The notes beneath the pieces were generated by a model. That model made no database searches. It was not told where the DNA came from and worked only from the letters and a program-made list of their open reading frames with translations. From the NCBI GenBank assembly GCA_041690135.1, contig JAWLHY010000010.1, positions 96,001 to 160,000 of the forward strand: a DNA stretch of 64,000 nt, read 5' to 3'. Origin of the DNA: Armatimonadota bacterium (GTDB taxonomy: Bacteria; Armatimonadota; SYMT01). Below, in pieces: positions 1-64,000 of this stretch. Made by a program: the position numbers and the translations under genes. The stretch's first letter is position 1. Each line of letters begins with the position of its first letter.

Positions 1-1054
1 GGTCGACCCCGATCGGCGAGGCGTACCCCGGCACGGCGCCCGCCGCGCGGATCTCCTCGTCCGTCGCGGGCCGGAGCCAGCGCGCGGAGATCGCATTCGA
101 AATCTTGGTCTCGTTGGCCTGGTGGTCGCCCCGCACCAGCGCCATTACCAGCACCTCGCGCGTGGCGTCGGGCTGAGCGCCGCTCTCGGCCGGCACTGCG
201 GCCGTGAAGAACACCACCTTGGCGGTGCGGCTCTGGGGCACCTGCAGGAACTCCGCCAGCGCCTCGATGCTGCTCGTCCCCGGTGTGGCGACCTTCTCCA
301 GGGGCTGCGCATCCTCGGCTTCAGGGGCATCCTTGCGGAACCGCGCCACCTGCTGGTTCGCGGAGTAGCCGCAAGCGTCGCACACCGCCAGGGTGTCCTC
401 GCCGATGTCGCACAGGAACATGAACTCGTGCGCCAGCTTCCCGCCCATCATGCCGGTGTCGGACTTCACGGCGATGACGTTCGGAAGGCCGCAGCGGCTG
501 AAGATGCGGAAGTAGGCGGTGTAGTGCGCCCGGTACTGCTTCTCCAGGCCCGCCTGGTCCACGTCCAGGCTATAAGAGTCCTTCATCGTGAACTCGCGGA
601 CCCGGATCAGGCCGGCGCGGGGCCGGGGCTCGTCGCGGAACTTGGTCTGGAGCTGGTAAACCAGGGCGGGAAGCTGGCGGTACGAGCGGATCTCCCGGCG
701 CACCAGGTCGGCCACCACCTCTTCGTGGGTCATCGCCAACACGAGATCCCGGTCGGCCCGGTCCTTCAGGCGGACCATTTCGTCGCCGATCTGGTACCAG
801 CGACCCGTTTCCTGCCAGAGCTCGGCGGGATGAACCACGGGCATGGTGATCTCCTGCCCGTCGATGGCGTCCATCTCCTCGCGGATGATCTGCTCGATCT
901 TGGCCATCGACCGGTGCCCGAACGGCAGGTAGGAAAAGATTCCCGCGGCAAGCTGGCGGACATAGGCCGCGCGGAGCAGAAGTTGATGACTCTGCACCTC
1001 TACGTCCGCGGGAGCAGCCCGCAGCGTGGTGCCGAAAACGTGGGACATTCGCAT
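1..1054 (-). CDS. proS: prolyl-tRNA synthetase (5' part; runs off window start)
   Basis: Absent from the ORF track because no stop lies in the window. Manual translation from ATG 1054: MRMSHVFGTTLR...SHQLLLRAAYVRQLAAGIFSYLP...THEEVV...QTKFRDEPRPRAGLIRVREFTMKDSYS, the class IIa ProRS motifs, followed by the editing insertion. Confidence 0.97.
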   Translation of the reverse strand, partial: MRMSHVFGTTLRAAPADVEVQSHQLLLRAAYVRQLAAGIFSYLPFGHRSMAKIEQIIREEMDAIDGQEITMPVVHPAELWQETGRWYQIGDEMVRLKDRADRDLVLAMTHEEVVADLVRREIRSYRQLPALVYQLQTKFRDEPRPRAGLIRVREFTMKDSYSLDVDQAGLEKQYRAHYTAYFRIFSRCGLPNVIAVKSDTGMMGGKLAHEFMFLCDIGEDTLAVCDACGYSANQQVARFRKDAPEAEDAQPLEKVATPGTSSIEALAEFLQVPQSRTAKVVFFTAAVPAESGAQPDATREVLVMALVRGDHQANETKISNAISARWLRPATDEEIRAAGAVPGYASPIGVD

Positions 1055-1245
1055 GGTCGTTTAAGAAATCTTTCTTTCCACCGGCCTTCCTCACCCGCGG
1101 CAGGAATTCCCGGCGGCGGCGAGGGAGTTGTGCACAGGGAGCGAGCGCCGGCTTCCCTCACGGTGGCTCACCCTACCGTTCGATGGTAACGGACGGGCGC
1201 ATCTTCAGGCAAGTTGAGTCTGCAGGTTGGAGGAGAACCCGCCCC

Positions 1246-1524
1246 ATGATCGCCTATAAAGACTTCGTTCCGAGACAGATCCGGGCGCCGCGCCTGTCGT
1301 TCAACCCGGCGGATGCCACGGGAGAATACGAAACCTTCGGCGCCGCCGTGGACGCGGCGAACCGCTGGCTCAAGCAGAACGACTTGAAGGTCCTCCAGAT
1401 GGAGACCGTCGTGCTGCCGAATATCTGGGCAACCTGGGAGCAGGGCACCCAGGACTCCTCGCTGATGACCCACGAGGGCGCCATGTGGCACCAGTTCCTG
1501 CGCGTGTGGTACGAGCTGGAATGA
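1246..1524 (+). CDS. small hypothetical protein (92 aa)
   Basis: GGAGGA upstream of ATG 1246; globular-looking sequence (ETVVLPNIW...QFLRVWY); GC3-biased codons. Confidence 0.8.
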   Translation: MIAYKDFVPRQIRAPRLSFNPADATGEYETFGAAVDAANRWLKQNDLKVLQMETVVLPNIWATWEQGTQDSSLMTHEGAMWHQFLRVWYELE

Positions 1525-1526
1525 GG

Positions 1527-1564
1527 ATGGGGCCTGTTCTTACCCCGGTAAGAACAGGCCCCAT
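1527..1564. terminator. perfect 18-bp inverted repeat; probable bidirectional terminator or REP-like hairpin
   Basis: ATGGGGCCTGTTCTTACC-CC-GGTAAGAACAGGCCCCAT between convergent genes; no clear U-tract. Confidence 0.55.
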
Positions 1565-1708
1565 TGAGACCTGGCAACGAGTACCCGTTTCGGTGCCGGG
1601 AGCCGACGCAGATTTACGCCCGGGTACCCACGGAGTGGGTGTGGGTGTCGGCTTTGCAATATGTAGGCGCGAGTTTACTCGTCCAGCCGCTTTGGAAGAT
1701 CCTCACCG

Positions 1709-4700
1709 TTATTCTTCGAGCTTGATCCCGAAGTGCTGCGCGAACATTGCCTGCGCGATGGGCGCGGCGACCCGCCCGCCCTGTCCGGCTCCTTCCACGA
1801 TGACGGCCACTGCCAGCTTCGGATCGTTTACCGGCGCCAGGGAAATGAACCAGGCGTGGTCATCGCCATGGGGGTTCTCCGCCGTGCCGGTCTTGCCACC
1901 GACTTCCAGTCCCGGAATGCGCGCCCGGCCGCCGGTGCCGGCTTTCACCACACTCGCCATCATCCGGCGGACGTGCTGGGCGGCCTGCGGGTCGACGCCC
2001 GTCAACCAGGGCTCCGGCTCCGTCGTTTGCAGCACGGTACCGTCGGGAGCTTCGTAACGTTCAATCACGTAAGGCTTCATAATCGTGCCGTTGTTGCCGA
2101 TGCCCGCGGCCACCAGGGCCATCTGCAGCGGCGTCACGGCCAGTGGTCCCTGCCCGAAGCCGATCTGTGGCGGGATCGAGGGCCATGGCTCGTTGTAGGG
2201 ATCGAGAAGCCCACGCGCGGTCTCCACCGACATGGGTGGCGTAACCCCGATACCCAGGCGCTTGGCGCCTTCGATCAGGCGTTCCTTGCCCAGCTTCAAG
2301 CCAACCTTTCCGAACGTGACGTTACAGGAGACCCGCAGGGCATCCGCGAAAGTGAGGCCACCGTGGGCCTTTCCCCCGAAGCAGCGCCAGGTATAGTTGC
2401 CTACGCTGGCATAGCCGGGACAGGAGAACCGCGTTTCCGGCGTAACCACGCCTTCGTTCAGGGCGATCGCCGCGGTGACCACTTTGAACGTGGAGCCGGG
2501 CGGATACACGCCCTGGGTCGCGGGGAAGAGCAACGGGTTCCGCGGATCGCTGGTCAACTCCTCCCAGCGTTCGTCCACCCGGTGCAGGGGGTAACGCGGG
2601 TTGCTCACAATCGCGCGGATGGCGCCCGTGCGAGGATCGATGGCCACGATGGACCCCTTACGCTCGCCCAGCAGCTCGGCGGCCTTCTTCTGCAGACCCA
2701 GGTTGATCGTCAGGCGCACGTTATCGCCCGGCAGCGCCTGTGCGGCGCGGTCGAGGGCTCCGGCAATGCTCCGGTAGTGGCGCATTCCCTGCAGCGCGGC
2801 ATCGGCTTCTCCTTCGACGCCTGTCTTACCATGGCGCTGGCTGCTGTATCCCAAAATGCCGGACAGCAGGCTGCCGGTAGGTGTATGCCGCCGGTACTCC
2901 CCATCCTTATAGATGGACTGCGAGATGACCTCGCCATGCACCGAAAGGATCTGCCCGCGGTTGATCTGGGGCGCGATGATCGTGAGGCGAGGATTGTTCT
3001 TACTGCGGGTCAGGGCGCTCGCTTCCCGTATCTGCCAATGGAACAACAGCGCGCCGAGCCCGGCGAAGCCGAGGGTTACGCCCGCCATCACCCAGCCCAT
3101 CTGCCGCTTCCACGAAAAGCGGTTGGGCCGCCGCGCTCGGACCGCCACCGGCTGGGCCGCCGCGCCGCTCACCCCCATGAGCACGCCGATCAGTGCCAGG
3201 TTCACCACCAGCGAGGTGCCGCCGTAACTGACGAACGGGAGCGTCACCCCGGTCAGGGGCAGCAACCGGACGAGCCCGCCCACGATGACCAGGGTCTGCA
3301 GCGCCAGCACGGTGCTGAGGCCGGCGGCGAGGAGACCGAGGAAATCGTCGTCCGCGCGGCGTGCCGCGCGGTAACCCCGGAAGATCAGGATGCCGAGGAG
3401 TGACAGTACCGCCAGTGATCCCAGCAGGCCCAGTTCCTCGCCGATCACCGCCATGGGCAGGTCGGTGTGCGCCGCCGGAATGAGATGCGGAAAGCCCTTG
3501 CCCAGGCCCACGCCTTCCAGGCCACCCGCCGCCAGGGCATACAGTCCCTGGCTGATCTGGTAGCCGAGCCCCTGCGGGTCCTGCCACGGATCGAGCCACA
3601 AGCTCACCCGTTCGCGGACCCGGTCGAAGGCCGCCGCGCTGAGGATCGCGCCGAAGGCGAAGGCGCCGATGCTCACCAGAACGAAGATGACCCGGCCGCT
3701 CGCCATCCCCAGAAACGCCACGAATAGGCCGAAGAAGAGGAGCGCCGTCCCCAGGTCCCGCTGGACCACCAGCAGCCCCAGGGCCACCGCCAGCGCCAGG
3801 ACCATCGGTCCCACGTAGCGGATGTCCGAGCGCGTGAGGCCCCAGCTCCGGCCGGACCGGGCGACCAGCTCCTGGCGCTCGCTGAGCAGCCCGGCCAGGA
3901 AGATCGCCAGCAGCAGCTTCGCCGGTTCGGCCGGCTGGAACTGGAACCCGAGAAGGTTCACGGAGAGCCGCTGGCCCCCGACCTCATTCCCTACAAACAG
4001 GGTGGCCACCAGGAGTCCCAGGCCGGTAACCAGGGCCAGGTAGCGGTACCGTCCCAGGGACTTCAGCGGCAGGACCCCGGCAAGGGTGAGGGCGCCGAGG
4101 CCCAGCCCACCCGCCAGTGCCTGGTTCGTGTAAAGGTCCGGGCGGGTCCGCAGTACGATCGCCAGACCCAATCCGAAGAGGGCCAGTGCGCTCGGAACCA
4201 GCAGCGGGTCGATCACCACGCGCCGGCGTCGCACGAGGAAGGTTGCCAGCCAGGCCCCCGCAACCAGCCCCAGGCTCCACTGGTGTACTTCGGCCGATGG
4301 GGGCCGGGCCGCACTTGCCGTGCCCCAGGCCGACCACTGCATGAAGAGGAAGAGCGAGCTGGAAAGTGCCAGCAGGAACCACACCCACAGGTGCGGCTGC
4401 CAGGGGGCCCGGCGCTCCTGCCGGAAGCGGAACGGCTGCTCCGCCACCTCCACCATGTCGCCGTCTCGCAGCGCAATGCTGCGGTCCAGGCGGACGCCGT
4501 TGACCTTGACCCCCGACTGGCTCCCGAGGTCCTTCATCCAGTAGGTCGCCTGTTCCGGGATCACGGCCGCATGCCTTAAGGCCACGGTGCGGTAGGCCAG
4601 GCGGATATCCGCTTCGGCCGCCCGGCCGATGATCACATCGTGTCCGTTCAGCTCATGCCGCTGTCCCGGCGGCATTTCGCCGCCGGGAAGGGAAATCAGG

Positions 4701-4870
4701 GATGCGCTTCCGGCCCTTCCTTTCCAGGAGCGCAGCGCCAGCTCCCAGATACCGTAAAAAAGGGCCAGCCCAACGAGCAGCCACAGCCCGATCTGGATGG
4801 TTTGGGTATCACCCGGCAGGTACCCGTCGATCCAGTTGAGGGCCGATTGTAGCCAGAGATCAATCCGCAT
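1709..4870 (-). CDS. FHA domain + RodA/FtsW (SEDS) + class B penicillin-binding protein fusion
   Basis: N-terminal TM helix; FHA (IIGRAAEADI...VNG); SEDS motifs FQPAEPAK, QRDLGT, PAAHTD, GVTLPFVSYGGTS; transpeptidase motifs GSTFK, SCN, KTGTAE. One uninterrupted ORF. Confidence 0.95.
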   Translation of the reverse strand: MRIDLWLQSALNWIDGYLPGDTQTIQIGLWLLVGLALFYGIWELALRSWKGRAGSASLISLPGGEMPPGQRHELNGHDVIIGRAAEADIRLAYRTVALRHAAVIPEQATYWMKDLGSQSGVKVNGVRLDRSIALRDGDMVEVAEQPFRFRQERRAPWQPHLWVWFLLALSSSLFLFMQWSAWGTASAARPPSAEVHQWSLGLVAGAWLATFLVRRRRVVIDPLLVPSALALFGLGLAIVLRTRPDLYTNQALAGGLGLGALTLAGVLPLKSLGRYRYLALVTGLGLLVATLFVGNEVGGQRLSVNLLGFQFQPAEPAKLLLAIFLAGLLSERQELVARSGRSWGLTRSDIRYVGPMVLALAVALGLLVVQRDLGTALLFFGLFVAFLGMASGRVIFVLVSIGAFAFGAILSAAAFDRVRERVSLWLDPWQDPQGLGYQISQGLYALAAGGLEGVGLGKGFPHLIPAAHTDLPMAVIGEELGLLGSLAVLSLLGILIFRGYRAARRADDDFLGLLAAGLSTVLALQTLVIVGGLVRLLPLTGVTLPFVSYGGTSLVVNLALIGVLMGVSGAAAQPVAVRARRPNRFSWKRQMGWVMAGVTLGFAGLGALLFHWQIREASALTRSKNNPRLTIIAPQINRGQILSVHGEVISQSIYKDGEYRRHTPTGSLLSGILGYSSQRHGKTGVEGEADAALQGMRHYRSIAGALDRAAQALPGDNVRLTINLGLQKKAAELLGERKGSIVAIDPRTGAIRAIVSNPRYPLHRVDERWEELTSDPRNPLLFPATQGVYPPGSTFKVVTAAIALNEGVVTPETRFSCPGYASVGNYTWRCFGGKAHGGLTFADALRVSCNVTFGKVGLKLGKERLIEGAKRLGIGVTPPMSVETARGLLDPYNEPWPSIPPQIGFGQGPLAVTPLQMALVAAGIGNNGTIMKPYVIERYEAPDGTVLQTTEPEPWLTGVDPQAAQHVRRMMASVVKAGTGGRARIPGLEVGGKTGTAENPHGDDHAWFISLAPVNDPKLAVAVIVEGAGQGGRVAAPIAQAMFAQHFGIKLEE

Positions 4871-5645
4871 GGACCGGGTCCCTCACCTCGGAAGCGGCCA
4901 GGCGGAAACGGAATACGTTTCGGCCGATCCGCACCACGTCGCCGTCGCGCAGGCGGCCGTCGTGTTCCTCATCATCGTTGATCAGGAGCGATGGTCCGCC
5001 ATCCAGCCCTACCTCTTCCAAGCGCCAGGAGTTGCCGTCCGGCTCGATCCGCGCGTACTTCGGCGGAATCTCCGGGTCCTGCAGCCGGATATCGCACTCC
5101 GTGCTGCGTCCCAGGAACATCGTCCGGGGAAGAAGGGTGAACGTCCGGTTCGCATCGGGGCCCCGTTCCACCTGAAGTCTTCCAACGTGCTCCTCCGGCG
5201 CGAACTGGAAGTCGAAACCCAGCCCCTTGCGGGCCGCCTCTTCCGCGAGGCGCACATCGTCTAGCGAACCATGGATGCGCATCCGTCCTCGCCCGACCTT
5301 TTCTTGCGCGGTCAGCGTGACCTGGATGGGACCCGTCACGGCATAGTCGCGGTCGATGACCCACTCGCCGACGAACCGCTGAAATTCGGCCTGCAACTCC
5401 AGCGCGATCGGCTGGAGGGTGGCCATGTCCTTGGGGTGGAGACCCACGACGAAGCGATTGGGGACGAAGACCCGGTTGAGGGTGATGATCTTTTGCTCTT
5501 CCGCCTCACGAGTCAGGCGACGAGCCACCTCCAACGGTTGGATCTTCCCCCGGAGGATCAAGCCGAAAGCGCCTTCCACCACGCTTTCAACCATCGACTC
5601 GAGACGTTCCAGCAGCACTTTTTGTGTTCTCCCGGGATGTTCCAA
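4860..5645 (-). CDS. fhaA: FhaA-like protein (DUF3662 + FHA)
   Basis: N-terminal VEGAF...IQPLEVARRLTRE...PNRFVVGL typical of DUF3662; C-terminal FHA-like fold; overlaps the fusion start by 11 bp. Start codon uncertain. Confidence 0.88.
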   Translation of the reverse strand: MEHPGRTQKVLLERLESMVESVVEGAFGLILRGKIQPLEVARRLTREAEEQKIITLNRVFVPNRFVVGLHPKDMATLQPIALELQAEFQRFVGEWVIDRDYAVTGPIQVTLTAQEKVGRGRMRIHGSLDDVRLAEEAARKGLGFDFQFAPEEHVGRLQVERGPDANRTFTLLPRTMFLGRSTECDIRLQDPEIPPKYARIEPDGNSWRLEEVGLDGGPSLLINDDEEHDGRLRDGDVVRIGRNVFRFRLAASEVRDPVHAD

Positions 5646-5835
5646 AACCTAATGACATCCGGTTATCCCCAGAATGCCAGCTTGCTATTCGCGTTGCACG
5701 ACGGACTTGATTCGGGTTCCGAGAAGTCCGGCACTTCGGCGCGACTCCGGGATAAGGTTCCTCTGCGGGAGAAGCAACGGCGCGCGGGAGACGTGCGCGC
5801 GGTGGGACTGCACGGTAACGTGGGGAGATCGAGGG

Positions 5836-6897
5836 ATGAGGATCATGCTGGTGGGCCGCAACGCCCAGATCGGCGGCGGCAGCACCTTCCGGTTGAATAT
5901 CGGCCGGGGCCTCCAGGAACGGGGCCACCAGGTAGCGATTGCGGCCTCCGGAGGGCCGATGGTGGAGCGCTACCGCAAGGCGGGACTCGCTTTTCACTGG
6001 GTACCCGCCTTCGAGTTCTGCGCCCCCCTCCTCCTCCGCGCAATGAACCACGAGCGGACGGAGTTGATCCACGCCTCGAACACGACCGCGGGCGATGTGG
6101 CGCTGATTGCCTCCCAGAAGTCCGGGGTGCCGCTGGTGGTTTCCCTCCACAACACCATCGCCGATCACGAGGCGCGGCATGTGTGCCTCAAGGAGGCCCG
6201 GCGCATCCTGGTGTTCGACTCCGGGGCGGCCCAGAGCGCCGGCAAGTTCACCCAGGAGTTCGACACGTCGAAGATCCTGCAGCTCCCTCGCCCCGTGGAG
6301 CATCGCCCCATCCGCCAGGAGGACGTGACCCCTCTGGACGTGGTGTACGTGGCCCGGCTGAGCAGTCGCAAGGGCAAGGTGGCGATGAGCCTGATCGAGG
6401 CGTTCGGTGAGTTTGCCCGGGAGAACAGCGGCGCGCGGCTGCGGATCCTCGGGGGCGGCTCACGCAAGGCCGAGGTGACGCGGCTGGCCAACGAAGTCGC
6501 GGCGGCCTCCGGGTGCGAGATCAACGTGACGGGTCCCGTGCTCGATCCCGGCGCGCTGCTCGGCTCCACCGGAGTGCTGGTGGGCGCCGGTTACGCCGCA
6601 CTGGAGGCCGTGATGCAGGGGCGCGCCGTGGTCGGCGCCGGGTTCAACGGCTACGGCATGGTCACCGAGGAGAATCTCTTCGATGCCATCAACTGCAACT
6701 TCGGCGACACGGTCCACCGCTGGGACATGACGTCCGAGAATTTCCTTCAAGCCCTGCGGACCCTTAACACGGCCTGGTCCGACCCCGCGACGCGTTCCCG
6801 CTACTGGGGTCTGGACCGGATTGCGGCGCCCCAGCATGGGATCGCCGCCGTCGCCGCCCGGTTGGAAGCGGTCTACCAGGAAGTCCAGGGCGCCTGA
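5836..6897 (+). CDS. glycosyltransferase family 4
   Basis: MRIMLV...GGG...RGHQV, YVARL..RKG, ALEAVMQGRAVV: GT-B motifs. Confidence 0.88.
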   Translation: MRIMLVGRNAQIGGGSTFRLNIGRGLQERGHQVAIAASGGPMVERYRKAGLAFHWVPAFEFCAPLLLRAMNHERTELIHASNTTAGDVALIASQKSGVPLVVSLHNTIADHEARHVCLKEARRILVFDSGAAQSAGKFTQEFDTSKILQLPRPVEHRPIRQEDVTPLDVVYVARLSSRKGKVAMSLIEAFGEFARENSGARLRILGGGSRKAEVTRLANEVAAASGCEINVTGPVLDPGALLGSTGVLVGAGYAALEAVMQGRAVVGAGFNGYGMVTEENLFDAINCNFGDTVHRWDMTSENFLQALRTLNTAWSDPATRSRYWGLDRIAAPQHGIAAVAARLEAVYQEVQGA

Positions 6898-6931
6898 GCA
6901 AGACCGCCGAGCAGAGGAACCGTTTTGCCCG

Positions 6932-6995
6932 CGGAACACACGGAATTACGCGGAAGGGGACGGAAGCAGACGGAAAAGGACGGAAGGGAGCGGAA
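6932..6995 (+). repeat. seven phased CGGAA motifs
   Basis: CGGAA at 6932, 6941, 6951, 6961, 6971, 6981, 6991. Confidence 0.85.
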
Positions 6996-7131
6996 GGGCC
7001 CCGCGACGGGCTGAAGCCGCACCCCCCGTGTTGGCGAGCTATACGGGCGTTTCGGCGCTCCCGTTACCCTCGGAGGTGTCCGTACGGACTCAGTCCGGCG
7101 AGGAGATGGGCACCCTTATCAGCGATTCTGT

Positions 7132-9264
7132 TTAGACTTCAAACTCCCGTTGAACCACGACCAGGGTGCGATCATCCAAGCGTTCCACAAGCGCCGAGAC
7201 GACGTGGTGGCCGGGAGGAGCCGCGGGAAGGGCGGCGCGATGGTAGCGGTCGATCAACCGGCCGCGCGGATCCCTGGAATGGGCCGGTTGGGTCTCTATG
7301 GGGCGGCCGTCCAGTTCCAGCCGGACCAGGCGTACGCGTTCCTGTTTGAGCACGCCCTGGGTCGTCGCATCGGACCAACAGCGCACCCGCAGCGCAATCC
7401 CCTGTTCCGGCCTGCCGGCCTCGTATGGGTCTTCGGGACGTATTACCGCGACCACGGCGTGGGGGCGTCGGATCGCTTCCGGCCGGTCACCCCACCAGCG
7501 CCACTGGTCTTCGCGGCGGGTCATGAACTCGAGAACCTCGGGCATCCCGTGGCGCCAGGTCTGGTAGTGGGAGAGCGCGTCGTGCCGCACCGCGGCCACC
7601 CAGTTGTTCTTGAGAGCAGTACGCCATGCCTCCCAGGTTGGCTCCGTACCCAGGAACAGGGTGCGGAAGCCTGCCAGCACGTCCGTCCACCACCAAGCCT
7701 CGGTGCCGTGAGCATCCTGCAGCGTAATGAACGGCAGCCGTCCGTAATACCGGTAGAGCCACGGCTCGCTGTTGGGGAAGTCGGGATTGCCGAAGTGGAA
7801 CGTGCTGATGGCCGCATAGCCTCCCCGCTCCACGGACTCGTCCAGAACGGCACGCGCGTATTCTTCGTTATCGCCGAACTGCCAGTAAAGCAGGCCGTCC
7901 GCCTGTTCCAGAGCGGCGAGCCGGCGCTTGCGGAATTCCTTCCAGGTCAGTGGACCGGTGCCGGCAAGGGAAGGCCCCGGGTCCTTCCCTGGGGCCGCCA
8001 TGATGTCGCTGATATGGTTGTAATCTCCCAATCCACCGATAGCGGCGTGCGTCCCGTACTCTTCATTGGCCGGGAAGAAGGTGACCGGAACCCCCCGCTG
8101 TTTCGCAATAGCCTGTGCCGCGGCGATCCAGCCCGGTTTCGCATTCTTCGCGCCCCAGAGATGAATGGTGAGCGCCGCTGCCAGATCTACCGCGTCCGAA
8201 GGGCTGCCGGAACCCGGCGCCTGAACTTGCAGCGTGAATACCTTCAGGTCCTGGGCAATCTTGGGGCGAGTGGTGGCTGGTTGGGTTCGCGGGACCGGCT
8301 TCTCCAGGATGCGTTGACGCTCCCCCAGGGTGTCCACCGCGTCCAGAGCGGAGTAGCACGCTGTGGGGTTTGAATGCCATCCCGGCCGATGACCGAACCC
8401 ACCGTCGGCGTTTCGCAGTGAGGCCAGATAACGAAGCGCCCCTTCCCGATCGACCGGAGCAGCGCCCAACAGATGGAGGGCCCGGAGCGCGGCCCAGGTG
8501 TAGTCCACGTCGTCGACTGCTCCGACGTCGGCACCGGGGGCATAGGTGAAACCGCCAATCGGAAGCTGACACGCCTGCAACCAGCGGATCGTCTCCGCCC
8601 GAAGATCGAGGGGGAGGCCCAGCGCCGCCAGGGATTGGAGACCCCACCACGTGTGCATCACATGCCCATCCCCTCCATCTTCGACCTTGACCTGATTGAA
8701 GCTGCCGTTAGGTCGACGGCGCTCCAGGATGAAGTTCCGCAGGTTGGGCGAAACTTCCGCCGGAGGAAGGCCCAATAACTGCCGGCAGAGTAAGATGTGG
8801 GCCTGGAGTTGGAAGGGCGGATACCGATGCTCCTCATACCGGCTGGTATCGTTCGAGAGGCCGGTCCACCCGACAAATGACTCCCGAAATGGCGTCACGT
8901 CCGCGCCTAGCCAGAGGAGACTGCGTATTTACTGGTATTCGAAGACGGGAAGCCGATGCTCCAGCGTTTTGAGGGCGAAGGGGTGGTGCGTTCGAATGAA
9001 CTCCGCCAGTCTCTCTGCGTGGGGAGGCTTTTGCCCCAGTTGCTGATAGCAACCCACGACGGCATAGGTCGGGGTGAGGTGGGAGCGGTCCTGACCCGCC
9101 CAGCCGTATCCACCGTCCGGTCGTGCCAGGGCTTCCAGGTACTGCAGGAGGCGCTGTTCCCCGGTTGCAGGCGAGGGAGCCGCCTGTGCCGGGAGCACGG
9201 TGGCCAGGCCTCCGCCCGCCAGGGCCTGGAGGCAGCGGCGCCGGTTGATGGAAAAAGGTGACAT
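7132..9264 (-). pseudogene. Tat-signal prenyltransferase/squalene-oxidase-repeat protein with one in-frame TAA (8929-8931)
   Basis: ORFs 8929..9264 and 7132..8898 share a frame: ...VFEYQ*IRSLLWLGADVTPF...; repeats LARPDGGYG, RRPNGSF, CQLPIGGF, LRNADGGFG; N-terminal RRR followed by a hydrophobic stretch. Confidence 0.8.
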
Positions 9265-9274
9265 CAGGTGCCCG

Positions 9275-10981
9275 TCAGCGGCGCTTCAACTCCCACTCTG
9301 CGAGGGGGACGGGGGCCAGAACGCGGGACGCATAGCGCTGGTCGTGCCGGACCGCGTTCGTAGCGACGACGGCGTTGGCGGGGAACTCCAGGCCGAATGG
9401 CTCGCCGGTATTGGGGTTCGGCTCGTAGAAGGGAGCGCCGGTGCTGGCTACCGTCACCCGGATGCGGTGCCCCTTATTGAAGACGTGACCTAGCCAGCCG
9501 ACCTGGAACGGAACCCGGTAGACCTTTTCCGGCTCCATGAAGACCTCCTTTTCGAAGCCGTCCCGGTAGCGGGCCCGCCGGACGTAATCGATCAGGAGAA
9601 TGGAGCGCCCGTCCGGATAGACGTCGCTCACGCGCACGATAAAGTCCGTATCCTTCGCGGAGGAGGTGACGAACAGCTCGGCACGGACCTTCCCGTTCCA
9701 TTCCACCGGCTGTTCCAGGACTTCGGTCGTGAAGGTGCGGACCTCCGCCTGCTTTTCGAAGTCTCGAGCATCCTTGGCGCCGGGGAAGGCACGGCCGGGG
9801 ATCTCCGCTGGCTGATGCGGATCGGCTTTGAACTCGGTGGCACTCCGGGCGGCCTTCGGTTTGCTGTTCGTCAGACCGCCCCGATCCTGGAGGTAGTAGG
9901 AGACATCGCGGGTGGACTGGGGCCAATCCGGCACCTCCCGCCAGTCGTTGCCGGGTGCGCCCATCTCTCCGCAGGCGCCTGTGACGTAGTAGCGAACCGC
10001 GGGATCCCGGTCCGCGCCGTTGTCCACCCCTTTCAGGTAGTGGTCGAACCAGCGGATCATGAGCGCCGGAAGGTCGATGGTCGCGTTCGCCGGGAACTCC
10101 AGGTCGCCGATCTTGCTGGCCTTGGCGCCCCCGTGCAGCCACGGCCCGATCAGCAACTTCTGATTTTCGCGAGAGTTAGGCCCGCCGTGATGCTGGCGGC
10201 CGATGTAGCTCTCGATGGAGCCCTGGTTCATAAAGTCGAACCAGCTTCCGAGCGTAAAGCAGGGTACGTCCATCCGGTCGAAGTGTCGGCTGCAGTCTTC
10301 CTGCGCCCAATAGTTGTCGTACGTCGGGTGCTGGAACCACTCGGCGAGCAGGCGGCGGTTGTCGGCCGGGTTCCGGCAGATCCCGTCCATCTGCTTGAAC
10401 CGCTCGGGACGGGTGGTCCCGCCGATGCGGTAGCCTTCCTGATAGAGGCTGAGCCCGGTATCGGTCATGAACTGGGCGACGAGGTGCGGTGGACGGGTGA
10501 TCGCGAGAAAATTCTGGGCGTATCCCGCCTGCGAGCCGCCGAAGGTTCCGATCTTGCCGGTAGACCAGGGCTGGCGGGCCAGCCACTCCACGGTGTCGTA
10601 GCCGTCGCGCAGGCTCCCCCACCCCAGGGCCCGATAACCGACCCAGGTCCCTTCCGACAGGTGAGCGCCGCGGAAGTTCTCCCCCACCACTACGTAGCCG
10701 GCGCGGGCCAGGCGGGCGTAGCTCTGTCGCGTTCCGGCACCCCGAAGGCTGGCATAGCGCTGCTCGTACAGCACCGGCCAGGGACCCTTGCCCGGTGGAA
10801 AGTAGAGGTAGGCGGAAAGCCGGTTGCCGTCCCGCATGGGGATCATTACATGGCGCTCGGTCACCCCGCCCAGGTCCAGGGGCGGATCCCCGGTCAACTG
10901 CGCGCTCACCGGCGCCAGCACGCCCGCCGCCGCCACCGCACCCAATATCGCCACCCCGAACTGCCGCCGCTTCATCAGCAC
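9275..10981 (-). CDS. CocE/NonD family serine hydrolase (secreted)
   Basis: IPMRDG, DGYDTVEWLARQPWSTGKIG, G-S-Q-A-G nucleophile elbow, IGPWLH, PepX_C-like tail. Confidence 0.93.
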   Translation of the reverse strand: MLMKRRQFGVAILGAVAAAGVLAPVSAQLTGDPPLDLGGVTERHVMIPMRDGNRLSAYLYFPPGKGPWPVLYEQRYASLRGAGTRQSYARLARAGYVVVGENFRGAHLSEGTWVGYRALGWGSLRDGYDTVEWLARQPWSTGKIGTFGGSQAGYAQNFLAITRPPHLVAQFMTDTGLSLYQEGYRIGGTTRPERFKQMDGICRNPADNRRLLAEWFQHPTYDNYWAQEDCSRHFDRMDVPCFTLGSWFDFMNQGSIESYIGRQHHGGPNSRENQKLLIGPWLHGGAKASKIGDLEFPANATIDLPALMIRWFDHYLKGVDNGADRDPAVRYYVTGACGEMGAPGNDWREVPDWPQSTRDVSYYLQDRGGLTNSKPKAARSATEFKADPHQPAEIPGRAFPGAKDARDFEKQAEVRTFTTEVLEQPVEWNGKVRAELFVTSSAKDTDFIVRVSDVYPDGRSILLIDYVRRARYRDGFEKEVFMEPEKVYRVPFQVGWLGHVFNKGHRIRVTVASTGAPFYEPNPNTGEPFGLEFPANAVVATNAVRHDQRYASRVLAPVPLAEWELKRR

Positions 10982-11030
10982 AACCTCCGGGAGTGAGGTT
11001 CACTCCCGGTCGGTTGATTTCCTCGGCAGG

Positions 11031-12905
11031 TTATTGAGCCTGCGCCGCCTTCACAGCCGGGACAAGGTCCGGAATGATTTCCATAATGGCGAAAGCCATT
11101 TCGTCCGTCGTCTGTTCGCCGAACCGCACGCGCCGCGGCGGGTTGCTGGGATTGAGCGGATTGTCGCTGGTGTTATCCCAGTAGGCCACAACCTCGACCT
11201 TGGTCCCCTTCGGCAGCCGGAGTGGCTCCTTGTACCGGTAGGAATCTTGCCAGCGGTAGTCCCAGTTCGTGATCCAGACCAGGTTCTTGTGGGTGCCGTC
11301 CGGAAGGGTGGCAGTCACTTTCATCTCCTTCCCCAGCAGGTGCATGTGCGGCATGATGTTGAGCACCTGGATCGGGGCGGGAAGGGTGATGGAGAGGCGC
11401 TGCTCGTGGCGCGGCGCGTTCGGTGGGATATCGATGTTGAAGGGACCCCAGATTGCCGTGTGAGCCGTGCGAGTCACCGGCTCCTTGGCAAAGTAGAGCG
11501 CCACCTGGGTCCGATCCATCTCGACCTTACCCGTCTTGTGGTAGTGGACCTGGATCAGCACGTCGCTTCCCTTCGGGAGCGGACGCCCCACCCCGGTGGG
11601 AAGGAAGCGCGGGAGGTTGCCCGGAGCCCACACCCCCTGAATGCGCGCGTTGGGCACCTTGACACCACCTGGCCCGGAGGCATAGCCGGGGCCCGGATGG
11701 GCGGCATCCAGCTCGCGCCCCTTGCCGGAGGTATCCACAAAGCTGACCACGTGGTGGACTACGCGCGAATTCCCGGGCCGGAAGTCCACCGCCACTACCT
11801 GCTTGTCTTCCACCAGGTTCGTAGGCAGTACGAAGACGTGGAATTCATCATCGCCGGAGGCACCCACCTGGTACTCCGCGCTGGGCTCCAGCACCAGATC
11901 GGGTTTACCGAGCATCCACTCGTCCGACCACGACTTGGGCGGGGGCGCGTCCTTCTTCTTTCCTTCGGGTGCACCTGCGTCGGCCCATTCCGCCAGGGTG
12001 GCGATCTCCCGGTCGGACATCCGGCGTACGTCCTGGAACTCGCCATGTCCGGGCTCCGCCAGCCAGGGCGGCATCTGCCGGTTCGCCGTAAACTCCTTGA
12101 TCTCGGACGCCCAGGATCGGGCATCCGCGTAGGTCATCAGCGAGAACGGCGCGATCTGTCCTGGTCGATGGCACGCCTGGCATCGCTCTTGCAGGATGGG
12201 CGCCACGTCCCGGTGATACGTCACCTTGCCGGTCCCAGCCTTCGCCGTCTTCTGCGAGCGGGCGATGGCGCATCCAAAGGCCCGTGTCTCCGCCTTCGCC
12301 ACGGCTTTCCCCGCAAGCACGGCTTCCAGCGCCTCGCGGAGATCGTGGGCCTTTGCCTCACTCCGCTTCCGAGTGCGCGAGGCATACTGATCGTCGATCC
12401 GGCCCCGGTACCGGACGGCAAATCCCGGGTCCAGCACGAACACCTCGGGGGTGACCCGCGCCTCGAGCGCATCCGCAAGCGCCTGTCGAGGGTCCTTCAG
12501 AACCGGGAAGGGTAGGCTGTAAGCTTTCGCGTGCGCGGCCACCGCCTCGCGATCTTCCGCTGGATTGGCGTTCACTCCTACAAACTGCACGCCACGTTCC
12601 GCGTACTGGCGGGATAGGGCCGTCAACTTCGGCGCATAGCTGTTGGCGATGGGGCATTCCGTTCCCAGGAAAACCACCACCAGGGCTCGCGCATCCGCGT
12701 AATCGACCAGGGCCCGTGACTTTCCGTCCTGGTCCGGTAGGCGGAGAGTGCGGAGCTTCTCGGAGTTCGCGGGCGACTTCTCCGGCGCAGCCTGTGCCAC
12801 CCCGGCTCCAACCTGACAGATGCCGACTGGCAACAACAATCCCAGGCTCACAAGCGCGAGGGCTTTCGGTCCAACCCATCGAGTGTTCATCAAACGAATG
12901 TTCAT
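11031..12905 (-). CDS. redoxin + cytochrome c + copper type II monooxygenase-like protein
   Basis: FLGTECP and YRGRIDD (redoxin); CQACH (heme c); VVHH, PHMHLLG and DEM (Cu-ligand motifs). Start uncertain. Confidence 0.85.
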
Positions 12906-13024
12906 GCGGAAGTACCTCAATCGTCCAACATGATTGCAGACGACGACACCTGTGGGGTGGTTATCCTGTTTCGGGCACATCCATCAGTGCGTGCCCTCTG
13001 TCTCGAAGGAGAGTCGAATCCGTT

Positions 13025-13771
13025 ATGCGTAAGCGGGGTTTCACCCTCATTGAACTTCTGGTGGTTATAGCCATTATCGCTATCCTCGCCGCCATCCTCT
13101 TCCCGGTCTTCGCCCGTGCCCGCGAGGCCGCCCGGGCCACGAGTTGCCGGAGCAACCTGAAGCAGATCGCGACCTCGATGCAGATGTACATCCAGGATTA
13201 CGACGAAACGCTGCCCTACGCCCGGGTGAACAACGCCGGCGGCAGCGCCACTTGCGATGAGGTATTCAACAGCGCGTACTGGAGCGGGTATGTGGGAAAC
13301 CTGCTGGTTCCCTACATCAAGAATGCCGGCGTCTGGAAGTGCCCCAGCCAGGGCACCACGCTCTGGAACCACGGAACGTCGACCAATTGCAACGCCGATC
13401 CCCGGCTGATGCGCGTCTCTTACGGCTACAACCACTCCGGAACCGGCAATACCAGCGCCGCCGGGGCCAGCGGCACCTACCCGAACCTGGGCCAGTCGCT
13501 CGCCGCTGCGGTGCGCCCAGCCGACATCGTCCTGTTCTGGGACAGTGAGAACCGCTGGGCGGACGGTAACAATCTGTACAACCGCGACGTCGCCTGGTAC
13601 AACGCCCGGCAGTATGCAAACGGCGCCCGCCACTCGGAGATGCACAACTTCGCCTACCTGGACGGCCACGTGAAGTCGGCGCGACTCGACCAGATGAAGC
13701 TGGGCAACTTCTTCAACTTCGCGGACAACGATCCGCGGATCAACGCCTCGGTCACGTCTCCCTGGCCGTAG
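13025..13771 (+). CDS. DUF1559 prepilin-type N-terminal methylation / H-X9-DG domain protein
   Basis: [31 protein letters not shown]...SNLKQI...QDYDE; C-terminal [16 protein letters not shown]. Confidence 0.95.
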
Positions 13772-13780
13772 GGAAAAACT

Positions 13781-13833
13781 GGTGAGGGGTGAGATTGGTC
13801 CGGAGACCTTCCCCACTCCAACCACCCCTCACC
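13781..13833. repeat. 11-bp inverted repeat between convergent genes
   Basis: GGTGAGGGGTG (13781) and CACCCCTCACC (13823), followed by a pyrimidine tract. Confidence 0.5.
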
Positions 13834-13848
13834 CTCCCCTCTCCTCTT

Positions 13849-14979
13849 TCACCCGGAAGCGCTCACCGGAACCGTCTCGGCCGGCGGTGGTGCCTGGGGT
13901 CGGCGGTTGGCCCGCAGACCATGGATCATCCGCCAGAGGGCGTAGAAGATCCCGAGTGCGATGATCAGCCACCAGTGGAGGATGCGGAACCGGTTGGCCG
14001 GCCAGAAAACGATTTCCGCTCGCCCGATGAAACGGTCGCGGGCGAGGGCGCCCCACACGTGACCATCGGCGCTCTCGTTGCGGTTGTCGCCCAGCATCAG
14101 GTATTCGCCCTTGCCAAGCTTGATCGGCTCCATGGTGTAGCTGGGAGCTTCCTTGATATACGGCTCGGGGAGACGCTTACCGTTCACCAGTGTGTGGCCC
14201 GGATCTACCACCGCCTCCCGGCCTTCCAGGAGGATCAGGCGGGGTAGGGCGTCCGACCAGAAGACCTGGGCCTCCACCGCGGCATCCCCTCCCAGGCCCG
14301 CCAATCCCCGTTCGCGGGAGATGGTGGACCCTTCGGTCTCCAGCGCCACCTTGCCGTCGATCAGCACCCGCTCTCCCTGCATTTCGACCCGAGCACTTTC
14401 CCGGACCAGGACCTTCACCGGATCGTCGTGATAGACGAATTCCTTTCCATCTGCCGGAAAGGGCTCTGCCGGGACCGGCATCGGGAGCGGAGTCCAAACG
14501 TCGTCCATCAAGAGCACAGGACGGCCGTCCAGCAGAATGCGGGTGGGCAGAACCTCCACCGTCTCGCCCGGAAGCCCGATCACCCGCTTGATGTAATCCT
14601 TTTCATCCACGGAAGCAGCCCGCGGGGCTTTGAACACCGCAATGTCGAAGCGCTGCGGGTCGCCCACCCGGTAGATGAGCTTGTCGGCGATAAGGCGGTC
14701 GCCCGCCCCTTGCGACATCCGCGCTCCCGGCGTTCCCGCGGGGCCCAAAAGGGTCGGCTCCATCGAACCGGAGGGAATGTAGAACGTCTGGAAAATGAAC
14801 GGGCGGATCACCAGGAAGACGGCGACCACCGTCCAAAGGAGGACGGAGACATTCTCCGCCCATGCCTGGGCACCTGGGGTATGTCGCCCGGGGAACCGGC
14901 GAAGAAAGATCAGAATCCCGGCAAGAACCGCCACGGCGGCCAGGATCCAGTGAAGGGGAACCTCTGCTAACCATTCCAT
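13849..14979 (-). CDS. lepB: signal peptidase I
   Basis: IPSGSMEPTL (catalytic Ser), YIKRVIGLPGE (catalytic Lys), GDNRNESADG; two N-terminal and one C-terminal TM. Confidence 0.95.
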   Translation of the reverse strand: MEWLAEVPLHWILAAVAVLAGILIFLRRFPGRHTPGAQAWAENVSVLLWTVVAVFLVIRPFIFQTFYIPSGSMEPTLLGPAGTPGARMSQGAGDRLIADKLIYRVGDPQRFDIAVFKAPRAASVDEKDYIKRVIGLPGETVEVLPTRILLDGRPVLLMDDVWTPLPMPVPAEPFPADGKEFVYHDDPVKVLVRESARVEMQGERVLIDGKVALETEGSTISRERGLAGLGGDAAVEAQVFWSDALPRLILLEGREAVVDPGHTLVNGKRLPEPYIKEAPSYTMEPIKLGKGEYLMLGDNRNESADGHVWGALARDRFIGRAEIVFWPANRFRILHWWLIIALGIFYALWRMIHGLRANRRPQAPPPAETVPVSASG

Positions 14980-15052
14980 ATCGAAAGACTCCTGTAACCG
15001 GAGTGGAAACTCTCTGTCGAGGGCCCGGATCTTGCTTTCCGAGCCATAAGCA

Positions 15053-16333
15053 TTACTTCGGGTCGGGCGGAGAACCCTTTACCGTGGGAACAGGGGGGAC
15101 TTCCCCTCCTCGGGTTTGCCGCTCTCCCGAGTAAGATCGCGTCAGGATCCCCGCATCCGGCGCCACACGCAAGGTCTGTTGGCTCGCGGCCGGCGGCACT
15201 TCTCGCAGCGCCGCGTGCGTCACCCGCACGCTCGAAATCGAGGTGGCGATAACGAGGAATGCGGATGCCGCCAGCACCTGCTTCCACCGACACCAGTGGG
15301 TCCTGCGCTCTCGTCGGTCATCCAGCAGGCCCTCCACGCGCCTGGCGAGCATCCAGTGGCGGGGCTTGGAGGCCTTGAGCAGCCGGAGCCGGTGTCGTGC
15401 AGGGAGAGTGACCTGGCGGGCGGGACGTCCGCTTCCCACTTCTGTCTCCGGCGCGACCTCCTGGCAGGCGGGACGCCCACCCCGCTGGGAGGTGGGTGCG
15501 GAACCGGCGCCGGCGGCTACCGCCAGAAGTGTGCGGGCATACCCAACGGGATCGCCTTTCCTGAGCACATAGTTGTCGCACACCTCTTCCCGAGCGCGGC
15601 CTAGCTCGCGACCCAGTTGATGGACCAGCGGGTGCGGCCAGAAGAGGATCGTGGCCAGGTGTTGAAGGGCGGCCAACACGTGGTCACCCTGGGCCAGGTG
15701 GGCGCACTCGTGCGTGAGGATGTCCCGGAGTGCCTCGCGGGATAGGTGTTCCACCAGTCCTTCCGGGAGTAACACGAGCGGCTGGAACGGGCCGAGGACG
15801 ACCGGCCGGCGTACCCGTGACGAAGTGGCGATGGCGGGTAAGCCGCGCATTCCGACATCGGCCCGGACGTGCTCCAGCACATCTTGCCGGTTCGATAGAT
15901 CCAGCGGTCTGGCACTCCGGCGCAGGAGGAGCGACTGCCGTAGCCCTACCAGCGAGCGCACGGAGAGCACCGCTACTCCTGCCGCCCAGAGTGAAACCAC
16001 CAGCCATACGCCCTGCGATACCGGCTGGGGAGTACTTATCGCTGCGGAAGCGCGCTCCCCCTGAGCGTCCACAGTGCCCGACCCGGTGCCCGCACTTGCG
16101 GCCCAGGCGGCACCACCCAAAAGTGGCGTGCCCGCGCGCTCGACCCCACCGGCAATCGCCGGGGAAGCCAGGATGCAGAGCAGGGCGCAAAACGCGATGC
16201 TATGGCGGGCCGCGGGACTCCGGCGGCTGATGGTACGGACGGCTGCCAGGGCCAGGATGGCGATGACCGTTACCTGAAGGACTGTATCCAGGAGCAGCAG
16301 GAGCACGGGATCGCGGAAGTAGGAGACGATCAC
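15053..16333 (-). CDS. M56 (BlaR1/MecR1-type) metallopeptidase without a penicillin-binding sensor domain
   Basis: HECAH zincin motif, FWPHPLV, REEVCD; only ~50 aa follow the last TM. Confidence 0.9.
   Translation of the reverse strand: MIVSYFRDPVLLLLLDTVLQVTVIAILALAAVRTISRRSPAARHSIAFCALLCILASPAIAGGVERAGTPLLGGAAWAASAGTGSGTVDAQGERASAAISTPQPVSQGVWLVVSLWAAGVAVLSVRSLVGLRQSLLLRRSARPLDLSNRQDVLEHVRADVGMRGLPAIATSSRVRRPVVLGPFQPLVLLPEGLVEHLSREALRDILTHECAHLAQGDHVLAALQHLATILFWPHPLVHQLGRELGRAREEVCDNYVLRKGDPVGYARTLLAVAAGAGSAPTSQRGGRPACQEVAPETEVGSGRPARQVTLPARHRLRLLKASKPRHWMLARRVEGLLDDRRERRTHWCRWKQVLAASAFLVIATSISSVRVTHAALREVPPAASQQTLRVAPDAGILTRSYSGERQTRGGEVPPVPTVKGSPPDPK
15412..15485 (+). repeat. two REP-like direct copies inside the M56 gene
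   Basis: CCTGGCGGGCGGGACGTCCGC (15412) and CCTGGCAGGCGGGACGCCCAC (15460), 48 bp apart. Confidence 0.7.
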
Positions 16334-16334
16334 G

Positions 16335-16739
16335 CTACACAGCTCCCTTCTCCGCCCGGTCGATCACGGCGCGAATATGCGCGGCCTCCTCCCGGCTTAA
16401 CTCGCCGTCCTCCAGGAGGGCCAGTAGGAGGCCCTGGGTCGACCCACCAAAGACGGAGTCTACCAACCGCCGCACGAGGTGCCGCTGGGTGGTTTCGCGC
16501 GGATGGACGGCCTTATAGCGGAAGGCGTTGCGCTCGACCACATGGGTCAGCCACCCCTTTTCTTCCAGCCGCGTTACGAGAGTCTGGACCGTGTTACGGG
16601 CTACTCCTCGCCGGGACGACAGCTCCTGCCAGATCTCACCGACCGTGGCTTCGCCGTGGTCCCACACCACGTTCATGATCTCCAACTGCGCCTCCGACAA
16701 CGGTGGCGGCTGCGTTGCTTCTTCCATGGCTTCCTTCAC
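16335..16739 (-). CDS. BlaI/MecI/CopY family repressor
   Basis: LSEAQLEIMNVVW...TVQTLVTRLEEKG...FGGS; the start may instead be ATG 16727. Confidence 0.95.
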   Translation of the reverse strand: MKEAMEEATQPPPLSEAQLEIMNVVWDHGEATVGEIWQELSSRRGVARNTVQTLVTRLEEKGWLTHVVERNAFRYKAVHPRETTQRHLVRRLVDSVFGGSTQGLLLALLEDGELSREEAAHIRAVIDRAEKGAV

Positions 16740-16785
16740 CTACACTTGTAGGTGGATTATACCTACATATGTAGGCAGGTGTCAG
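16739..16785 (-). promoter_or_regulatory. sigma70-type promoter with two BlaI-family operators
   Basis: Minus strand: -35 CTGACA (16780-85), 18 bp spacer, -10 TATAAT (16756-61). Operators CCTACATATGTAGG (16762-75) and CCTACACTTGTAGG (16739-52) match the TACAnnTGTA consensus. Confidence 0.9.
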
Positions 16786-16910
16786 CTAATTTGCGGGAGG
16801 TCTTTTTCAGGGAGAGTGCGCGGTACCCCAGACGGAAAGCGGACGGGGTCCGGCCCCGGCGAGCGTTCAACCAGGAATTGCCGGAGGGCTATCGGTCCGC
16901 GGAAACGGCA

Positions 16911-16961
16911 CACAAAAATATTCCGTCGGGGCAGACCTCTTGAAGGATCTGCCCCGACGGA
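16911..16961 (-). terminator. intrinsic terminator after the DUF4142 gene
   Basis: 14-bp perfect stem TCCGTCGGGGCAGA/TCTGCCCCGACGGA followed by ATATTTTTG on the minus strand. Confidence 0.8.
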
Positions 16962-17063
16962 GCGGCTGTTCTTACTTTACCTGGAAGTTGTTCGACGGCC
17001 AGGTCGGGCCCACGATCATGGATACTGCTGGCCTGCCGCTTCCAACGGCATTAGCAGTGCCTA

Positions 17064-18080
17064 CTAATTGCTGGGGAAGAACTCCGCCAGCGTACGGCCC
17101 GCCTGGGAAACGGTCTGCCGATCGATCCCCAGTCCGGTGGACATGCGCCCGATATCTCCCCCGTAATCGCCGCGGAGGCGGTTCATCAGTACGGACACCG
17201 GCTGCCCGGTGCGGTGCGCCAGGTAGGCCAACTCCCCGGCACGGGTCGGTGATTGGCCGCGAAGCCGCCGGATGTCGTCATCCGAGAGTCGCAGGATGAT
17301 CTCACTAGCTGCAACGTCCCCAACCATCACCCGCGGCGTGCCTGCAGGTCCCAATGCCTGCCGTTGACCGGCCACGAGGCCTGAAGTCGTGCCCATCGCG
17401 GAAATCGCCGCCGGGAGCCCCACGATCTGCCGGGCCATCTGCAGATGATCACGGACGGCGGGTGCAAACCGCGATGCATAGGTCCTCACCCCGGCGTCGC
17501 CGGCCTGGTGGGCGTGGAGGTCATAATCGGCCAACGTGCGGGCGTGTGCCTTTAACTGGTAGCCCATATATGCCTGGTCGAATCTCTCACCGCTCAGTCC
17601 GGTGAGAAGCTCGCGGACCTCCTGAAGTTCCACCGGCATGTGCCGCAGGCCGAGCGCATCCAGGGTCGCCAGGTCGGCATCACGCAAGACTGTGGCGCCG
17701 CGATCCGCGGGCGCCATCCGGTCCGACAGGCCCAGCAATGCGTCCCGCTCGGCCGGAAGGGTTACATCCGCACTTCCAGCGAGGGCCATCAATTCCTGTT
17801 GGGCCTGCCGGTGCTCCTGGATCATTCTTTCCGCAAACTGCCGGACCTGGTTACGGGAGGCTCGCTGCACTGCCATCCGGGAGAGATCGATCTCGGCCAT
17901 GTTGCCGAGCGCCGCCGCGATCACGAAACGGCGATCCATCATTGATAGCCGGCCCTGACCGGCGGGCGTACCGGCAGCCTGGGCTTGCACGGACGGGGCC
18001 GCACTCGAGAGCAGGACCGTTCCGGTCAAAGTAGTCAGAACGAGAGTCAAGAACTTCCTCACGGTGTTCCTCCAGCGCAT
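17064..18080 (-). CDS. DUF4142 (ferritin-like) secreted protein
   Basis: Signal peptide; DRRFV..AA..NMAEI.LS.MA...V..FA..MI.EH; LSGERFDQAYM...HL.MA. Confidence 0.88.
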   Translation of the reverse strand: MRWRNTVRKFLTLVLTTLTGTVLLSSAAPSVQAQAAGTPAGQGRLSMMDRRFVIAAALGNMAEIDLSRMAVQRASRNQVRQFAERMIQEHRQAQQELMALAGSADVTLPAERDALLGLSDRMAPADRGATVLRDADLATLDALGLRHMPVELQEVRELLTGLSGERFDQAYMGYQLKAHARTLADYDLHAHQAGDAGVRTYASRFAPAVRDHLQMARQIVGLPAAISAMGTTSGLVAGQRQALGPAGTPRVMVGDVAASEIILRLSDDDIRRLRGQSPTRAGELAYLAHRTGQPVSVLMNRLRGDYGGDIGRMSTGLGIDRQTVSQAGRTLAEFFPSN

Positions 18081-18358
18081 GGGTCCGTGATTGCAGAACT
18101 CCCGGCAGACGAAGGAGTGGTCGTTCCGAAGTAGGCGCAGGGGTTACTCCGGCCGGGTGGTCGCGTCGCTGGTTGCGAGAGTGCTGCAAAGGAGCCAGTT
18201 ACGGCGCAACTTACCCGTGGGGATGGCGCTCCAAACCGCCGTTCCCAGGCGCGAGCCTGCCCGTTCGGCACTCCGGGCAGGGGGGCCTAACCGGAGTAGA
18301 AGGTGGTACGCGTACCCTATGGGGACGCTTTCCGCTCCTACTGAATCCGTGGGGTCCC

Positions 18359-19852
18359 CTATCTCCGGCCCGGTGGTGGGTAGCCTTTGGCGGCGTCATC
18401 CAGGACGAGGATCCAGTCGAGTTGCTCGCCGGGATCGGGGGAGAGGAACTCGCGGGTGCCGGAGTTCGGGAACTCGCCGATGGCCGAGGCTTTACCGCTG
18501 CGCGGGTTGTACCACCAGGCCTTCACCTTTGGGCCGGTGATCTTGTCCATCCGCACCGAGAACCGGCGACCGACCGGGACATAGACCATGGCATAGGTGC
18601 CGGCCGCGTCGCGCGTGGCGACAAAGCGGTAGCGCCCGGCGCCCGGGATAGACGTGGCGACCCGATCCGTGACGATGATCGAATCGTCCGGGATGCGGGT
18701 GAGGAAGGGTCGCGACTCGAGAAGCCGGCGCCCGTATTGCATCTGTGCTGCGCCCGGCTGGTCGATCGCTTTGTGCCAGGGCATGAGGGGGTTGTTCACC
18801 GGGTTTCGGCCCGGCTGCCACATCTGCCACACGGAATGGTGGCCATAGGTGTGACCGAACGCCCCGGTAAAGAGATTCCAATAAAGCGGTCGCCGCACGT
18901 CGGTGGAGGTCGAATGGCCGAAGTCGGAGGCCTTGAAGGAGACCGGGTGGTCTTCGTAGACGGGCTCGCCATCGATCACCGGCTTCACCGGGGCCCGGTC
19001 GTAATCCGTCCGGGTAGTGGCATAACGCGGGTTGAACTCCGCTACGTGGCCGTTCTGCCGCATGTTGAAGTCGAGCCAGTCCGCGTCATGGAACCACTGG
19101 GCGGAACCGGCGCCGCCGGGCGGATGGAAGGTGATCAGGTGTGAACCGCCGTCTCCCTTGCGGAGGCCTCGCGCCATGGCGTCGATAATGGCCCGATGGC
19201 CCTCGCTCTCGATGGGCCGGTCGCCCCCCACAATCCAGATGATGGGACGGTCCCGGTAACGGCGGCCCAACCACTCTCCGTAGGCCAGTGCGTTCTGCGG
19301 CGTGAAGATCTCCGGCCCCACGCCCCACTTCTTATTCCACTTGTCGCCCCAGGTCGGAAGCATCCCGATGTACAGGCCCAACTCCGCTGCCCGGTCAACC
19401 ACCCAGTCCACGTGCCGGAAGTACTCTTCGTTCGGCTGGGTCGGGTCGTCATTCTTCAGGGGCGTGTGACCATAGGGGTTCGGAACATGCAAACCGTCCA
19501 GTTCCGCGAGAACTACGGCCTGGATGACGGTGAAGCCCTTGGCGGCGCGGTCGCGGAGGTAGCGGTCCGCTTCTTCCCGGTCCAGACGGTGGAAGAGTTC
19601 CCAGGCGGTATCCCCCAGGTAGAAGAACGGCGAACCATCCTCCTCGATCAGAAAGCGCCGGTTCTCACTGACCCTGAGGCGCGGCAATCGCATGCTTCTC
19701 TTTCCCTTCTGTAAGGCGGTGGCAGCCGGAGAACCCGCACCTTGCACCTGCCTCACGGCTTGCGTCGTTGGGCGCGTGGCGGCGGCGGGTGTCCTCGCGA
19801 CGGCGGTGGAAACCGTGAGACACGCCAGGGTGGCGGCGAGAGCCGTTCGCAT
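18359..19852 (-). CDS. DUF4038 / GH140 (apiosidase-like) glycoside hydrolase with collagen-binding-like C-terminus
   Basis: [47 protein letters not shown]. Confidence 0.9.
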
Positions 19853-19925
19853 CGGAACCTCCAGGACAAAAATAGCCATTTAGGGTGTTGCTGGCACATT
19901 CGATCGCGGGCAGGCATGCCCCGGA

Positions 19926-20102
19926 TACCCCGAAGGGGTGACGGGCTGCACTGCGGGGGCCAATCGTGCAGCAGTCGTCCCGAATCACCCGGATCGCCGG
20001 TGCCAATCTCGAATCGGGAGCGGCGCAGTGCAACCCAGACGGGGCGTAGGCCTGCGCACGAAGTGTTTGGGCTGCAGTGCAATCCATCACCCCTTCGGGG
20101 TA
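19926..20102. repeat. REPIN/MITE-like element with ~29-bp inverted arms
   Basis: TACCCCGAAGGGGTGACGGGCTGCACTGC (19926-54) versus GCAGTGCAATCCATCACCCCTTCGGGGTA (20074-102), 3 mismatches. Confidence 0.8.
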
Positions 20103-20254
20103 CCCGACGCATGCGCTGCAACCGATCATACGGCCGATCGTGCTGAGTTTCCGCGGAGCAGGTCTCTTTACTCCAACTGTTGGAGTGTCGTCCAGTGTCG
20201 TTTGGAATAGTGCGCCGGCCGCCGGGTCAACACTCTCGACATCGGAGGGTCGGA

Positions 20255-21793
20255 TCAGGCACTACTCCCCTGGCTCTGGGCGGGAAGCGCGGAAGATGCA
20301 GCCGTGACGACCTGGTTCCGCCCGCTCTCTTTGGCCCGGTAGAGGTAGCCGTCCGCTACGGCCAGGACGCGCTCGAAGCCCTCCTGGCTAAGGTCGTCGC
20401 TGACCCCCATGCTCATGGTGACCCGAAGGTCCGGATGGACCTGGTGCCAGGGATAACCTTCGATACTCCTCCGGAGGTTCTCACAGCACACGCGGGCCTG
20501 TTCCGCCGAAGTCTGTGGAAAGGCAATCACGAATTCCTCACCCCCATACCGGGCCACCAGATCGCTCTCGCGGACCTGGCTGCCCAGGATTCCCGCGACG
20601 CGGCGGAGCACCTCGTCGCCGGTGCTGTGGGAGAAGCGGTCGTTGATCCGCTTGAAGAAGTCGATGTCGCCGATCATGAATGCCAACGGCTGGCCGTAGC
20701 GGCGCGCTTCGGCAAACATCCGCGCGGCCTGCTCGTCGAAGTGCCGCCGGTTGTAGAGCTGCGTGAGCCCGTCGCGAATACTCAGTTCCTTCAATTGATC
20801 CGCCTGGGCCCGGATCTGTTCCGCAGAGGCTGCCAACTCCTCGTGGGCTCGTGCCAGGTCGCAGCTCATCCGGTTGAAGGCCCGTGCCAGGATGCCGACC
20901 TCATCCAGAGATCCGACCTGGACGCTCTGGCGGAGCTGGCCTTCCCGCATCAGGCGGGTAGCTTGCGTCAGATCCCGGAGACCGGCGCAGAGGCGGCCTC
21001 CAGCGATCAGGCCGAAGACCAAAGTGAAAACTGCGGCCACCACCGCCCCCACCACGAGCGCCTCCCGGATGGCCTGCAGGTAGGCTTGGTCGTCGTCTGT
21101 GAGGTTCGGGGCGGAGAGAGGCGCGGTGTAGCCGATCAGCTTACCCTGGACCTGAAGCGGCGATGCCTTTTTCCGGACGTCCGCATCGACCACTTGCCCT
21201 TCGAGGTAGGTCTCATTATCACCTGATAGCACCTTGCCATCCGGGCCGATCAACAGGAAGCGAAATGGTGGGACTGTGCCCTCGGTCCGCTGCCCGGCCA
21301 TGCGAGATTCCGTAGGGGGGCCAACCCCAACGTTCGGGTTCCCGGGGCCAACGTGCGGAGCGTAAGGTCCAGGCGGCCCCCAAGGCCCGGGGCCCTGCAT
21401 GGGCCCACCCGGAGGGGGCGGAACACCCTGCCGTGGAGGCGCGCCGCCCCTACTATCCATTCCGCCACCCGCCGGCATAGGCGCCGCTTCCGGCCGACGT
21501 ACGCCCAGCCAACCGACCACGTTCTCCAGAGCACCGCCGGTTTCCGCACGGCTGGGAGGAGGCCCCTGGCGTCGACTGAACTCACCAAAGACCTCCGCCT
21601 GGGAGGCTTTTCCCCAGGACCCGTAGGCTTCCACGTATGCCGCCACGTCGTTCCGGAAACGAAGATAGGCGCTGTCCAAATCCGCCTGGCCGAACTCGCG
21701 GAAGAGCATCCAGTGCGCAACGGACCCGATACAGGCGATAGCCATGAAGCTGGTGAAGAGGAGCGCCAAGGTGAACTTCACGCGCAGGGACAT
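20255..21793 (-). CDS. membrane diguanylate cyclase (2 TM, HAMP, GGDEF)
   Basis: DEVGILARAFNRM (HAMP); DGLTQLYNRR, DIDFFKRIND, RESD I-site, YGGEEF. Confidence 0.95.
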   Translation of the reverse strand: MSLRVKFTLALLFTSFMAIACIGSVAHWMLFREFGQADLDSAYLRFRNDVAAYVEAYGSWGKASQAEVFGEFSRRQGPPPSRAETGGALENVVGWLGVRRPEAAPMPAGGGMDSRGGAPPRQGVPPPPGGPMQGPGPWGPPGPYAPHVGPGNPNVGVGPPTESRMAGQRTEGTVPPFRFLLIGPDGKVLSGDNETYLEGQVVDADVRKKASPLQVQGKLIGYTAPLSAPNLTDDDQAYLQAIREALVVGAVVAAVFTLVFGLIAGGRLCAGLRDLTQATRLMREGQLRQSVQVGSLDEVGILARAFNRMSCDLARAHEELAASAEQIRAQADQLKELSIRDGLTQLYNRRHFDEQAARMFAEARRYGQPLAFMIGDIDFFKRINDRFSHSTGDEVLRRVAGILGSQVRESDLVARYGGEEFVIAFPQTSAEQARVCCENLRRSIEGYPWHQVHPDLRVTMSMGVSDDLSQEGFERVLAVADGYLYRAKESGRNQVVTAASSALPAQSQGSSA

Positions 21794-22028
21794 GGTCCGC
21801 CATCCCGCGGGAAAGACGGGCCATCCGTGGCTGGATTTGGATCGCTGCATCATCCGCTCCCTCCTTCCGGCTCGATCTATGTCTCTCCCGGCTTGTGGGC
21901 CAGGCTATCACACCCCTTAGACGAAATCGGTTGCCAATCAGTCCGGCATGGGGTCTCTTTTTCCTGTTAGCATGCTGATGGCAACTCCATCTCGCTTCTT
22001 CAACCAGGTTTCGCTTTTGGAAGTCACC

Positions 22029-22853
22029 ATGCCCGTCGAGTCCCCCTACCCCTCTGCAAACGAACTGATGTCTTTGATCGGCCAGGTCGGCCGGCGTATG
22101 GCCGAGATCGACGCCAGCGAGGGCGCGGCCGGCAACATCTCGGTGTACACCGCCTGGGCTCTGGAGGCGGGGCACGCGTTTACGGAAGTCGAGCTGCTCG
22201 ACCTTCCCGAACCTGCTCCGGAACTGGCGGGCGGGTCGCTGTTGGTGACGGGGTCGGGGCGTCGTCTGCGAGAGATCCACGACGACCCGGAAGCCAACCT
22301 GGGACTGCTACAATTTGGCGCGGACGGCCGGACAGCGCTGCTCCACACCTCTCACCGCCGCCTGTTTGCGCGATTGACCAGCGAATTGAATTCACACCTG
22401 GCGGTGCACCGAGACCAGGTCGCGCGGACCGGCACCAACTTCCACGCGCTGGTTCACGCGCAACCGCTCCACCTGACCTACCTCAGCCACATTCCGCGCT
22501 ACCAGGACACCCTGTACCTCAACCGCCACATTCTCCGGTGGGAACCGGAATGCATCGTCCACTTTCCGGAAGGGGTCGGCTACATCCCGTTCATGGTGCC
22601 GGGCTCGTCGGAGCTGATGGCAGCCAACGTGGAGATGCTGCGCCGACACCGGATGGTACTCTGGGCGAAGCACGGGGTAATGGCCCGCTCGGACAGTTCC
22701 GTGAAACGGGCCTGCGACTGGATCGAATATGCGGAAACGGGAGCCCGGTATGAGTACCTCAACCTGACCAACCACGGACTGGCGGACGGCCTCACCGCCG
22801 CGGAGATTCACGCTGTTTGCGAGGCGTTCGGAGTGAAACAGGAGATCTTCTGA
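22029..22853 (+). CDS. class II aldolase/adducin family (rhamnulose-1-phosphate aldolase-like)
   Basis: AGNISV, TSELNSH, VHAQP, WAKHGV. Confidence 0.85.
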   Translation: MPVESPYPSANELMSLIGQVGRRMAEIDASEGAAGNISVYTAWALEAGHAFTEVELLDLPEPAPELAGGSLLVTGSGRRLREIHDDPEANLGLLQFGADGRTALLHTSHRRLFARLTSELNSHLAVHRDQVARTGTNFHALVHAQPLHLTYLSHIPRYQDTLYLNRHILRWEPECIVHFPEGVGYIPFMVPGSSELMAANVEMLRRHRMVLWAKHGVMARSDSSVKRACDWIEYAETGARYEYLNLTNHGLADGLTAAEIHAVCEAFGVKQEIF

Positions 22854-22862
22854 GCGTCTCGC

Positions 22863-23549
22863 TTACGCGTAGGCAATCCAACCCCGCCACGAGAGGCCCG
22901 CAAAGAAGAGCTCGGCAACCGTGAACCCAGCTTCGGTCAGCAACGCCTCCTCCCGGGCGGGCGACACGGGGTGGAAGCTGCTCCGTATCGCCGCCTTCAT
23001 TTCCTCTCCGCGTTCGGGATCGGAGCCGGCGAACCGCATGAACCGCTCCCACTTCTGGTCCGCGTCCGGCGCGGTCAGGTCGATGCAGTGATCGACGATG
23101 GCGAAGGGGCCGCCGGGGACGAGGCGCTGGCGGATGGAACGCAGGGCTTCCAGCTTGTGCCCGTCGTCGGGCAGGAAGTGTAGCGTGAGAAGGCAAGTGG
23201 CGGCGTCGAACGGGCCGGGAGGTGCGTCTGGGAGGAAGCCCTCCATTAACTCCACCCGCTCCGCCAGTTCACCCAGCGTCCGCCTCGCCTGATCCAGCAT
23301 GGGGCGCGATGGGTCCACCCCCACGAACATCCAACCCGGCTGCGCCTGCGAGAATGCGAGCAACTCCATTCCGCCTCCGGCGCCCAGCACAAGTAAACGG
23401 GCTCGAGACCCCACGCGCTCCGCCAGCAACTGCACCACCATGCGATGCAGGGTAGCGAAACCGGGAATTGCGCGACCCGGGCCTTCCGCATACCGGCTGA
23501 CGCGTTCCGGATCGGTGAAAACCGGGTGGACCGGACTTGATTTCGACAT
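22863..23549 (-). CDS. class I SAM-dependent methyltransferase (CmoA-like)
   Basis: LVLGAGGGME, GVDPS..ML, FDAATCLLTLHF. Confidence 0.9.
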   Translation of the reverse strand: MSKSSPVHPVFTDPERVSRYAEGPGRAIPGFATLHRMVVQLLAERVGSRARLLVLGAGGGMELLAFSQAQPGWMFVGVDPSRPMLDQARRTLGELAERVELMEGFLPDAPPGPFDAATCLLTLHFLPDDGHKLEALRSIRQRLVPGGPFAIVDHCIDLTAPDADQKWERFMRFAGSDPERGEEMKAAIRSSFHPVSPAREEALLTEAGFTVAELFFAGLSWRGWIAYA

Positions 23550-23960
23550 GGCACATCCCTCGTATCGCAGTCATTCTTCGAATCTCTGTCGGACCTTTCG
23601 ATCGCGCAATCTGGTCATGCGCGCCGATAGGGAGACCGGCTGGACTATGATACGCGGGTTTCGGGGCTGGAGCTTTGCTAGTTATGGCCGGACTCATACC
23701 TGAACCGTATGAATGAAACGACCCGGCCGTCCTTCGCAAAAAAGGCAGCTAACTACGCCCCTGCAGACGAGCCATTAATCCCTTACCAGTGCGCTTCTGC
23801 GCAAAACGCACGCAAATGGTGTTGCTTCGGAAAACTAGCGCGCGTCATCCATACGGACCTGCGGTTTGCGAGCCCCAACCGGTCCGTCGCTAGCCACGCG
23901 CGCCGTACTTTGGTGGGTGTCGCTTTCGAGTGCGAGATCCGTCCAATGCGGGGCGCGAGT

Positions 23961-24171
23961 TTACCCGGCGTAGCATAGGGCAATCCCCCTGGTGACCGCA
24001 GTGGGGCTCGACCCCGGTAGGTCGCCCTCCGACCCTTGGGTTCCGCAGCGAATGCTGCAAAGCGGGCGAACGGTGGTGAAGGCGGCGGCGCAGAGGACAG
24101 GGGGATTGACGCAGTCGCTATGGCTCCCTCGCAATGACGCCTTCCTCTTTGGTTCCGGCTACGCCGGGTAA
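23961..24171. mobile_element. 211-bp MITE-like element with 14-bp perfect terminal inverted repeats
   Basis: TTACCCGGCGTAGC...GCTACGCCGGGTAA; internal REP-like GATTGACGCAGTCGCTATGGCTCCCTCGCAATGAC; no credible ORF and no obvious target duplication. Confidence 0.55.
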
Positions 24172-24335
24172 GGGGGTGTGTGGAAGTAACTGAGCAGGTA
24201 AGGTACGCCACTTGGAGGCCGACACCCACTCCCGCGGATACCCGGCGCCGTCACTCCGGCAAGCCTCGCTGATCCGAGTGGAGAAACAGGTTCGTGCCGC
24301 GTGGTCAAAACTGTTCAGATACTTCCCCCATCCCC

Positions 24336-25823
24336 TTAGCTCCGGAGCAGGCCCTGGACCACATTTCCGAACACATCGGTGAGCCGGAAGTCGCGGCCCT
24401 GGTAGTGGTAAGTGAGCCGGGTGTGGTCGATGCCGAGCTGGTGTAGGAGCGTGGCCTGCATGTCGTGGACGTGGACTGGGTCGCGGCCGACGTTGTAACA
24501 AAAATCGTCGGAGGCGCCGTAGACGGTTCCACCCTTGAAGCCTCCGCCCGCGACCCACATGCTGTACACGGAGCCGAGGTGATCGCGCCCGTGGCCGTTC
24601 GGCTTGGTCAGGTCGCCCTGAACGAAGACGGTGCGGCCGAACTCGCTGGCCCAGAGGACGATGGTGTCGTCCAGCATTCCTCGCTGCTTCAGGTCCTTGA
24701 TGAGGGCGGCGGAAGGCTGGTCGGTGTCCTTGCACTGGACCGCGAGCTGTGTGCTCAGGTTTCCATGCTGGTCCCACCCGGAGTGCATCAACTGCACGAA
24801 GCGGGTCCCCCGCTCGACCAACCGGCGCGCCAGCAGGCAGTTGCGGGCATACGAGCCGGGCCGCTCCACATCCGGACCGTACATTTCCAGCACGTGCTTC
24901 GGTTCTTTGGAAACATCGAGCAACTCGGGCACCGAAGCCTGCATGCGGTAGGCGAGCTCGTACTGGGTGATACGGGTCTCGATTTCGGGGTCGCCGTAGT
25001 CGGCCAGCCGCTTCCGGTTGAGCTCGGCGATGTCGTCCAGCATCCCCCGCCGCAGATCCCGGGTTACCCCATCCGGGTTGGCCAGGTAGAGGACCGGATC
25101 CCCCTCCCCCCGGAACCGGACCCCCTGGAACTTCGACGGCAGAAAGCCGCTGCCCCAATAGTAGTCGTAGAAGAGCTGGCCGCATGTCCGTCCCACGTCG
25201 GTAGAGGTCATCACGCAGAAGGCGGGAAGGTCGCTGGTCATGCTCCCCAGGCCGTAGGTAGCCCAGGCCCCCATGCTGGGACGGCCGGGAATCTGGCTGC
25301 CGGTGAGCATGAAGGTGACGCCCGGCGCGTGGTTGACCGCCTCCGTGTGCATCGAGTTGATGAGGCAGAGGTCGTCCGCCACGGAGCCCAGGTGCGGCAG
25401 CAACTCCGAGAGCCACATCCCGCTCTTCCCAAACTGCTTGAACGGGCGGATAGGCGGCAACACCGGGTAAGACTTGTAACCGGCGGTCATCGTCGAGAGG
25501 CGGGCCTTCGATCGCACTGAATCTGGCACCTGCTGACCGCGCTGTGCTTCCAGGCCGGGCTTGTGGTCGAAGAGGTCTACGTGCGATGGGGCTCCCCCCT
25601 GCCACAGGACGATCACCCGCTTGGCGCGCGCCGGGAAGTGCGCCCCGGCCGCTCCGGACTTCGTGGCTGCCAGTGCACCGGAAGAAGATCGCGAGGCAAC
25701 GGGCGCGGCCAGGCCCTCCTCCTGCAGCAGGGTAGCCAGGGCCGCCACGCCGATCCCGGACGCCGTGCGCCCGAAGAACTCCCGGCGGGATAGGTGCAGA
25801 TCTTTCTCGAATTGAGGGTTCAC
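24336..25823 (-). CDS. DUF1501 family protein (Tat)
   Basis: SRREFF, AKRVI...GAPSHVDLFD, CLLARRLVERGTRFVQL, SEFGRT, RLTDVFG. Confidence 0.95.
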   Translation of the reverse strand: MNPQFEKDLHLSRREFFGRTASGIGVAALATLLQEEGLAAPVASRSSSGALAATKSGAAGAHFPARAKRVIVLWQGGAPSHVDLFDHKPGLEAQRGQQVPDSVRSKARLSTMTAGYKSYPVLPPIRPFKQFGKSGMWLSELLPHLGSVADDLCLINSMHTEAVNHAPGVTFMLTGSQIPGRPSMGAWATYGLGSMTSDLPAFCVMTSTDVGRTCGQLFYDYYWGSGFLPSKFQGVRFRGEGDPVLYLANPDGVTRDLRRGMLDDIAELNRKRLADYGDPEIETRITQYELAYRMQASVPELLDVSKEPKHVLEMYGPDVERPGSYARNCLLARRLVERGTRFVQLMHSGWDQHGNLSTQLAVQCKDTDQPSAALIKDLKQRGMLDDTIVLWASEFGRTVFVQGDLTKPNGHGRDHLGSVYSMWVAGGGFKGGTVYGASDDFCYNVGRDPVHVHDMQATLLHQLGIDHTRLTYHYQGRDFRLTDVFGNVVQGLLRS

Positions 25824-25836
25824 GGCTCGGCACTTC

Positions 25837-28800
25837 CTATTCGCGGGTCAGGGCTTCGTCCAGGTTGTAGATGGCGAGGCAAACGGAAGCGTAGGCGGCA
25901 TGTTCCACCGAGTCGAGGGAAGTGTCGCGGGGACTTTCCCCAGCTTTCAGGTACGCTTCCGCCGCGCCAGGTTTCGCCCGGTAGGTTGCAAGGGTACGGT
26001 CCAGGCCCCGGCGCAGGACCTTCAGCTCGCCGGCATCCGGACGGCGAGCGCACACACGCCGGAATGCTTCGGTGAGGCGGGCTTCGGGGGAGGGCCCCGC
26101 TTCCTTCATCACCCGCTCCGCCAGGGCACGACCCGCCTCCACCCACGTGACGTCGTTGAGCGTGGTGAGGGCGTGCAGCGGGGTGCTGGTGATCGTCAAC
26201 CGCACCTTACACGTGTTGCGCACGGAAGCATCGAACATATTCGCGGGCGCGACGGTCCGCCGCCAGAAGGTGTAGAGGCTCCGCCGGAAAAGGTCCGCCC
26301 CCTTCGACTGGGGGTAGGTGAAGTCGCGCTCCTTCGTGATCGCGAGGCCGTCCCAGATTCCCTTCGGCTGATATGGGTAGACCGGCTTCCCGCCCATTCG
26401 GCGGTCGAGCAGTCCGCTCGAGGCGAGGGCCACGTCCCGCAGCAGCATCGAATGCATGCGATACCGGGCGCCGCGCGCCAGCAGCCGGTTCTCCGGGTCC
26501 TTCCGCCGCAGCTCCGGCGTCACTTTGGAGCTCTGCCGGTAGGTAGTGCTGGTGACGATGAGGCGGACCAGGGATTTCATGGACCAGCCAAGGCCTTCGG
26601 CGGGGTTGGGGGCCTGCGACTGGGGGCCAGTCCGGAAGGATGAAGGATGAAGGATGAAGGATGACCTCGAACCTCGGGGATTGGAAGCGGCTGCGGTCAA
26701 CAGCGCTATGTCCCCCCCGCTCTCCGCACCCTTGCTCCCTTGCGCTGTGGTGAAACTACCCGCACCGGAGAACACGGAGGCGAGGTAGTCCAGGAGCTCG
26801 GGGTGAGACGGTGGGTCGGCCTGGGTGCCGAGGTTTTCGGAGGTTTTGACGAGGCCCTGGCCGAAGAACTGTTGCCAAAAGCGGTTGACCTGCACGCGGG
26901 CCGTGAGGGGGTTCTCCGGGCTCACCAGCCACCGGGCCAGGCCGAGGCGGTTCCGGGGGTATTCGGCGGGCATGGGCGGCAACGCGGTGGGGGTGCCGGG
27001 CTGCACCTCTTCCCGCGGGGCCTCGTAGTTGCCACGGTCCAGGATGTGCGTCTTCCGAGGACGCGCGTCGGACATGATCATCACGCGTGGAAGGGTCTTC
27101 CGGAACTCGTCCCGCGCCCCTTCGGCAGCCTGCAGCCGGGCGTGCAGCTCTTTCAGGCCGCCCGGCGCTTCCGCAGCGAGAAACGCATCCCGGACCTTCT
27201 TCGCATCGGCGGTGGATCGCTTGTCCGCGGCCGTCTTGAGGGCGGCAAGCAGGTCGTCCGGCAGCTTGTTCTCCAGGACACGGAAATAGAAGCCCGCCGG
27301 ACCGCCGCCGTTGGCGATCTTGACCAACAGCCGGTTTTCTCCTGGCACCAGCGACACCGTGACCTTGTCCTGATCCGGCAGCACGCCGCGCGTGATCGGG
27401 TTCGCGTGAACCTGCGCGCCGTTCAGCCAGACCTTGATACCGTCGTCGCTGCCGAGGGAGAGCGTTACCGTGCGCGGTCCCTCCGCCTGGAGCGTGCGGT
27501 AGAGATAGAAGGCAAAGTTCTCACCGCCGGAGATCTCCTGGAGCTTACCGTCCGCCCATTCGGGACGGGGAGTCCAGCGGAGTTTTCCACCCTCGTAGGC
27601 GGCGGAAAGGTCGACTTTCTTCTCTGGTGCAAATTCGGTCCGGAAGGCCTGCTCGAACCCATCGGCCGGAAAGGGCCCGATGGCACGCCAGGGGTCCAAC
27701 TTCGGCGCGGCTCCCACTTCCTTCAGGCGCTGTGCTTCCCACCGGGCCTGGGCGGTCTGCAGTTCGGCCTCGTGCTCGCGCTCGTACTTCTCCGCGGCAG
27801 TACGGGCCGCAGTCGCGGCTGCTTCCAGCGTGTCGAGCCGGGACATCTCCTCGGGGCTGCCCGCGTACATCCAGGGATCCGCGATGCGATACTGACCACC
27901 GAAGGGAGGCGTGCCGGTCTCCGGGACGTTGTTGAAGAACGCCATGAAGGAGTAGTAGTCCTTCTGCGTCAGCGGATCGTACTTGTGATCGTGGCACTGG
28001 GCGCAGGCGAGCGTGGCGCCCAGCCAGTTGGTGGCGGTAACGTCCACCCGGTCGAACAGGATCACATTCCGCTGCTCTTCCGGAATGGCGCCCCCTTCCC
28101 CGTTCAGCAGGTGCAGGCGGTTGAAGCCCGTCGCCAGCTTCTGCTCGAAGGTGGCATTGGGGAGCAGATCGCCCGCCAATTGATAGATGGTGAACCGATC
28201 GAACGGCATGTCCTGGTTGAGGGCCCCGACGAGCCAGTCCCGCCAGACGTACTGGTAGGTGTCGCCATCCTGCTGGAAGCCGTTGCTGTCCGCGTAACGG
28301 GCTGCGTCCAGCCAGGGCAGGGCCATCCTCTCGCCGTAGTGTGGGCTGGTGAGAAGACGGTCGACGACCTTCTCATAGGCGTCCGGAGAGCGGTCGGCCA
28401 GGAAGGCATCCACCTCCCGCGGGGTCGGCGGCAGCCCGGTGAGGTCCAGCGTCACGCGACGCAGCAGGGTGGCCCGATCCGCTTCGGGAGACGGGCGGAG
28501 GCCTTCCTGCTCCAGACGTGCCAGAATGAAGGCGTCGATCGGGTTGCGAACCCAGGATTTCTGGCGCGGGGTGGGAACCTTCGGACGACGGACCGGCTCG
28601 TAGGCCCAGTGCCGCGCGGGTCCGCCTTCCGCCCAGACCGCCCCCTGGTCGATCCAGGCGCGCACCTCGCCGATCTTCTCGGGCGAAAGTGGCGCAAAGC
28701 CGAGCGGCATCCGCGGCTTGCCCCCATGCCCCAGCATGCGCGTCACCAGGAGGCTCTTCGCTCCCTGGCCGGGAACCAGACCGGGACCGCCAACGCCTCC

Positions 28801-29127
28801 CTTGAGGGCCAGTTCCCGCGAGTCAAGACGGAGTCCCCCTTGCTGCTGGGAACCGCCGTGGCAATCGAGGCAGTGGGCCTTGAGGATCGGCTGGATATCG
28901 CGGGTAAAGTCGACGTTGGGAGCGGCTTTGGCCCGAGAGGCCGCCTCTCCTTGGGTGGTTCCGCCTGATGCTCGCCTGGCGGGAATCACAGTTTTGCGGT
29001 TCGTCTTGGCAGGGGAGCCCTTCTGGCCTACCGCGGTCGCGGCGGGGATCCCGCAGAGCATGAACACCGCGGCGGAGAGCGCGCCACGTCGATGGCAGCT
29101 GAGCAACTTCCTCTTCCTCATCAGCAT
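25837..29127 (-). CDS. planctomycete cytochrome c + DUF1549 + DUF1553 (PSD1) protein
   Basis: CLDCH, NPIDAFI, CAQCHDHKYDP, NPLTARVQVNR, HPELLDYLA, final TRE. Confidence 0.95.
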   Translation of the reverse strand: MLMRKRKLLSCHRRGALSAAVFMLCGIPAATAVGQKGSPAKTNRKTVIPARRASGGTTQGEAASRAKAAPNVDFTRDIQPILKAHCLDCHGGSQQQGGLRLDSRELALKGGVGGPGLVPGQGAKSLLVTRMLGHGGKPRMPLGFAPLSPEKIGEVRAWIDQGAVWAEGGPARHWAYEPVRRPKVPTPRQKSWVRNPIDAFILARLEQEGLRPSPEADRATLLRRVTLDLTGLPPTPREVDAFLADRSPDAYEKVVDRLLTSPHYGERMALPWLDAARYADSNGFQQDGDTYQYVWRDWLVGALNQDMPFDRFTIYQLAGDLLPNATFEQKLATGFNRLHLLNGEGGAIPEEQRNVILFDRVDVTATNWLGATLACAQCHDHKYDPLTQKDYYSFMAFFNNVPETGTPPFGGQYRIADPWMYAGSPEEMSRLDTLEAAATAARTAAEKYEREHEAELQTAQARWEAQRLKEVGAAPKLDPWRAIGPFPADGFEQAFRTEFAPEKKVDLSAAYEGGKLRWTPRPEWADGKLQEISGGENFAFYLYRTLQAEGPRTVTLSLGSDDGIKVWLNGAQVHANPITRGVLPDQDKVTVSLVPGENRLLVKIANGGGPAGFYFRVLENKLPDDLLAALKTAADKRSTADAKKVRDAFLAAEAPGGLKELHARLQAAEGARDEFRKTLPRVMIMSDARPRKTHILDRGNYEAPREEVQPGTPTALPPMPAEYPRNRLGLARWLVSPENPLTARVQVNRFWQQFFGQGLVKTSENLGTQADPPSHPELLDYLASVFSGAGSFTTAQGSKGAESGGDIALLTAAASNPRGSRSSFILHPSSFRTGPQSQAPNPAEGLGWSMKSLVRLIVTSTTYRQSSKVTPELRRKDPENRLLARGARYRMHSMLLRDVALASSGLLDRRMGGKPVYPYQPKGIWDGLAITKERDFTYPQSKGADLFRRSLYTFWRRTVAPANMFDASVRNTCKVRLTITSTPLHALTTLNDVTWVEAGRALAERVMKEAGPSPEARLTEAFRRVCARRPDAGELKVLRRGLDRTLATYRAKPGAAEAYLKAGESPRDTSLDSVEHAAYASVCLAIYNLDEALTRE
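26635..26664 (+). repeat. (GAAGGAT)4 heptamer tandem repeat inside the PSD1 gene
   Basis: Four exact copies plus GA; reads SSFILHPSSF on the coding strand. Confidence 0.9.
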
Positions 29128-29303
29128 GGGGAACCGTCCGCGGTACGGCACCGCGTCTGCGGGTTTTGTTACGCCTGGCCGCCGCTTGTTTCAGGAGATC
29201 GTGTGGCAGGTGGCTACCTGCCATACCTGTCAGGTAGATCCAGTTTGCCCGTCGCCAGATAGGGTTCCTGCTCAAGCCGGTCCTGGCAATCGAACATCCA
29301 GGC

Positions 29304-29543
29304 TTGGTGTTAGGGTCGCCACCCCCCGAAATCCGGGATGCCTTGCCCCATCGGGTGCCGGTCCTGGTGGATGCCAGACCGGGCAGGTACCGGCTCTCGC
29401 AGACCGTGTACCTGGAGATTTCCGGCGCGCGGTCTCCGGAAGGCGGGTTCTCGACGCCCGCACCTACGACCGACGGATTTCACCCCCGCCATACGCTCAC
29501 CAGTGGGGAGTTGCGATTGGAGATTGCAGTGGGTCGGCGATAA
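29304..29543 (+). pseudogene. possible C-terminal remnant of a secreted protein
   Basis: PGRYRLSQTVYLEI...TLTSGELRLEI resembles the end of a beta-sandwich; no RBS or good start. Confidence 0.3.
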
Positions 29544-29644
29544 GCGCTCCCAGAGCGCCGGTGGCGGAGAGACGCAGGGTTCATACGCACGACTGTAACC
29601 CGATGGCACACGCGGGCATCTACACGATGGAAGGAGCACACCCA

Positions 29645-31348
29645 ATGATCCGCCGTTTGGGTATTGCCTCGCTGGTGCTGTTGGTGTCAGCCTGTGGCGC
29701 GGTCTTATCTGCCGCGCCTCCTCTCGCGGATGCGCGCCTGGAACGCAGGGTGACCGTCCACGTGGAAGGGATGGCCCTGGCCGAGTTGCTCCCCCGTCTG
29801 TCGAAGGCGACCGGCGTCCCCCTCCGTGCGGATCGGGAAACGGCGGAAGATAAGGTCGTGATCCTGGGTCCGGACCGACCGCTGCACGACGTGTTGGAGG
29901 ACCTCGCGGCGCTACTCGGCCACCGGTGGGAGCGGCGGACCGTGGGGGGCGAGGTGCAGTTCGTGCTGACCCGCGACCCCGAGGTGCGGAAGAAGGAAGA
30001 AAAGCTTGCCGAGTCCCCGGAGCAGGTGGTCCTCCGGCATCTCCAGGCGCAGGTGCGAGCGCTGCGGGAACCTCGCTCTCGCCTGGAACAACGGCCGGAA
30101 AACGACCCGATCCGCAAGGCGCTGCTCGACCCAAAACTCCGGCAGGCGACCGAATTCTTTGCCCTTCTCAACTCCCGCCAGCGGGACCTGCTCATTGAGC
30201 GGGGCCGCTACCGGCTCTTCTTTCCAGCACTGGCGCCTCCCTACCAGGCTGCGCTGCAGGATCTCCACCGCGCCAATCAGGTGCCGGAGGAGACCATCCG
30301 CTCTTTACGGGTCGCCATCTACCGCCGAGGTGCCCCACCGGATGCGGATTTCCATCTGTGGGTGCAAGGCGGTGGCCGCGTTATGGCATCCTTTTACCCG
30401 GGCAACGCCCAATACGCGGTGTTTGAGGTGCCTCCCAACGATCCGCCTGTGCGCGGTAACCCCTATACCGGCGATCCGGTGGTGACGAACGCCACCCTGC
30501 CCGCGATCCAAGAGGTTCTCACCCAGGACACGCTCCCCCGGGTGGAGCGTTTGCGCCGGCTGGCCGAAGCGACCGGGGTTCCAGTGGTGGCGGACTTCTA
30601 TCGCCTGGAGCCCTCCCAATTCCTGCACCGGGAACAGAAGCCGGGGTCGGGAGCCGCGGACCGGATCGACGCCCTCGCCCATCGCCTCGGCTCCGTGTGG
30701 TGGACCCGGAAAAGCACGCTGCTGTTCCGCTGCCGGGACTGGTTCCGCCGGCGCGACTACGAGATGTCCGACCGCTGGTTCGACGACACGGTGCGCCGAC
30801 TCCGCGGCAAAGAGGAGCCCACCCTGGGAGATCTTTTGCGCCTGGAGACGCTCACTTTCAAGCAACTCATCGGCCTGATCTGTCTGGAGGAGCGGGGGAT
30901 GGCACTCACCGGCACCCAGGATTACCACCAGCGCAAGCTTTCCGGCGTGCCGGAGGTCCTGGACATCCTCGAGGGATTCCACGGCCGGTCGCGCGCGAAA
31001 CTGGTGAATTGGGACCGCCTGACCAGGGAACAACAGCGGGAGATTGCTCCCGCCCTCCCCCTCCGCGCCGAGCAGATGTCGCCCGCCCAGCGCTCCCTGA
31101 TCCTGCCGCTGCTCGCCGTGCAGAAGCGAGAGCCGGACGGCCTCTATCCCGAGACATTTCAGATCACGGTTCAAAGCCGGGACCCACGCCCCGCCAAGCG
31201 CCGAGAGGGCTACCGTTACGTACCCGTCGAGCTCTCCTGGGGCACGAAAGGCACCAGCGGCGATGCGGAGCTCCCGCTCCCTCTGACGGTCCCCGACAAC
31301 AGACGTTCTGCCGCCGTCATTCAGGTTGCCAATGAGCGGAATGATTGA
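29645..31348 (+). CDS. secreted hypothetical protein
   Basis: AAGGAG RBS before ATG 29645; signal peptide; DARLERRVT...LAELL..LSKATGV.L N-terminal (STN-like) motif. Confidence 0.8.
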   Translation: MIRRLGIASLVLLVSACGAVLSAAPPLADARLERRVTVHVEGMALAELLPRLSKATGVPLRADRETAEDKVVILGPDRPLHDVLEDLAALLGHRWERRTVGGEVQFVLTRDPEVRKKEEKLAESPEQVVLRHLQAQVRALREPRSRLEQRPENDPIRKALLDPKLRQATEFFALLNSRQRDLLIERGRYRLFFPALAPPYQAALQDLHRANQVPEETIRSLRVAIYRRGAPPDADFHLWVQGGGRVMASFYPGNAQYAVFEVPPNDPPVRGNPYTGDPVVTNATLPAIQEVLTQDTLPRVERLRRLAEATGVPVVADFYRLEPSQFLHREQKPGSGAADRIDALAHRLGSVWWTRKSTLLFRCRDWFRRRDYEMSDRWFDDTVRRLRGKEEPTLGDLLRLETLTFKQLIGLICLEERGMALTGTQDYHQRKLSGVPEVLDILEGFHGRSRAKLVNWDRLTREQQREIAPALPLRAEQMSPAQRSLILPLLAVQKREPDGLYPETFQITVQSRDPRPAKRREGYRYVPVELSWGTKGTSGDAELPLPLTVPDNRRSAAVIQVANERND

Positions 31349-31545
31349 GTTGACCACGGGCTTGCCCGCGTGGGAACGCGCGGAATGGCACGCAAAGGAC
31401 ACCATGGGTGGAAAGCGGGTCGGAGGGCAGGCCCCCTACTCTGCACCCACACCTGGAATTGCCTGTTTTGCTGCTCGCCTTTGCGCGCCATATTGCTTCT
31501 CCAAACAGGAAGTGACGATACCTGGCCCTACGGAGAAACGTCGTA

Positions 31546-32025
31546 GTGAGTATGGAGTGCCGTTTCCCTAACCTGTACCGGTACAGCACGCTCGAGCTAC
31601 TTCCCGCGGCGGGCCTGGGGGCGATTGTGTGGGCGGTGGTATCGGCAATCGCCGGAGCCTTATCCAGGCACCAGCCTTTCTGGGGCGCAGTCGCGCAGGC
31701 AGTCGCACTGTGCGGGCTGGCCGTTTTTGGAGGCGTTCTCGCCCTGTGCGGCTTCTGGGACTTGCGGAACGGATGGGTCCGCCGGTCGTGGGTCCGCAGC
31801 TTCGAGCGGCGCGTCGGCCCGGAGGAACTGGAGCCGTTGCTGGGAGCCGACCCGGGCAGGTATGTGATCCACGTCCGCTACTACGGCGGTTTCGACGTCA
31901 ACAGCATGGCCCCCGCGGTGCTGATCGAGGATCGGAGCTCGGGCCAGTTCCTGGTCGCGCATCCGTCTCCCCCCAACCTTTCCGAATGCTGCGAAAGCCT
32001 GCGCGTGCAGGTGAAGAAGCATTGA
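31546..32025 (+). CDS. hypothetical membrane protein (2 TM)
   Basis: Two hydrophobic helices followed by a small globular domain; fills the gap between genes. Confidence 0.65.
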   Translation: MSMECRFPNLYRYSTLELLPAAGLGAIVWAVVSAIAGALSRHQPFWGAVAQAVALCGLAVFGGVLALCGFWDLRNGWVRRSWVRSFERRVGPEELEPLLGADPGRYVIHVRYYGGFDVNSMAPAVLIEDRSSGQFLVAHPSPPNLSECCESLRVQVKKH

Positions 32026-32034
32026 AGCGTGTGA

Positions 32035-33387
32035 TCAGCGCTCGGAGGCGGGGATGTTCAGGACGATCAAGCCGGGCTGGCCGAAAGTCAGCTCCCGGCC
32101 GGCATTGGGATCGAGCGGCGCGCCGTTGAAGGCGATGTAGAGGCGGCTTCCGTCCGCGCTGCATTTCAGGTTATAGGTGCCGCCCACGTTCCAGCGCAGC
32201 CGATCCCGCAGCGGCGCGTTCAAGAAGGCCAGAACCTTGCGCTCCCGTTTCGCCAGGTCGTACTGGACGACCGGAGTGCCGTAGCGTGCGGACTGCCCGT
32301 GAGCACCCGGCGCGTAGTAGAGGTACTTCTCATCGGGAGAGAGCGCCATCACGGCCACATACTCGCCCTTCAGGAAGTTAGCTCCCAACTCCGTCACCAT
32401 GTCCGTCTTCGGGTCGAAGGCAAAGAGCGCGCCATCTTTGGTCATGCCGAAGAGGCGGCCATTTCTTGCCGGGCGGGTCGAAGCGCGCAGGAACCGGCCG
32501 CCTGTCTTGCCCGGAGCGGCACCCGCAGCCAGGGGCAGTTGCGCGCGGGTCCGGGTGACCCGGTTTTCGGACGGTGAATAGCGGGCTAGGAAGCCGTCCG
32601 CGGTGCTGAAGTAGCAGTGCCCCGCCGCATCCAGCATCAGGTTCCGGCTGCCTTCTTGCTGGTCACCGCTGCCCCGGTAGAGCACCTTGCGGGCGGTGAG
32701 ATCGTAGGCAACGAAGTCACCGCTATAGACCGCCGTGAAGTACTGGATCATCCGCCGGGGGTCCAGGAGCGACGTCGGAAGCCCCTGACCGGGCACGATC
32801 GCTCCCAGGCTCTCGCTGCGCCCCGAACTGGGGTCGTAGCGGAGGAGGACCGATCCCAAGTACCCGGCCTGGAAGTCTGCTTCCTTCGGGATCTTGCCCC
32901 AGTAGGTGGAGAAGTAGAGCAGGCCGTCCTTTCCCTGATCGATTCGGGAGTGGACCTTGCCTGCGGCATACCTTTCCTTCGATTCGGGGAGCGCCTCGCG
33001 GAGGTCCAGTGCGGCGCGCACGGTGCGGTGGTGCGGGTCGTACTCGTACAGGTAGCTCTGACCCTCGGGGCCGAGGTGATTGCCCAGGGCGAAGTAATAG
33101 CGCCCGTTCGAGGCCACGCAGCCGTCGCCCCAGTTGCTCCAGAGCGTCTTCGGACCGGCCGAAGGCAGTCCCTCGAAGACGTGGATATCGATGGTCGGTG
33201 CGGTGCGAGCGATGCGGAATCCCGGCTTTCCTTCGAGCGCCGGCGGAACTGTCAAGAAATCCGGCGTCTCGATCCGGCGCAGGCTCACCGAGGGAGCAGG
33301 ATCCGCTGCGCCGGTGCGGCGCTGCCCGCCGACCGTGGCGACCACAACCCCCAGCAGGGCAACATACCCGACGTATCTCCTGGTCAT
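32035..33387 (-). CDS. secreted beta-propeller protein
   Basis: Signal peptide; repeated YDP/FDP blades; 4-bp overlap with the upstream gene. Confidence 0.8.
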   Translation of the reverse strand: MTRRYVGYVALLGVVVATVGGQRRTGAADPAPSVSLRRIETPDFLTVPPALEGKPGFRIARTAPTIDIHVFEGLPSAGPKTLWSNWGDGCVASNGRYYFALGNHLGPEGQSYLYEYDPHHRTVRAALDLREALPESKERYAAGKVHSRIDQGKDGLLYFSTYWGKIPKEADFQAGYLGSVLLRYDPSSGRSESLGAIVPGQGLPTSLLDPRRMIQYFTAVYSGDFVAYDLTARKVLYRGSGDQQEGSRNLMLDAAGHCYFSTADGFLARYSPSENRVTRTRAQLPLAAGAAPGKTGGRFLRASTRPARNGRLFGMTKDGALFAFDPKTDMVTELGANFLKGEYVAVMALSPDEKYLYYAPGAHGQSARYGTPVVQYDLAKRERKVLAFLNAPLRDRLRWNVGGTYNLKCSADGSRLYIAFNGAPLDPNAGRELTFGQPGLIVLNIPASER

Positions 33388-35129
33388 TGGGGCTCCTCCG
33401 CTTTTTGGTCGGAAACCTGGGCACCGCTCCGGATCTCGATGCGCTGGTTTGGCGTCACGTTTTTGCGAACGACGGTGCCGGCTCCGTGAGGAAGCGTGAC
33501 TTCCACGTCGACTCGCTCTGCATCGCCCAGGCCGAAATGCGCGATGGCCGGCTGGCCGGATGCATAGCCGTACCCGGTGGCGATCTCACGGCAGCCAAGC
33601 AGCGCGGACGGGCTGCCGAGCTTCCCGGACGGGTACACGTCGATCCGGGAGCCGATCCCCATCCGGTTCACGCCGCCCTCTCCGCGGACCTGCACCTGGA
33701 GCCAACCGCCTCCGGGAGTCTCGTTCCGCAGCAGCAGCGAGGGCGCCTCGGCCCACCAACTCGGCAAGAACATATCAAGGCGGCCATCGTTGTCGTAATC
33801 TCCGGTAGGTCCCGGGGCACTGTAGAAGACCTTCCTCTCACGGAGCATCCTGGCGAACAGTTCACCCGCCCTTCGGGTCGCCCGATCTTCTTCCGTGGGG
33901 AAGTCGTTCACCGCCAGCGCATTCTCCCGGAAGCGCGGGAGGCCATCCCGCACTCCCAGGTTCTTGAAGATGACCGGATAGGGCTTACCTCCCGCAAACT
34001 TGACGATACTGACGGAGAGGTCCGGCCAGCCGTCGTTGTCGAAGTCCTGCACTTCCACGTGCGGCGCCTTCATCGGCAGCGGCTTCAAACCGGCGGCTTC
34101 CGTAACGTCCTGGAAGTCGGGCTCCCCATTCCGGAGCCCCCGGTTGAGGTAAAGCCGCACCGGCACCGGCTGCTGCCAGGGCCGCTCATAGTGCTGGCCG
34201 ACCACTAAGTCGAGCCAGCCGTCGCGGTTGACATCGGCGAAGCCGGCGCCGCAGATCATGTTGTCGCCGCCCGCATCCTTCCAGGCGAACCTCTCGCGGG
34301 AGCCGGGCGCCTCGCGGAATTTGGCTTCTCCGGCGTTCAGAAGCAGAACGTTACCACCGTTGTTGGCGGCCAGGAAAAGGTCCGGGCGGCCGTCGTTGTT
34401 CACATCCCCCGCGGCCACCCCCAGGCCGGGGATTGCCTCCGGCAGCCCGGCGGCGCGAGAGACGTCTTCGAACCGGAGGTTACCGAGGTTGCGGAACAGG
34501 CGGGAGCTTTTCGTGGAAGAACCGTTGTATCCGGGGAGAGGGTCCTCACCCGCCAGGATGTCCAGCAGGCCGTCTCCATCGAAATCTAGTACGGTAGCAC
34601 TCCGGCCTCCGAAGGCGGGTGGGCAGGCCCCATTTCCGGCGGAAACGTCGGTGAAGCGGCCCTGTCCGTTGTTTCGGAAGAGGGTGCACCCCCGCAGCGC
34701 ATGGCCCTCCCGCAGCGCGAGACGGCTGCCCTCCGGTGCGGGCATACTGGAGACATAGAGATCCAGGTCGCCGTCGTTGTCCAGGTCGGCAAAAACCGAG
34801 GCACTAGCGCGTGAGGAGATCCGGAGTTCCTCCTGCTCATCGAGCCGGAACCGGCCGTCGCCCCCGCGGAAGAACCGGTTCGACTTTCCACCGTCGGTAT
34901 GGAACGTTGCCACGTACAGGTCGAGCCACCCGTCGCCATCGGCATCTCCCCAACCGGCGGCATGCCCGCGGATGCCCTCAAGCGCCGGAAACAGACCCGA
35001 TTGCTGCCCCATATCCCGGAACAGGAAAGTTTGCTCCTCTTTTTCCGCGGCGCTCAATGCGGGAAGGAGCGCTAACAGCACGCCGACACCCACCGCCCGG
35101 AGGCTTTGCTTCACGTTCCGATCCATCAT
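33384..35129 (-). CDS. CRTAC1 / FG-GAP repeat protein with ASPIC-UnbV C-terminus
   Basis: Several D-x-[DN]-x-DG-x-LD repeats; NRMGIGSRI...AHFGLG. Confidence 0.92.
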   Translation of the reverse strand: MMDRNVKQSLRAVGVGVLLALLPALSAAEKEEQTFLFRDMGQQSGLFPALEGIRGHAAGWGDADGDGWLDLYVATFHTDGGKSNRFFRGGDGRFRLDEQEELRISSRASASVFADLDNDGDLDLYVSSMPAPEGSRLALREGHALRGCTLFRNNGQGRFTDVSAGNGACPPAFGGRSATVLDFDGDGLLDILAGEDPLPGYNGSSTKSSRLFRNLGNLRFEDVSRAAGLPEAIPGLGVAAGDVNNDGRPDLFLAANNGGNVLLLNAGEAKFREAPGSRERFAWKDAGGDNMICGAGFADVNRDGWLDLVVGQHYERPWQQPVPVRLYLNRGLRNGEPDFQDVTEAAGLKPLPMKAPHVEVQDFDNDGWPDLSVSIVKFAGGKPYPVIFKNLGVRDGLPRFRENALAVNDFPTEEDRATRRAGELFARMLRERKVFYSAPGPTGDYDNDGRLDMFLPSWWAEAPSLLLRNETPGGGWLQVQVRGEGGVNRMGIGSRIDVYPSGKLGSPSALLGCREIATGYGYASGQPAIAHFGLGDAERVDVEVTLPHGAGTVVRKNVTPNQRIEIRSGAQVSDQKAEEPQ

Positions 35130-35171
35130 CCTGTCCTTTGCGAATGGGTGCCGGGTAAGAACAGCGATCCG

Positions 35172-36593
35172 TCAGGCGCGGATGCCGTCGATCGGCTTCC
35201 CCTCTCGGTCGGCGGGACCGAGGCGCTGCTTCGCATCCATTGCGGCCAGCATGGTGTTGTACACGTCGAGGCCCTCGGCGCCGACATCCAGGATCTGGCC
35301 GGTTTTGAAGCGGCCGTTGGCGCCGGTGATGGCGTGGAAGATCCCCGACAGCTCTCGCTTGACGTTGTTGTGGCGACCGTCCCCGGACTCCGTGGAGATC
35401 GTGATCAGCGAGTTATCCAGGATGGTGCGACCGTTCGCCTCCACCGACTCCGGGCCGTCGAGCCGCTGCAGGAAGTAGGCGACCTCGCGCATCTTCAGGT
35501 GGGCATGGGCGCGCAGGTGTTCGTTCCGCTTCCCCTCGTTGAACTCGTGCCACCATTCGTGGCTGCAGCCCTGCGATCCGAACTTCTTGCGCTGGCCGGC
35601 GTCGTCGAACTGGAAGACGGTCCTGCCGGCGTAGTCGTAGCGACCCTTGAGCCGGATGCGCTCGCCCGCCGCCAGGAAAGTGATCGAGCCGAAACGGACG
35701 CGGTCGGTCTGGATCGCGAGGGCGTAAAGGTCCGCCATCAGACGCCATTCCTCGGTCAGGTCCTCCAGGGTAATGTCGATCCCCTCACCGCCGGGGTCCG
35801 CCGCGCCGCCGTGCACGATCTCGGAAGGCGGCGGCATGGGCGGCCGCCGGAGCTTCTTCTCGTCCAGGGCGAAGGCGCGCTGCTCGTACTCGCGGATCCG
35901 CTCCAGGTGCTCGGCGATGCGCGCGCGGGAAGCAGTGCCCAGCGGCGAGGTGCGCCCGGTGAAGTACCGGTATTGGTCCACCACGGAGTCGAGGACGCTC
36001 CGCTTGATGCGCCGGACGCGCGGGTCGAGCACGGCTTCCGGCACGGAACCGAACACGCGTTCGAAGAGATCGCGAGGGGTCTCCTGCATCGCCGCCGCCA
36101 CGGTGCCGTCCGGGTTGAAGCTCTTGGCGTAGCGGCTCACCCGGTCGCGCCGGAAAAAGGTGCCGGCGATGAGCGTGGGGACCATGCCGGACGGCAGCCC
36201 GGCCGGGTAGTGCGTCGCCCGGACCACCTGGTCGAGGGAAGGGCCCCCCGCCTTGGCGGTGCCGGCGGGCGGCTCCGCAGTGAAGGCGGCGGTGGCCCCA
36301 TCGCGGTGCGCGTTCTCTCCGGGCACGTCCGTGCGTATCTGGTCCACATTGCGCATGATGAGCAACTTCCGGCCCAGCGGCTGGAGCGGCTCCAGCACGC
36401 CGCCGAACCCTTCCGCCTGCAGTGGGGACGGGATCCCCAGGCCGAAGAAGACGTTGAACGCCCGCACGGGAACCTGGGCCGCGGGGGCGGCCGCGGCGGG
36501 CAGCAGGAGCATCTCTTCCAGGAGCGGCAGGCCGATCGTTACGGCGCCCGCACCCTGAAGCACGGTGCGCCGGCTAAGGGGTCGTCTCGTCAT
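35172..36593 (-). CDS. DUF1552 family protein (Tat)
   Basis: SRRTVLQGAGAVTIGLPLLE, SLDQ, RSVLD, HLERIRE, EANGRTILDNS. Confidence 0.92.
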   Translation of the reverse strand: MTRRPLSRRTVLQGAGAVTIGLPLLEEMLLLPAAAAPAAQVPVRAFNVFFGLGIPSPLQAEGFGGVLEPLQPLGRKLLIMRNVDQIRTDVPGENAHRDGATAAFTAEPPAGTAKAGGPSLDQVVRATHYPAGLPSGMVPTLIAGTFFRRDRVSRYAKSFNPDGTVAAAMQETPRDLFERVFGSVPEAVLDPRVRRIKRSVLDSVVDQYRYFTGRTSPLGTASRARIAEHLERIREYEQRAFALDEKKLRRPPMPPPSEIVHGGAADPGGEGIDITLEDLTEEWRLMADLYALAIQTDRVRFGSITFLAAGERIRLKGRYDYAGRTVFQFDDAGQRKKFGSQGCSHEWWHEFNEGKRNEHLRAHAHLKMREVAYFLQRLDGPESVEANGRTILDNSLITISTESGDGRHNNVKRELSGIFHAITGANGRFKTGQILDVGAEGLDVYNTMLAAMDAKQRLGPADREGKPIDGIRA

Positions 36594-39280
36594 GGTAGGC
36601 TCTCCGCGGGGTTCTTCTGGATCAGGTCGCTCAGCACCAGGGCGGAAACCAGGGCGGCGTAGGTGCCTCCACCCTTCTGTGCGGCCGCATGGATCCGGTC
36701 GATCGCGGGACCGTCCGCCTGCACCAGCGGGCGGCCCAGGGCGAACTGGACCACCTTCCGCGTGATGTTCTTCTGGACCCGCTCGTTCCGGGCCAACAGG
36801 TCCATCAGTTGCGCGGTGGTCGTGTAGGAGGCGGGCTGGTTCGTGCCGGGGAAGAGGATCTTGCCGTCCTCCCGCAGCGGGTTGCCATGCTCGTCTCGCT
36901 CGTGGTAGCCGCCTACGCCATCGAACTTCTCCAGCCCGAAGGCCAGGGGTTCGAAGCGGGCGTGGCAGCCGCCGCAGGCCGAATTGGCGACGCGCTGCTC
37001 CGCGACGGCGCGCCGCGACTGGCCCGGCCGGGGCGGCACGGGGGTGGTGTCCACGCCGGGCGGAGCACTGCCGATCTCGCTGTAAAGGAGATCCCGCAGG
37101 ATGAATAGGCCACGGGCGACCATCGACGCTTCGTCCCCGCCGACGGTGAGCACGCTGCCGTGGGTCAACAGACCGCCCCGGCTGGACACCTGGGTGAGGT
37201 CGTAGCGGGTCGCCTGGCGGACCGTGGCGCGGATCTCCTCCGGGGTGAGGGCCCGGTTGTAGAGGGCCACCTGGTGGAGCGTGCCGTGCCAGGGGCGGTC
37301 TCCGGTGGTCTCGTTGCCCAGGACCAGGCGGAAGTCCTCACCCCAGTTCGAGAGGTCGCCCGCCGTTTCGCCCGAACTCTGCACTTCGCCGTTCACAAAG
37401 AGCCGCGTCTTCCCGGCGGCATCGCGAGTGTAGGCCAGGTGGGTCAGTCGGGTTCCGGCCGTGCCGTCGGGGCTGCCCAGGCCGGGAAGGCCATTGGCGT
37501 CGGTCCGGCTGCCCCGGAAGCGGACCTCAAAACGGTCCTTCTCCTGCCCGAGGGTGAAGTTCCGCTGCAGGGCGCCGGAGGAGAGCGTAAGGATGCGGGC
37601 CGGCCCCTCCTGTTTCGTATTCGCGGGAGTGACCCAGGCTTCCAGCGACAGGGCTTTGGACTGGCGGACCGCCGCGACGAGGCGTTTCGGTGGTTGGGCA
37701 CCGGCAATGACCGTGGGCCCGGTCACCACGAGACCGCCCTGCTCCCAACTTACTGCCGCGGGGCTCGAGATTTTCAGGTCGAGCGCCTCGCCGGCCCCGG
37801 AGGTGTCGCGCACGGTATCGCCCTGGCCCTCCCCGAAGGTGTAGAGCGCCTGCAGCCCTTCCCGCCGCACGCGGTTGGCCAGGTTGAGTGGGAGACCGTA
37901 GTGCGCCGCCAGGTGGGGGGTGGCGAAGGTGACCCGCGCGTTCATCAGGTCGGCAAGGGGCCGCTTCTCCTTCCAGGCGATCTCCTCGAAGAAGGCGAGC
38001 GTCTCCTTCCGCATGTCGGCGGCGAGTTGGCCGCTCCAGGATGGGAACCGGCGAGGGTTGGGGCGCAGGTTGCCGAGCCGGTCCAGGTTGAGCCACTCGG
38101 AGATGAACTGGCGAGACCGGAGGATGGCGCGCGGGTCCTGGAGCATTCGGTGCACCTGCGCTTCCACGCGAGCCCGTTTGGCGAGGTCACCGGCCTCCGC
38201 GGCGCGCAGCAACTCGGCATCCGGAGGGCCGCCCCAGAGAGTATAGCTGAGGCGCGAGGCGAGCTCGTAAGGTCCTACGGGTCGCAGGTTGCCGGCGCTC
38301 TTTCCGACGCCGGCCTTATCCGCCTCCGCTTCGATCCGGTAGAGGAACCGGGGCGACTGGAGCATCGCCTCGACCACGTACCGGACGGCTTCCGTGTACC
38401 CGCCGCCCTCGCCGGTAACCGCTTTCGCCACCCGGTGGAAAGTGTCGATCTCCTGTGCCTGAAGCGGGCCGCGTAGGAGCCACTTCCCCATCGCCGCAAT
38501 CAGACGGCGCATGGAGGCCTCGCCCAGGTCTTGCCCCTTCACAAACCGCGCGGCGAACCGGTCCACGTCCATGCGCCCGACCACGATCTCCGCGAGCCGG
38601 GCGTACCCTTCCACGTGAGCGAGATCCGCGGAAAGATTGTAGGCGGTGTTGGTGAACCCGTCGGCGCGCACGTCCGGCGGCAAGATGCGGCGGGCGTCCT
38701 CGGCCACGTCCACACCGGTCGCGCTGCGAACAGTCTCCACGTACTCCGGCACCGTGAGCCGGCGGAGCCAGTGGTGCGCGGACCGCCGCTCGCGGGTGTG
38801 GGTCAGAGGATCGATGGTACTGCCGGACCAGACCGCGCCCGCGTCGATCCACTCGCGCAGCGCCCGCTTCTCCTGGGGCGACAGGCGCGGCCGGTCCATC
38901 GGCGGCATGACGCCCGACGCTACGTGCTTCCACAGCAGGCTCTCCGCCGACTTGCCGGGCACGATCGCCTTACCGTGTGCGCCGCCGGACAGGGCCGTTT
39001 TCTTCTGAGAGAGGTCCAGGCCCCCCTGCTTCGAGCCCGGTCCGTGGCACGCCAGGCAGTGCCGCGCCAGCAGCGGCACGATCTGCGCCTCGAACTGCCG
39101 GGCGGCGATCACCGGGACAGGAGGGGCGGAGCCACCGGCGCCGCTCGACGCCTGAACCGCCACCAGCGGGGCGAGACAACCGACCGCGGCGAACAGGTGG
39201 CGGGCCTTTATCCGGCCGGGTTGGGTTACTCCGCGAGCGGTCCCGCGAACGACGCGGGGTGCTTCAGCTGGGAATGGCAT
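36590..39280 (-). CDS. cytochrome c + DUF1587/1595/1592/1588/1585 protein with an inserted LamG-like domain
   Basis: CLACH, LRRLTVPEY, LQSPRFLY, LASRLSY, LamG (SLEAWV...LYNRALT), CGGCH...LEKFD. Confidence 0.92.
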   Translation of the reverse strand: MPFPAEAPRVVRGTARGVTQPGRIKARHLFAAVGCLAPLVAVQASSGAGGSAPPVPVIAARQFEAQIVPLLARHCLACHGPGSKQGGLDLSQKKTALSGGAHGKAIVPGKSAESLLWKHVASGVMPPMDRPRLSPQEKRALREWIDAGAVWSGSTIDPLTHTRERRSAHHWLRRLTVPEYVETVRSATGVDVAEDARRILPPDVRADGFTNTAYNLSADLAHVEGYARLAEIVVGRMDVDRFAARFVKGQDLGEASMRRLIAAMGKWLLRGPLQAQEIDTFHRVAKAVTGEGGGYTEAVRYVVEAMLQSPRFLYRIEAEADKAGVGKSAGNLRPVGPYELASRLSYTLWGGPPDAELLRAAEAGDLAKRARVEAQVHRMLQDPRAILRSRQFISEWLNLDRLGNLRPNPRRFPSWSGQLAADMRKETLAFFEEIAWKEKRPLADLMNARVTFATPHLAAHYGLPLNLANRVRREGLQALYTFGEGQGDTVRDTSGAGEALDLKISSPAAVSWEQGGLVVTGPTVIAGAQPPKRLVAAVRQSKALSLEAWVTPANTKQEGPARILTLSSGALQRNFTLGQEKDRFEVRFRGSRTDANGLPGLGSPDGTAGTRLTHLAYTRDAAGKTRLFVNGEVQSSGETAGDLSNWGEDFRLVLGNETTGDRPWHGTLHQVALYNRALTPEEIRATVRQATRYDLTQVSSRGGLLTHGSVLTVGGDEASMVARGLFILRDLLYSEIGSAPPGVDTTPVPPRPGQSRRAVAEQRVANSACGGCHARFEPLAFGLEKFDGVGGYHERDEHGNPLREDGKILFPGTNQPASYTTTAQLMDLLARNERVQKNITRKVVQFALGRPLVQADGPAIDRIHAAAQKGGGTYAALVSALVLSDLIQKNPAESLP

Positions 39281-39380
39281 AGAGTTTGTGTCACCAGGAC
39301 GGTTCCGCTGTTGCCTTCCTTCTTTCTACAAATCTATTGGGGGCCCCTGCGCGAAACGGCAAGGGTGAACTACAGGCCGA

Positions 39381-41831
39381 TCACTGGAGAGAAGTGCGCA
39401 CGCGCTCGGGCTGCCGCAGGGTGGGAGCAAACCGGGCGTAAGGGAAATGCCGGCCGCCCACGCGCCATCGGATGAACCTGGCCGCCCCCGGGGAGGCGTT
39501 GAAGTAGCCATCCGGCGTGGTTGCCAGCCAGTCGAGGCCTTCCTCATCTTCCGCTCCGGGCAGCAGGCGGAGGGTCGCGAGCTGCCGGCCACTCTCAGGA
39601 TCCCAGACCTGAGCGGTCGCCGCAGGGCCGCCGATGATGAGCCGCTTCCCGTCCGGCGAGAACTGTGCACTCGTTCCGGTCCCGGCGATCCGGCGCAGCT
39701 CTTTGCCGGTTTCGACTTCGACGATGTGGATGTTTTCATCACCCACAATGGCAGCGCGCCTGGCGTCTGGGGAGAGCGCCCCGGTGTCCAGGCTCCACTC
39801 GAGCGGCACTTGATGGACCCGCAGCACGCGGCCCTGTGGCACGCTCCAGCTCTTCACCATACCGGAGCGGTGGAAGCTGAAGTCGTCTTCCGCAAGCGCC
39901 GTCAACCTTCTCCCGTCCGGGGAGAACCGGATCTGCGTGATACTGCTGCCGGCATTCGTGAGCGTCTTGAGCAGCTTGCCGGTCTGGGTAGACCAGAGCT
40001 TGATCATCTGGTCCGAGTCGGCGGTGGCGAGGATCCGGCTATCGGGAGAGAACGCGACGCGGCTCGGCGTGCCGGTATGTCCCACGAACCGGTGGAGGCG
40101 CTTTCCCGTGGCGACGCTCCAGAGAGAATACTCGGACACCTCCGTTTCCAACGGTTCCCCCACGCCCAGAGCCAGCAGCCGACCGTCCGGGGAATAGTCC
40201 AGCGCGAGAACGGAAGTCTCACTGCCCCCAATCGAGCGGGGTTTTCCGCCCGCGCTCCAGAGGAGCAATCTTCCATCCTGGCACCCGGTGGCCAGGATCT
40301 TTCCGTCCGGTGAGAACGCGAGGTCCCGCACCGAGCCGAAGAAGAACGGGTTCGACCAGGTCAGGGAGCCGTCGCGCAAGTTCCACCGGCCGACCTGCCC
40401 CATCTGCTCGACCAGGAGGGCGGGACTGCCCGTCCCCACGGCGAGGGTCTGCCCATCCCGGGTAACCGCCAGGCTGACCGTGCTCCCCATTTCCGCATCG
40501 TCAGCCACCGGAAGCTCGCGCACCAGCTTTCCCGTTTGCGGATTCCACTCCTGAACGCCGATCCAGTTCTGGGACTGTCCACCGATATCAAACGTCACGA
40601 GGGAGCCCCGTCCCGGCCAGAAGAGCAGGCTGCGGCCGATCCCACGCGCCTTGAGGGTGTGCTTGAGCTCCCACGTCGCCGTGTCCCAAAGGCGGACGAG
40701 GTTATCGGAGCCCTGCTCGGGTTTCTCTGCCCCGGGTTCCCCGAGCGCCGGCATCGAACTGATCGCCAAGAGCTTTCCATCCGGCGAGAACGCCACCCGG
40801 CTGGCGCCCTCCGGCACCTCCAGTTTGCGGATCATCTCCCCATTGCTGGCGCTCAGCACGTGGACCACTCCCTGCTGAAAGCTACCGGCCGATACTACCA
40901 TTGCGGAGCTGTCCTTCGTGAAGTAGACGTCAGCGGGAGGAAATCCGGGCGTGTCGAGGAGACGAGGTGAACCAAGCAGCATGCCCGAAGGGAACGACCA
41001 CAGGCGTAGTGTCCCATCGGTGAGACATGCGACCAGCCTTTGGCCATCGGGGGAGAACTCCAGGTTGGCCAGGGGCGGCAGGTCCACGTTGAGGTTGAAG
41101 AATGCGCCAAAAAGCTTCCTGGCGGCCTGCGCAAACGGCTTGGCTTGCGCAGGCAGACTCTCCGCGGGGTTGAACAGATCACCGGATTTGGCCTGGCGCT
41201 TCAGTTCACCGAACGGCAGGCGGCGCGTCACCCGCATGCCCTGAAGATCCCACAACAGAACCGTGTTGTCCGGTCCCCCCGAGACCAGGGTTTGCTCGTC
41301 CAGCGAGAGGGTTGCGGGCGTCCGTGCCCCAGGCAATTCGGTGACCTTGCCGGACTTCGGGTCTTTGATCCGGAGCGCTCCCCCTTCATCGGCGACCAGG
41401 ATGCGGCCGCCCGGCAACCGGAGATTCGGCCCGGGCGGGGCCGGATCTTCCCGCAACTCACCCGTACGCGCGCTCCAGATGAAAGATTTCACATCGCCGT
41501 CGTTCCGGGCGTCGAAGTGGAGTTCCGAGCTATCCTCCGAAAAAGCCAGGTTCTCGGCGACACCGTAAACGCTGGAAAACTTGAACGGCAACACCTGGCG
41601 CAACTCCAGGGATTGCCCGTCCCAGATCCGCACCGTGTCGTCGCTGCCGCTGCTGGCGAGGAGCCGGCCGTCCGGCGATATGGCGAAGTCGACGATCCGC
41701 CCGGTGTGGCCGATCTGGAGGACCATCTCCGGCCTGGCATCACCCGCGCCGGCGCCGCTGGGGATCGTACCCGCCTGAGCCGCGAGGCCGGCAAACGCAA
41801 CCAGGGCCATCGTCATGAAGGAGCGTCTCAT
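39381..41831 (-). CDS. secreted WD40-repeat protein
   Basis: Signal peptide; many FSPDG...WD repeats; C-terminal WLATTPDGYF. Confidence 0.93.
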   Translation of the reverse strand: MRRSFMTMALVAFAGLAAQAGTIPSGAGAGDARPEMVLQIGHTGRIVDFAISPDGRLLASSGSDDTVRIWDGQSLELRQVLPFKFSSVYGVAENLAFSEDSSELHFDARNDGDVKSFIWSARTGELREDPAPPGPNLRLPGGRILVADEGGALRIKDPKSGKVTELPGARTPATLSLDEQTLVSGGPDNTVLLWDLQGMRVTRRLPFGELKRQAKSGDLFNPAESLPAQAKPFAQAARKLFGAFFNLNVDLPPLANLEFSPDGQRLVACLTDGTLRLWSFPSGMLLGSPRLLDTPGFPPADVYFTKDSSAMVVSAGSFQQGVVHVLSASNGEMIRKLEVPEGASRVAFSPDGKLLAISSMPALGEPGAEKPEQGSDNLVRLWDTATWELKHTLKARGIGRSLLFWPGRGSLVTFDIGGQSQNWIGVQEWNPQTGKLVRELPVADDAEMGSTVSLAVTRDGQTLAVGTGSPALLVEQMGQVGRWNLRDGSLTWSNPFFFGSVRDLAFSPDGKILATGCQDGRLLLWSAGGKPRSIGGSETSVLALDYSPDGRLLALGVGEPLETEVSEYSLWSVATGKRLHRFVGHTGTPSRVAFSPDSRILATADSDQMIKLWSTQTGKLLKTLTNAGSSITQIRFSPDGRRLTALAEDDFSFHRSGMVKSWSVPQGRVLRVHQVPLEWSLDTGALSPDARRAAIVGDENIHIVEVETGKELRRIAGTGTSAQFSPDGKRLIIGGPAATAQVWDPESGRQLATLRLLPGAEDEEGLDWLATTPDGYFNASPGAARFIRWRVGGRHFPYARFAPTLRQPERVRTSLQ

Positions 41832-44137
41832 CGTTTCCCACCCGCCCGCTTGAGGTGGCGGACCACCTGAGTGTGACCTTCCTCTTCCGCCATCGCGAGC
41901 GCCGTCTTCCCATCCTTCGCGCGGAGTGCGGCGTTAGCCCCCTTCGCCAGCAGGAGCTTCACCATCTCCAGGCGTCCCGCGCTTGCCGCGCTCATCAATG
42001 CCGTGTGGCCGTCGTCCGTCCGCGCGTTGATCTCGGCGCCCTTCGCCAGAAGGAGCCCGGCAATCGCAAGGTTCCCCTTGTGCGCCGCCGCCATCAGAGG
42101 GCGGGCGCCCATCTCGACGGGCACGTTCGGCCGAGCGCCGCGCCCCAGGAGCATGCGGGTCACTTCCGTCTCGTTGCGGTAGACGGCGATAAAGAGAGGG
42201 CTTCCGATGGGAGTCTTCTGGTTCGGGTCCGCGCCGCTCCGGAGAAGGAGCCGCACCAGATCCGCCCGCGTCCACTGGTCGGCGAGCAGTCCCTCCGCCA
42301 GCTTTTCCGCCAGTTCCCCGAGCTTCTCCGGGTTTGGGACCCGCTCCAGGGCGCGGCCGACCGCGTCGGCGGCCTTGGGCGGAAGAAGCGGCTCCGAGGG
42401 TGCGGCAGGCTCGGGAAGCGGCTCCCGCGCGGCGGCCGGCTCCGCCTGGCGCGGGTCATCTCGATCCGGAGCAAGAGCCAGGAACAACGGGGTACCTCCC
42501 CGCGCACTGGCGAGGTTCGGGTTCGCGCCTTTCTCGAGCAGCAGCCGGACGAGGTTCAGGTCCTGCATACCGGATTGCGCCCAGCGCAAAAGTGCGTGGT
42601 GCAGCGCGGTGTTTCCGTCAGCATCTTTCGTGTTGGGGTCCGCCCCATTCGCCAGCAGCATCCCCGTGATCTCGGTGTTGGCGCCGTAGGCGGCGAGCAT
42701 GAGGGGCGTCACCCCTCCCTGGTGCCGGGTGTTCGGGTCCGCCTTCGCCTCCAGGAGAGCCCGTACCCCCTCCTCCGGGCCGAAGAGCGCCGCCTGGTAG
42801 AGCGCCGTGTTGCCGGCCGCGTCCTTCGCGTTCGGGTCGGCCCCTTTCTCCAGCAGCATCCGGATCAGCGTCTCACTGTGGGCGTTCGCCGCCTGGACGA
42901 GGGCAGGCGTACCCTGCTCATCCTTCTGGTTCGGGTCGGCACCGCGCTCCAACAGCGCGCGGGCGGAGACGGCGTCTTCAGCCTCAATGGCGGCCAGAAG
43001 ATCCTTATGGGGAAGCTCCGCGCCGGCCTTCACGAGCACCTCCACGACCTCCGGGTTATCTTGCTGGCCCGCCTTCAGGAGGGGAGTATTCCCCTGCGCA
43101 TCGCGAGCATTCGGCGAGGCCTTACGCTCCAGGAGCAGCTTGACCGCGGCCACTGCCCCATGCTCGGCCGCTTTGAGGAGGGGCGTAACGCCGGTGCTGT
43201 CTGCGGCATTTGGGTCGGCACCTTTCTCCAGGAGCACCTGCAGCACCTTCGGTTCCTCCAGGGTGGCTGCCGCGTGGACCGCGGTCGCGCCCTGCTCGTT
43301 CCGCGCCCGGATGTCCGCGCCCTGTTCGATCAGGAGCCGGACGATCTCGACGAACCCCCCATCCGCCGCCGCCATCAGAGCGGTCTGGCCCGAACTCGTA
43401 GCGGCATTGACCTCCGCCCCCTTCGCCAGGAGCGTCTGAATCAGCGCGGCATCACCCAACCGCGACAGCGAGATGAGCGGCGTCTCGCCCTCTCGGTTGC
43501 GGACTTTCACCTCGGCGCCGCGTTCCAGCAGGAGCCGGGCCAGATCCGCCGTCTCGGCCAGAGCGGAGAGCATCAGCACCGAATCGCCGTCGTAGTCCCG
43601 GGCATTGAGGTTCGCGCCGCGTTCCAGCAGCAGGCGCGCCGTTTCCAGTTGGCCGGTCTGCACGGCCCAGGCGAGCGCGGTGAGCCCCCGGTTGTCCCGC
43701 AACTCCAGCGCGGCGCCCCGATCCAGCAGCAATCGGACCAGTTCGACGTGGCCGTTCCCGGCGGCCTGCATCAGGGCGGTGGTGCCGTCGTTGTTTTCGG
43801 CATCTATGTGCGCCCCGCCATCCAGGAGCGCGCGGGTGAGGGGGAGATGGCCCGCATGGGCTACGAGAGAAAGCACCCGGAAGCCTTCCCGATCCACAAG
43901 ATCGGGGTCAACTCCCTGCGCCAGGCGCGCGCGGACACCCGCTACATCCGCGGCCGCCAGCAACGCCAGCAGGCTGGGTGGGGATTTCGGCACGGCCTTG
44001 CGGGCAGGCGCCGGCCGTGTTCGGGCAGGAGCCCGGCGTGTCTTTCCCGGAGCGGTATGCGCCGGTAGGGATGCGCCGAGGATCGCCAGGAGAGCAGTCG
44101 TCGCAGGCAGGAAACGGTGGTGCATTCGGGGCGACAT
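41828..44137 (-). CDS. secreted ankyrin-repeat protein
   Basis: Many G-x-T-[AP]-L...LL..GAD.N repeats; signal peptide; 4-bp overlap with the WD40 gene. Confidence 0.95.
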   Translation of the reverse strand: MSPRMHHRFLPATTALLAILGASLPAHTAPGKTRRAPARTRPAPARKAVPKSPPSLLALLAAADVAGVRARLAQGVDPDLVDREGFRVLSLVAHAGHLPLTRALLDGGAHIDAENNDGTTALMQAAGNGHVELVRLLLDRGAALELRDNRGLTALAWAVQTGQLETARLLLERGANLNARDYDGDSVLMLSALAETADLARLLLERGAEVKVRNREGETPLISLSRLGDAALIQTLLAKGAEVNAATSSGQTALMAAADGGFVEIVRLLIEQGADIRARNEQGATAVHAAATLEEPKVLQVLLEKGADPNAADSTGVTPLLKAAEHGAVAAVKLLLERKASPNARDAQGNTPLLKAGQQDNPEVVEVLVKAGAELPHKDLLAAIEAEDAVSARALLERGADPNQKDEQGTPALVQAANAHSETLIRMLLEKGADPNAKDAAGNTALYQAALFGPEEGVRALLEAKADPNTRHQGGVTPLMLAAYGANTEITGMLLANGADPNTKDADGNTALHHALLRWAQSGMQDLNLVRLLLEKGANPNLASARGGTPLFLALAPDRDDPRQAEPAAAREPLPEPAAPSEPLLPPKAADAVGRALERVPNPEKLGELAEKLAEGLLADQWTRADLVRLLLRSGADPNQKTPIGSPLFIAVYRNETEVTRMLLGRGARPNVPVEMGARPLMAAAHKGNLAIAGLLLAKGAEINARTDDGHTALMSAASAGRLEMVKLLLAKGANAALRAKDGKTALAMAEEEGHTQVVRHLKRAGGKR

Positions 44138-44300
44138 GGCTTGGCCTCGCTCGAGACGGATTCCAGGTTGCCCGAACAATTCTTGCTTTATGGCCTGGTT
44201 GAGCGATGTGCGGACAACGGGACCGTGGTCAGTTCGACATCATGCAGCAGTCTACCTTTGTGAATTGCCGCAGGGATTGCCTTGCCGCGTTGGGCCGCAC

Positions 44301-45947
44301 TTACTCTTTTCCGACCTGGATGACGTCGCCGCCGATGCGGTCCGCGAAGTGACGGTCGTGGGAGACATAGATGATGGCGCCGTGGTACTGGTTGAGCGCG
44401 TCTTCCAACTCCTCGATGGAGGGGAGATCGAGGTGGTTCGTGGGTTCGTCGAGCACCAGCAGCGAAGGGTTGCCGCTGAGCATGCAGATCAACTGGAACC
44501 GCGCCTTCTGGCCCCCCGAGAGCACCCGCAGGGGCAGGTTCCGATCCTGCTGCGGGTCGAAGAGGTAGTCGGACATCACCTTGAGGAGCGTCTGCTCGTT
44601 CAGCGGGCGCGCGGCGGCGGCGTAGACGGTCTCGATCGCCTGCCCCAGGTACATGGAGAGGTAGCGCGTTTCGACTTCCTGCCGGTAGACCCCCACCCGC
44701 AGTTGGGCGCCGGGGCGCACCGTGCCGGAGAAGATTCTGGCCACGGTTGGGGCGCCGTCCGCTTCGTGCAGCAATGCCTGGATGAGGGTAGACTTTCCGG
44801 CGCCGTTGCGGCCGCGGAACATCAGCCGGTCGCCCTGCCGGAGGTTGAAGCTGAGGGGCGCGAAGAGCGGGTGGTCGTAGCCGACGGAGAGGCTATTCAC
44901 CTCCAGCAGTTGGCGCCGGTGGCCGTCCGAGTTGGGGGTGTCGATCCGGATGGTGCGGGCCTTGTAGCGGTCGTAGCCCGCCCGCAGCTCTTCCTGCATC
45001 TGGGAGGTCGTCTCGCGGTCGATCCAGAAGGAAGGCTTTTCCAGCCCCTGCTTGAGGGCCTGGTACTCGCGGGTGAGGCGTTCTTCCAGGATCTTCGAGG
45101 GGTTGGAGGAGGCTTTCCCCTTGCGGGCCGCGGCCGCCTGGATCTGCTTCTCCAGCACTTCCATGCGCTTGAGGGAGGCCTCGTACAGGGTCACCTGCGA
45201 AAGCGTTTCGGTACTGTTCTGCTGGATGTACCGGGCATAGTTGCCGGAATAGGTGAAGGCCTGAAAGTCGCGGAGCTCGATGATGGAGTCGACCTCTTCC
45301 AGCACGTCCCGGTCGTGCGTGATGATGCACGCCGCGGTCTCCAACCCACGCAGCCACTGGATAAACAGGTCTTTGCCGTGGTAGTCCAAGTGGTTGGTCG
45401 GCTCGTCGAGGAGGATCAGGTCCGCGCCTGCGAAGGCGACCTTGACCATCTCCATCAGTCGCTTCTGGCCGCCGGACAGGGTGCCGATAGGACGCTGGGC
45501 CGTTTCGGGGTCGATGTCGAAGCCGCCGAAGGCTTCCAGGACCTGGTCTTCGATGCCGTAGTAGTCGCGGTCGATGAACTCCTGGAGCGCATCGGTGTAG
45601 ACGCGAATCTTCTCCAGGTCCTCACCCATCGTTTCGGGGTAGGTCTCGACGATCTCCTTGAGCTTCAGGTAGTCCGGGACATGTTCGAGGACGTAGTCCA
45701 GCGCGGTACGCTCTTCCACGGCCGCGTGCTCCTGCGCGGTGGCGATGATGCGGAGGCCCCGCTTGCGGGTGACGCTGCCCTGGAAATCACTGTCCGCACC
45801 GGTGATGATCCCGAGCAGGGTGCTCTTCCCCACCCCATTGCGCCCGATCAAGCCCACGTGGGTGGACTCGGGCAACACCAGGTTCAAGTCGCGGAACAGA
45901 AGCTTGGAGCCGAGATGCTTCTCGGCGATCGATAACGTGACGAGCAT
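44301..45947 (-). CDS. ABC-F family ribosome-binding ATPase
   Basis: Two NBDs (GRNGVGKST and GRNGAGKST; LSGGQ twice; DEPTNHLD twice), helical linker, no TM. Confidence 0.95.
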   Translation of the reverse strand: MLVTLSIAEKHLGSKLLFRDLNLVLPESTHVGLIGRNGVGKSTLLGIITGADSDFQGSVTRKRGLRIIATAQEHAAVEERTALDYVLEHVPDYLKLKEIVETYPETMGEDLEKIRVYTDALQEFIDRDYYGIEDQVLEAFGGFDIDPETAQRPIGTLSGGQKRLMEMVKVAFAGADLILLDEPTNHLDYHGKDLFIQWLRGLETAACIITHDRDVLEEVDSIIELRDFQAFTYSGNYARYIQQNSTETLSQVTLYEASLKRMEVLEKQIQAAAARKGKASSNPSKILEERLTREYQALKQGLEKPSFWIDRETTSQMQEELRAGYDRYKARTIRIDTPNSDGHRRQLLEVNSLSVGYDHPLFAPLSFNLRQGDRLMFRGRNGAGKSTLIQALLHEADGAPTVARIFSGTVRPGAQLRVGVYRQEVETRYLSMYLGQAIETVYAAAARPLNEQTLLKVMSDYLFDPQQDRNLPLRVLSGGQKARFQLICMLSGNPSLLVLDEPTNHLDLPSIEELEDALNQYHGAIIYVSHDRHFADRIGGDVIQVGKE

Positions 45948-46007
45948 GGTTGTGGACAGGACCTCCGGGGTTCGGCGACCCCGCCGGCTTTCCGGCGTCC
46001 CGAGCAG

Positions 46008-46041
46008 CAAGAAAGGCCAGACGCCTGTCGCGCCTGGCCTT
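46008..46041 (-). terminator. putative attenuator terminator in the ABC-F leader
   Basis: Minus strand AAGGCCAGGCGC-GACA-GGCGTCTGGCCTT followed by TCTT. Confidence 0.6.
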
Positions 46042-46171
46042 CCGAATTCGGGAGCTCAAAGAGCCACTTCTGCGTTCCCGCCATTCCTCCGTCAACCAGG
46101 GCCACAGCCGCCGCGTTACGCCCGGTTCCGGAAGTTAGGTTCCGGCTGGATCGTAACGGGCTATCAGCGCT

Positions 46172-46195
46172 CTAATCGCGGGAAAGGGTGAACAT
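46172..46195 (-). CDS. putative leaderless leader peptide MFTLSRD
   Basis: ATG TTC ACC CTT TCC CGC GAT TAG starts 7 nt after an extended -10 (TGtTATACT, 46203-46211). Confidence 0.45.
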   Translation of the reverse strand: MFTLSRD

Positions 46196-46240
46196 CGGCG
46201 GCAGTATAACACAGCCACCGCGGATTTGCAGTAGCTCCTC

Positions 46241-47719
46241 CTAATGTGCCGGAGAAAGGTCGAGAGCCCCCGCCTTGTCGTGGATGGCCACCCGCTCGAC
46301 CAGGTCCTGGCACGCCGCGCTGACCCCATCCAGGCGGGCCTTCACGCCCCGGCGGCGGTACGCGAGAATGATCTTATCCAGCATGGCGATGCTCGAGGCA
46401 TCCCATACATGGGCGGCGCTCAGGTCGATTACCACTTCCTCAACCTTCTCATCCATTTCGAACCGGCCCATCAGGTGGTTCGCCGATACGAAAAAGAGCT
46501 CGCCGCTCAGCCGGTAGGTGCGCACCCGTCCATCCGGGCTCAACTCGGAGTGGAGGGAGGCGAGCTTGGCCACCTTGCGCGCAAAGAGGAGAGAGCTGAG
46601 GACCACCCCGACCAGCACTCCGCGGGCGAGGTCGTGCGTGGCGACCACCGCCACGACGGTAGCCACCATTACCAGTCCCTCTCCGCGCGGCTCGATCCGC
46701 ATCCGGCGCAGGCAGGCCCAGTCGAAGGTGCTGATGGAAACCATGATCATCACGGCGACCAGGGCCGCCATGGGGATCCGGGTGAGGATAGGGCTGAGCA
46801 CCAGGATGAAGAGGAGCAGGAACAGGCCCGCCGCCAGCGAGGAGAGCCGTCCGCGTCCGCCGGATTTCACGTTGATGACGGACTGGCCGATCATGGCGCA
46901 GCCCGCCATGCCGCCGAAGAAGCCCGTAACTACGTTCGCCACGCCCTGGCCCATCGCTTCCCGGTTCTTGTCGCTCCCGGTGCCGGTCATATCGTCCACG
47001 ATCTGTGCCGTAAGCAGCGACTCCAGGAGCCCGACCATCGCCAGCGTGACCGACACGGGCGCGATGATGCCGAGCGTTTCCAGGTTCAGCGGAACGCCGG
47101 GGAGTTGGAAAAACGGGAGCGTGGTGGGCAGCTTGCCCATGTCCCCCACTGTCGGCAGGTCCCAGCCGAGCAGCAGCGTGAGGCCGGTGACCACGCCAAT
47201 CGCGACCAGGGGCGCCGGCACCGCCTTCGTGACCCGGGGGAGCAGATAGATCACCGCGAGGCCCAATGCCACCATCGCGTACATCTGCCAGCCCATGCCG
47301 CGGAAGTGGGGCAACTGGGCGAGGAAGATGAGGATGGCGAGCGCATTCACGAATCCCACCATCACGCTGCGGGGCACGAAGCTCATGTAACGCGCCAACT
47401 TGCAGGCGCCAAAGACCACCTGGACGATGCCGGTGAGCACGGTGGCGGCAAAGAGATAGGACAGCCCATGATCACGAACGAGGTGGACCATCAACAGGGC
47501 CATCGCTCCGGTGGCCGCGGAGATCATCGCCGGACGTCCCCCGACAAAGGCAGTGACCACGGCGATACAGAAGGAGGCGAACAGTCCTACCTGGGGGTCA
47601 ACGCCCGCCACAATCGAGAAGGCGATGGCTTCGGGAATGAGGGCCAACGCAACGACCAGGCCGGACACCAGGTCGCCGCTCACATTACCGAACCACTGTC
47701 GCTTGGCAGCTTCCTGCAC
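46241..47719 (-). CDS. SulP (SLC26) anion transporter with STAS domain
   Basis: [39 protein letters not shown]; AAGGAG before GTG 47719. Confidence 0.95.
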
Positions 47720-48044
47720 AGAGAGGCTCCTTTTCAAGAGATCGGAAACGGAATGACGCAATGAGACCGTGCTCAACGGAAGACGAAACGATCGTCGGGT
47801 CGCCGCTTTAAAGACAAGGGCGGCGGAAAGAATCGGTCTTCCGTCCGTGAGCGGGTCTAGAGACGGTACAGCAGTCAACCTGGTGGTAGGGTGATTGCCG
47901 GTCCCTTCGTCATTGAAGGAGGGAAGGACACAACGCGGAGGACCGGGCGGTCCGGGGGCCCAGCAGTCCAGAGGGAACGAAGGCGGGGACGCGACGCGTG
48001 GCAGCCTGACGCGCCAGTATGCCGGAAGCGGTCCGGCAAGTCAA
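47720..48044 (-). promoter_or_regulatory. sulP promoter and ~290-nt structured 5' leader
   Basis: TTGACT (48039-44)-N17-CATACT (48016-21); hairpins at 47940-53 and 47771-47852. Confidence 0.6.
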
Positions 48045-48050
48045 CCTAAA

Positions 48051-48095
48051 ACTGCACACTGGGAGCAGGCCGGGGCAAAGCTCCCAGTGTGCAGT
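48051..48095. repeat. 16-bp perfect inverted repeat in a divergent promoter region
   Basis: ACTGCACACTGGGAGC-N13-GCTCCCAGTGTGCAGT. Confidence 0.85.
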
Positions 48096-48163
48096 ATCCG
48101 GGAGATGTTGCACCCCAGTGACCATGGAGCGGTGCGATTCCGCTGCACCGAAACGGAGGGCTC

Positions 48164-49012
48164 GTGACCAACGAGGAGATCGCAGCTCGGTTGGAGGAAA
48201 CCGCCGACCTTCTGGAGCTCGACCCCGGCGCGAACCGGTACCGGGTGGGAGCCTACCGCGAAGGCGCGGCTACTCTCCGTCAGGTCCAGGAGCCAGTCGA
48301 GGATATCCTGGCGAAATCCGGCCAGAAGGGCCTGCGCCAGCTCTATGGAATTGGCGAAGGGCTGGCCGGTTCCATCCGGGAACTGGTTGAAACCGGGCAC
48401 CTGGGTCTCCTCGACCGACTCCGTGAGGAAGCGGAGCCGGAGCGAGCCTTCACGACGCTCCCCGGCGTGGGACCGAAGCTGGCGACGCGCATTCACCAGC
48501 AGTTGGATGTCGAAACGCTCCCGGAACTGGAACGGGCGGCTCACTCGGGGCGGCTGCGGGAAGTCGCGGGGATCGGGTCGAAGCTGGAGCGGCATATCCA
48601 GGAGGCCCTACAGGCACGTCTCCAGCGGCGGCCGGCATCCAGCCGGAAGCCACCCGTGGAAGAGATCCTGGACGTCGACCGCGAATACCGCGAAAGGGCG
48701 GCAGCGGGACGGCTGCGGCGGATCGCACCCCGGCGGTTCAATCTCGAGGGAGAAACCTGGCTGCCCGTGTTGAACAGCCACCGCGGGGAGCGGAGATACA
48801 CGGCCCTCTTTTCGAACACCGCGTTGGCCCACCAGTTGAACAAGACGCGCGACTGGGTGGTCCTTTACTACGCGCTACCGGGTGAGCCGGAGGAGCAGGT
48901 GACGGTGGTGACGGAGTCCAGCGGACAGTGGGCGGGACGGCGGATGATCCGGGGGCGCGAACAGGAGTGCCTCCGCTTTTACGAGTTGTCGGAACGCGCC
49001 GCGGCAGCTTGA
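48164..49012 (+). CDS. helix-hairpin-helix DNA-binding protein (PolX N-terminal-like)
   Basis: NEEIA..L...ADLLE...N.YRV.AY; HhH motifs GIGEG, PGVGPK, GIGSK; no polymerase palm. Confidence 0.88.
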   Translation: MTNEEIAARLEETADLLELDPGANRYRVGAYREGAATLRQVQEPVEDILAKSGQKGLRQLYGIGEGLAGSIRELVETGHLGLLDRLREEAEPERAFTTLPGVGPKLATRIHQQLDVETLPELERAAHSGRLREVAGIGSKLERHIQEALQARLQRRPASSRKPPVEEILDVDREYRERAAAGRLRRIAPRRFNLEGETWLPVLNSHRGERRYTALFSNTALAHQLNKTRDWVVLYYALPGEPEEQVTVVTESSGQWAGRRMIRGREQECLRFYELSERAAAA

Positions 49013-49071
49013 GCTATGTCACGGATAGCAGCACTTCCCGCCCCAGCACCAGGACCAGCAGCCCGGGGTAG

Positions 49072-49350
49072 AGCGCGAACTTCACCCGCGGCCTGGCGGA
49101 GCAACTCACGGAAAAGGGGATCCGGGTGAACGCTGTTGCCCCTGGCCCGGTGTGGACGCCGCTGATCCCGGCTTCCTATCCGGCCGAACAGCTCCATTCG
49201 AGCTTTGGCGCCACGACACCGATGAAGCGAGCCGCCCAACCGGCGGAGATTGCACCGGCGTATGTCTACTTCGCCTCCCAGCAGGATAGCTCGTACGGCT
49301 CCGGCGAGGTACTGCTGCAGACCGGCGGAAAAATTATCGGCCGCGAGTAG
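49072..49350 (+). pseudogene. C-terminal fragment of an SDR oxidoreductase (YhdF/YdaD-like)
   Basis: NFTRGLA...GIRVNAVAPGPVWTPLIP...QPAEIAPAYV; preceded by an in-frame TAG (49069-71); Rossmann N-terminus missing. Confidence 0.85.
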
Positions 49351-49389
49351 ACCGCCCGCCGTTCACTCTCTTCCTTCACGAACTTTGAC

Positions 49390-49444
49390 AGTCGCCGGTC
49401 AGGGAGCATGGGATCTCCATGCCCTCCGCCCGGCGACTTTCTTG
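49390..49444 (+). terminator. intrinsic terminator
   Basis: AGTCGCCGG...GCATGG/CCATGC...CCGGCGACT followed by TTCTT. Confidence 0.6.
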
Positions 49445-49660
49445 ATGCTTCACTCTCCAGCATCTGCCGTTTGTAAAGCCTTGCCTGCGCGGCGGGACCG
49501 AGGCGGAGCCGTCCGGAAAAACCAACCCTGATTTAGAGGAGCATCGTGTAGATCCGCTCCAGTGAATGTGGGAGATCCTACTACAGCCTGGAATAGCCCT
49601 TGTCTGGGTAACACCCGAGCAACAGGCTCGCAGACATGGATATGGATGAAGGAAGGGCGA

Positions 49661-50173
49661 ATGTCGGAGACGCACCAAGTGGGAGCTCTGCAAATTGGTG
49701 ACGACCTCGACTTCGTGCGGCGCACCTGGAAGTTCCAACGGGCCGGATGGGTGGTGATGGCCCTGGTGATCCTTGCTGCTCTCCTGGGGGTATTCGGCAA
49801 AGGGCCGCTCAGCACCGCGCGGGTCGGTGAGGCGGGCCAGGCTTTGTCGGTGGAGTACCACCGGTTGTGGCGGTACCGGAAGCCGGACGATATTACCCTC
49901 CACCTGGGCTCACAGGCCACCACCGGGCGGGAGGCCCGCGTCTGGCTCGCCAGCGATTACGTGGACAAGCTCGAAATCGAGTACATCACTCCGAACCCGG
50001 ACCGGGTGATCGCGGGTAGTGATCGGGTGATCTACGTGTTCAACCTCGCCCAGCCGGGCCAACCGGTCTCCATCACCTTCAATTTCTCTCCACAGCATGT
50101 GGGCGCACTGGAAGCGCAAGTGGGCGTGGTGGATGGACCGGCGCGCGGGTTCACGTCTTTTTACTACCCGTAG
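49661..50173 (+). CDS. hypothetical membrane-anchored protein
   Basis: W..QRAGW, one TM, GPLS; directly upstream of the DUF421 gene. Confidence 0.8.
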   Translation: MSETHQVGALQIGDDLDFVRRTWKFQRAGWVVMALVILAALLGVFGKGPLSTARVGEAGQALSVEYHRLWRYRKPDDITLHLGSQATTGREARVWLASDYVDKLEIEYITPNPDRVIAGSDRVIYVFNLAQPGQPVSITFNFSPQHVGALEAQVGVVDGPARGFTSFYYP

Positions 50174-50197
50174 GCCCGAGGAGAAAGGAGAGGGGCG

Positions 50198-50677
50198 ATG
50201 GACGCCGTACTGCGCGCCGCCGCGATCTATAGTTTCTTGCTACTGCTGTTCCGTATTGCAGGGAAACGTACGTTCCAGGAGATGACTCCCTTCGACTTCG
50301 TCCTGCTGCTGGTGATCGGAGAGTCCACGGAGCATGCCCTGCTCGGGGATGACCGGTCGGTGACGCACGGGCTCTTGCTGATCACCACGTTGGTCGGCCT
50401 GGACGTGGCAATGTCCCTCTGGAAGCAGCGTTCACAGCGCGTGGAAAAGCTCCTGGATGGTGTTCCTCTCATTCTCGTGGCGGAAGGGCAGCTCATCCGG
50501 CAGCACATGGAGAAGGAGCGAGTGGACGAGGTGGACCTTCTGGAGAGCGCGCGCCGTCACCACGGGTTGGAGCGCCTGGACCAGATCCGCTATGCCGTGC
50601 TGGAACCCGGAGGCGGCATCACGATCATCCCTGCGGAAGAGACGAGCAAAGCCGCGCAGGATCGAATGGCGGCCTGA
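50198..50677 (+). CDS. DUF421 / YetF family membrane protein
   Basis: GKRTFQEMTPFDFV, YAVLEPGGGITII. Confidence 0.92.
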   Translation: MDAVLRAAAIYSFLLLLFRIAGKRTFQEMTPFDFVLLLVIGESTEHALLGDDRSVTHGLLLITTLVGLDVAMSLWKQRSQRVEKLLDGVPLILVAEGQLIRQHMEKERVDEVDLLESARRHHGLERLDQIRYAVLEPGGGITIIPAEETSKAAQDRMAA

Positions 50678-50852
50678 TCCAGGGAGTGAGACAGACGGTT
50701 GGCGCCTCGCGAAATGGGGAACTAACCCCAGCGGTAGCCCACCGACATGCGGTTCAGGAGTAGACCTTCCGAGCCCCAATGGAGCCAGGGAAGGGGCATT
50801 CGGGATTGATGCCCCATGCAATGACCGGTGGGCTTCGGCAGGAACGGGGGAT

Positions 50853-51959
50853 ATGCAGCTGAAGACCGGAGTTCTCACCTTCCATCGTTGTTTCAACTAC
50901 GGCAGTTACTGGCAGGCGCGGTGCCTGGTCGAAGCGTTCCGGGAGCGGGGTCATAACGCGGTGCTGCTGGATCACCAGTCCCCCCGGGTGGAGCGTGCCG
51001 AGCGCAAGTGCGGCTTCGAGCCCGTCTTGCCGACTCCCGTTCCGCGAGAGGATCACTTCCTGTACGGGCGCAAGATCGCAAAGTTCCAGCGCGCGTTCGC
51101 CGCACTACCGCGATCATCGCGGTTCCCGCTGGATCAGCCGGAAAAGTTGCCCAGGTTCGACCTGGTGGTCGTGGGCAGCGACGAAGTGTGGAACCTCCGG
51201 CACCCGTGGTACGCCCGGTTTCCCCTCTTCTTCGGCGAGGGGCTGCCGGCTAACCGCCTGGTCTCCTATGCGGGGAGCTTCGGGAACTATCATGCCGCCG
51301 AGGGTCTGGACCGCGAGTGGTCGGAGCGGCTGCGGTCCTTCGAACGGCTGTCGGTGCGCGATGAAAACTCCCGGGTCCACCTCCGCTGCGCACTCGGGGT
51401 CGAGCCGGAGTTGGTCCTCGATCCGTGCCTGCAATTTCCCGTCCGGCCGGAGGGACGCTGGCGGGGTCCGCGCGAATCGTTTGCCCTGGTTTACGGACAC
51501 AACTTCCCGGAGACCTTCGCCGGGCAGGCGCGCCGGTGGGCGGCCGAGAGGGGCCTGCCCCTGGTCAGCATCGGTTACCGCAACGACTGGGCCGACCGCC
51601 AGTGGATCACCGCCGGACCCCATGATTTCGCGCAGGCGATGGAGCGCGCCGCGGCCGTGATCACCAACTTCTTCCACGGCTGTGTCTTCGCCCTGCGGAA
51701 CGCCAAGCCGTTCATCTGCGGGCTCACTCCGTATCGTTCGATCAAGGTGGAGAACCTACTGGCAACGGTCGGAGGCGAAGAGCATCTGGCCACTGAAGCC
51801 ACCGGATACCCGGAGTATGCGGACCGTCTCAACTCCCCAGTGGATCCTTCCATCCTCCGCCGCATGGATGCGCTCCAGCGGTCGTCGGAACGGTTTCTCG
51901 AAGAGATCGCCGGAAAGGAGGCTAGCTTGCAGGCTCGAATGGAAGGGGCCGCGGCATGA
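50853..51959 (+). CDS. polysaccharide pyruvyl transferase family protein
   Basis: TFHRCFNYGSYWQ, VVGSDEVWN, SVRD, LDP, FFHG. Confidence 0.92.
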   Translation: MQLKTGVLTFHRCFNYGSYWQARCLVEAFRERGHNAVLLDHQSPRVERAERKCGFEPVLPTPVPREDHFLYGRKIAKFQRAFAALPRSSRFPLDQPEKLPRFDLVVVGSDEVWNLRHPWYARFPLFFGEGLPANRLVSYAGSFGNYHAAEGLDREWSERLRSFERLSVRDENSRVHLRCALGVEPELVLDPCLQFPVRPEGRWRGPRESFALVYGHNFPETFAGQARRWAAERGLPLVSIGYRNDWADRQWITAGPHDFAQAMERAAAVITNFFHGCVFALRNAKPFICGLTPYRSIKVENLLATVGGEEHLATEATGYPEYADRLNSPVDPSILRRMDALQRSSERFLEEIAGKEASLQARMEGAAA

Positions 51960-53362
51960 CCGAAGCGGCGCGCGCAAAGGGGCCCGAAGCCATCAGTCCC
52001 GCCCAGGTCGTGCACTCCGGTCTGTGTATCGGATGCGGAAGTTGCGTGTCGCAGGCGCAGTCCCCGGATGCACTGATCGTGCTGGATGATTACGGGCAAC
52101 TTCGGCCCAGTGGACCCCCGGATTGGTTCCGCTCGAGGTCGGAGGTACTGGCGCGGACTTGCCCGTTCTCACCCACCGCACACAATGAAGACCGGCTGGC
52201 CGCGGAGTTGTTTCCCGAGGTCGAGCAGTATCCGGACATCGGCCGGATGCGGGGCGCTTACGTGGGCTATGTCGAAGAGGTGGGCTTCCGCGACCGCGGC
52301 AGCTCCGGGGGCATGGTGAGCTGGGTCCTTTCCGAACTCCTGCGCGCCGGCAAGGTGGATGGAGTTGCCCACGTGGTGCCGGTGGATGATCCACAGCAGG
52401 ATGGACGCTTCTTTCGCTACCGGATCTCGCGCACGCCGGAGGAGGTGTTTGCCGGGGCCAAGTCCCGCTATTACCCGGTAGATCTCTCCGGAGTGCTGCA
52501 GACCATCCGGGCCCATCCGGGTCGCTATGCCGTGGTGGGGGTGCCCTGCTTCATCAAGGCGCTGCACTTGCTCCGGCAGGAAGATCCAGTGGTGCGCGAG
52601 CGGGTAGTGTACACCCTCGGACTGTTCTGCGGGCACATGAAGAGCGCACGCTTTGTGGAGAGCTTCGCCTGGCAGATGGGGGTGGACCCGCGGGAGGTGC
52701 GGAAGGTGGAGTACCGCCTGAAGGACCCCAACCGCCCCGCCAGTACGTACACCACCGAGTTGACGCTGCGGGACGGGACGGTGGTGAAACGCGACTGGTG
52801 GAACCTGGCCGACGGAGACTGGGGCGCGGGCTTTTTCCAGTATTCCGCCTGCAACTTCTGCGATGATGTAATCGCGGAGACCGCGGACATCTCCTTCGGC
52901 GATGCGTGGGTAGAGCCCTACTCCTCGGACGGAAGAGGCACCAACGTGGTAGTGACCCGGTCCGCGGAGATGGAGACGCTGATTGCCGGAGGGATCGACC
53001 AGGGCCGCCTTAGTCTGCAACCGGTGGACAGTGAATTTGTGGTAGCGACCCAGGCCGCGGGGTTCCGGCAGCGGCGTGAGGGCCTCTCCTACCGGTTGTC
53101 CTGGCCCCGGCTGGGGCTTCGTCCCCAGAAGCGCGTGGCACCCGACACCCGGCATCTCAGCCGGCGCCGTAAACTCATCTACCGGATGCGGCACCTGATC
53201 AGTGCGTGGAGCCATCGCATGTCCTGGCTCGCGCAAAGAACGGGGCGACCGGAAATCTATGTCCGATGGGCGCGGACTTCCCTGGCGCTCTACCACGGGC
53301 TGGCCTACTCACGTGGACGCATCGGCGAGATTCTCTCACGAGTTCGAGGGTTGCAAGAGTAA
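51956..53362 (+). CDS. coenzyme F420 hydrogenase/dehydrogenase beta-subunit-like (FrhB/FdhB) protein
   Basis: CIGCGSC ferredoxin motif, SSGG, KSRY, GVPC, GLFCGH, CNFCDD...ADISFGDAW. Confidence 0.92.
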   Translation: MTEAARAKGPEAISPAQVVHSGLCIGCGSCVSQAQSPDALIVLDDYGQLRPSGPPDWFRSRSEVLARTCPFSPTAHNEDRLAAELFPEVEQYPDIGRMRGAYVGYVEEVGFRDRGSSGGMVSWVLSELLRAGKVDGVAHVVPVDDPQQDGRFFRYRISRTPEEVFAGAKSRYYPVDLSGVLQTIRAHPGRYAVVGVPCFIKALHLLRQEDPVVRERVVYTLGLFCGHMKSARFVESFAWQMGVDPREVRKVEYRLKDPNRPASTYTTELTLRDGTVVKRDWWNLADGDWGAGFFQYSACNFCDDVIAETADISFGDAWVEPYSSDGRGTNVVVTRSAEMETLIAGGIDQGRLSLQPVDSEFVVATQAAGFRQRREGLSYRLSWPRLGLRPQKRVAPDTRHLSRRRKLIYRMRHLISAWSHRMSWLAQRTGRPEIYVRWARTSLALYHGLAYSRGRIGEILSRVRGLQE

Positions 53363-53382
53363 CTCCGTCCGACGAGTGAAGT

Positions 53383-54252
53383 ATGAGCCTCGACGCGTCC
53401 TCCACCGTTCTAACGTCCGAAGAGATCGACCACTTCTTGCGGTTCGGCTATGTCGTCCTGCACGATTGCTTCCCCCGCGCCCTCGCCGAAGAGTGGACCG
53501 CCGCGGCCATGGAACGCCTGGGATACGACGCCATGGACCCCGCTACCTGGAAGCTATCGCGAGTCCATCTCCCCAGCGTGCGGACGATGGGTTTCCGCAC
53601 CTTCGCCCCGCGCGCATGGCAGGCCGCCTGCGAACTGGTGGGCGGCGAGGAACGGGTGCGGCAGCCCTGCACCGTGAGCGACGGGTTCATCATCAATTTC
53701 CGGATCGGAGGCGGCCGTAAGTGGAAACCGCCCGCGCCGGACGCGGCGGCCTGGCACCTGGACGGCGACTACTTCCGGCATTTCCTGGACAGTCCGGAAC
53801 AAGGCCTGCTCACCCTGATGCTCTGGTCGGATATTGGCCCGCAAATGGGCGGCACCTTCCTGGCCCGCGACTCCGTGGCGGTAGTCGCCCGCTACCTGGC
53901 AGAGCACCCTGAGGGTGTGCGACCGGCACGCCTCGAGACCCGCCGTTTGATGCAGGAATGCCGCGACTTTGTGGAGGTCACCGGCCGGGTGGGCGACGTG
54001 CTGCTGATGCACCCGCTGATGCTTCACGCCGCGTCGCCGAACCCGTCGGGCAAGCCGCGGTTCCTGACGAACCCGCCACTCGCGCTCAAGAAGCCGCTAC
54101 AGTTTCGGCGTGTACGAACTAGCTACTCTCCGGTGGAGCAGGCGGTGCTGCTAGGATTGGGGGCTTCCGAGTACGCGTTTGCTCCTACGGCGCCACGGCA
54201 GCGGATCACCCCGGCGCGAGTGCGGAACCAGCGCAAAATGGGAGTGGGATAA
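53383..54252 (+). CDS. phytanoyl-CoA dioxygenase family (Fe/2OG) protein
   Basis: WHLDG, GGT, GDVLLMHP.MLH. Confidence 0.88.
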   Translation: MSLDASSTVLTSEEIDHFLRFGYVVLHDCFPRALAEEWTAAAMERLGYDAMDPATWKLSRVHLPSVRTMGFRTFAPRAWQAACELVGGEERVRQPCTVSDGFIINFRIGGGRKWKPPAPDAAAWHLDGDYFRHFLDSPEQGLLTLMLWSDIGPQMGGTFLARDSVAVVARYLAEHPEGVRPARLETRRLMQECRDFVEVTGRVGDVLLMHPLMLHAASPNPSGKPRFLTNPPLALKKPLQFRRVRTSYSPVEQAVLLGLGASEYAFAPTAPRQRITPARVRNQRKMGVG

Positions 54253-54320
54253 GGAAGTCAAGATAAGGACAAGGAGGGTTGATAAGGAGGGTGGATAAGG
54301 ATCAGGTTGAGGATGAGGAA
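54248..54320 (+). repeat. purine-rich degenerate GATAAGG repeat tract
   Basis: GATAAGG at 54248, 54262, 54281 and 54294, plus GACAAGG and GATGAGG variants. Confidence 0.65.
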
Positions 54321-54418
54321 AATGGTACCGAGATGGGAGCAGAGTGATGTGGGCGCGATAAAGCAAGGCCCCACATCACCCTTTCGCAAACACAGCTTCC
54401 ATGGGAGACTTGGGCAGA

Positions 54419-54865
54419 TCAGTGGGAGTTGACAAGATGCCGGTCACCTCTTTTCTCCAACTCCTCGACAGGTATCGGTTGGGCCTGACAATAGCGCCGG
54501 ATGAGGTCCAGGATGCGGGGCCAGTGCGCGGGCTTGGTGACCGCCGTGATCGACCCGGGATAGACGCGCGTGTCGAGCCGGTCCGCAACTCCCGAGATGA
54601 CGCAAACCGGAATCGAGGCGTCGAGCGCCTGCTGCCGGGAAAGGAATTCCCAGCCCGTCATCACCGGCATCATCAGGTCCAGCAGGATCACGTCCGGCCG
54701 GCAACCAGCTTCCAGCACGTCCAAGGCCTCACGGCCGTTGGTTGCCTGCCAAACGCAGTAACCTTCTTCCTCCAGGAGCTCCGATACTGACTCTCGGATG
54801 TCCGGATCGTCCTCCACCAGCAGGAGGGTGCCGGCAGATCGAGAGCGGTGGCCGTCGTTGAACAT
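54419..54865 (-). CDS. single-domain response regulator
   Basis: VEDD, LLDLMMP, S at beta4, TKP. Confidence 0.92.
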   Translation of the reverse strand: MFNDGHRSRSAGTLLLVEDDPDIRESVSELLEEEGYCVWQATNGREALDVLEAGCRPDVILLDLMMPVMTGWEFLSRQQALDASIPVCVISGVADRLDTRVYPGSITAVTKPAHWPRILDLIRRYCQAQPIPVEELEKRGDRHLVNSH

Positions 54866-55325
54866 GGTCCCTCCTCATTTAGCCTTCGCCTCGTTCTACC
54901 GGGAGAAGCCCCCTTCCAAAACCCCGGTACCCGACACTTCTCACGGATCTTCGGGCGCTACCCGGCCGTAGCCTCCGCTCTCCACGGAGCGCCAGGACTG
55001 TGAGTGCCAACCCGATTGGACTCCGTGCCGCGATCGATGCACCCACAACGCGATAGAATCACCCGTGCTCAAGCCCGCACTAGGGGGCAGGTGGGATTAC
55101 CTGTGAACTTCTGGAGACACTGGCGGATGCGCACCGCCACGAGCCGCCTCGGAATGAAATTCCGCGGCAACTACGGAGTAAACCCCTCCCATCCCCCATT
55201 CGTGGGTACCCGGCCATGAGGCGGTGTTAGCACCGCACAAGACCGGATCAAATTGTCCACTGTTGCTTTCAGCGCCCCCTACCTTGCCCCGGATAGCGTA
55301 TCCGTACCCCTTGGAGCGGTCCCCC

Positions 55326-56606
55326 ATGTTCAAGAGATCCACTTCCTCCCCTACCAGCCCAGCCAGGATCCCGAGGCGGCGTTTTGTGGCTTTAGCCGCC
55401 GGCCTGGTGGTAGCGGCCGGCCTTTCCGGATCCGCCGTTCCGGCACAGGCACCGCCGCCGGTGCTGATCAACACAAACTTTCCCGGCGCCTCGCTGGGGA
55501 AGGTGGAGAAGCTGGGTGAGACGGAGTTCCGCTGCCATGTACCCGGCCAGTACGACGAGCGCGGGCGCAACCGGCAGACAACCTGGTACTACTTCCGCAT
55601 GGACCGCGTCCGTGGACGGGAGCTTACGATCACCCTGACCGATCTCGTGGGCGAGTACAACGACAGGCCGGGCGCAGTACCCATGAACGCGGACACAGTG
55701 CCGGTGTGGAGCGCGGACGGTCGCCGGTGGACGCATTTCGCGGGGTACGCGTGGAACGACCAGACGAAAGAAGCGACCCTGCGGATTCGGCCGGAGTCCG
55801 ACACGCTCTGGATCGCGCATCAGCCGCCCTATACGCCGGAGGATCTGCATCGCCTCCTGGCGGACGTGGACCGCTCCCCTTCGGCCCGCGTCGAAGTCAT
55901 CGGGAAGACGGTCCAAGGGCGGGACCTGCACCTGGTGACGGTCACGGACTTCGCGGTTCCGGACTCCGGAAAGAAAACGGTGTGGCTCCAGGCCCGGCAG
56001 CACGCCTGGGAGTCGGGCACCTCGCACGTGCTGGACAGCGCCCTGCGGTTCATCACTTCCGAAGAGCCGGACGCGCGGGAACTGCGGCGGAAACTGGTGT
56101 TCAAGTTCCAGCCGATGGGCGACCCTGATGGGGCCGCCAACGGGAAGGTGCGCTTCAATGCCAACGGCTACGACGTGAACCGCCACTGGGAGGAGGTCGA
56201 CCTCCGCGACAAGACTCTTCTTCAGCGGATGCCGGAGATCTGGTACGTGAAAAAGGCCGTACTCGCCCAGTCCGCCGTGGCGCCGATCGACTTGCTGGTG
56301 AACATGCACAACACCGAGACCGCCGAGTACATCGACACCCTGGCGGACAGCGGACCCGCTCGGGAGGTGGTGGAGCGGTTCTACCGGGGGCTGGTCGAAC
56401 GCACCCGCTTCGACCCCAGCCGGCCCCCTACCTATGCCGCCGGGAAGGGCTCCACAAACTCCCTTTACCTGGAGACGAAGTCCCCGGTCGTGCTGATGGA
56501 ACTGCGGATCGGCACGAGCAAAAAGCTGGGGCGCCGCCCCACGGTGGAAGATCGCGTCCGTTTCGGGCCGGAACTGCTGAGGGAAATGGCGAAAGCAGTG
56601 TTGTAA
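55326..56606 (+). CDS. M14 family zinc carboxypeptidase (secreted)
   Basis: ARQHAWE, RFNANGYDVNR, NMH; RRRF followed by a signal peptide. Confidence 0.9.
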   Translation: MFKRSTSSPTSPARIPRRRFVALAAGLVVAAGLSGSAVPAQAPPPVLINTNFPGASLGKVEKLGETEFRCHVPGQYDERGRNRQTTWYYFRMDRVRGRELTITLTDLVGEYNDRPGAVPMNADTVPVWSADGRRWTHFAGYAWNDQTKEATLRIRPESDTLWIAHQPPYTPEDLHRLLADVDRSPSARVEVIGKTVQGRDLHLVTVTDFAVPDSGKKTVWLQARQHAWESGTSHVLDSALRFITSEEPDARELRRKLVFKFQPMGDPDGAANGKVRFNANGYDVNRHWEEVDLRDKTLLQRMPEIWYVKKAVLAQSAVAPIDLLVNMHNTETAEYIDTLADSGPAREVVERFYRGLVERTRFDPSRPPTYAAGKGSTNSLYLETKSPVVLMELRIGTSKKLGRRPTVEDRVRFGPELLREMAKAVL

Positions 56607-56607
56607 A

Positions 56608-57069
56608 TCAAATTGGTTGGATATGCTCGTAGAGATCGGTGATCAATTCCGTTTCGGGGACGCAAGTGCAGTCGTTGACGTAGATCTCGAATGACGGGCC
56701 GCCACCGGGAATGCGGCCGGAACGCAGGATCTCCTGGATGAGCTCCCCCCACGCGGCCGGAAGCCCCGAATAGGAGCCCGGGTGCCGCGCACAGGCATAG
56801 GTGCCGCCCGGGATCTCGAAAACGGTGACGGCGGGATCATCGATCACGGCATCGGCCGGGAGGGTGGTGCAGGCGTCGGAGCGGAGCTGGTCCGGCGCGA
56901 CTTCCTGGGGGTTGTCCCAGTACACGCCCACCATGGCGCCTTGGGGCAAGCCGGAGGTCTCCAGCCACTTCCCTAGCCTTCCGAACGCCTCTCCGATCTC
57001 CCAGTACGGGCCGATGTGGCGGACGCCCACCACCCGCAGTGGGGAAATCTCGCGGAACTCGACTTTCAC
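56608..57069 (-). CDS. GyrI-like small-molecule-binding protein
   Basis: RHIGPY, LRSDAC, GGTYA..H.GSY, FEIYVND. Confidence 0.92.
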   Translation of the reverse strand: MKVEFREISPLRVVGVRHIGPYWEIGEAFGRLGKWLETSGLPQGAMVGVYWDNPQEVAPDQLRSDACTTLPADAVIDDPAVTVFEIPGGTYACARHPGSYSGLPAAWGELIQEILRSGRIPGGGPSFEIYVNDCTCVPETELITDLYEHIQPI

Positions 57070-57099
57070 GGCGTTCTCTCCTCCGTCGTCAGTTAGCTT

Positions 57100-57525
57100 T
57101 CAGGATTCGTCTTCAGCCGCCTCTTCCTGGAGTTCGAACATCGCCCGGATCTCCTGGGGGACGGAACGCGGCCGGCCGCTGGTGAGATCGACGTAAACCC
57201 AGTCCGTTTCTCCCCGCGCCAGGAGCGTGTCGTCACCCGTCCGGACGAATTCGTAGCGGCGTAGCGAGAAGGCTCGCCGCACATCCGAGACCCAGGTCCG
57301 TACTTCGATCCGGTCGCCGGCAAAGGCAGGCTTGAAGTACTCGATCTGGTGGCGGCGGGCCATCCAGGCCGCACCGGCGGCCTCGGTAGCAGCGGTGCAA
57401 CCGACGGCATCCGAATGCGCCGTTGCCGCATCCTGCATCCAGCGCACGTACTCCACGTTGTTGACGTGCCCCAGGCGATCGATGGAAGCTTCGGAGACTT
57501 CGATCCGATGGATGTGCTGAGCCAT
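57100..57525 (-). CDS. acyl-CoA thioesterase (4HBT family)
   Basis: IDRLGHVNNVEYVRW. Confidence 0.93.
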   Translation of the reverse strand: MAQHIHRIEVSEASIDRLGHVNNVEYVRWMQDAATAHSDAVGCTAATEAAGAAWMARRHQIEYFKPAFAGDRIEVRTWVSDVRRAFSLRRYEFVRTGDDTLLARGETDWVYVDLTSGRPRSVPQEIRAMFELQEEAAEDES

Positions 57526-57651
57526 GGGTTCCCCTCGCTGACCGGTGAGTGCGACCGGCCCTTCACTGCGATCGAGACGGCCGGGACCGAACCCCTCCAG
57601 AAAGGTTTACCATCGAAACAACCGGCGGGTGCAACCTTTTGCCGCTAGAGG

Positions 57652-58185
57652 CTATTCGAACGTCACTCCGTAGCCTTCCAGCAGCGGGACGATCTCCTGG
57701 GTGTTGGATTCCCACAGATCTCCGGGATTGATGGGCTCGACTTTCCCATTGAGGTGGCGAACGTACCAGAGTTTCCCGCGCCGGCGACCGCCGGTAACAC
57801 CGTGCGCGATGCGGACCGACTCGACGTCCCCGTAATCGAATCCCTTGGTCATGGGTGCGAACCAGAACCCGGTCCGCTGCTCGATGCGTTTCGGCGTCAC
57901 GACTACGCGGTCGAGTGCCATGTTGGGAAGCACGATCCCCAGAGCGAAGAAGGCAATGAGGACGGAAGGGATCATCACCCGGGCGCCCCAGGAGTAACAC
58001 CTGGCCAGGGCCGCGACGGCCGCCGAACAGACGGCAACCATGAACACGAGGAACAGAACCATGGGCGGGAACCGGAACACCATTTCCGATGCCGCTCCCT
58101 GCGCGCACGCGGCGCCGGCGAGGGATAGTCCGAACAGGGCGAGGAAGGGTGCGTTGATCCGGAATGGGGAGAAAACACGCCGCAC
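57652..58185 (-). CDS. hypothetical membrane protein
   Basis: Two or three hydrophobic helices followed by a small beta-rich domain. Confidence 0.65.
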   Translation of the reverse strand: MRRVFSPFRINAPFLALFGLSLAGAACAQGAASEMVFRFPPMVLFLVFMVAVCSAAVAALARCYSWGARVMIPSVLIAFFALGIVLPNMALDRVVVTPKRIEQRTGFWFAPMTKGFDYGDVESVRIAHGVTGGRRRGKLWYVRHLNGKVEPINPGDLWESNTQEIVPLLEGYGVTFE

Positions 58186-58464
58186 GAGATAAGCCTTTCA
58201 CCATGGTCGCCGCGCGGGGTTGCCTTACCTCCGGCGACGCGTACTTATAGCCAAGGAGTACAACGCCCGCCGGCTTGTAGAGCTGCCGGCCGACCTGGTC
58301 ACACCGGCTGAGGTATCGGCAGAAACGGGGGCTCACTCAAGATGAGTCGTAGGGCGGTCGTCGGGGAGTGTCATCCGTGAAGTTGTAAGGCCGTAGGAGG
58401 GGGCGGTACGAACGGGGAACAGTTGTATGCTGGTGCAACGACGCACCGGGAAAGGAAGCCCTCG

Positions 58465-59793
58465 ATGGAGAGGTCCGAGGCGGAACTGGAGCGTGAAACA
58501 CTCAGCCGAGTCACGCGGCGGTTGATCCCGTTCATCTTCCTGCTCTATGTGTTCAACATCCTGGACCGGATGAACGTCAGCATCGCGGTGTTGACGATGA
58601 AGGCGGATCTGGGTTTCTCGGACGGCGTTTACGGGTTCGGGGCGGGCATCTTCTTCATCGGCTACTTCTTTTTCCAGGTGCCGAGCAATGCCATCCTGCA
58701 CCGGGTAGGGGCGCGACGCTGGCTTTCACGGATCGTGATGGTTTGGGGCATCACCGCGAGCTGCATGCTCTTCGTCAACAGCCCGTGGAGCTTCTACACC
58801 ATCCGCTTCCTTCTCGGGGTAGCCCAGGCCGGGTTCTTTCCCGGCATAATGCTTTACCTCACCTACTGGTTTCCGAACTCCATGCGCGGACGTACGGCCG
58901 CACGGTTCGTTCTGGCCGGCGTGCTGGCGAACATCATCGGCGGACCGCTCGGGGCTCAGCTCCTGAAGCTTGATGGGCTGGGCGGTTTGCACGGCTGGCA
59001 ATGGCTTTTCCTGCTGGAGGGCATTCCCGCGATCCTGTTGGGGTGCGTGGCGCTCAAGTACCTGACCGACCGCCCCCAGGACGCCCATTGGCTGAAGCCG
59101 GACCAGCGGGAGTGGCTGGTCCGCCGCATGACCGCCGAGCATGAGCACCAGGCGCGCTTCCACCAAGTGACCTTCTTGCAGGCCCTCGCTTACCCGCGGG
59201 TCCGGCACCTCGCCACGATCTTCTTTCTGAACGTGATGGCGGGTTCTGGAGTGGGCCTCTTTTCCAACCTCATCCTGCGACAGCGCAGCGGCTGGCCCGA
59301 CCAGACCGTGCTGTGGGTCAGCGCGCTCCCGCATATCGTCGGGGCAGTGACGGTCCTGACGGCAGCTACCTACTCCGATCGCACCAATGAACGACGGCTG
59401 TTCGTGGTTACCGGATTGTCCATTTCTTGCCTGGGGGTGATCCTTTGCGCTACCGCCACCACAGGCCCCCTCACCGTGTTGGGGCTCTGCACCATGGCGT
59501 TGGGAGGGCAGATCGCCAACGCGCCCTTCTGGGCGCTGAGCACGGGATTTCTCACCGGGAACGCCGCGGCGGGCGGGATTGCCTTCATCAATTCCATCGG
59601 CAACTCGGGCTCGTTCTTCGGACCGGCATTGACGGGGTTCCTGAAGGACCGCCTGGGGGCCTATGAACCGGCCCTGCTCGTGCTCGCGGGGATCGTTGCT
59701 TCCGCAGCATTCGCGGCCTATCTCCTGCCCCCCGACCCGGCACAGAAGGCCGGACCAAGCGTGGAGGTCAAACCCTCCGCTGCCTCGGTGTGA
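58465..59793 (+). CDS. MFS transporter (ACS / tartrate-phthalate type)
   Basis: RRLIP, LDRMN, GIFFIGY, GFFPG...WFP, GWQWLFLLEG. Confidence 0.95.
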   Translation: MERSEAELERETLSRVTRRLIPFIFLLYVFNILDRMNVSIAVLTMKADLGFSDGVYGFGAGIFFIGYFFFQVPSNAILHRVGARRWLSRIVMVWGITASCMLFVNSPWSFYTIRFLLGVAQAGFFPGIMLYLTYWFPNSMRGRTAARFVLAGVLANIIGGPLGAQLLKLDGLGGLHGWQWLFLLEGIPAILLGCVALKYLTDRPQDAHWLKPDQREWLVRRMTAEHEHQARFHQVTFLQALAYPRVRHLATIFFLNVMAGSGVGLFSNLILRQRSGWPDQTVLWVSALPHIVGAVTVLTAATYSDRTNERRLFVVTGLSISCLGVILCATATTGPLTVLGLCTMALGGQIANAPFWALSTGFLTGNAAAGGIAFINSIGNSGSFFGPALTGFLKDRLGAYEPALLVLAGIVASAAFAAYLLPPDPAQKAGPSVEVKPSAASV

Positions 59794-59800
59794 GCCTACG

Positions 59801-61090
59801 CTACTCCGCGGCGGGCATCAGTTCGCGCACTGGTTCCGGATCGTCGAGCACCTGCATTGGCCGCTGCTCGCGGTCCGGGATCGTCGTGTAGGGATCGATT
59901 CCCAGGTGGCGGTATAGGCAGGCAATTACGTTGGCGGGCGTGTAAGGCACTCCGGTGGAATGGCCCCCTTCCGCATCCGTTTCGCCGATGACCTGACCCA
60001 CCCGGAAGCCGCCCCCGGCCAACACTGCCGCGCCCGCGTCCGGCCAGTGGTCGCGGCCGGCGATGCGGCTGATCCGGGGCGCCCGGCCGAACTCGCCCCA
60101 CATTACCACCGCCACGTCATCTTGGAGGCCCCGGTCGTAGAGATCGGTGATCAGGGCATGGATTCCCTGGTCGAGTTGGGGCAACTGCTCGCGCATGTCA
60201 CGGAAGTTGTGCTCGTGAGTATCCCAGTCCCCAACCTTCAACGTGACTACGGGTATTCCTGCTTCCACCAGGCGGCGGGCCAGCAGGAACCGCTTGCAGA
60301 ACTCCCCATAGCGAGCGACTGTTTGCGTTGACTCCCGGCCCAAATCGAAGGCGGCGCGGGCCTGGGAAGAGAGGACCATCTCCATGGCACGCGTCGTAAA
60401 GGCATCTTGCCCGGCGGCGGCTTCGGTGCCTTCGAAGCTGCGGTGGAGGGCTTCCAGACGTTCGCGCAGCCGACGTCGCGTCAAGAAGCGTTCGCCGGAC
60501 ACGCCCCGTGGCAGGCTCAAATCCGCCAGGGCCTCACCTTCCGGTACAAAGGGACGGTGGGCGGAGCCGGTGTAGGTGGGGTTCTCATGGGTCCCATCCT
60601 CACGGTACATCATGCTCACGTAAGGCGGAAGCCCGTCCGATCGCGGGTGCAAGTAGCTAACGACGGAACCAAAGGCGGGACGCTTGCCGCGATCGGGAAA
60701 CCCTGTGACGATGTAATGCGGCGTGTGGTCGCCCAGGTCGTTGGACCTGATCCCGCGCAAGACAGCCAGCCGGTCCATGATTTGTGCGGTCCGCGGCAGG
60801 TACTCACAAATCCGGATGCCGGGGACATTCGTCGGAATGGGGTTGAACTCGCCCCGAATCTCGGAGGGTGCGTCCGGTTTCATGTCAAAGCTGTCGATGT
60901 GTGACGGACCGCCGCGCAGCCAGATCATAATGACCGCTTTGCCCTTACCGAATCCGGGGGCGGCTTCAGCCCGCAGGCGAAGAAGATCCGCCAGGGAGAG
61001 GCCGGTGAAACCGAGACCGCCGACCCGGAGCAACTCTCTGCGGGTGATCCCATCACACAGTTTCGCCCCGTGCCCCAGAATGCGCAGCAT
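59801..61090 (-). CDS. DUF1501 family protein (Tat)
   Basis: CDGITRRELL, GGPSHIDSFDMKP, LLARRLVEAG, GEFGRAP, GRDHW. Confidence 0.95.
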   Translation of the reverse strand: MLRILGHGAKLCDGITRRELLRVGGLGFTGLSLADLLRLRAEAAPGFGKGKAVIMIWLRGGPSHIDSFDMKPDAPSEIRGEFNPIPTNVPGIRICEYLPRTAQIMDRLAVLRGIRSNDLGDHTPHYIVTGFPDRGKRPAFGSVVSYLHPRSDGLPPYVSMMYREDGTHENPTYTGSAHRPFVPEGEALADLSLPRGVSGERFLTRRRLRERLEALHRSFEGTEAAAGQDAFTTRAMEMVLSSQARAAFDLGRESTQTVARYGEFCKRFLLARRLVEAGIPVVTLKVGDWDTHEHNFRDMREQLPQLDQGIHALITDLYDRGLQDDVAVVMWGEFGRAPRISRIAGRDHWPDAGAAVLAGGGFRVGQVIGETDAEGGHSTGVPYTPANVIACLYRHLGIDPYTTIPDREQRPMQVLDDPEPVRELMPAAE

Positions 61091-61188
61091 CGCAACTCCT
61101 GCCTTTCGAGCGAAGTGTAGATCAGTTTGCCTTTCTGTCCTGTGAGTGCGTTGACTGGGTTCAGTTTCAACGGAATTGGAGTGTTCAA

Positions 61189-62673
61189 ATGGGCCTTCGA
61201 AGAGCGGTCCTATCGCTGTGCCTTGCCGCTTCCTTTGCGGCGCTTGCCGCACCTGGAACGGCCTTTCAGGCGAAGGCGGCGCGCAACCTCGATCCTGCTC
61301 AGCAGTCGATGCTGCGCTACCTGGACACGATCACGCCGGAGTTAGTGGCGATGAACCAGGATATCTGGAGCTACGCGGAAGTCGGCCTGGAGGAGAAGCG
61401 TTCTTCGAAGCGGCTCTCGGACGCGCTGGAGAAGGCCGGGTTTCGGGTCCGCCGGGGAGTGAGCGGGATGCCCACGGCCTTTGTGGCGGAGTATGGGTCG
61501 GGCAAACCGGTGATCGGTCTGCTTGCCGAATACGATGCCCTGCCGGAGCTGTCGCAGGAAGCCGTGGGCGAACGGAAGCCGGCGCCGGGGCGGGCGAACG
61601 GGCATGGCTGCGGTCATTCCGCCTTCGGGACGGCGGTGGTCGGCGCAGCCCTGGCGGTGCGCGAGGCCTACGACCGGTCCGGACTGAAGGGTACCATCCG
61701 GGTCTATGGGACTCCGGCCGAAGAGACCCTGATCGGGAAAGTGTACTTGGCCCTGGATGGTCAGTTCAACGACCTGGACGCCTGTCTCCACTGGCACCCG
61801 GCATCGAAGAACAAGGTCAGCTACGGCAGCAGCAAAGCCATGATCTCGGCCAAGTTCAAGTTCGCGGGGCTCCCGGCGCACGCGTCCGGAAGCCCGCACC
61901 AGGGGCGGAGCGCGCTGGACGGGGTCGAGTTGATGAACATTGGCGTGAACTACATGCGGGAGCACGTGAAGGAGAGCAGTCGCATCCATTACGTGATCAC
62001 CAACGGCGGAGGACAGCCGAACGTGGTCCCTCCCACCGCCGAGGTGTGGTACTTCATCCGCGCCAACACCCACGATGACGCGGAAGCGAACTTCGACTGG
62101 ATCCGAGAGATCGCCGAGGCAGCGGCGAAAATGTCGCGGACGAAGGTAACCGTTCAGATCGATACCGACTGCCACGAGGTAATTCCCAACCTGCCGCTCT
62201 CCCGGGTGGTGCAGAAGAACCTGGAGGCCGTCGGCGCGCCAAAGTTCGACGAGGCCGACCGCAAGCTGGCCCTGCAACTCCAGTCCGACCTGCGAAGCCA
62301 GCCGGGTTTCAATGAGAAAAACCCGCTGCATGAGAGCGTGGACAAGCTGCCGGAGAAGCCGACGGGGGCGACCGGTGGAAGCACCGACGTGGGCGACGTG
62401 AGCTGGCTGGTGCCCACCGCCGGGTTCAACGCCGCCTGCTTTGCGGCCGGGAGCCCCGGCCATAGCTGGCAGAACGTGGCCGCCGTCGGCTCCCCCATCG
62501 GTCATAAGGGAATGCTGGTGGCGGCCAAGGTGCTGGCGCTGAGCACGGCCGACCTGCTTCAGGACGCAGCCGTGCTCAAGGCGGCGCGGGCCGATTTCGA
62601 CCGCCAGATGAAGGACCGGAAGTACACGACCCGGATCCCCAAGGGACAGAAGGCGCCGGCAAGTATTCGGTAA
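61189..62673 (+). CDS. M20 amidohydrolase (AbgB-like) with signal peptide
   Basis: AEYDALP, GHGCGH, PAEE, WHP, GRSALD, GSTDVGDVSW. Confidence 0.93.
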   Translation: MGLRRAVLSLCLAASFAALAAPGTAFQAKAARNLDPAQQSMLRYLDTITPELVAMNQDIWSYAEVGLEEKRSSKRLSDALEKAGFRVRRGVSGMPTAFVAEYGSGKPVIGLLAEYDALPELSQEAVGERKPAPGRANGHGCGHSAFGTAVVGAALAVREAYDRSGLKGTIRVYGTPAEETLIGKVYLALDGQFNDLDACLHWHPASKNKVSYGSSKAMISAKFKFAGLPAHASGSPHQGRSALDGVELMNIGVNYMREHVKESSRIHYVITNGGGQPNVVPPTAEVWYFIRANTHDDAEANFDWIREIAEAAAKMSRTKVTVQIDTDCHEVIPNLPLSRVVQKNLEAVGAPKFDEADRKLALQLQSDLRSQPGFNEKNPLHESVDKLPEKPTGATGGSTDVGDVSWLVPTAGFNAACFAAGSPGHSWQNVAAVGSPIGHKGMLVAAKVLALSTADLLQDAAVLKAARADFDRQMKDRKYTTRIPKGQKAPASIR

Positions 62674-62744
62674 ACGCTCCGGGTGGGTGAGCGGAGGAAG
62701 CGGAGGAGATTGAGGGGGACCATATCGCGACCCAGTTGCTCTGT

Positions 62745-62826
62745 CGCCCCTCCGGGGCTTGTTCGAGCGGGCACCATAGCCGGGGGTGCAAACCCCCGGC
62801 TATTTTCTCGCCGCCCCTCCGGGGCT
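62745..62826. repeat. REP cluster: two CGCCCCTCCGGGGCT copies around a 12-bp hairpin
   Basis: Copies at 62745 and 62812; ATAGCCGGGGGT-GCAA-ACCCCCGGCTAT at 62776-62803. Confidence 0.85.
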
Positions 62827-62846
62827 AAAGGCCCGACCTTGACCGA

Positions 62847-64000
62847 TCATTGAACCGCCTTGGCGGCGACAATGGTGAGGTCAGTGAGGACTTCGCTGAT
62901 CACCACCGGATCGACACTGGCCAGGGGGACCCGGTCTTTATGGTCCGGGTACATCTCGGGGCGCCAGATCCCGGGCACGAAGAAACAGCGGGTCACCGTC
63001 TGGTTATCCCAGCCGTCCATGTAACCGACCGGCACGCCCTCTTCATATTCGACCACCGCGGTAACGTTGGCGCCGTAGAACGGCTTGGAGTGGGAGTAGA
63101 AGATCCCCGCATCCTCCGGGATTCCCCGCTGCCACTCGAGCTTCTCCAGGGTGAATACCAGCGACTGGGGCGCAATCTCCAGGTTCGTCCACCGGCAGAG
63201 CTCTTCCGCCACTTTCTCCGCGGGCTCAAGGCTCGAAATCGGACGGCCCAACTGCGCGAACGGCGGCACGATCTCGTAGTCACCCAGGAGCTCGCCCCAC
63301 GCCTGCTTGTCTTCTTCGGAAAGGTGCAGCGGGTGGACGAGGCCCACCTCCGGGTAACCGTCCAGGGAGATCGGTTCGTCCTGCTGGTCCGCGAAAGACT
63401 GCTCTTCGGTCACCCGGAACGTCGCGGCCAGGTTACCGTCGGCGTCGTAGGCGCCCCACACCAGCAGGCGCACAAGGTTGGTCATGAGGGGGTGGCGCAC
63501 CAGCAGGTTCTCGAAATCCTCGCGCGGCCAGCGCCGTCCGGTCACCATCGCCTGCTCCAGGCGCACCACCTGCGTCTTCACCACGTCGCCGACCTGCTTC
63601 TTCAGCAGCTTCCACTCTTCCGTCGCCTGGGCGGCCAGGGCCGGATCATCCTTTGCGTTCGGCTTCGGTAGGTCCGGGCGCACCTTGCCATCGGCCTCCC
63701 GGAGCATCGGCTTCATTCCCGGACCCAGGACGAACCGGAACTGGCGAGGACCGAAGTCGAACGTGCGGGTGCCGCGCTCGTCGAGGTCGCAGGTGGGGAC
63801 GATGCGGTCTTCGAGCTGCGGCCGCGTGAAGCCGCGGTCCTTCGCGATCGCCTCCATGCACTCGCCCGCTTTGGTCTTGAGCCCTTTGAACGGCACCTTC
63901 TGCGCGATGCCGTTGATTAACATCAGCGCCGTATCGCTTCCGATGGCGCGCAAGCATTCCAGACCCAGTACGGCCCGCTGGTGCTGGCTTTCCCCAGGCC
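62847..64000 (-). CDS. DUF4132 domain protein (3' part; runs off window end)
   Basis: LEDRIVPTCDL, RLEQAM...RRW, HPL...L.RLLVW, VHPLHL, DYEIVPPFAQLGR, SEVL.DL. Confidence 0.92.
   Translation of the reverse strand, partial: PGESQHQRAVLGLECLRAIGSDTALMLINGIAQKVPFKGLKTKAGECMEAIAKDRGFTRPQLEDRIVPTCDLDERGTRTFDFGPRQFRFVLGPGMKPMLREADGKVRPDLPKPNAKDDPALAAQATEEWKLLKKQVGDVVKTQVVRLEQAMVTGRRWPREDFENLLVRHPLMTNLVRLLVWGAYDADGNLAATFRVTEEQSFADQQDEPISLDGYPEVGLVHPLHLSEEDKQAWGELLGDYEIVPPFAQLGRPISSLEPAEKVAEELCRWTNLEIAPQSLVFTLEKLEWQRGIPEDAGIFYSHSKPFYGANVTAVVEYEEGVPVGYMDGWDNQTVTRCFFVPGIWRPEMYPDHKDRVPLASVDPVVISEVLTDLTIVAAKAVQ

Follow-up and report, generated by a model that had tools for sequence, protein, structure and literature searches.

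The fused gene in the window, by which we mean the whole 64,000-nucleotide stretch of DNA analysed here, from a soil Armatimonadota bacterium (genome G000), is best explained overall as encoding a genuine single-chain synthase of the RodA-PbpA type, in which a covalent tether has replaced phospho-dependent recruitment of FhaB. We put the probability of this explanation at roughly 0.7. Two-part SEDS-bPBP fusions are already known, and the FHA-bearing, three-part version is a rare variant of them. What is new is that the serine and asparagine of the FHA pocket are missing throughout the fused proteins, but are kept in stand-alone FhaB.

Architecture of the fused chain and its locus

The original prediction described a single 1053-aa ORF with a TM-FHA segment, a SEDS part and a transpeptidase with intact motifs, overlapping fhaA. 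The ORF listing, the Pfam matches and the motif alignment all bear out this description (Table 1).

Table 1. Features of the fused gene and of fhaA (positions in the window; residues are those of the 1053-aa protein)
Feature	Positions	Strand	Basis or remark
fhaA: FhaA_N and degenerate FHA domain	4860..5645	-	261-aa ORF; likely true start near 5618
Overlap of fhaA stop with fused-gene start	4860..4870	-	11 nt, ATGCGGATTGA, read from sequence
Whole fused gene (TM-FHA, SEDS, class B PBP)	1709..4870	-	1053 aa, ATG start, stop codon included
Outside tail, residues 1-26 (variable), and helix TM0, 27-45	4736..4870	-	Hydropathy scan; model helix 23-50
FHA domain, residues 69-151, cytoplasmic loop	4418..4666	-	Pfam PF00498 and PF16697, PDB FHA matches, model strands
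Extra helices TMa (161-179) and TMb (195-213), residues 161-213	4232..4390	-	Hydropathy scan and model
SEDS glycosyltransferase core, residues 214-572	3155..4231	-	PF01098; alignment with solved FtsW/RodA
Basic cytoplasmic SEDS/PBP linker, residues 573-591, 6 Lys/Arg	3098..3154	-	Alignment and hydropathy
PBP membrane anchor helix, residues 592-612	3035..3097	-	Hydropathy scan 592-610; model helix 587-621
PbpA-type pedestal (PBP_dimer_2), residues 613-738	2657..3034	-	PF21922 at 638-706, 40.1 bits vs cut-off 27
D,D-transpeptidase, residues 739-1053	1712..2656	-	PF00905 at 739-1042, 210 bits, E 4.8e-62; fold search

The overlap between fhaA and the fused gene is a layout that suggests translational coupling, and the purine-rich sequence GAGGTGAGGGA lies just 5' of the fused gene's ATG. 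Because the collection's copy of FhaA (P0272) has 252 aa, fhaA probably starts around 5618 and not at 5645. This pair of genes is flanked by proS downstream and by a divergent GT4 glycosyltransferase gene upstream. The DNA context of the fused gene covers two loci, namely that in the window and that in a second genome, G021.

At the N-terminal end of the chain, residues Q26 and W30 of the tail and TM0 are invariant in the alignment of fused proteins. The FHA domain is recognized by Pfam (PF00498, residues 79-141, 45.4 bits against a cut-off of 20.7) and by twenty FHA sequences of the PDB at E <= 0.01, e.g., EmbR (2fez, E 6.5e-7). Its strands (residues 56-151) form a beta-sandwich in the predicted model with pLDDT of about 70-84; confidence in the model as a whole is low (mean pLDDT 67, pTM 0.49), and the position in which it docks the FHA domain is uninformative. 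One N-terminal helix followed by an FHA domain, located between fhaA and the SEDS part, is the layout of FhaB/FipA (Rv0019c-type), and the fused TM0-FHA segment can be aligned with the stand-alone FhaB of relatives. The NCBIfam model FhaB_Rv0019c (NF049868) scores only 39 bits where its cut-off is 125, so this module does not count as an FhaB equivalog. The stretch RRRR (214-217) lies on the cytoplasmic side directly after TMa and TMb, and alignments with two-part and stand-alone relatives start at approximately residue 165-220.

The SEDS core matches PF01098 (FTSW_RODA_SPOVE) at residues 248-568 with 242 bits (cut-off 26.4, E 1.1e-71), covering positions 39-351 of the 356 in the profile, and it aligns with solved FtsW (8bh1) and RodA (8tj3_B, 6bar) structures at E 3e-35 to 2e-29. 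Its motifs QPAEPAK, RDLGTA and AHTDLP align with QPSEIAK, PDFGAT and AHTDFV of 8bh1, and E315, K318, D372 and D470 are invariant in all 14 fused proteins. The aspartate of the H-T-D motif, which we take to be a conserved functional SEDS residue, is thus retained. Also conserved are the equivalents of Glu114, Lys117 and Asp159, which are functional residues of E. coli RodA named in the available text of PMC10449877. The NCBIfam equivalogs ftsW (242.4 bits, cut-off 337.5) and rodA_shape (193.9 bits, cut-off 336.7) are not reached, and the SEDS part is filed as the RodA-PbpA cluster type by its gene context, not as an equivalog.

In the linker that follows, the first half is variable and the stretch FSWKRQ is conserved (mean pairwise identity 0.40). 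All 14 aligned sequences share the transpeptidase motifs STFK (793-796), SCN (848-850) and KTGT (993-996) without change, and PDB matches are 4mnr (E 1.6e-69) and Mycobacterium tuberculosis PbpA (3un7, E 2.8e-49). The PF21922 pedestal, the single anchor helix preceding it and the matches to 3un7 and 3lo7 at E of about 3e-49 identify the PbpA subtype; the PBP2 (MrdA) equivalog TIGR03423 is not reached (311 bits, cut-off 455). By homology, lipid II would be polymerised by the SEDS core, and the product would be cross-linked by the PbpA-type transpeptidase, whose own anchor helix directly follows that core. Separate FtsW- and FtsI-like genes are present on contig C9 of genome G000, and the fused synthase is of the RodA-PbpA kind, not a divisome pair. 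No MreB, MreC or DivIVA was found in the source bacterium.

Distribution and separate-gene relatives

The architecture is rare. The fused form was found in 2 of the 401 genomes sampled in the phylum, and among 1.84 billion representatives it makes up a single full-length cluster at 50% identity. The chain is covered to 99-100%, without a break, by thirteen related protein clusters (57-91% identity; sources lgn, jgi, ncbi and ena), and the independent genome G021 has a fused frame of 1063 aa with no stops. FHA is absent from the 107 other homologues listed, from 14 same-phylum SEDS-bPBP fusions that we scanned and from the other Atlas clusters, and the sister lineage formed by P0016 and P0017 lacks it. 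We found no mention of an FHA form of the SEDS-bPBP fusion in the literature, and the term "FHA" occurs 0 times in the text and supplement of a 2025 survey (PMC12516126).

That fhaB, rodA and pbpA have become fused, as had been proposed, is supported by same-phylum relatives in which the genes are separate and occur in the same order with a PASTA kinase, i.e., fhaA, fhaB, rodA, pbpA, PASTA kinase. This arrangement occurs in genomes of other families of the phylum (G080, G015, G043, G166), and partly in G103 and G069. Among 29 related metagenome loci, none contains the three-part fusion and 28 have the separate-gene layout; the remaining one (L100), in which 5 nt separate fhaB from the rodA::pbpA fusion that follows it, represents an intermediate form. 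The SEDS tree does not group the FHA-fused clade with two-part fusions of the same phylum, but one common clade is not rejected by the AU test (p 0.141), and either of the two fusion events may have come first.

A further proposal, that kinases and phosphatase are absent from the locus, agrees with what we observed in both fused genomes: the flanks scanned at the window locus and at the G021 locus contain neither a kinase nor a PP2C gene, so both lack the fhaA-fhaB-pstP-rodA-pbpA-pknA-pknB operon with its kinases and PP2C. A PASTA kinase is kept elsewhere in both genomes. G000 has one, located on another contig between rpe and aroB/aroK. Given this gene, and given that G000 has 14 Pkinase matches above the cut-off and several PP2C matches, control in trans is possible.

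The FHA pocket and the partner FhaA

The five residues that FHA domains conserve best are Gly, Arg, Ser, His and Asn (available text of PMC4238996). The fused protein of the window keeps G82, R83 and H100, and lacks the canonical serine and asparagine, which are replaced by Ala97 and Ser119, respectively. This difference is shared by the whole clade: Ser at position 97 and Asn at position 119 are each found in 0 of 14 fused proteins, in contrast to 29 of 29 stand-alone FhaB proteins. At position 97 the fused proteins have Ala or Val, with Ala nearly fixed (13/14). Other pocket residues are mostly retained, i.e., Arg83 in 13, His100 in 13 and S117 in 12 of the 14. P0013 is exceptional in that Arg83 and His100 are gone as well, and it is without a precomputed FHA match. 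Pfam FHA scores are lower in the fused proteins than in stand-alone FhaB (45-50 versus 61-77 bits), and for FhaA they drop from 67-72 to 27-29 bits. The mean pairwise identity of the fused FHA region is 0.52, and G82, G120, N124, G125, D138 and F147-R-F149 are invariant.

The idea that the FHA domain is a cytoplasmic docking module therefore stands only in part. Hydropathy places the domain in the cytoplasm, but the loss of Ser and Asn, which all 29 stand-alone FhaB proteins retain, means that it is probably not a normal reader of phospho-threonine. Because Arg83 and His100 are kept, it might still bind phosphate to some extent.

The upstream ORF contains FhaA_N (DUF3662, PF12401; residues 12-124, 97.8 bits) and a C-terminal FHA domain (PF00498; residues 178-241, 29.2 bits against a cut-off of 20.7), which places it in the FhaA family. 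Alignments show that its own FHA domain keeps GR, has Pro for Ser and Tyr for His, and lacks S-x-N-G. Across the fused clade, FhaA_N is 62-75% identical to the query over the aligned part, and four clusters (P0280-P0283) have a canonical FHA domain in FhaA, eight (P0272-P0279) have a degenerate one, and 10 clusters of 155-171 aa have none. One canonical FhaA, P0280, seems to be on the same contig as the fused protein P0012, to judge solely by the equal length of their contigs. Based on these four clusters and this apparent linkage, phospho-reading may have outlasted the fusion. The synthase had been described as self-contained, but the conservation of fhaA and its apparent translational coupling argue for at least one partner.

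Proposed origin, competing explanations and known systems

Comparison with the relatives suggests that the ancestor had the cluster fhaA, fhaB, rodA, pbpA and PASTA kinase, and that the stops between fhaB, rodA and pbpA were lost. Their loss would have put the FhaB module (one helix and FHA) into a cytoplasmic loop before the polymerase. The ancestral FhaB may have been recruited via a phospho-threonine mark from the neighbouring kinase; in the fused clade, the covalent link would have taken over from this recruitment, and the kinase gene would have left the operon. The FHA pocket would have dropped its canonical Ser and Asn, yet remained under selection, such that the fused FHA may now serve, independently of phosphorylation, as a regulatory or docking surface whose most plausible partner is the FhaA_N domain of co-translated FhaA. 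As judged from the sequences, the conjunction of these steps (a phospho-recruited ancestor, covalent replacement, departure of the kinase, a changed pocket and a phospho-independent surface) has slightly better than even odds of being right. A hard-wired kinase switch, with a peptide bond in place of phospho-recruitment, an FHA pocket that was re-purposed and fixed, and FhaA shedding its FHA domain, is a more tentative proposal whose odds we place somewhat below even.

A less likely, competing explanation is that only gene order has changed, and that the fused FHA domain still reads phospho-threonine with a non-canonical pocket, with the unlinked PASTA kinase and PP2C phosphatases still in control. 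The retention of Arg83, His100 and S117 in most fused proteins is as expected under this explanation, as are the PASTA kinase in both fused genomes, the many Pkinase and PP2C matches in G000 and the canonical FHA domain in four FhaA clusters. These points are to be weighed against the replacement of both Ser and Asn in every fused protein and in no stand-alone FhaB. The change from Ser to Ala is the same one that disrupted binding by MupFHA, whose Ser-to-Ala and Arg-to-Ala mutants were severely impaired in binding the kinase (available text of PMC4238996). The complete loss of FHA from FhaA in 10 clusters also fits badly with a phospho-dependent pathway. We consider it improbable that the FHA domain is a leftover passenger with no regulatory role and that the fusion matters only for a 1:1 stoichiometry of polymerase and transpeptidase. 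FHA-less two-part fusions are common and evidently sufficient, and both the sister lineage P0016/P0017 and the eroded P0013 agree with a passenger, but an identity of 0.52 in the FHA region among proteins that are 57-91% identical overall, many invariant columns and an almost fixed Ala97 are what one expects of a function that has changed, and not of decay. Finally, genes in relatives are 5-15 nt apart, so a single assembly or sequencing error could join two or three of them into a long frame, and public runs cover the stretch poorly (shares of sampled words 0.05-0.09). Such an artefact is hardly credible in view of 14 independent sequences from four sources that read in frame through both joints and conserve the junction sequence, and of the uninterrupted frame of G021. 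Two runs also yield near-identical 151-nt contigs that span the FHA/TMa joint, each with a single mismatch (X1 at 4296-4446, X2 at 4371-4521). Because 13 clusters keep the chain unbroken, we conclude that it does not result from an assembly error.

If the more tentative proposal of a hard-wired kinase switch is right, nature has supplied in this fusion a piece of "Rosetta stone" evidence for a direct action of FhaB, a poorly understood protein, on the SEDS-bPBP elongation synthase. The fusion would, in addition, exemplify how FHA domains evolve into regulators of wall synthesis that are phospho-independent, here in a bacterium with no detected MreB, MreC or DivIVA.

The original prediction correctly stated that two-part SEDS-bPBP fusions are known (PMC12516126; available text of PMC10449877). 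Natural examples are those of Rhodococcus jostii RHA1 (947 aa) and Senegalimassilia faecalis (931 aa) (PMC12516126), and PDB entries 4mnr and 4jbf show the transpeptidase domains of further ones, from Eggerthella lenta and Atopobium parvulum. The query resembles these fusions in the N-to-C order of SEDS core, separate membrane anchor, pedestal and transpeptidase, in the PbpA-type pedestal (PF21922) of the Coriobacteriales example, and in having 4mnr among the top fold matches of its transpeptidase part. Overall identity is 35-45%, and the two-part fusions lack the approximately 215 extra N-terminal residues of the query (TM0, FHA, TMa and TMb). Among engineered chains, RodA-PBP2 fusions are functional both in vivo and in vitro, and RodA-PBP2 or SpoVE-SpoVD constructs have lipid II polymerase activity, are bound by Bocillin and complement deletions (available text of PMC6207328 and PMC10449877). 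By analogy with these active SEDS-first, bPBP-second chains, the order of the query chain would be compatible with function; as described there, the engineered fusions differ from the query in their synthetic linkers, their PBP2-type pedestal and the absence of an FHA module.

The cluster of Mycobacteriales, fhaA-fhaB-(phosphatase)-rodA-pbpA-pknA-pknB (available text of PMC11898655), has the same order of families as the query, i.e., FhaA_N with FHA, TM with FHA, SEDS and PbpA-type PBP, and fhaA, fhaB, (PP2C), rodA, pbpA, PASTA-kinase forms of the cluster occur in other phyla. Unlike the Mycobacteriales cluster, the query locus has three of the genes as one chain and no kinase or phosphatase, and both of its FHA domains are missing canonical residues.

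Membrane-anchored FHA folds are also found in type III secretion ring proteins (PF16697, Yop-YscD_cpl), whose FHA-like domains, as far as is known, work without binding phospho-threonine. The FHA domains of the fused protein and of FhaA both match PF16697 (34.5 and 49.3 bits, respectively), but these matches overlap the ordinary FHA match, the systems are unrelated and no secretion is indicated. Like the query, HHH_3-SEDS-bPBP fusions of the same phylum have an extra N-terminal module before additional helices; unlike FHA, that module is a helix-hairpin-helix, and these fusions branch elsewhere in the SEDS tree. HHH_3 occurs in 6 of the 14 same-phylum fusion frames scanned (3 above the Pfam cut-off), and in 39% of the members of one Atlas cluster whose commonest phylum is Armatimonadota.

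An unbroken frame for the FHA, SEDS and PBP parts

The original prediction described one reading frame that carries an FHA domain, a SEDS polymerase and a class B PBP. This observation is confirmed, and the frame is also unbroken in 13 full-length relatives (protein clusters P0003-P0015) and in G021, a second genome of the phylum. The single chain is real and rare. The source genome, G000, comprises 9.1 Mb in 25 contigs, of which C10 contains the window (96001-160000), and is 97% complete; P0008 and P0279, which are close relatives of the window proteins, carry the Armatimonadota label. We use family names rather than equivalog names for the parts of the chain, because the NCBIfam equivalogs for FtsW, RodA, PBP2 and FhaB all scored under their cut-offs for the window proteins.

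Features of the fused gene, its product and the upstream fhaA ORF (nucleotide positions in the window; residues of the 1053-aa protein)
Feature	Position	Strand	Basis or remark
Fused gene	1709-4870	-	ORF, 1053 aa
fhaA ORF	4860-5645	-	261 aa
TM0	residues 27-45		hydropathy scan
Loop with FHA domain, between TM0 and TMa			115 residues; hydropathy scan
FHA	residues 79-141		Pfam, 45.4 bits
TMa	residues 161-179		hydropathy scan
TMb	residues 195-213		hydropathy scan; RRRR cluster after it
SEDS helices	residues 222-572		hydropathy scan; long outside loop 413-478
FTSW_RODA_SPOVE	residues 248-568		Pfam, 242 bits
Basic linker, between SEDS helices and PBP anchor			19 residues; hydropathy scan
PBP anchor	residues 592-610		hydropathy scan
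PBP_dimer_2	residues 638-706		Pfam, 40.1 bits
Transpeptidase	residues 739-1042		Pfam, 210 bits

The stop of fhaA and the ATG of the fused gene have 11 nt in common, and a purine-rich stretch lies directly 5' of this ATG. A promoter/terminator scan gave no promoter-like site and two terminator-like sites, which is below the count in shuffled sequence, and there was no Rfam match in window positions 1-8000. Because basic residues sit in loops that are necessarily cytoplasmic under the usual orientation of the SEDS core, the FHA domain is predicted to be cytoplasmic and the transpeptidase to lie outside. The AlphaFold model of the whole chain, built on an alignment of 14 sequences, is weak (mean pLDDT 67, pTM 0.49). 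We used it for secondary structure only, as this pTM is too weak for placing FHA relative to SEDS, and its secondary structure matches the hydropathy scan (helix 23-50, strands 56-151, helices 160-183, 192-216 and 587-621).

A protein search with the fused protein gave 649 matches among 8000 scored candidates. Among the best 120 of these 649, the 13 full-length relatives (1049-1098 aa, from four sources) match the query over 99-100% of its length at 57-91% identity, and 12 of them have a precomputed FHA match. A protein search with residues 1-250 gave 3 close relatives, a number set by the word filter. The remaining 107 are two-part SEDS-transpeptidase proteins of about 790-1084 aa without FHA, whose source names belong to Coriobacteriia, Anaerolineae and Dehalococcoidia. 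In the ESM Atlas, too, there are large two-part clusters, of Chloroflexota, Actinomycetota and Armatimonadota, and none of them has FHA. Of 201 sampled genomes of the phylum, only G000 and G021 have full-length matches. The latter belongs to the same family and another genus, and its 1063-aa frame has 67% identity and no stops. The possibility that the architecture is widespread had been raised at the outset; the N-terminal 250 aa as query gave a long-frame match in 2 of 401 sampled genomes of the phylum. Searched against 1.84 billion representatives at 50% identity, the same query recovered one full-length protein (P0008) and the fragments P0123 and P0132; the rest of the 14,028 matches at E <= 0.001 are mostly generic FHA proteins. 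In 46 of these, picked by length and FHA position from the 150 best of the 14,028, Pfam found no SEDS domain; further down the ranking, a generic FHA may still occur in an independently formed FHA-SEDS-PBP chain.

Scans of genome contigs with the N-terminal part and of metagenomes with FhaA were without a match. Among the metagenome matches listed, none of the 29 loci inspected has the triple fusion, which is a weak bound because the scan with alignment A1 missed close relatives: no listed match exceeds 47% identity, although the protein search has such relatives. The 29 come from 36 loci with a match extending into the FHA region; the match ranges of the omitted loci (L080, L081, L085, L088, L111, L113 and L114) duplicate those of L078/L079 or L110. 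Six sequencing runs contain 0.05-0.09 of the sampled words, and among the runs listed no RNA run holds the stretch. With regard to the junctions, at which read coverage had been proposed as a check, the joint between FHA and TMa is spanned by short contigs of near-identical sequence from two soil runs; no near-identical contig among the matches listed spans the SEDS/PBP joint (window 3034-3166).

Catalytic parts and the FHA pocket

The SEDS part aligns over its length with solved structures of FtsW (8bh1, E 5e-35) and RodA (8tj3_B and 6bar), and its QPxExxK, DxG and HTD stretches line up with theirs. The PBP part is closest to the transpeptidase domains 4mnr (1.6e-69) and 4jbf/4n1x (about 2e-60), followed by Mycobacterium tuberculosis PbpA (3un7, 2.8e-49), which comes before SpoVD, MrdA and FtsI. 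The top Foldseek entries are again 4mnr and the 4jbf/4n1x group, with Atopobium parvulum and Eggerthella lenta in their titles. Residues E315, K318, D372, D470, S793, K796, S848, N850 and K993-T-G995 are invariant in all 14 aligned sequences. An identity as the divisome pair FtsW-FtsI was rejected, as contig C9 of G000 encodes FtsW-like and FtsI-like proteins in separate genes and also has an FtsA-like frame.

Our main addition to the earlier account is the loss of canonical residues from the FHA pocket. We aligned the FHA domains of the 14 fused proteins with those of 29 stand-alone FhaB proteins, 25 from metagenome loci and 4 from genomes of the same phylum.

Residues at four FHA positions in stand-alone and fused proteins
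Position (query numbering)	Stand-alone FhaB	Fused proteins
83	Arg 29/29	Arg 13, Ala 1
97	Ser 29/29	Ala 13, Val 1
100	His 29/29	His 13, Arg 1
119	Asn 29/29	Ser 6, Glu 5, Thr 2, Ala 1

According to one study, the five most conserved FHA residues are Gly, Arg, Ser, His and Asn, and mutating Ser to Ala or Arg to Ala in an FHA protein severely impairs kinase binding (PMC4238996). An alignment with EmbR leads to the same mapping, with VSRHH and SSNG in EmbR vs VALRH and SQSG in the fused protein. The view of the FHA domain as a docking module therefore has to be revised, because the canonical pocket is missing. It might be supposed that such a domain is simply decaying. Within the clade, the mean pairwise identity of the domain is 0.52 and many columns are invariant, and because of this conservation the fused FHA looks like a domain of changed function rather than a decayed one.

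Gene layouts and the state of FhaA

We derived gene layouts from Pfam scans of neighbourhoods and from ORF maps. In type A, fhaA, fhaB, rodA, pbpA and a PASTA kinase are five separate genes; this layout occurs in the same-phylum genomes G080, G015, G043 and G166, partially in G103 and G069, and in most metagenome loci, fhaB and rodA being separated by a PP2C gene in some of them. Type B (G092, G054 and G193) consists of rodA::pbpA followed by the PASTA kinase, with fhaA and fhaB not nearby. Type C, fhaA followed by fhaB::rodA::pbpA without the kinase, is the layout of G000 and G021. That same-phylum genomes carry the separate genes in the same order supports the proposal that fhaB, rodA and pbpA have fused. 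At one metagenome locus (L100), fhaB lies 5 nt before a rodA::pbpA fusion.

In a phylogeny based on the SEDS part, the nine rows of type C form one starred clade (100/98), whose sister, P0016, is without FHA, and type B groups with Coriobacteriia-type fusions. A common clade of types B and C is not rejected by the AU test (p 0.141). Within the family to which the query genome belongs, the cassette is unevenly distributed, with FhaA_N, the N-terminal domain of FhaA, in 3 of 7 genomes, one match being weak.

A further layout, type D, is a SEDS-PBP fusion with an N-terminal HHH_3, seen in 6 of 14 frames scanned. These frames are L013, L014, L016, L021, L022 and L024 (genomes G020, G085, G183, G040, G026 and G102), and 3 of the 6 are over the Pfam cut-off. 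One Atlas cluster has HHH_3 in 39% of its members. HHH_3 is a helix-hairpin-helix motif of the DNA-binding type, and on SEDS-PBP fusions of this phylum it often stands in FHA's place. Two other long frames, from related metagenome clusters, could represent additional fusions or artefacts of ORF calling: the 892-aa product of L091:5245-7920 has its SEDS domain in the C-terminal half only (510-870), and the frame L064:3821-6898 (1026 aa) has a kinase domain at 584-833 and includes the PBP match of that locus in its range.

The FhaA of the window has FhaA_N at residues 12-124 and a weak FHA match at 178-241 (Pfam, 29.2 bits). Its homologues form three groups: a canonical FHA domain is present in four clusters (P0280-P0283, 47-53% identity), a degenerate one in eight (P0272-P0279), and FhaA_N alone in ten (P0284-P0293, 155-171 aa). 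In the degenerate group, 5 of 8 clusters have lost the Arg and none has S-x-N-G; Ser has become Pro in 6 of 8, being kept in P0276 and P0279, and 7 of 8 have Tyr, Cys or Gln for the His, which is kept in P0279. Three clusters with FhaA_N alone are on contigs of 4.6-16 kb, so these forms are not all cut by contig ends, and in these three the FHA domain seems truly lost. Across the aligned part, FhaA_N in the clusters that have it alone is 62-75% identical to the query's. We expect that FhaA_N is the part of FhaA that matters. Contigs of equal length suggest how individual FhaA forms may pair with individual fused proteins.

Proposed function and genomic context

FhaB, also called FipA, is a conserved neighbour of rodA and pbpA both within and outside Actinobacteria, but what it does is unclear; the principal paper that a literature search gave for it (PMC2797604) is listed as retracted. 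The natural covalent fusion of FhaB with RodA and PbpA argues that the working partner of FhaB is the synthase itself, and a single polypeptide offers this contact for study. Most likely, the fused protein is a synthase of the RodA-PbpA type in which the FhaB module would have turned into a covalently tethered, phospho-independent regulatory surface, working together with FhaA_N. Three changes coincide in the clade: the fused FHA is without the canonical residues, its partner FhaA undergoes decay, and the operon no longer includes the PASTA kinase gene. Together they would show the outcome of relaxed phospho-regulation of wall synthesis.

Several papers describe related systems. Single-ORF SEDS-PBP fusions exist, as noted with citation of the Rhodococcus RHA1 genome paper (PMC10449877), and 117 InterPro proteins hold both domains (PMC12516126); in the text of the latter study and the available part of its supplement, FHA has no mention. 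An engineered RodA-PBP2 fusion is active (PMC6207328), and the mycobacterial fhaA-fhaB-(phosphatase)-rodA-pbpA-pknA-pknB operon has been described (PMC11898655). A literature search, with most subscription journals outside its reach, found no paper on an FHA-SEDS-PBP chain. FHA adds a third module to the single-chain SEDS-bPBP synthases, which are handy for biochemistry and structure. It is important to emphasize that this is a rare variant from an uncultured soil lineage and that it overturns no model.

MreB is not convincing in G000, where the best PF06723 match (55.8 bits) is partial and in long frames. MreC and DivIVA were not found; we write 'not found' rather than 'absent' for these three proteins because the genome is 97% complete. 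Its sole PASTA kinase gene (C5:452135-453964, L039:8135-9964, -) is remote from the wall-synthesis genes, with rpe (ribulose-phosphate 3-epimerase) and aroB/aroK (3-dehydroquinate synthase/shikimate kinase) as neighbours. The genome has 14 Pkinase matches over the cut-off and several PP2C matches. In G021, too, a PASTA protein is encoded elsewhere in the genome. G000 also encodes a second single-chain SEDS-PBP (C2:75477-78734, L040:7478-10735, +; 1086 aa), which has 27% identity to the first, intact STFK, SCN and KTGT motifs and no FHA. Its N-terminal ~160 aa match no family, and genes for an ABC transporter and a PD-(D/E)XK protein flank it.

Around the fused gene, the starts of fhaA and of a divergent GT4 glycosyltransferase ORF are 28 nt apart as listed (window 5645-5674); given the 252-aa FhaA form P0272, fhaA probably starts later, which would make the promoter region somewhat wider. 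In the 650-nt gap between proS and the fused gene (window 1055-1708), an ORF of 113 aa at 1183-1524 (+) has an ordinary composition, no Pfam family and no counterpart in G021. The two plus-strand ORFs scanned in this gap match no Pfam family, and none of the four ORFs of the gap has a counterpart in G021.
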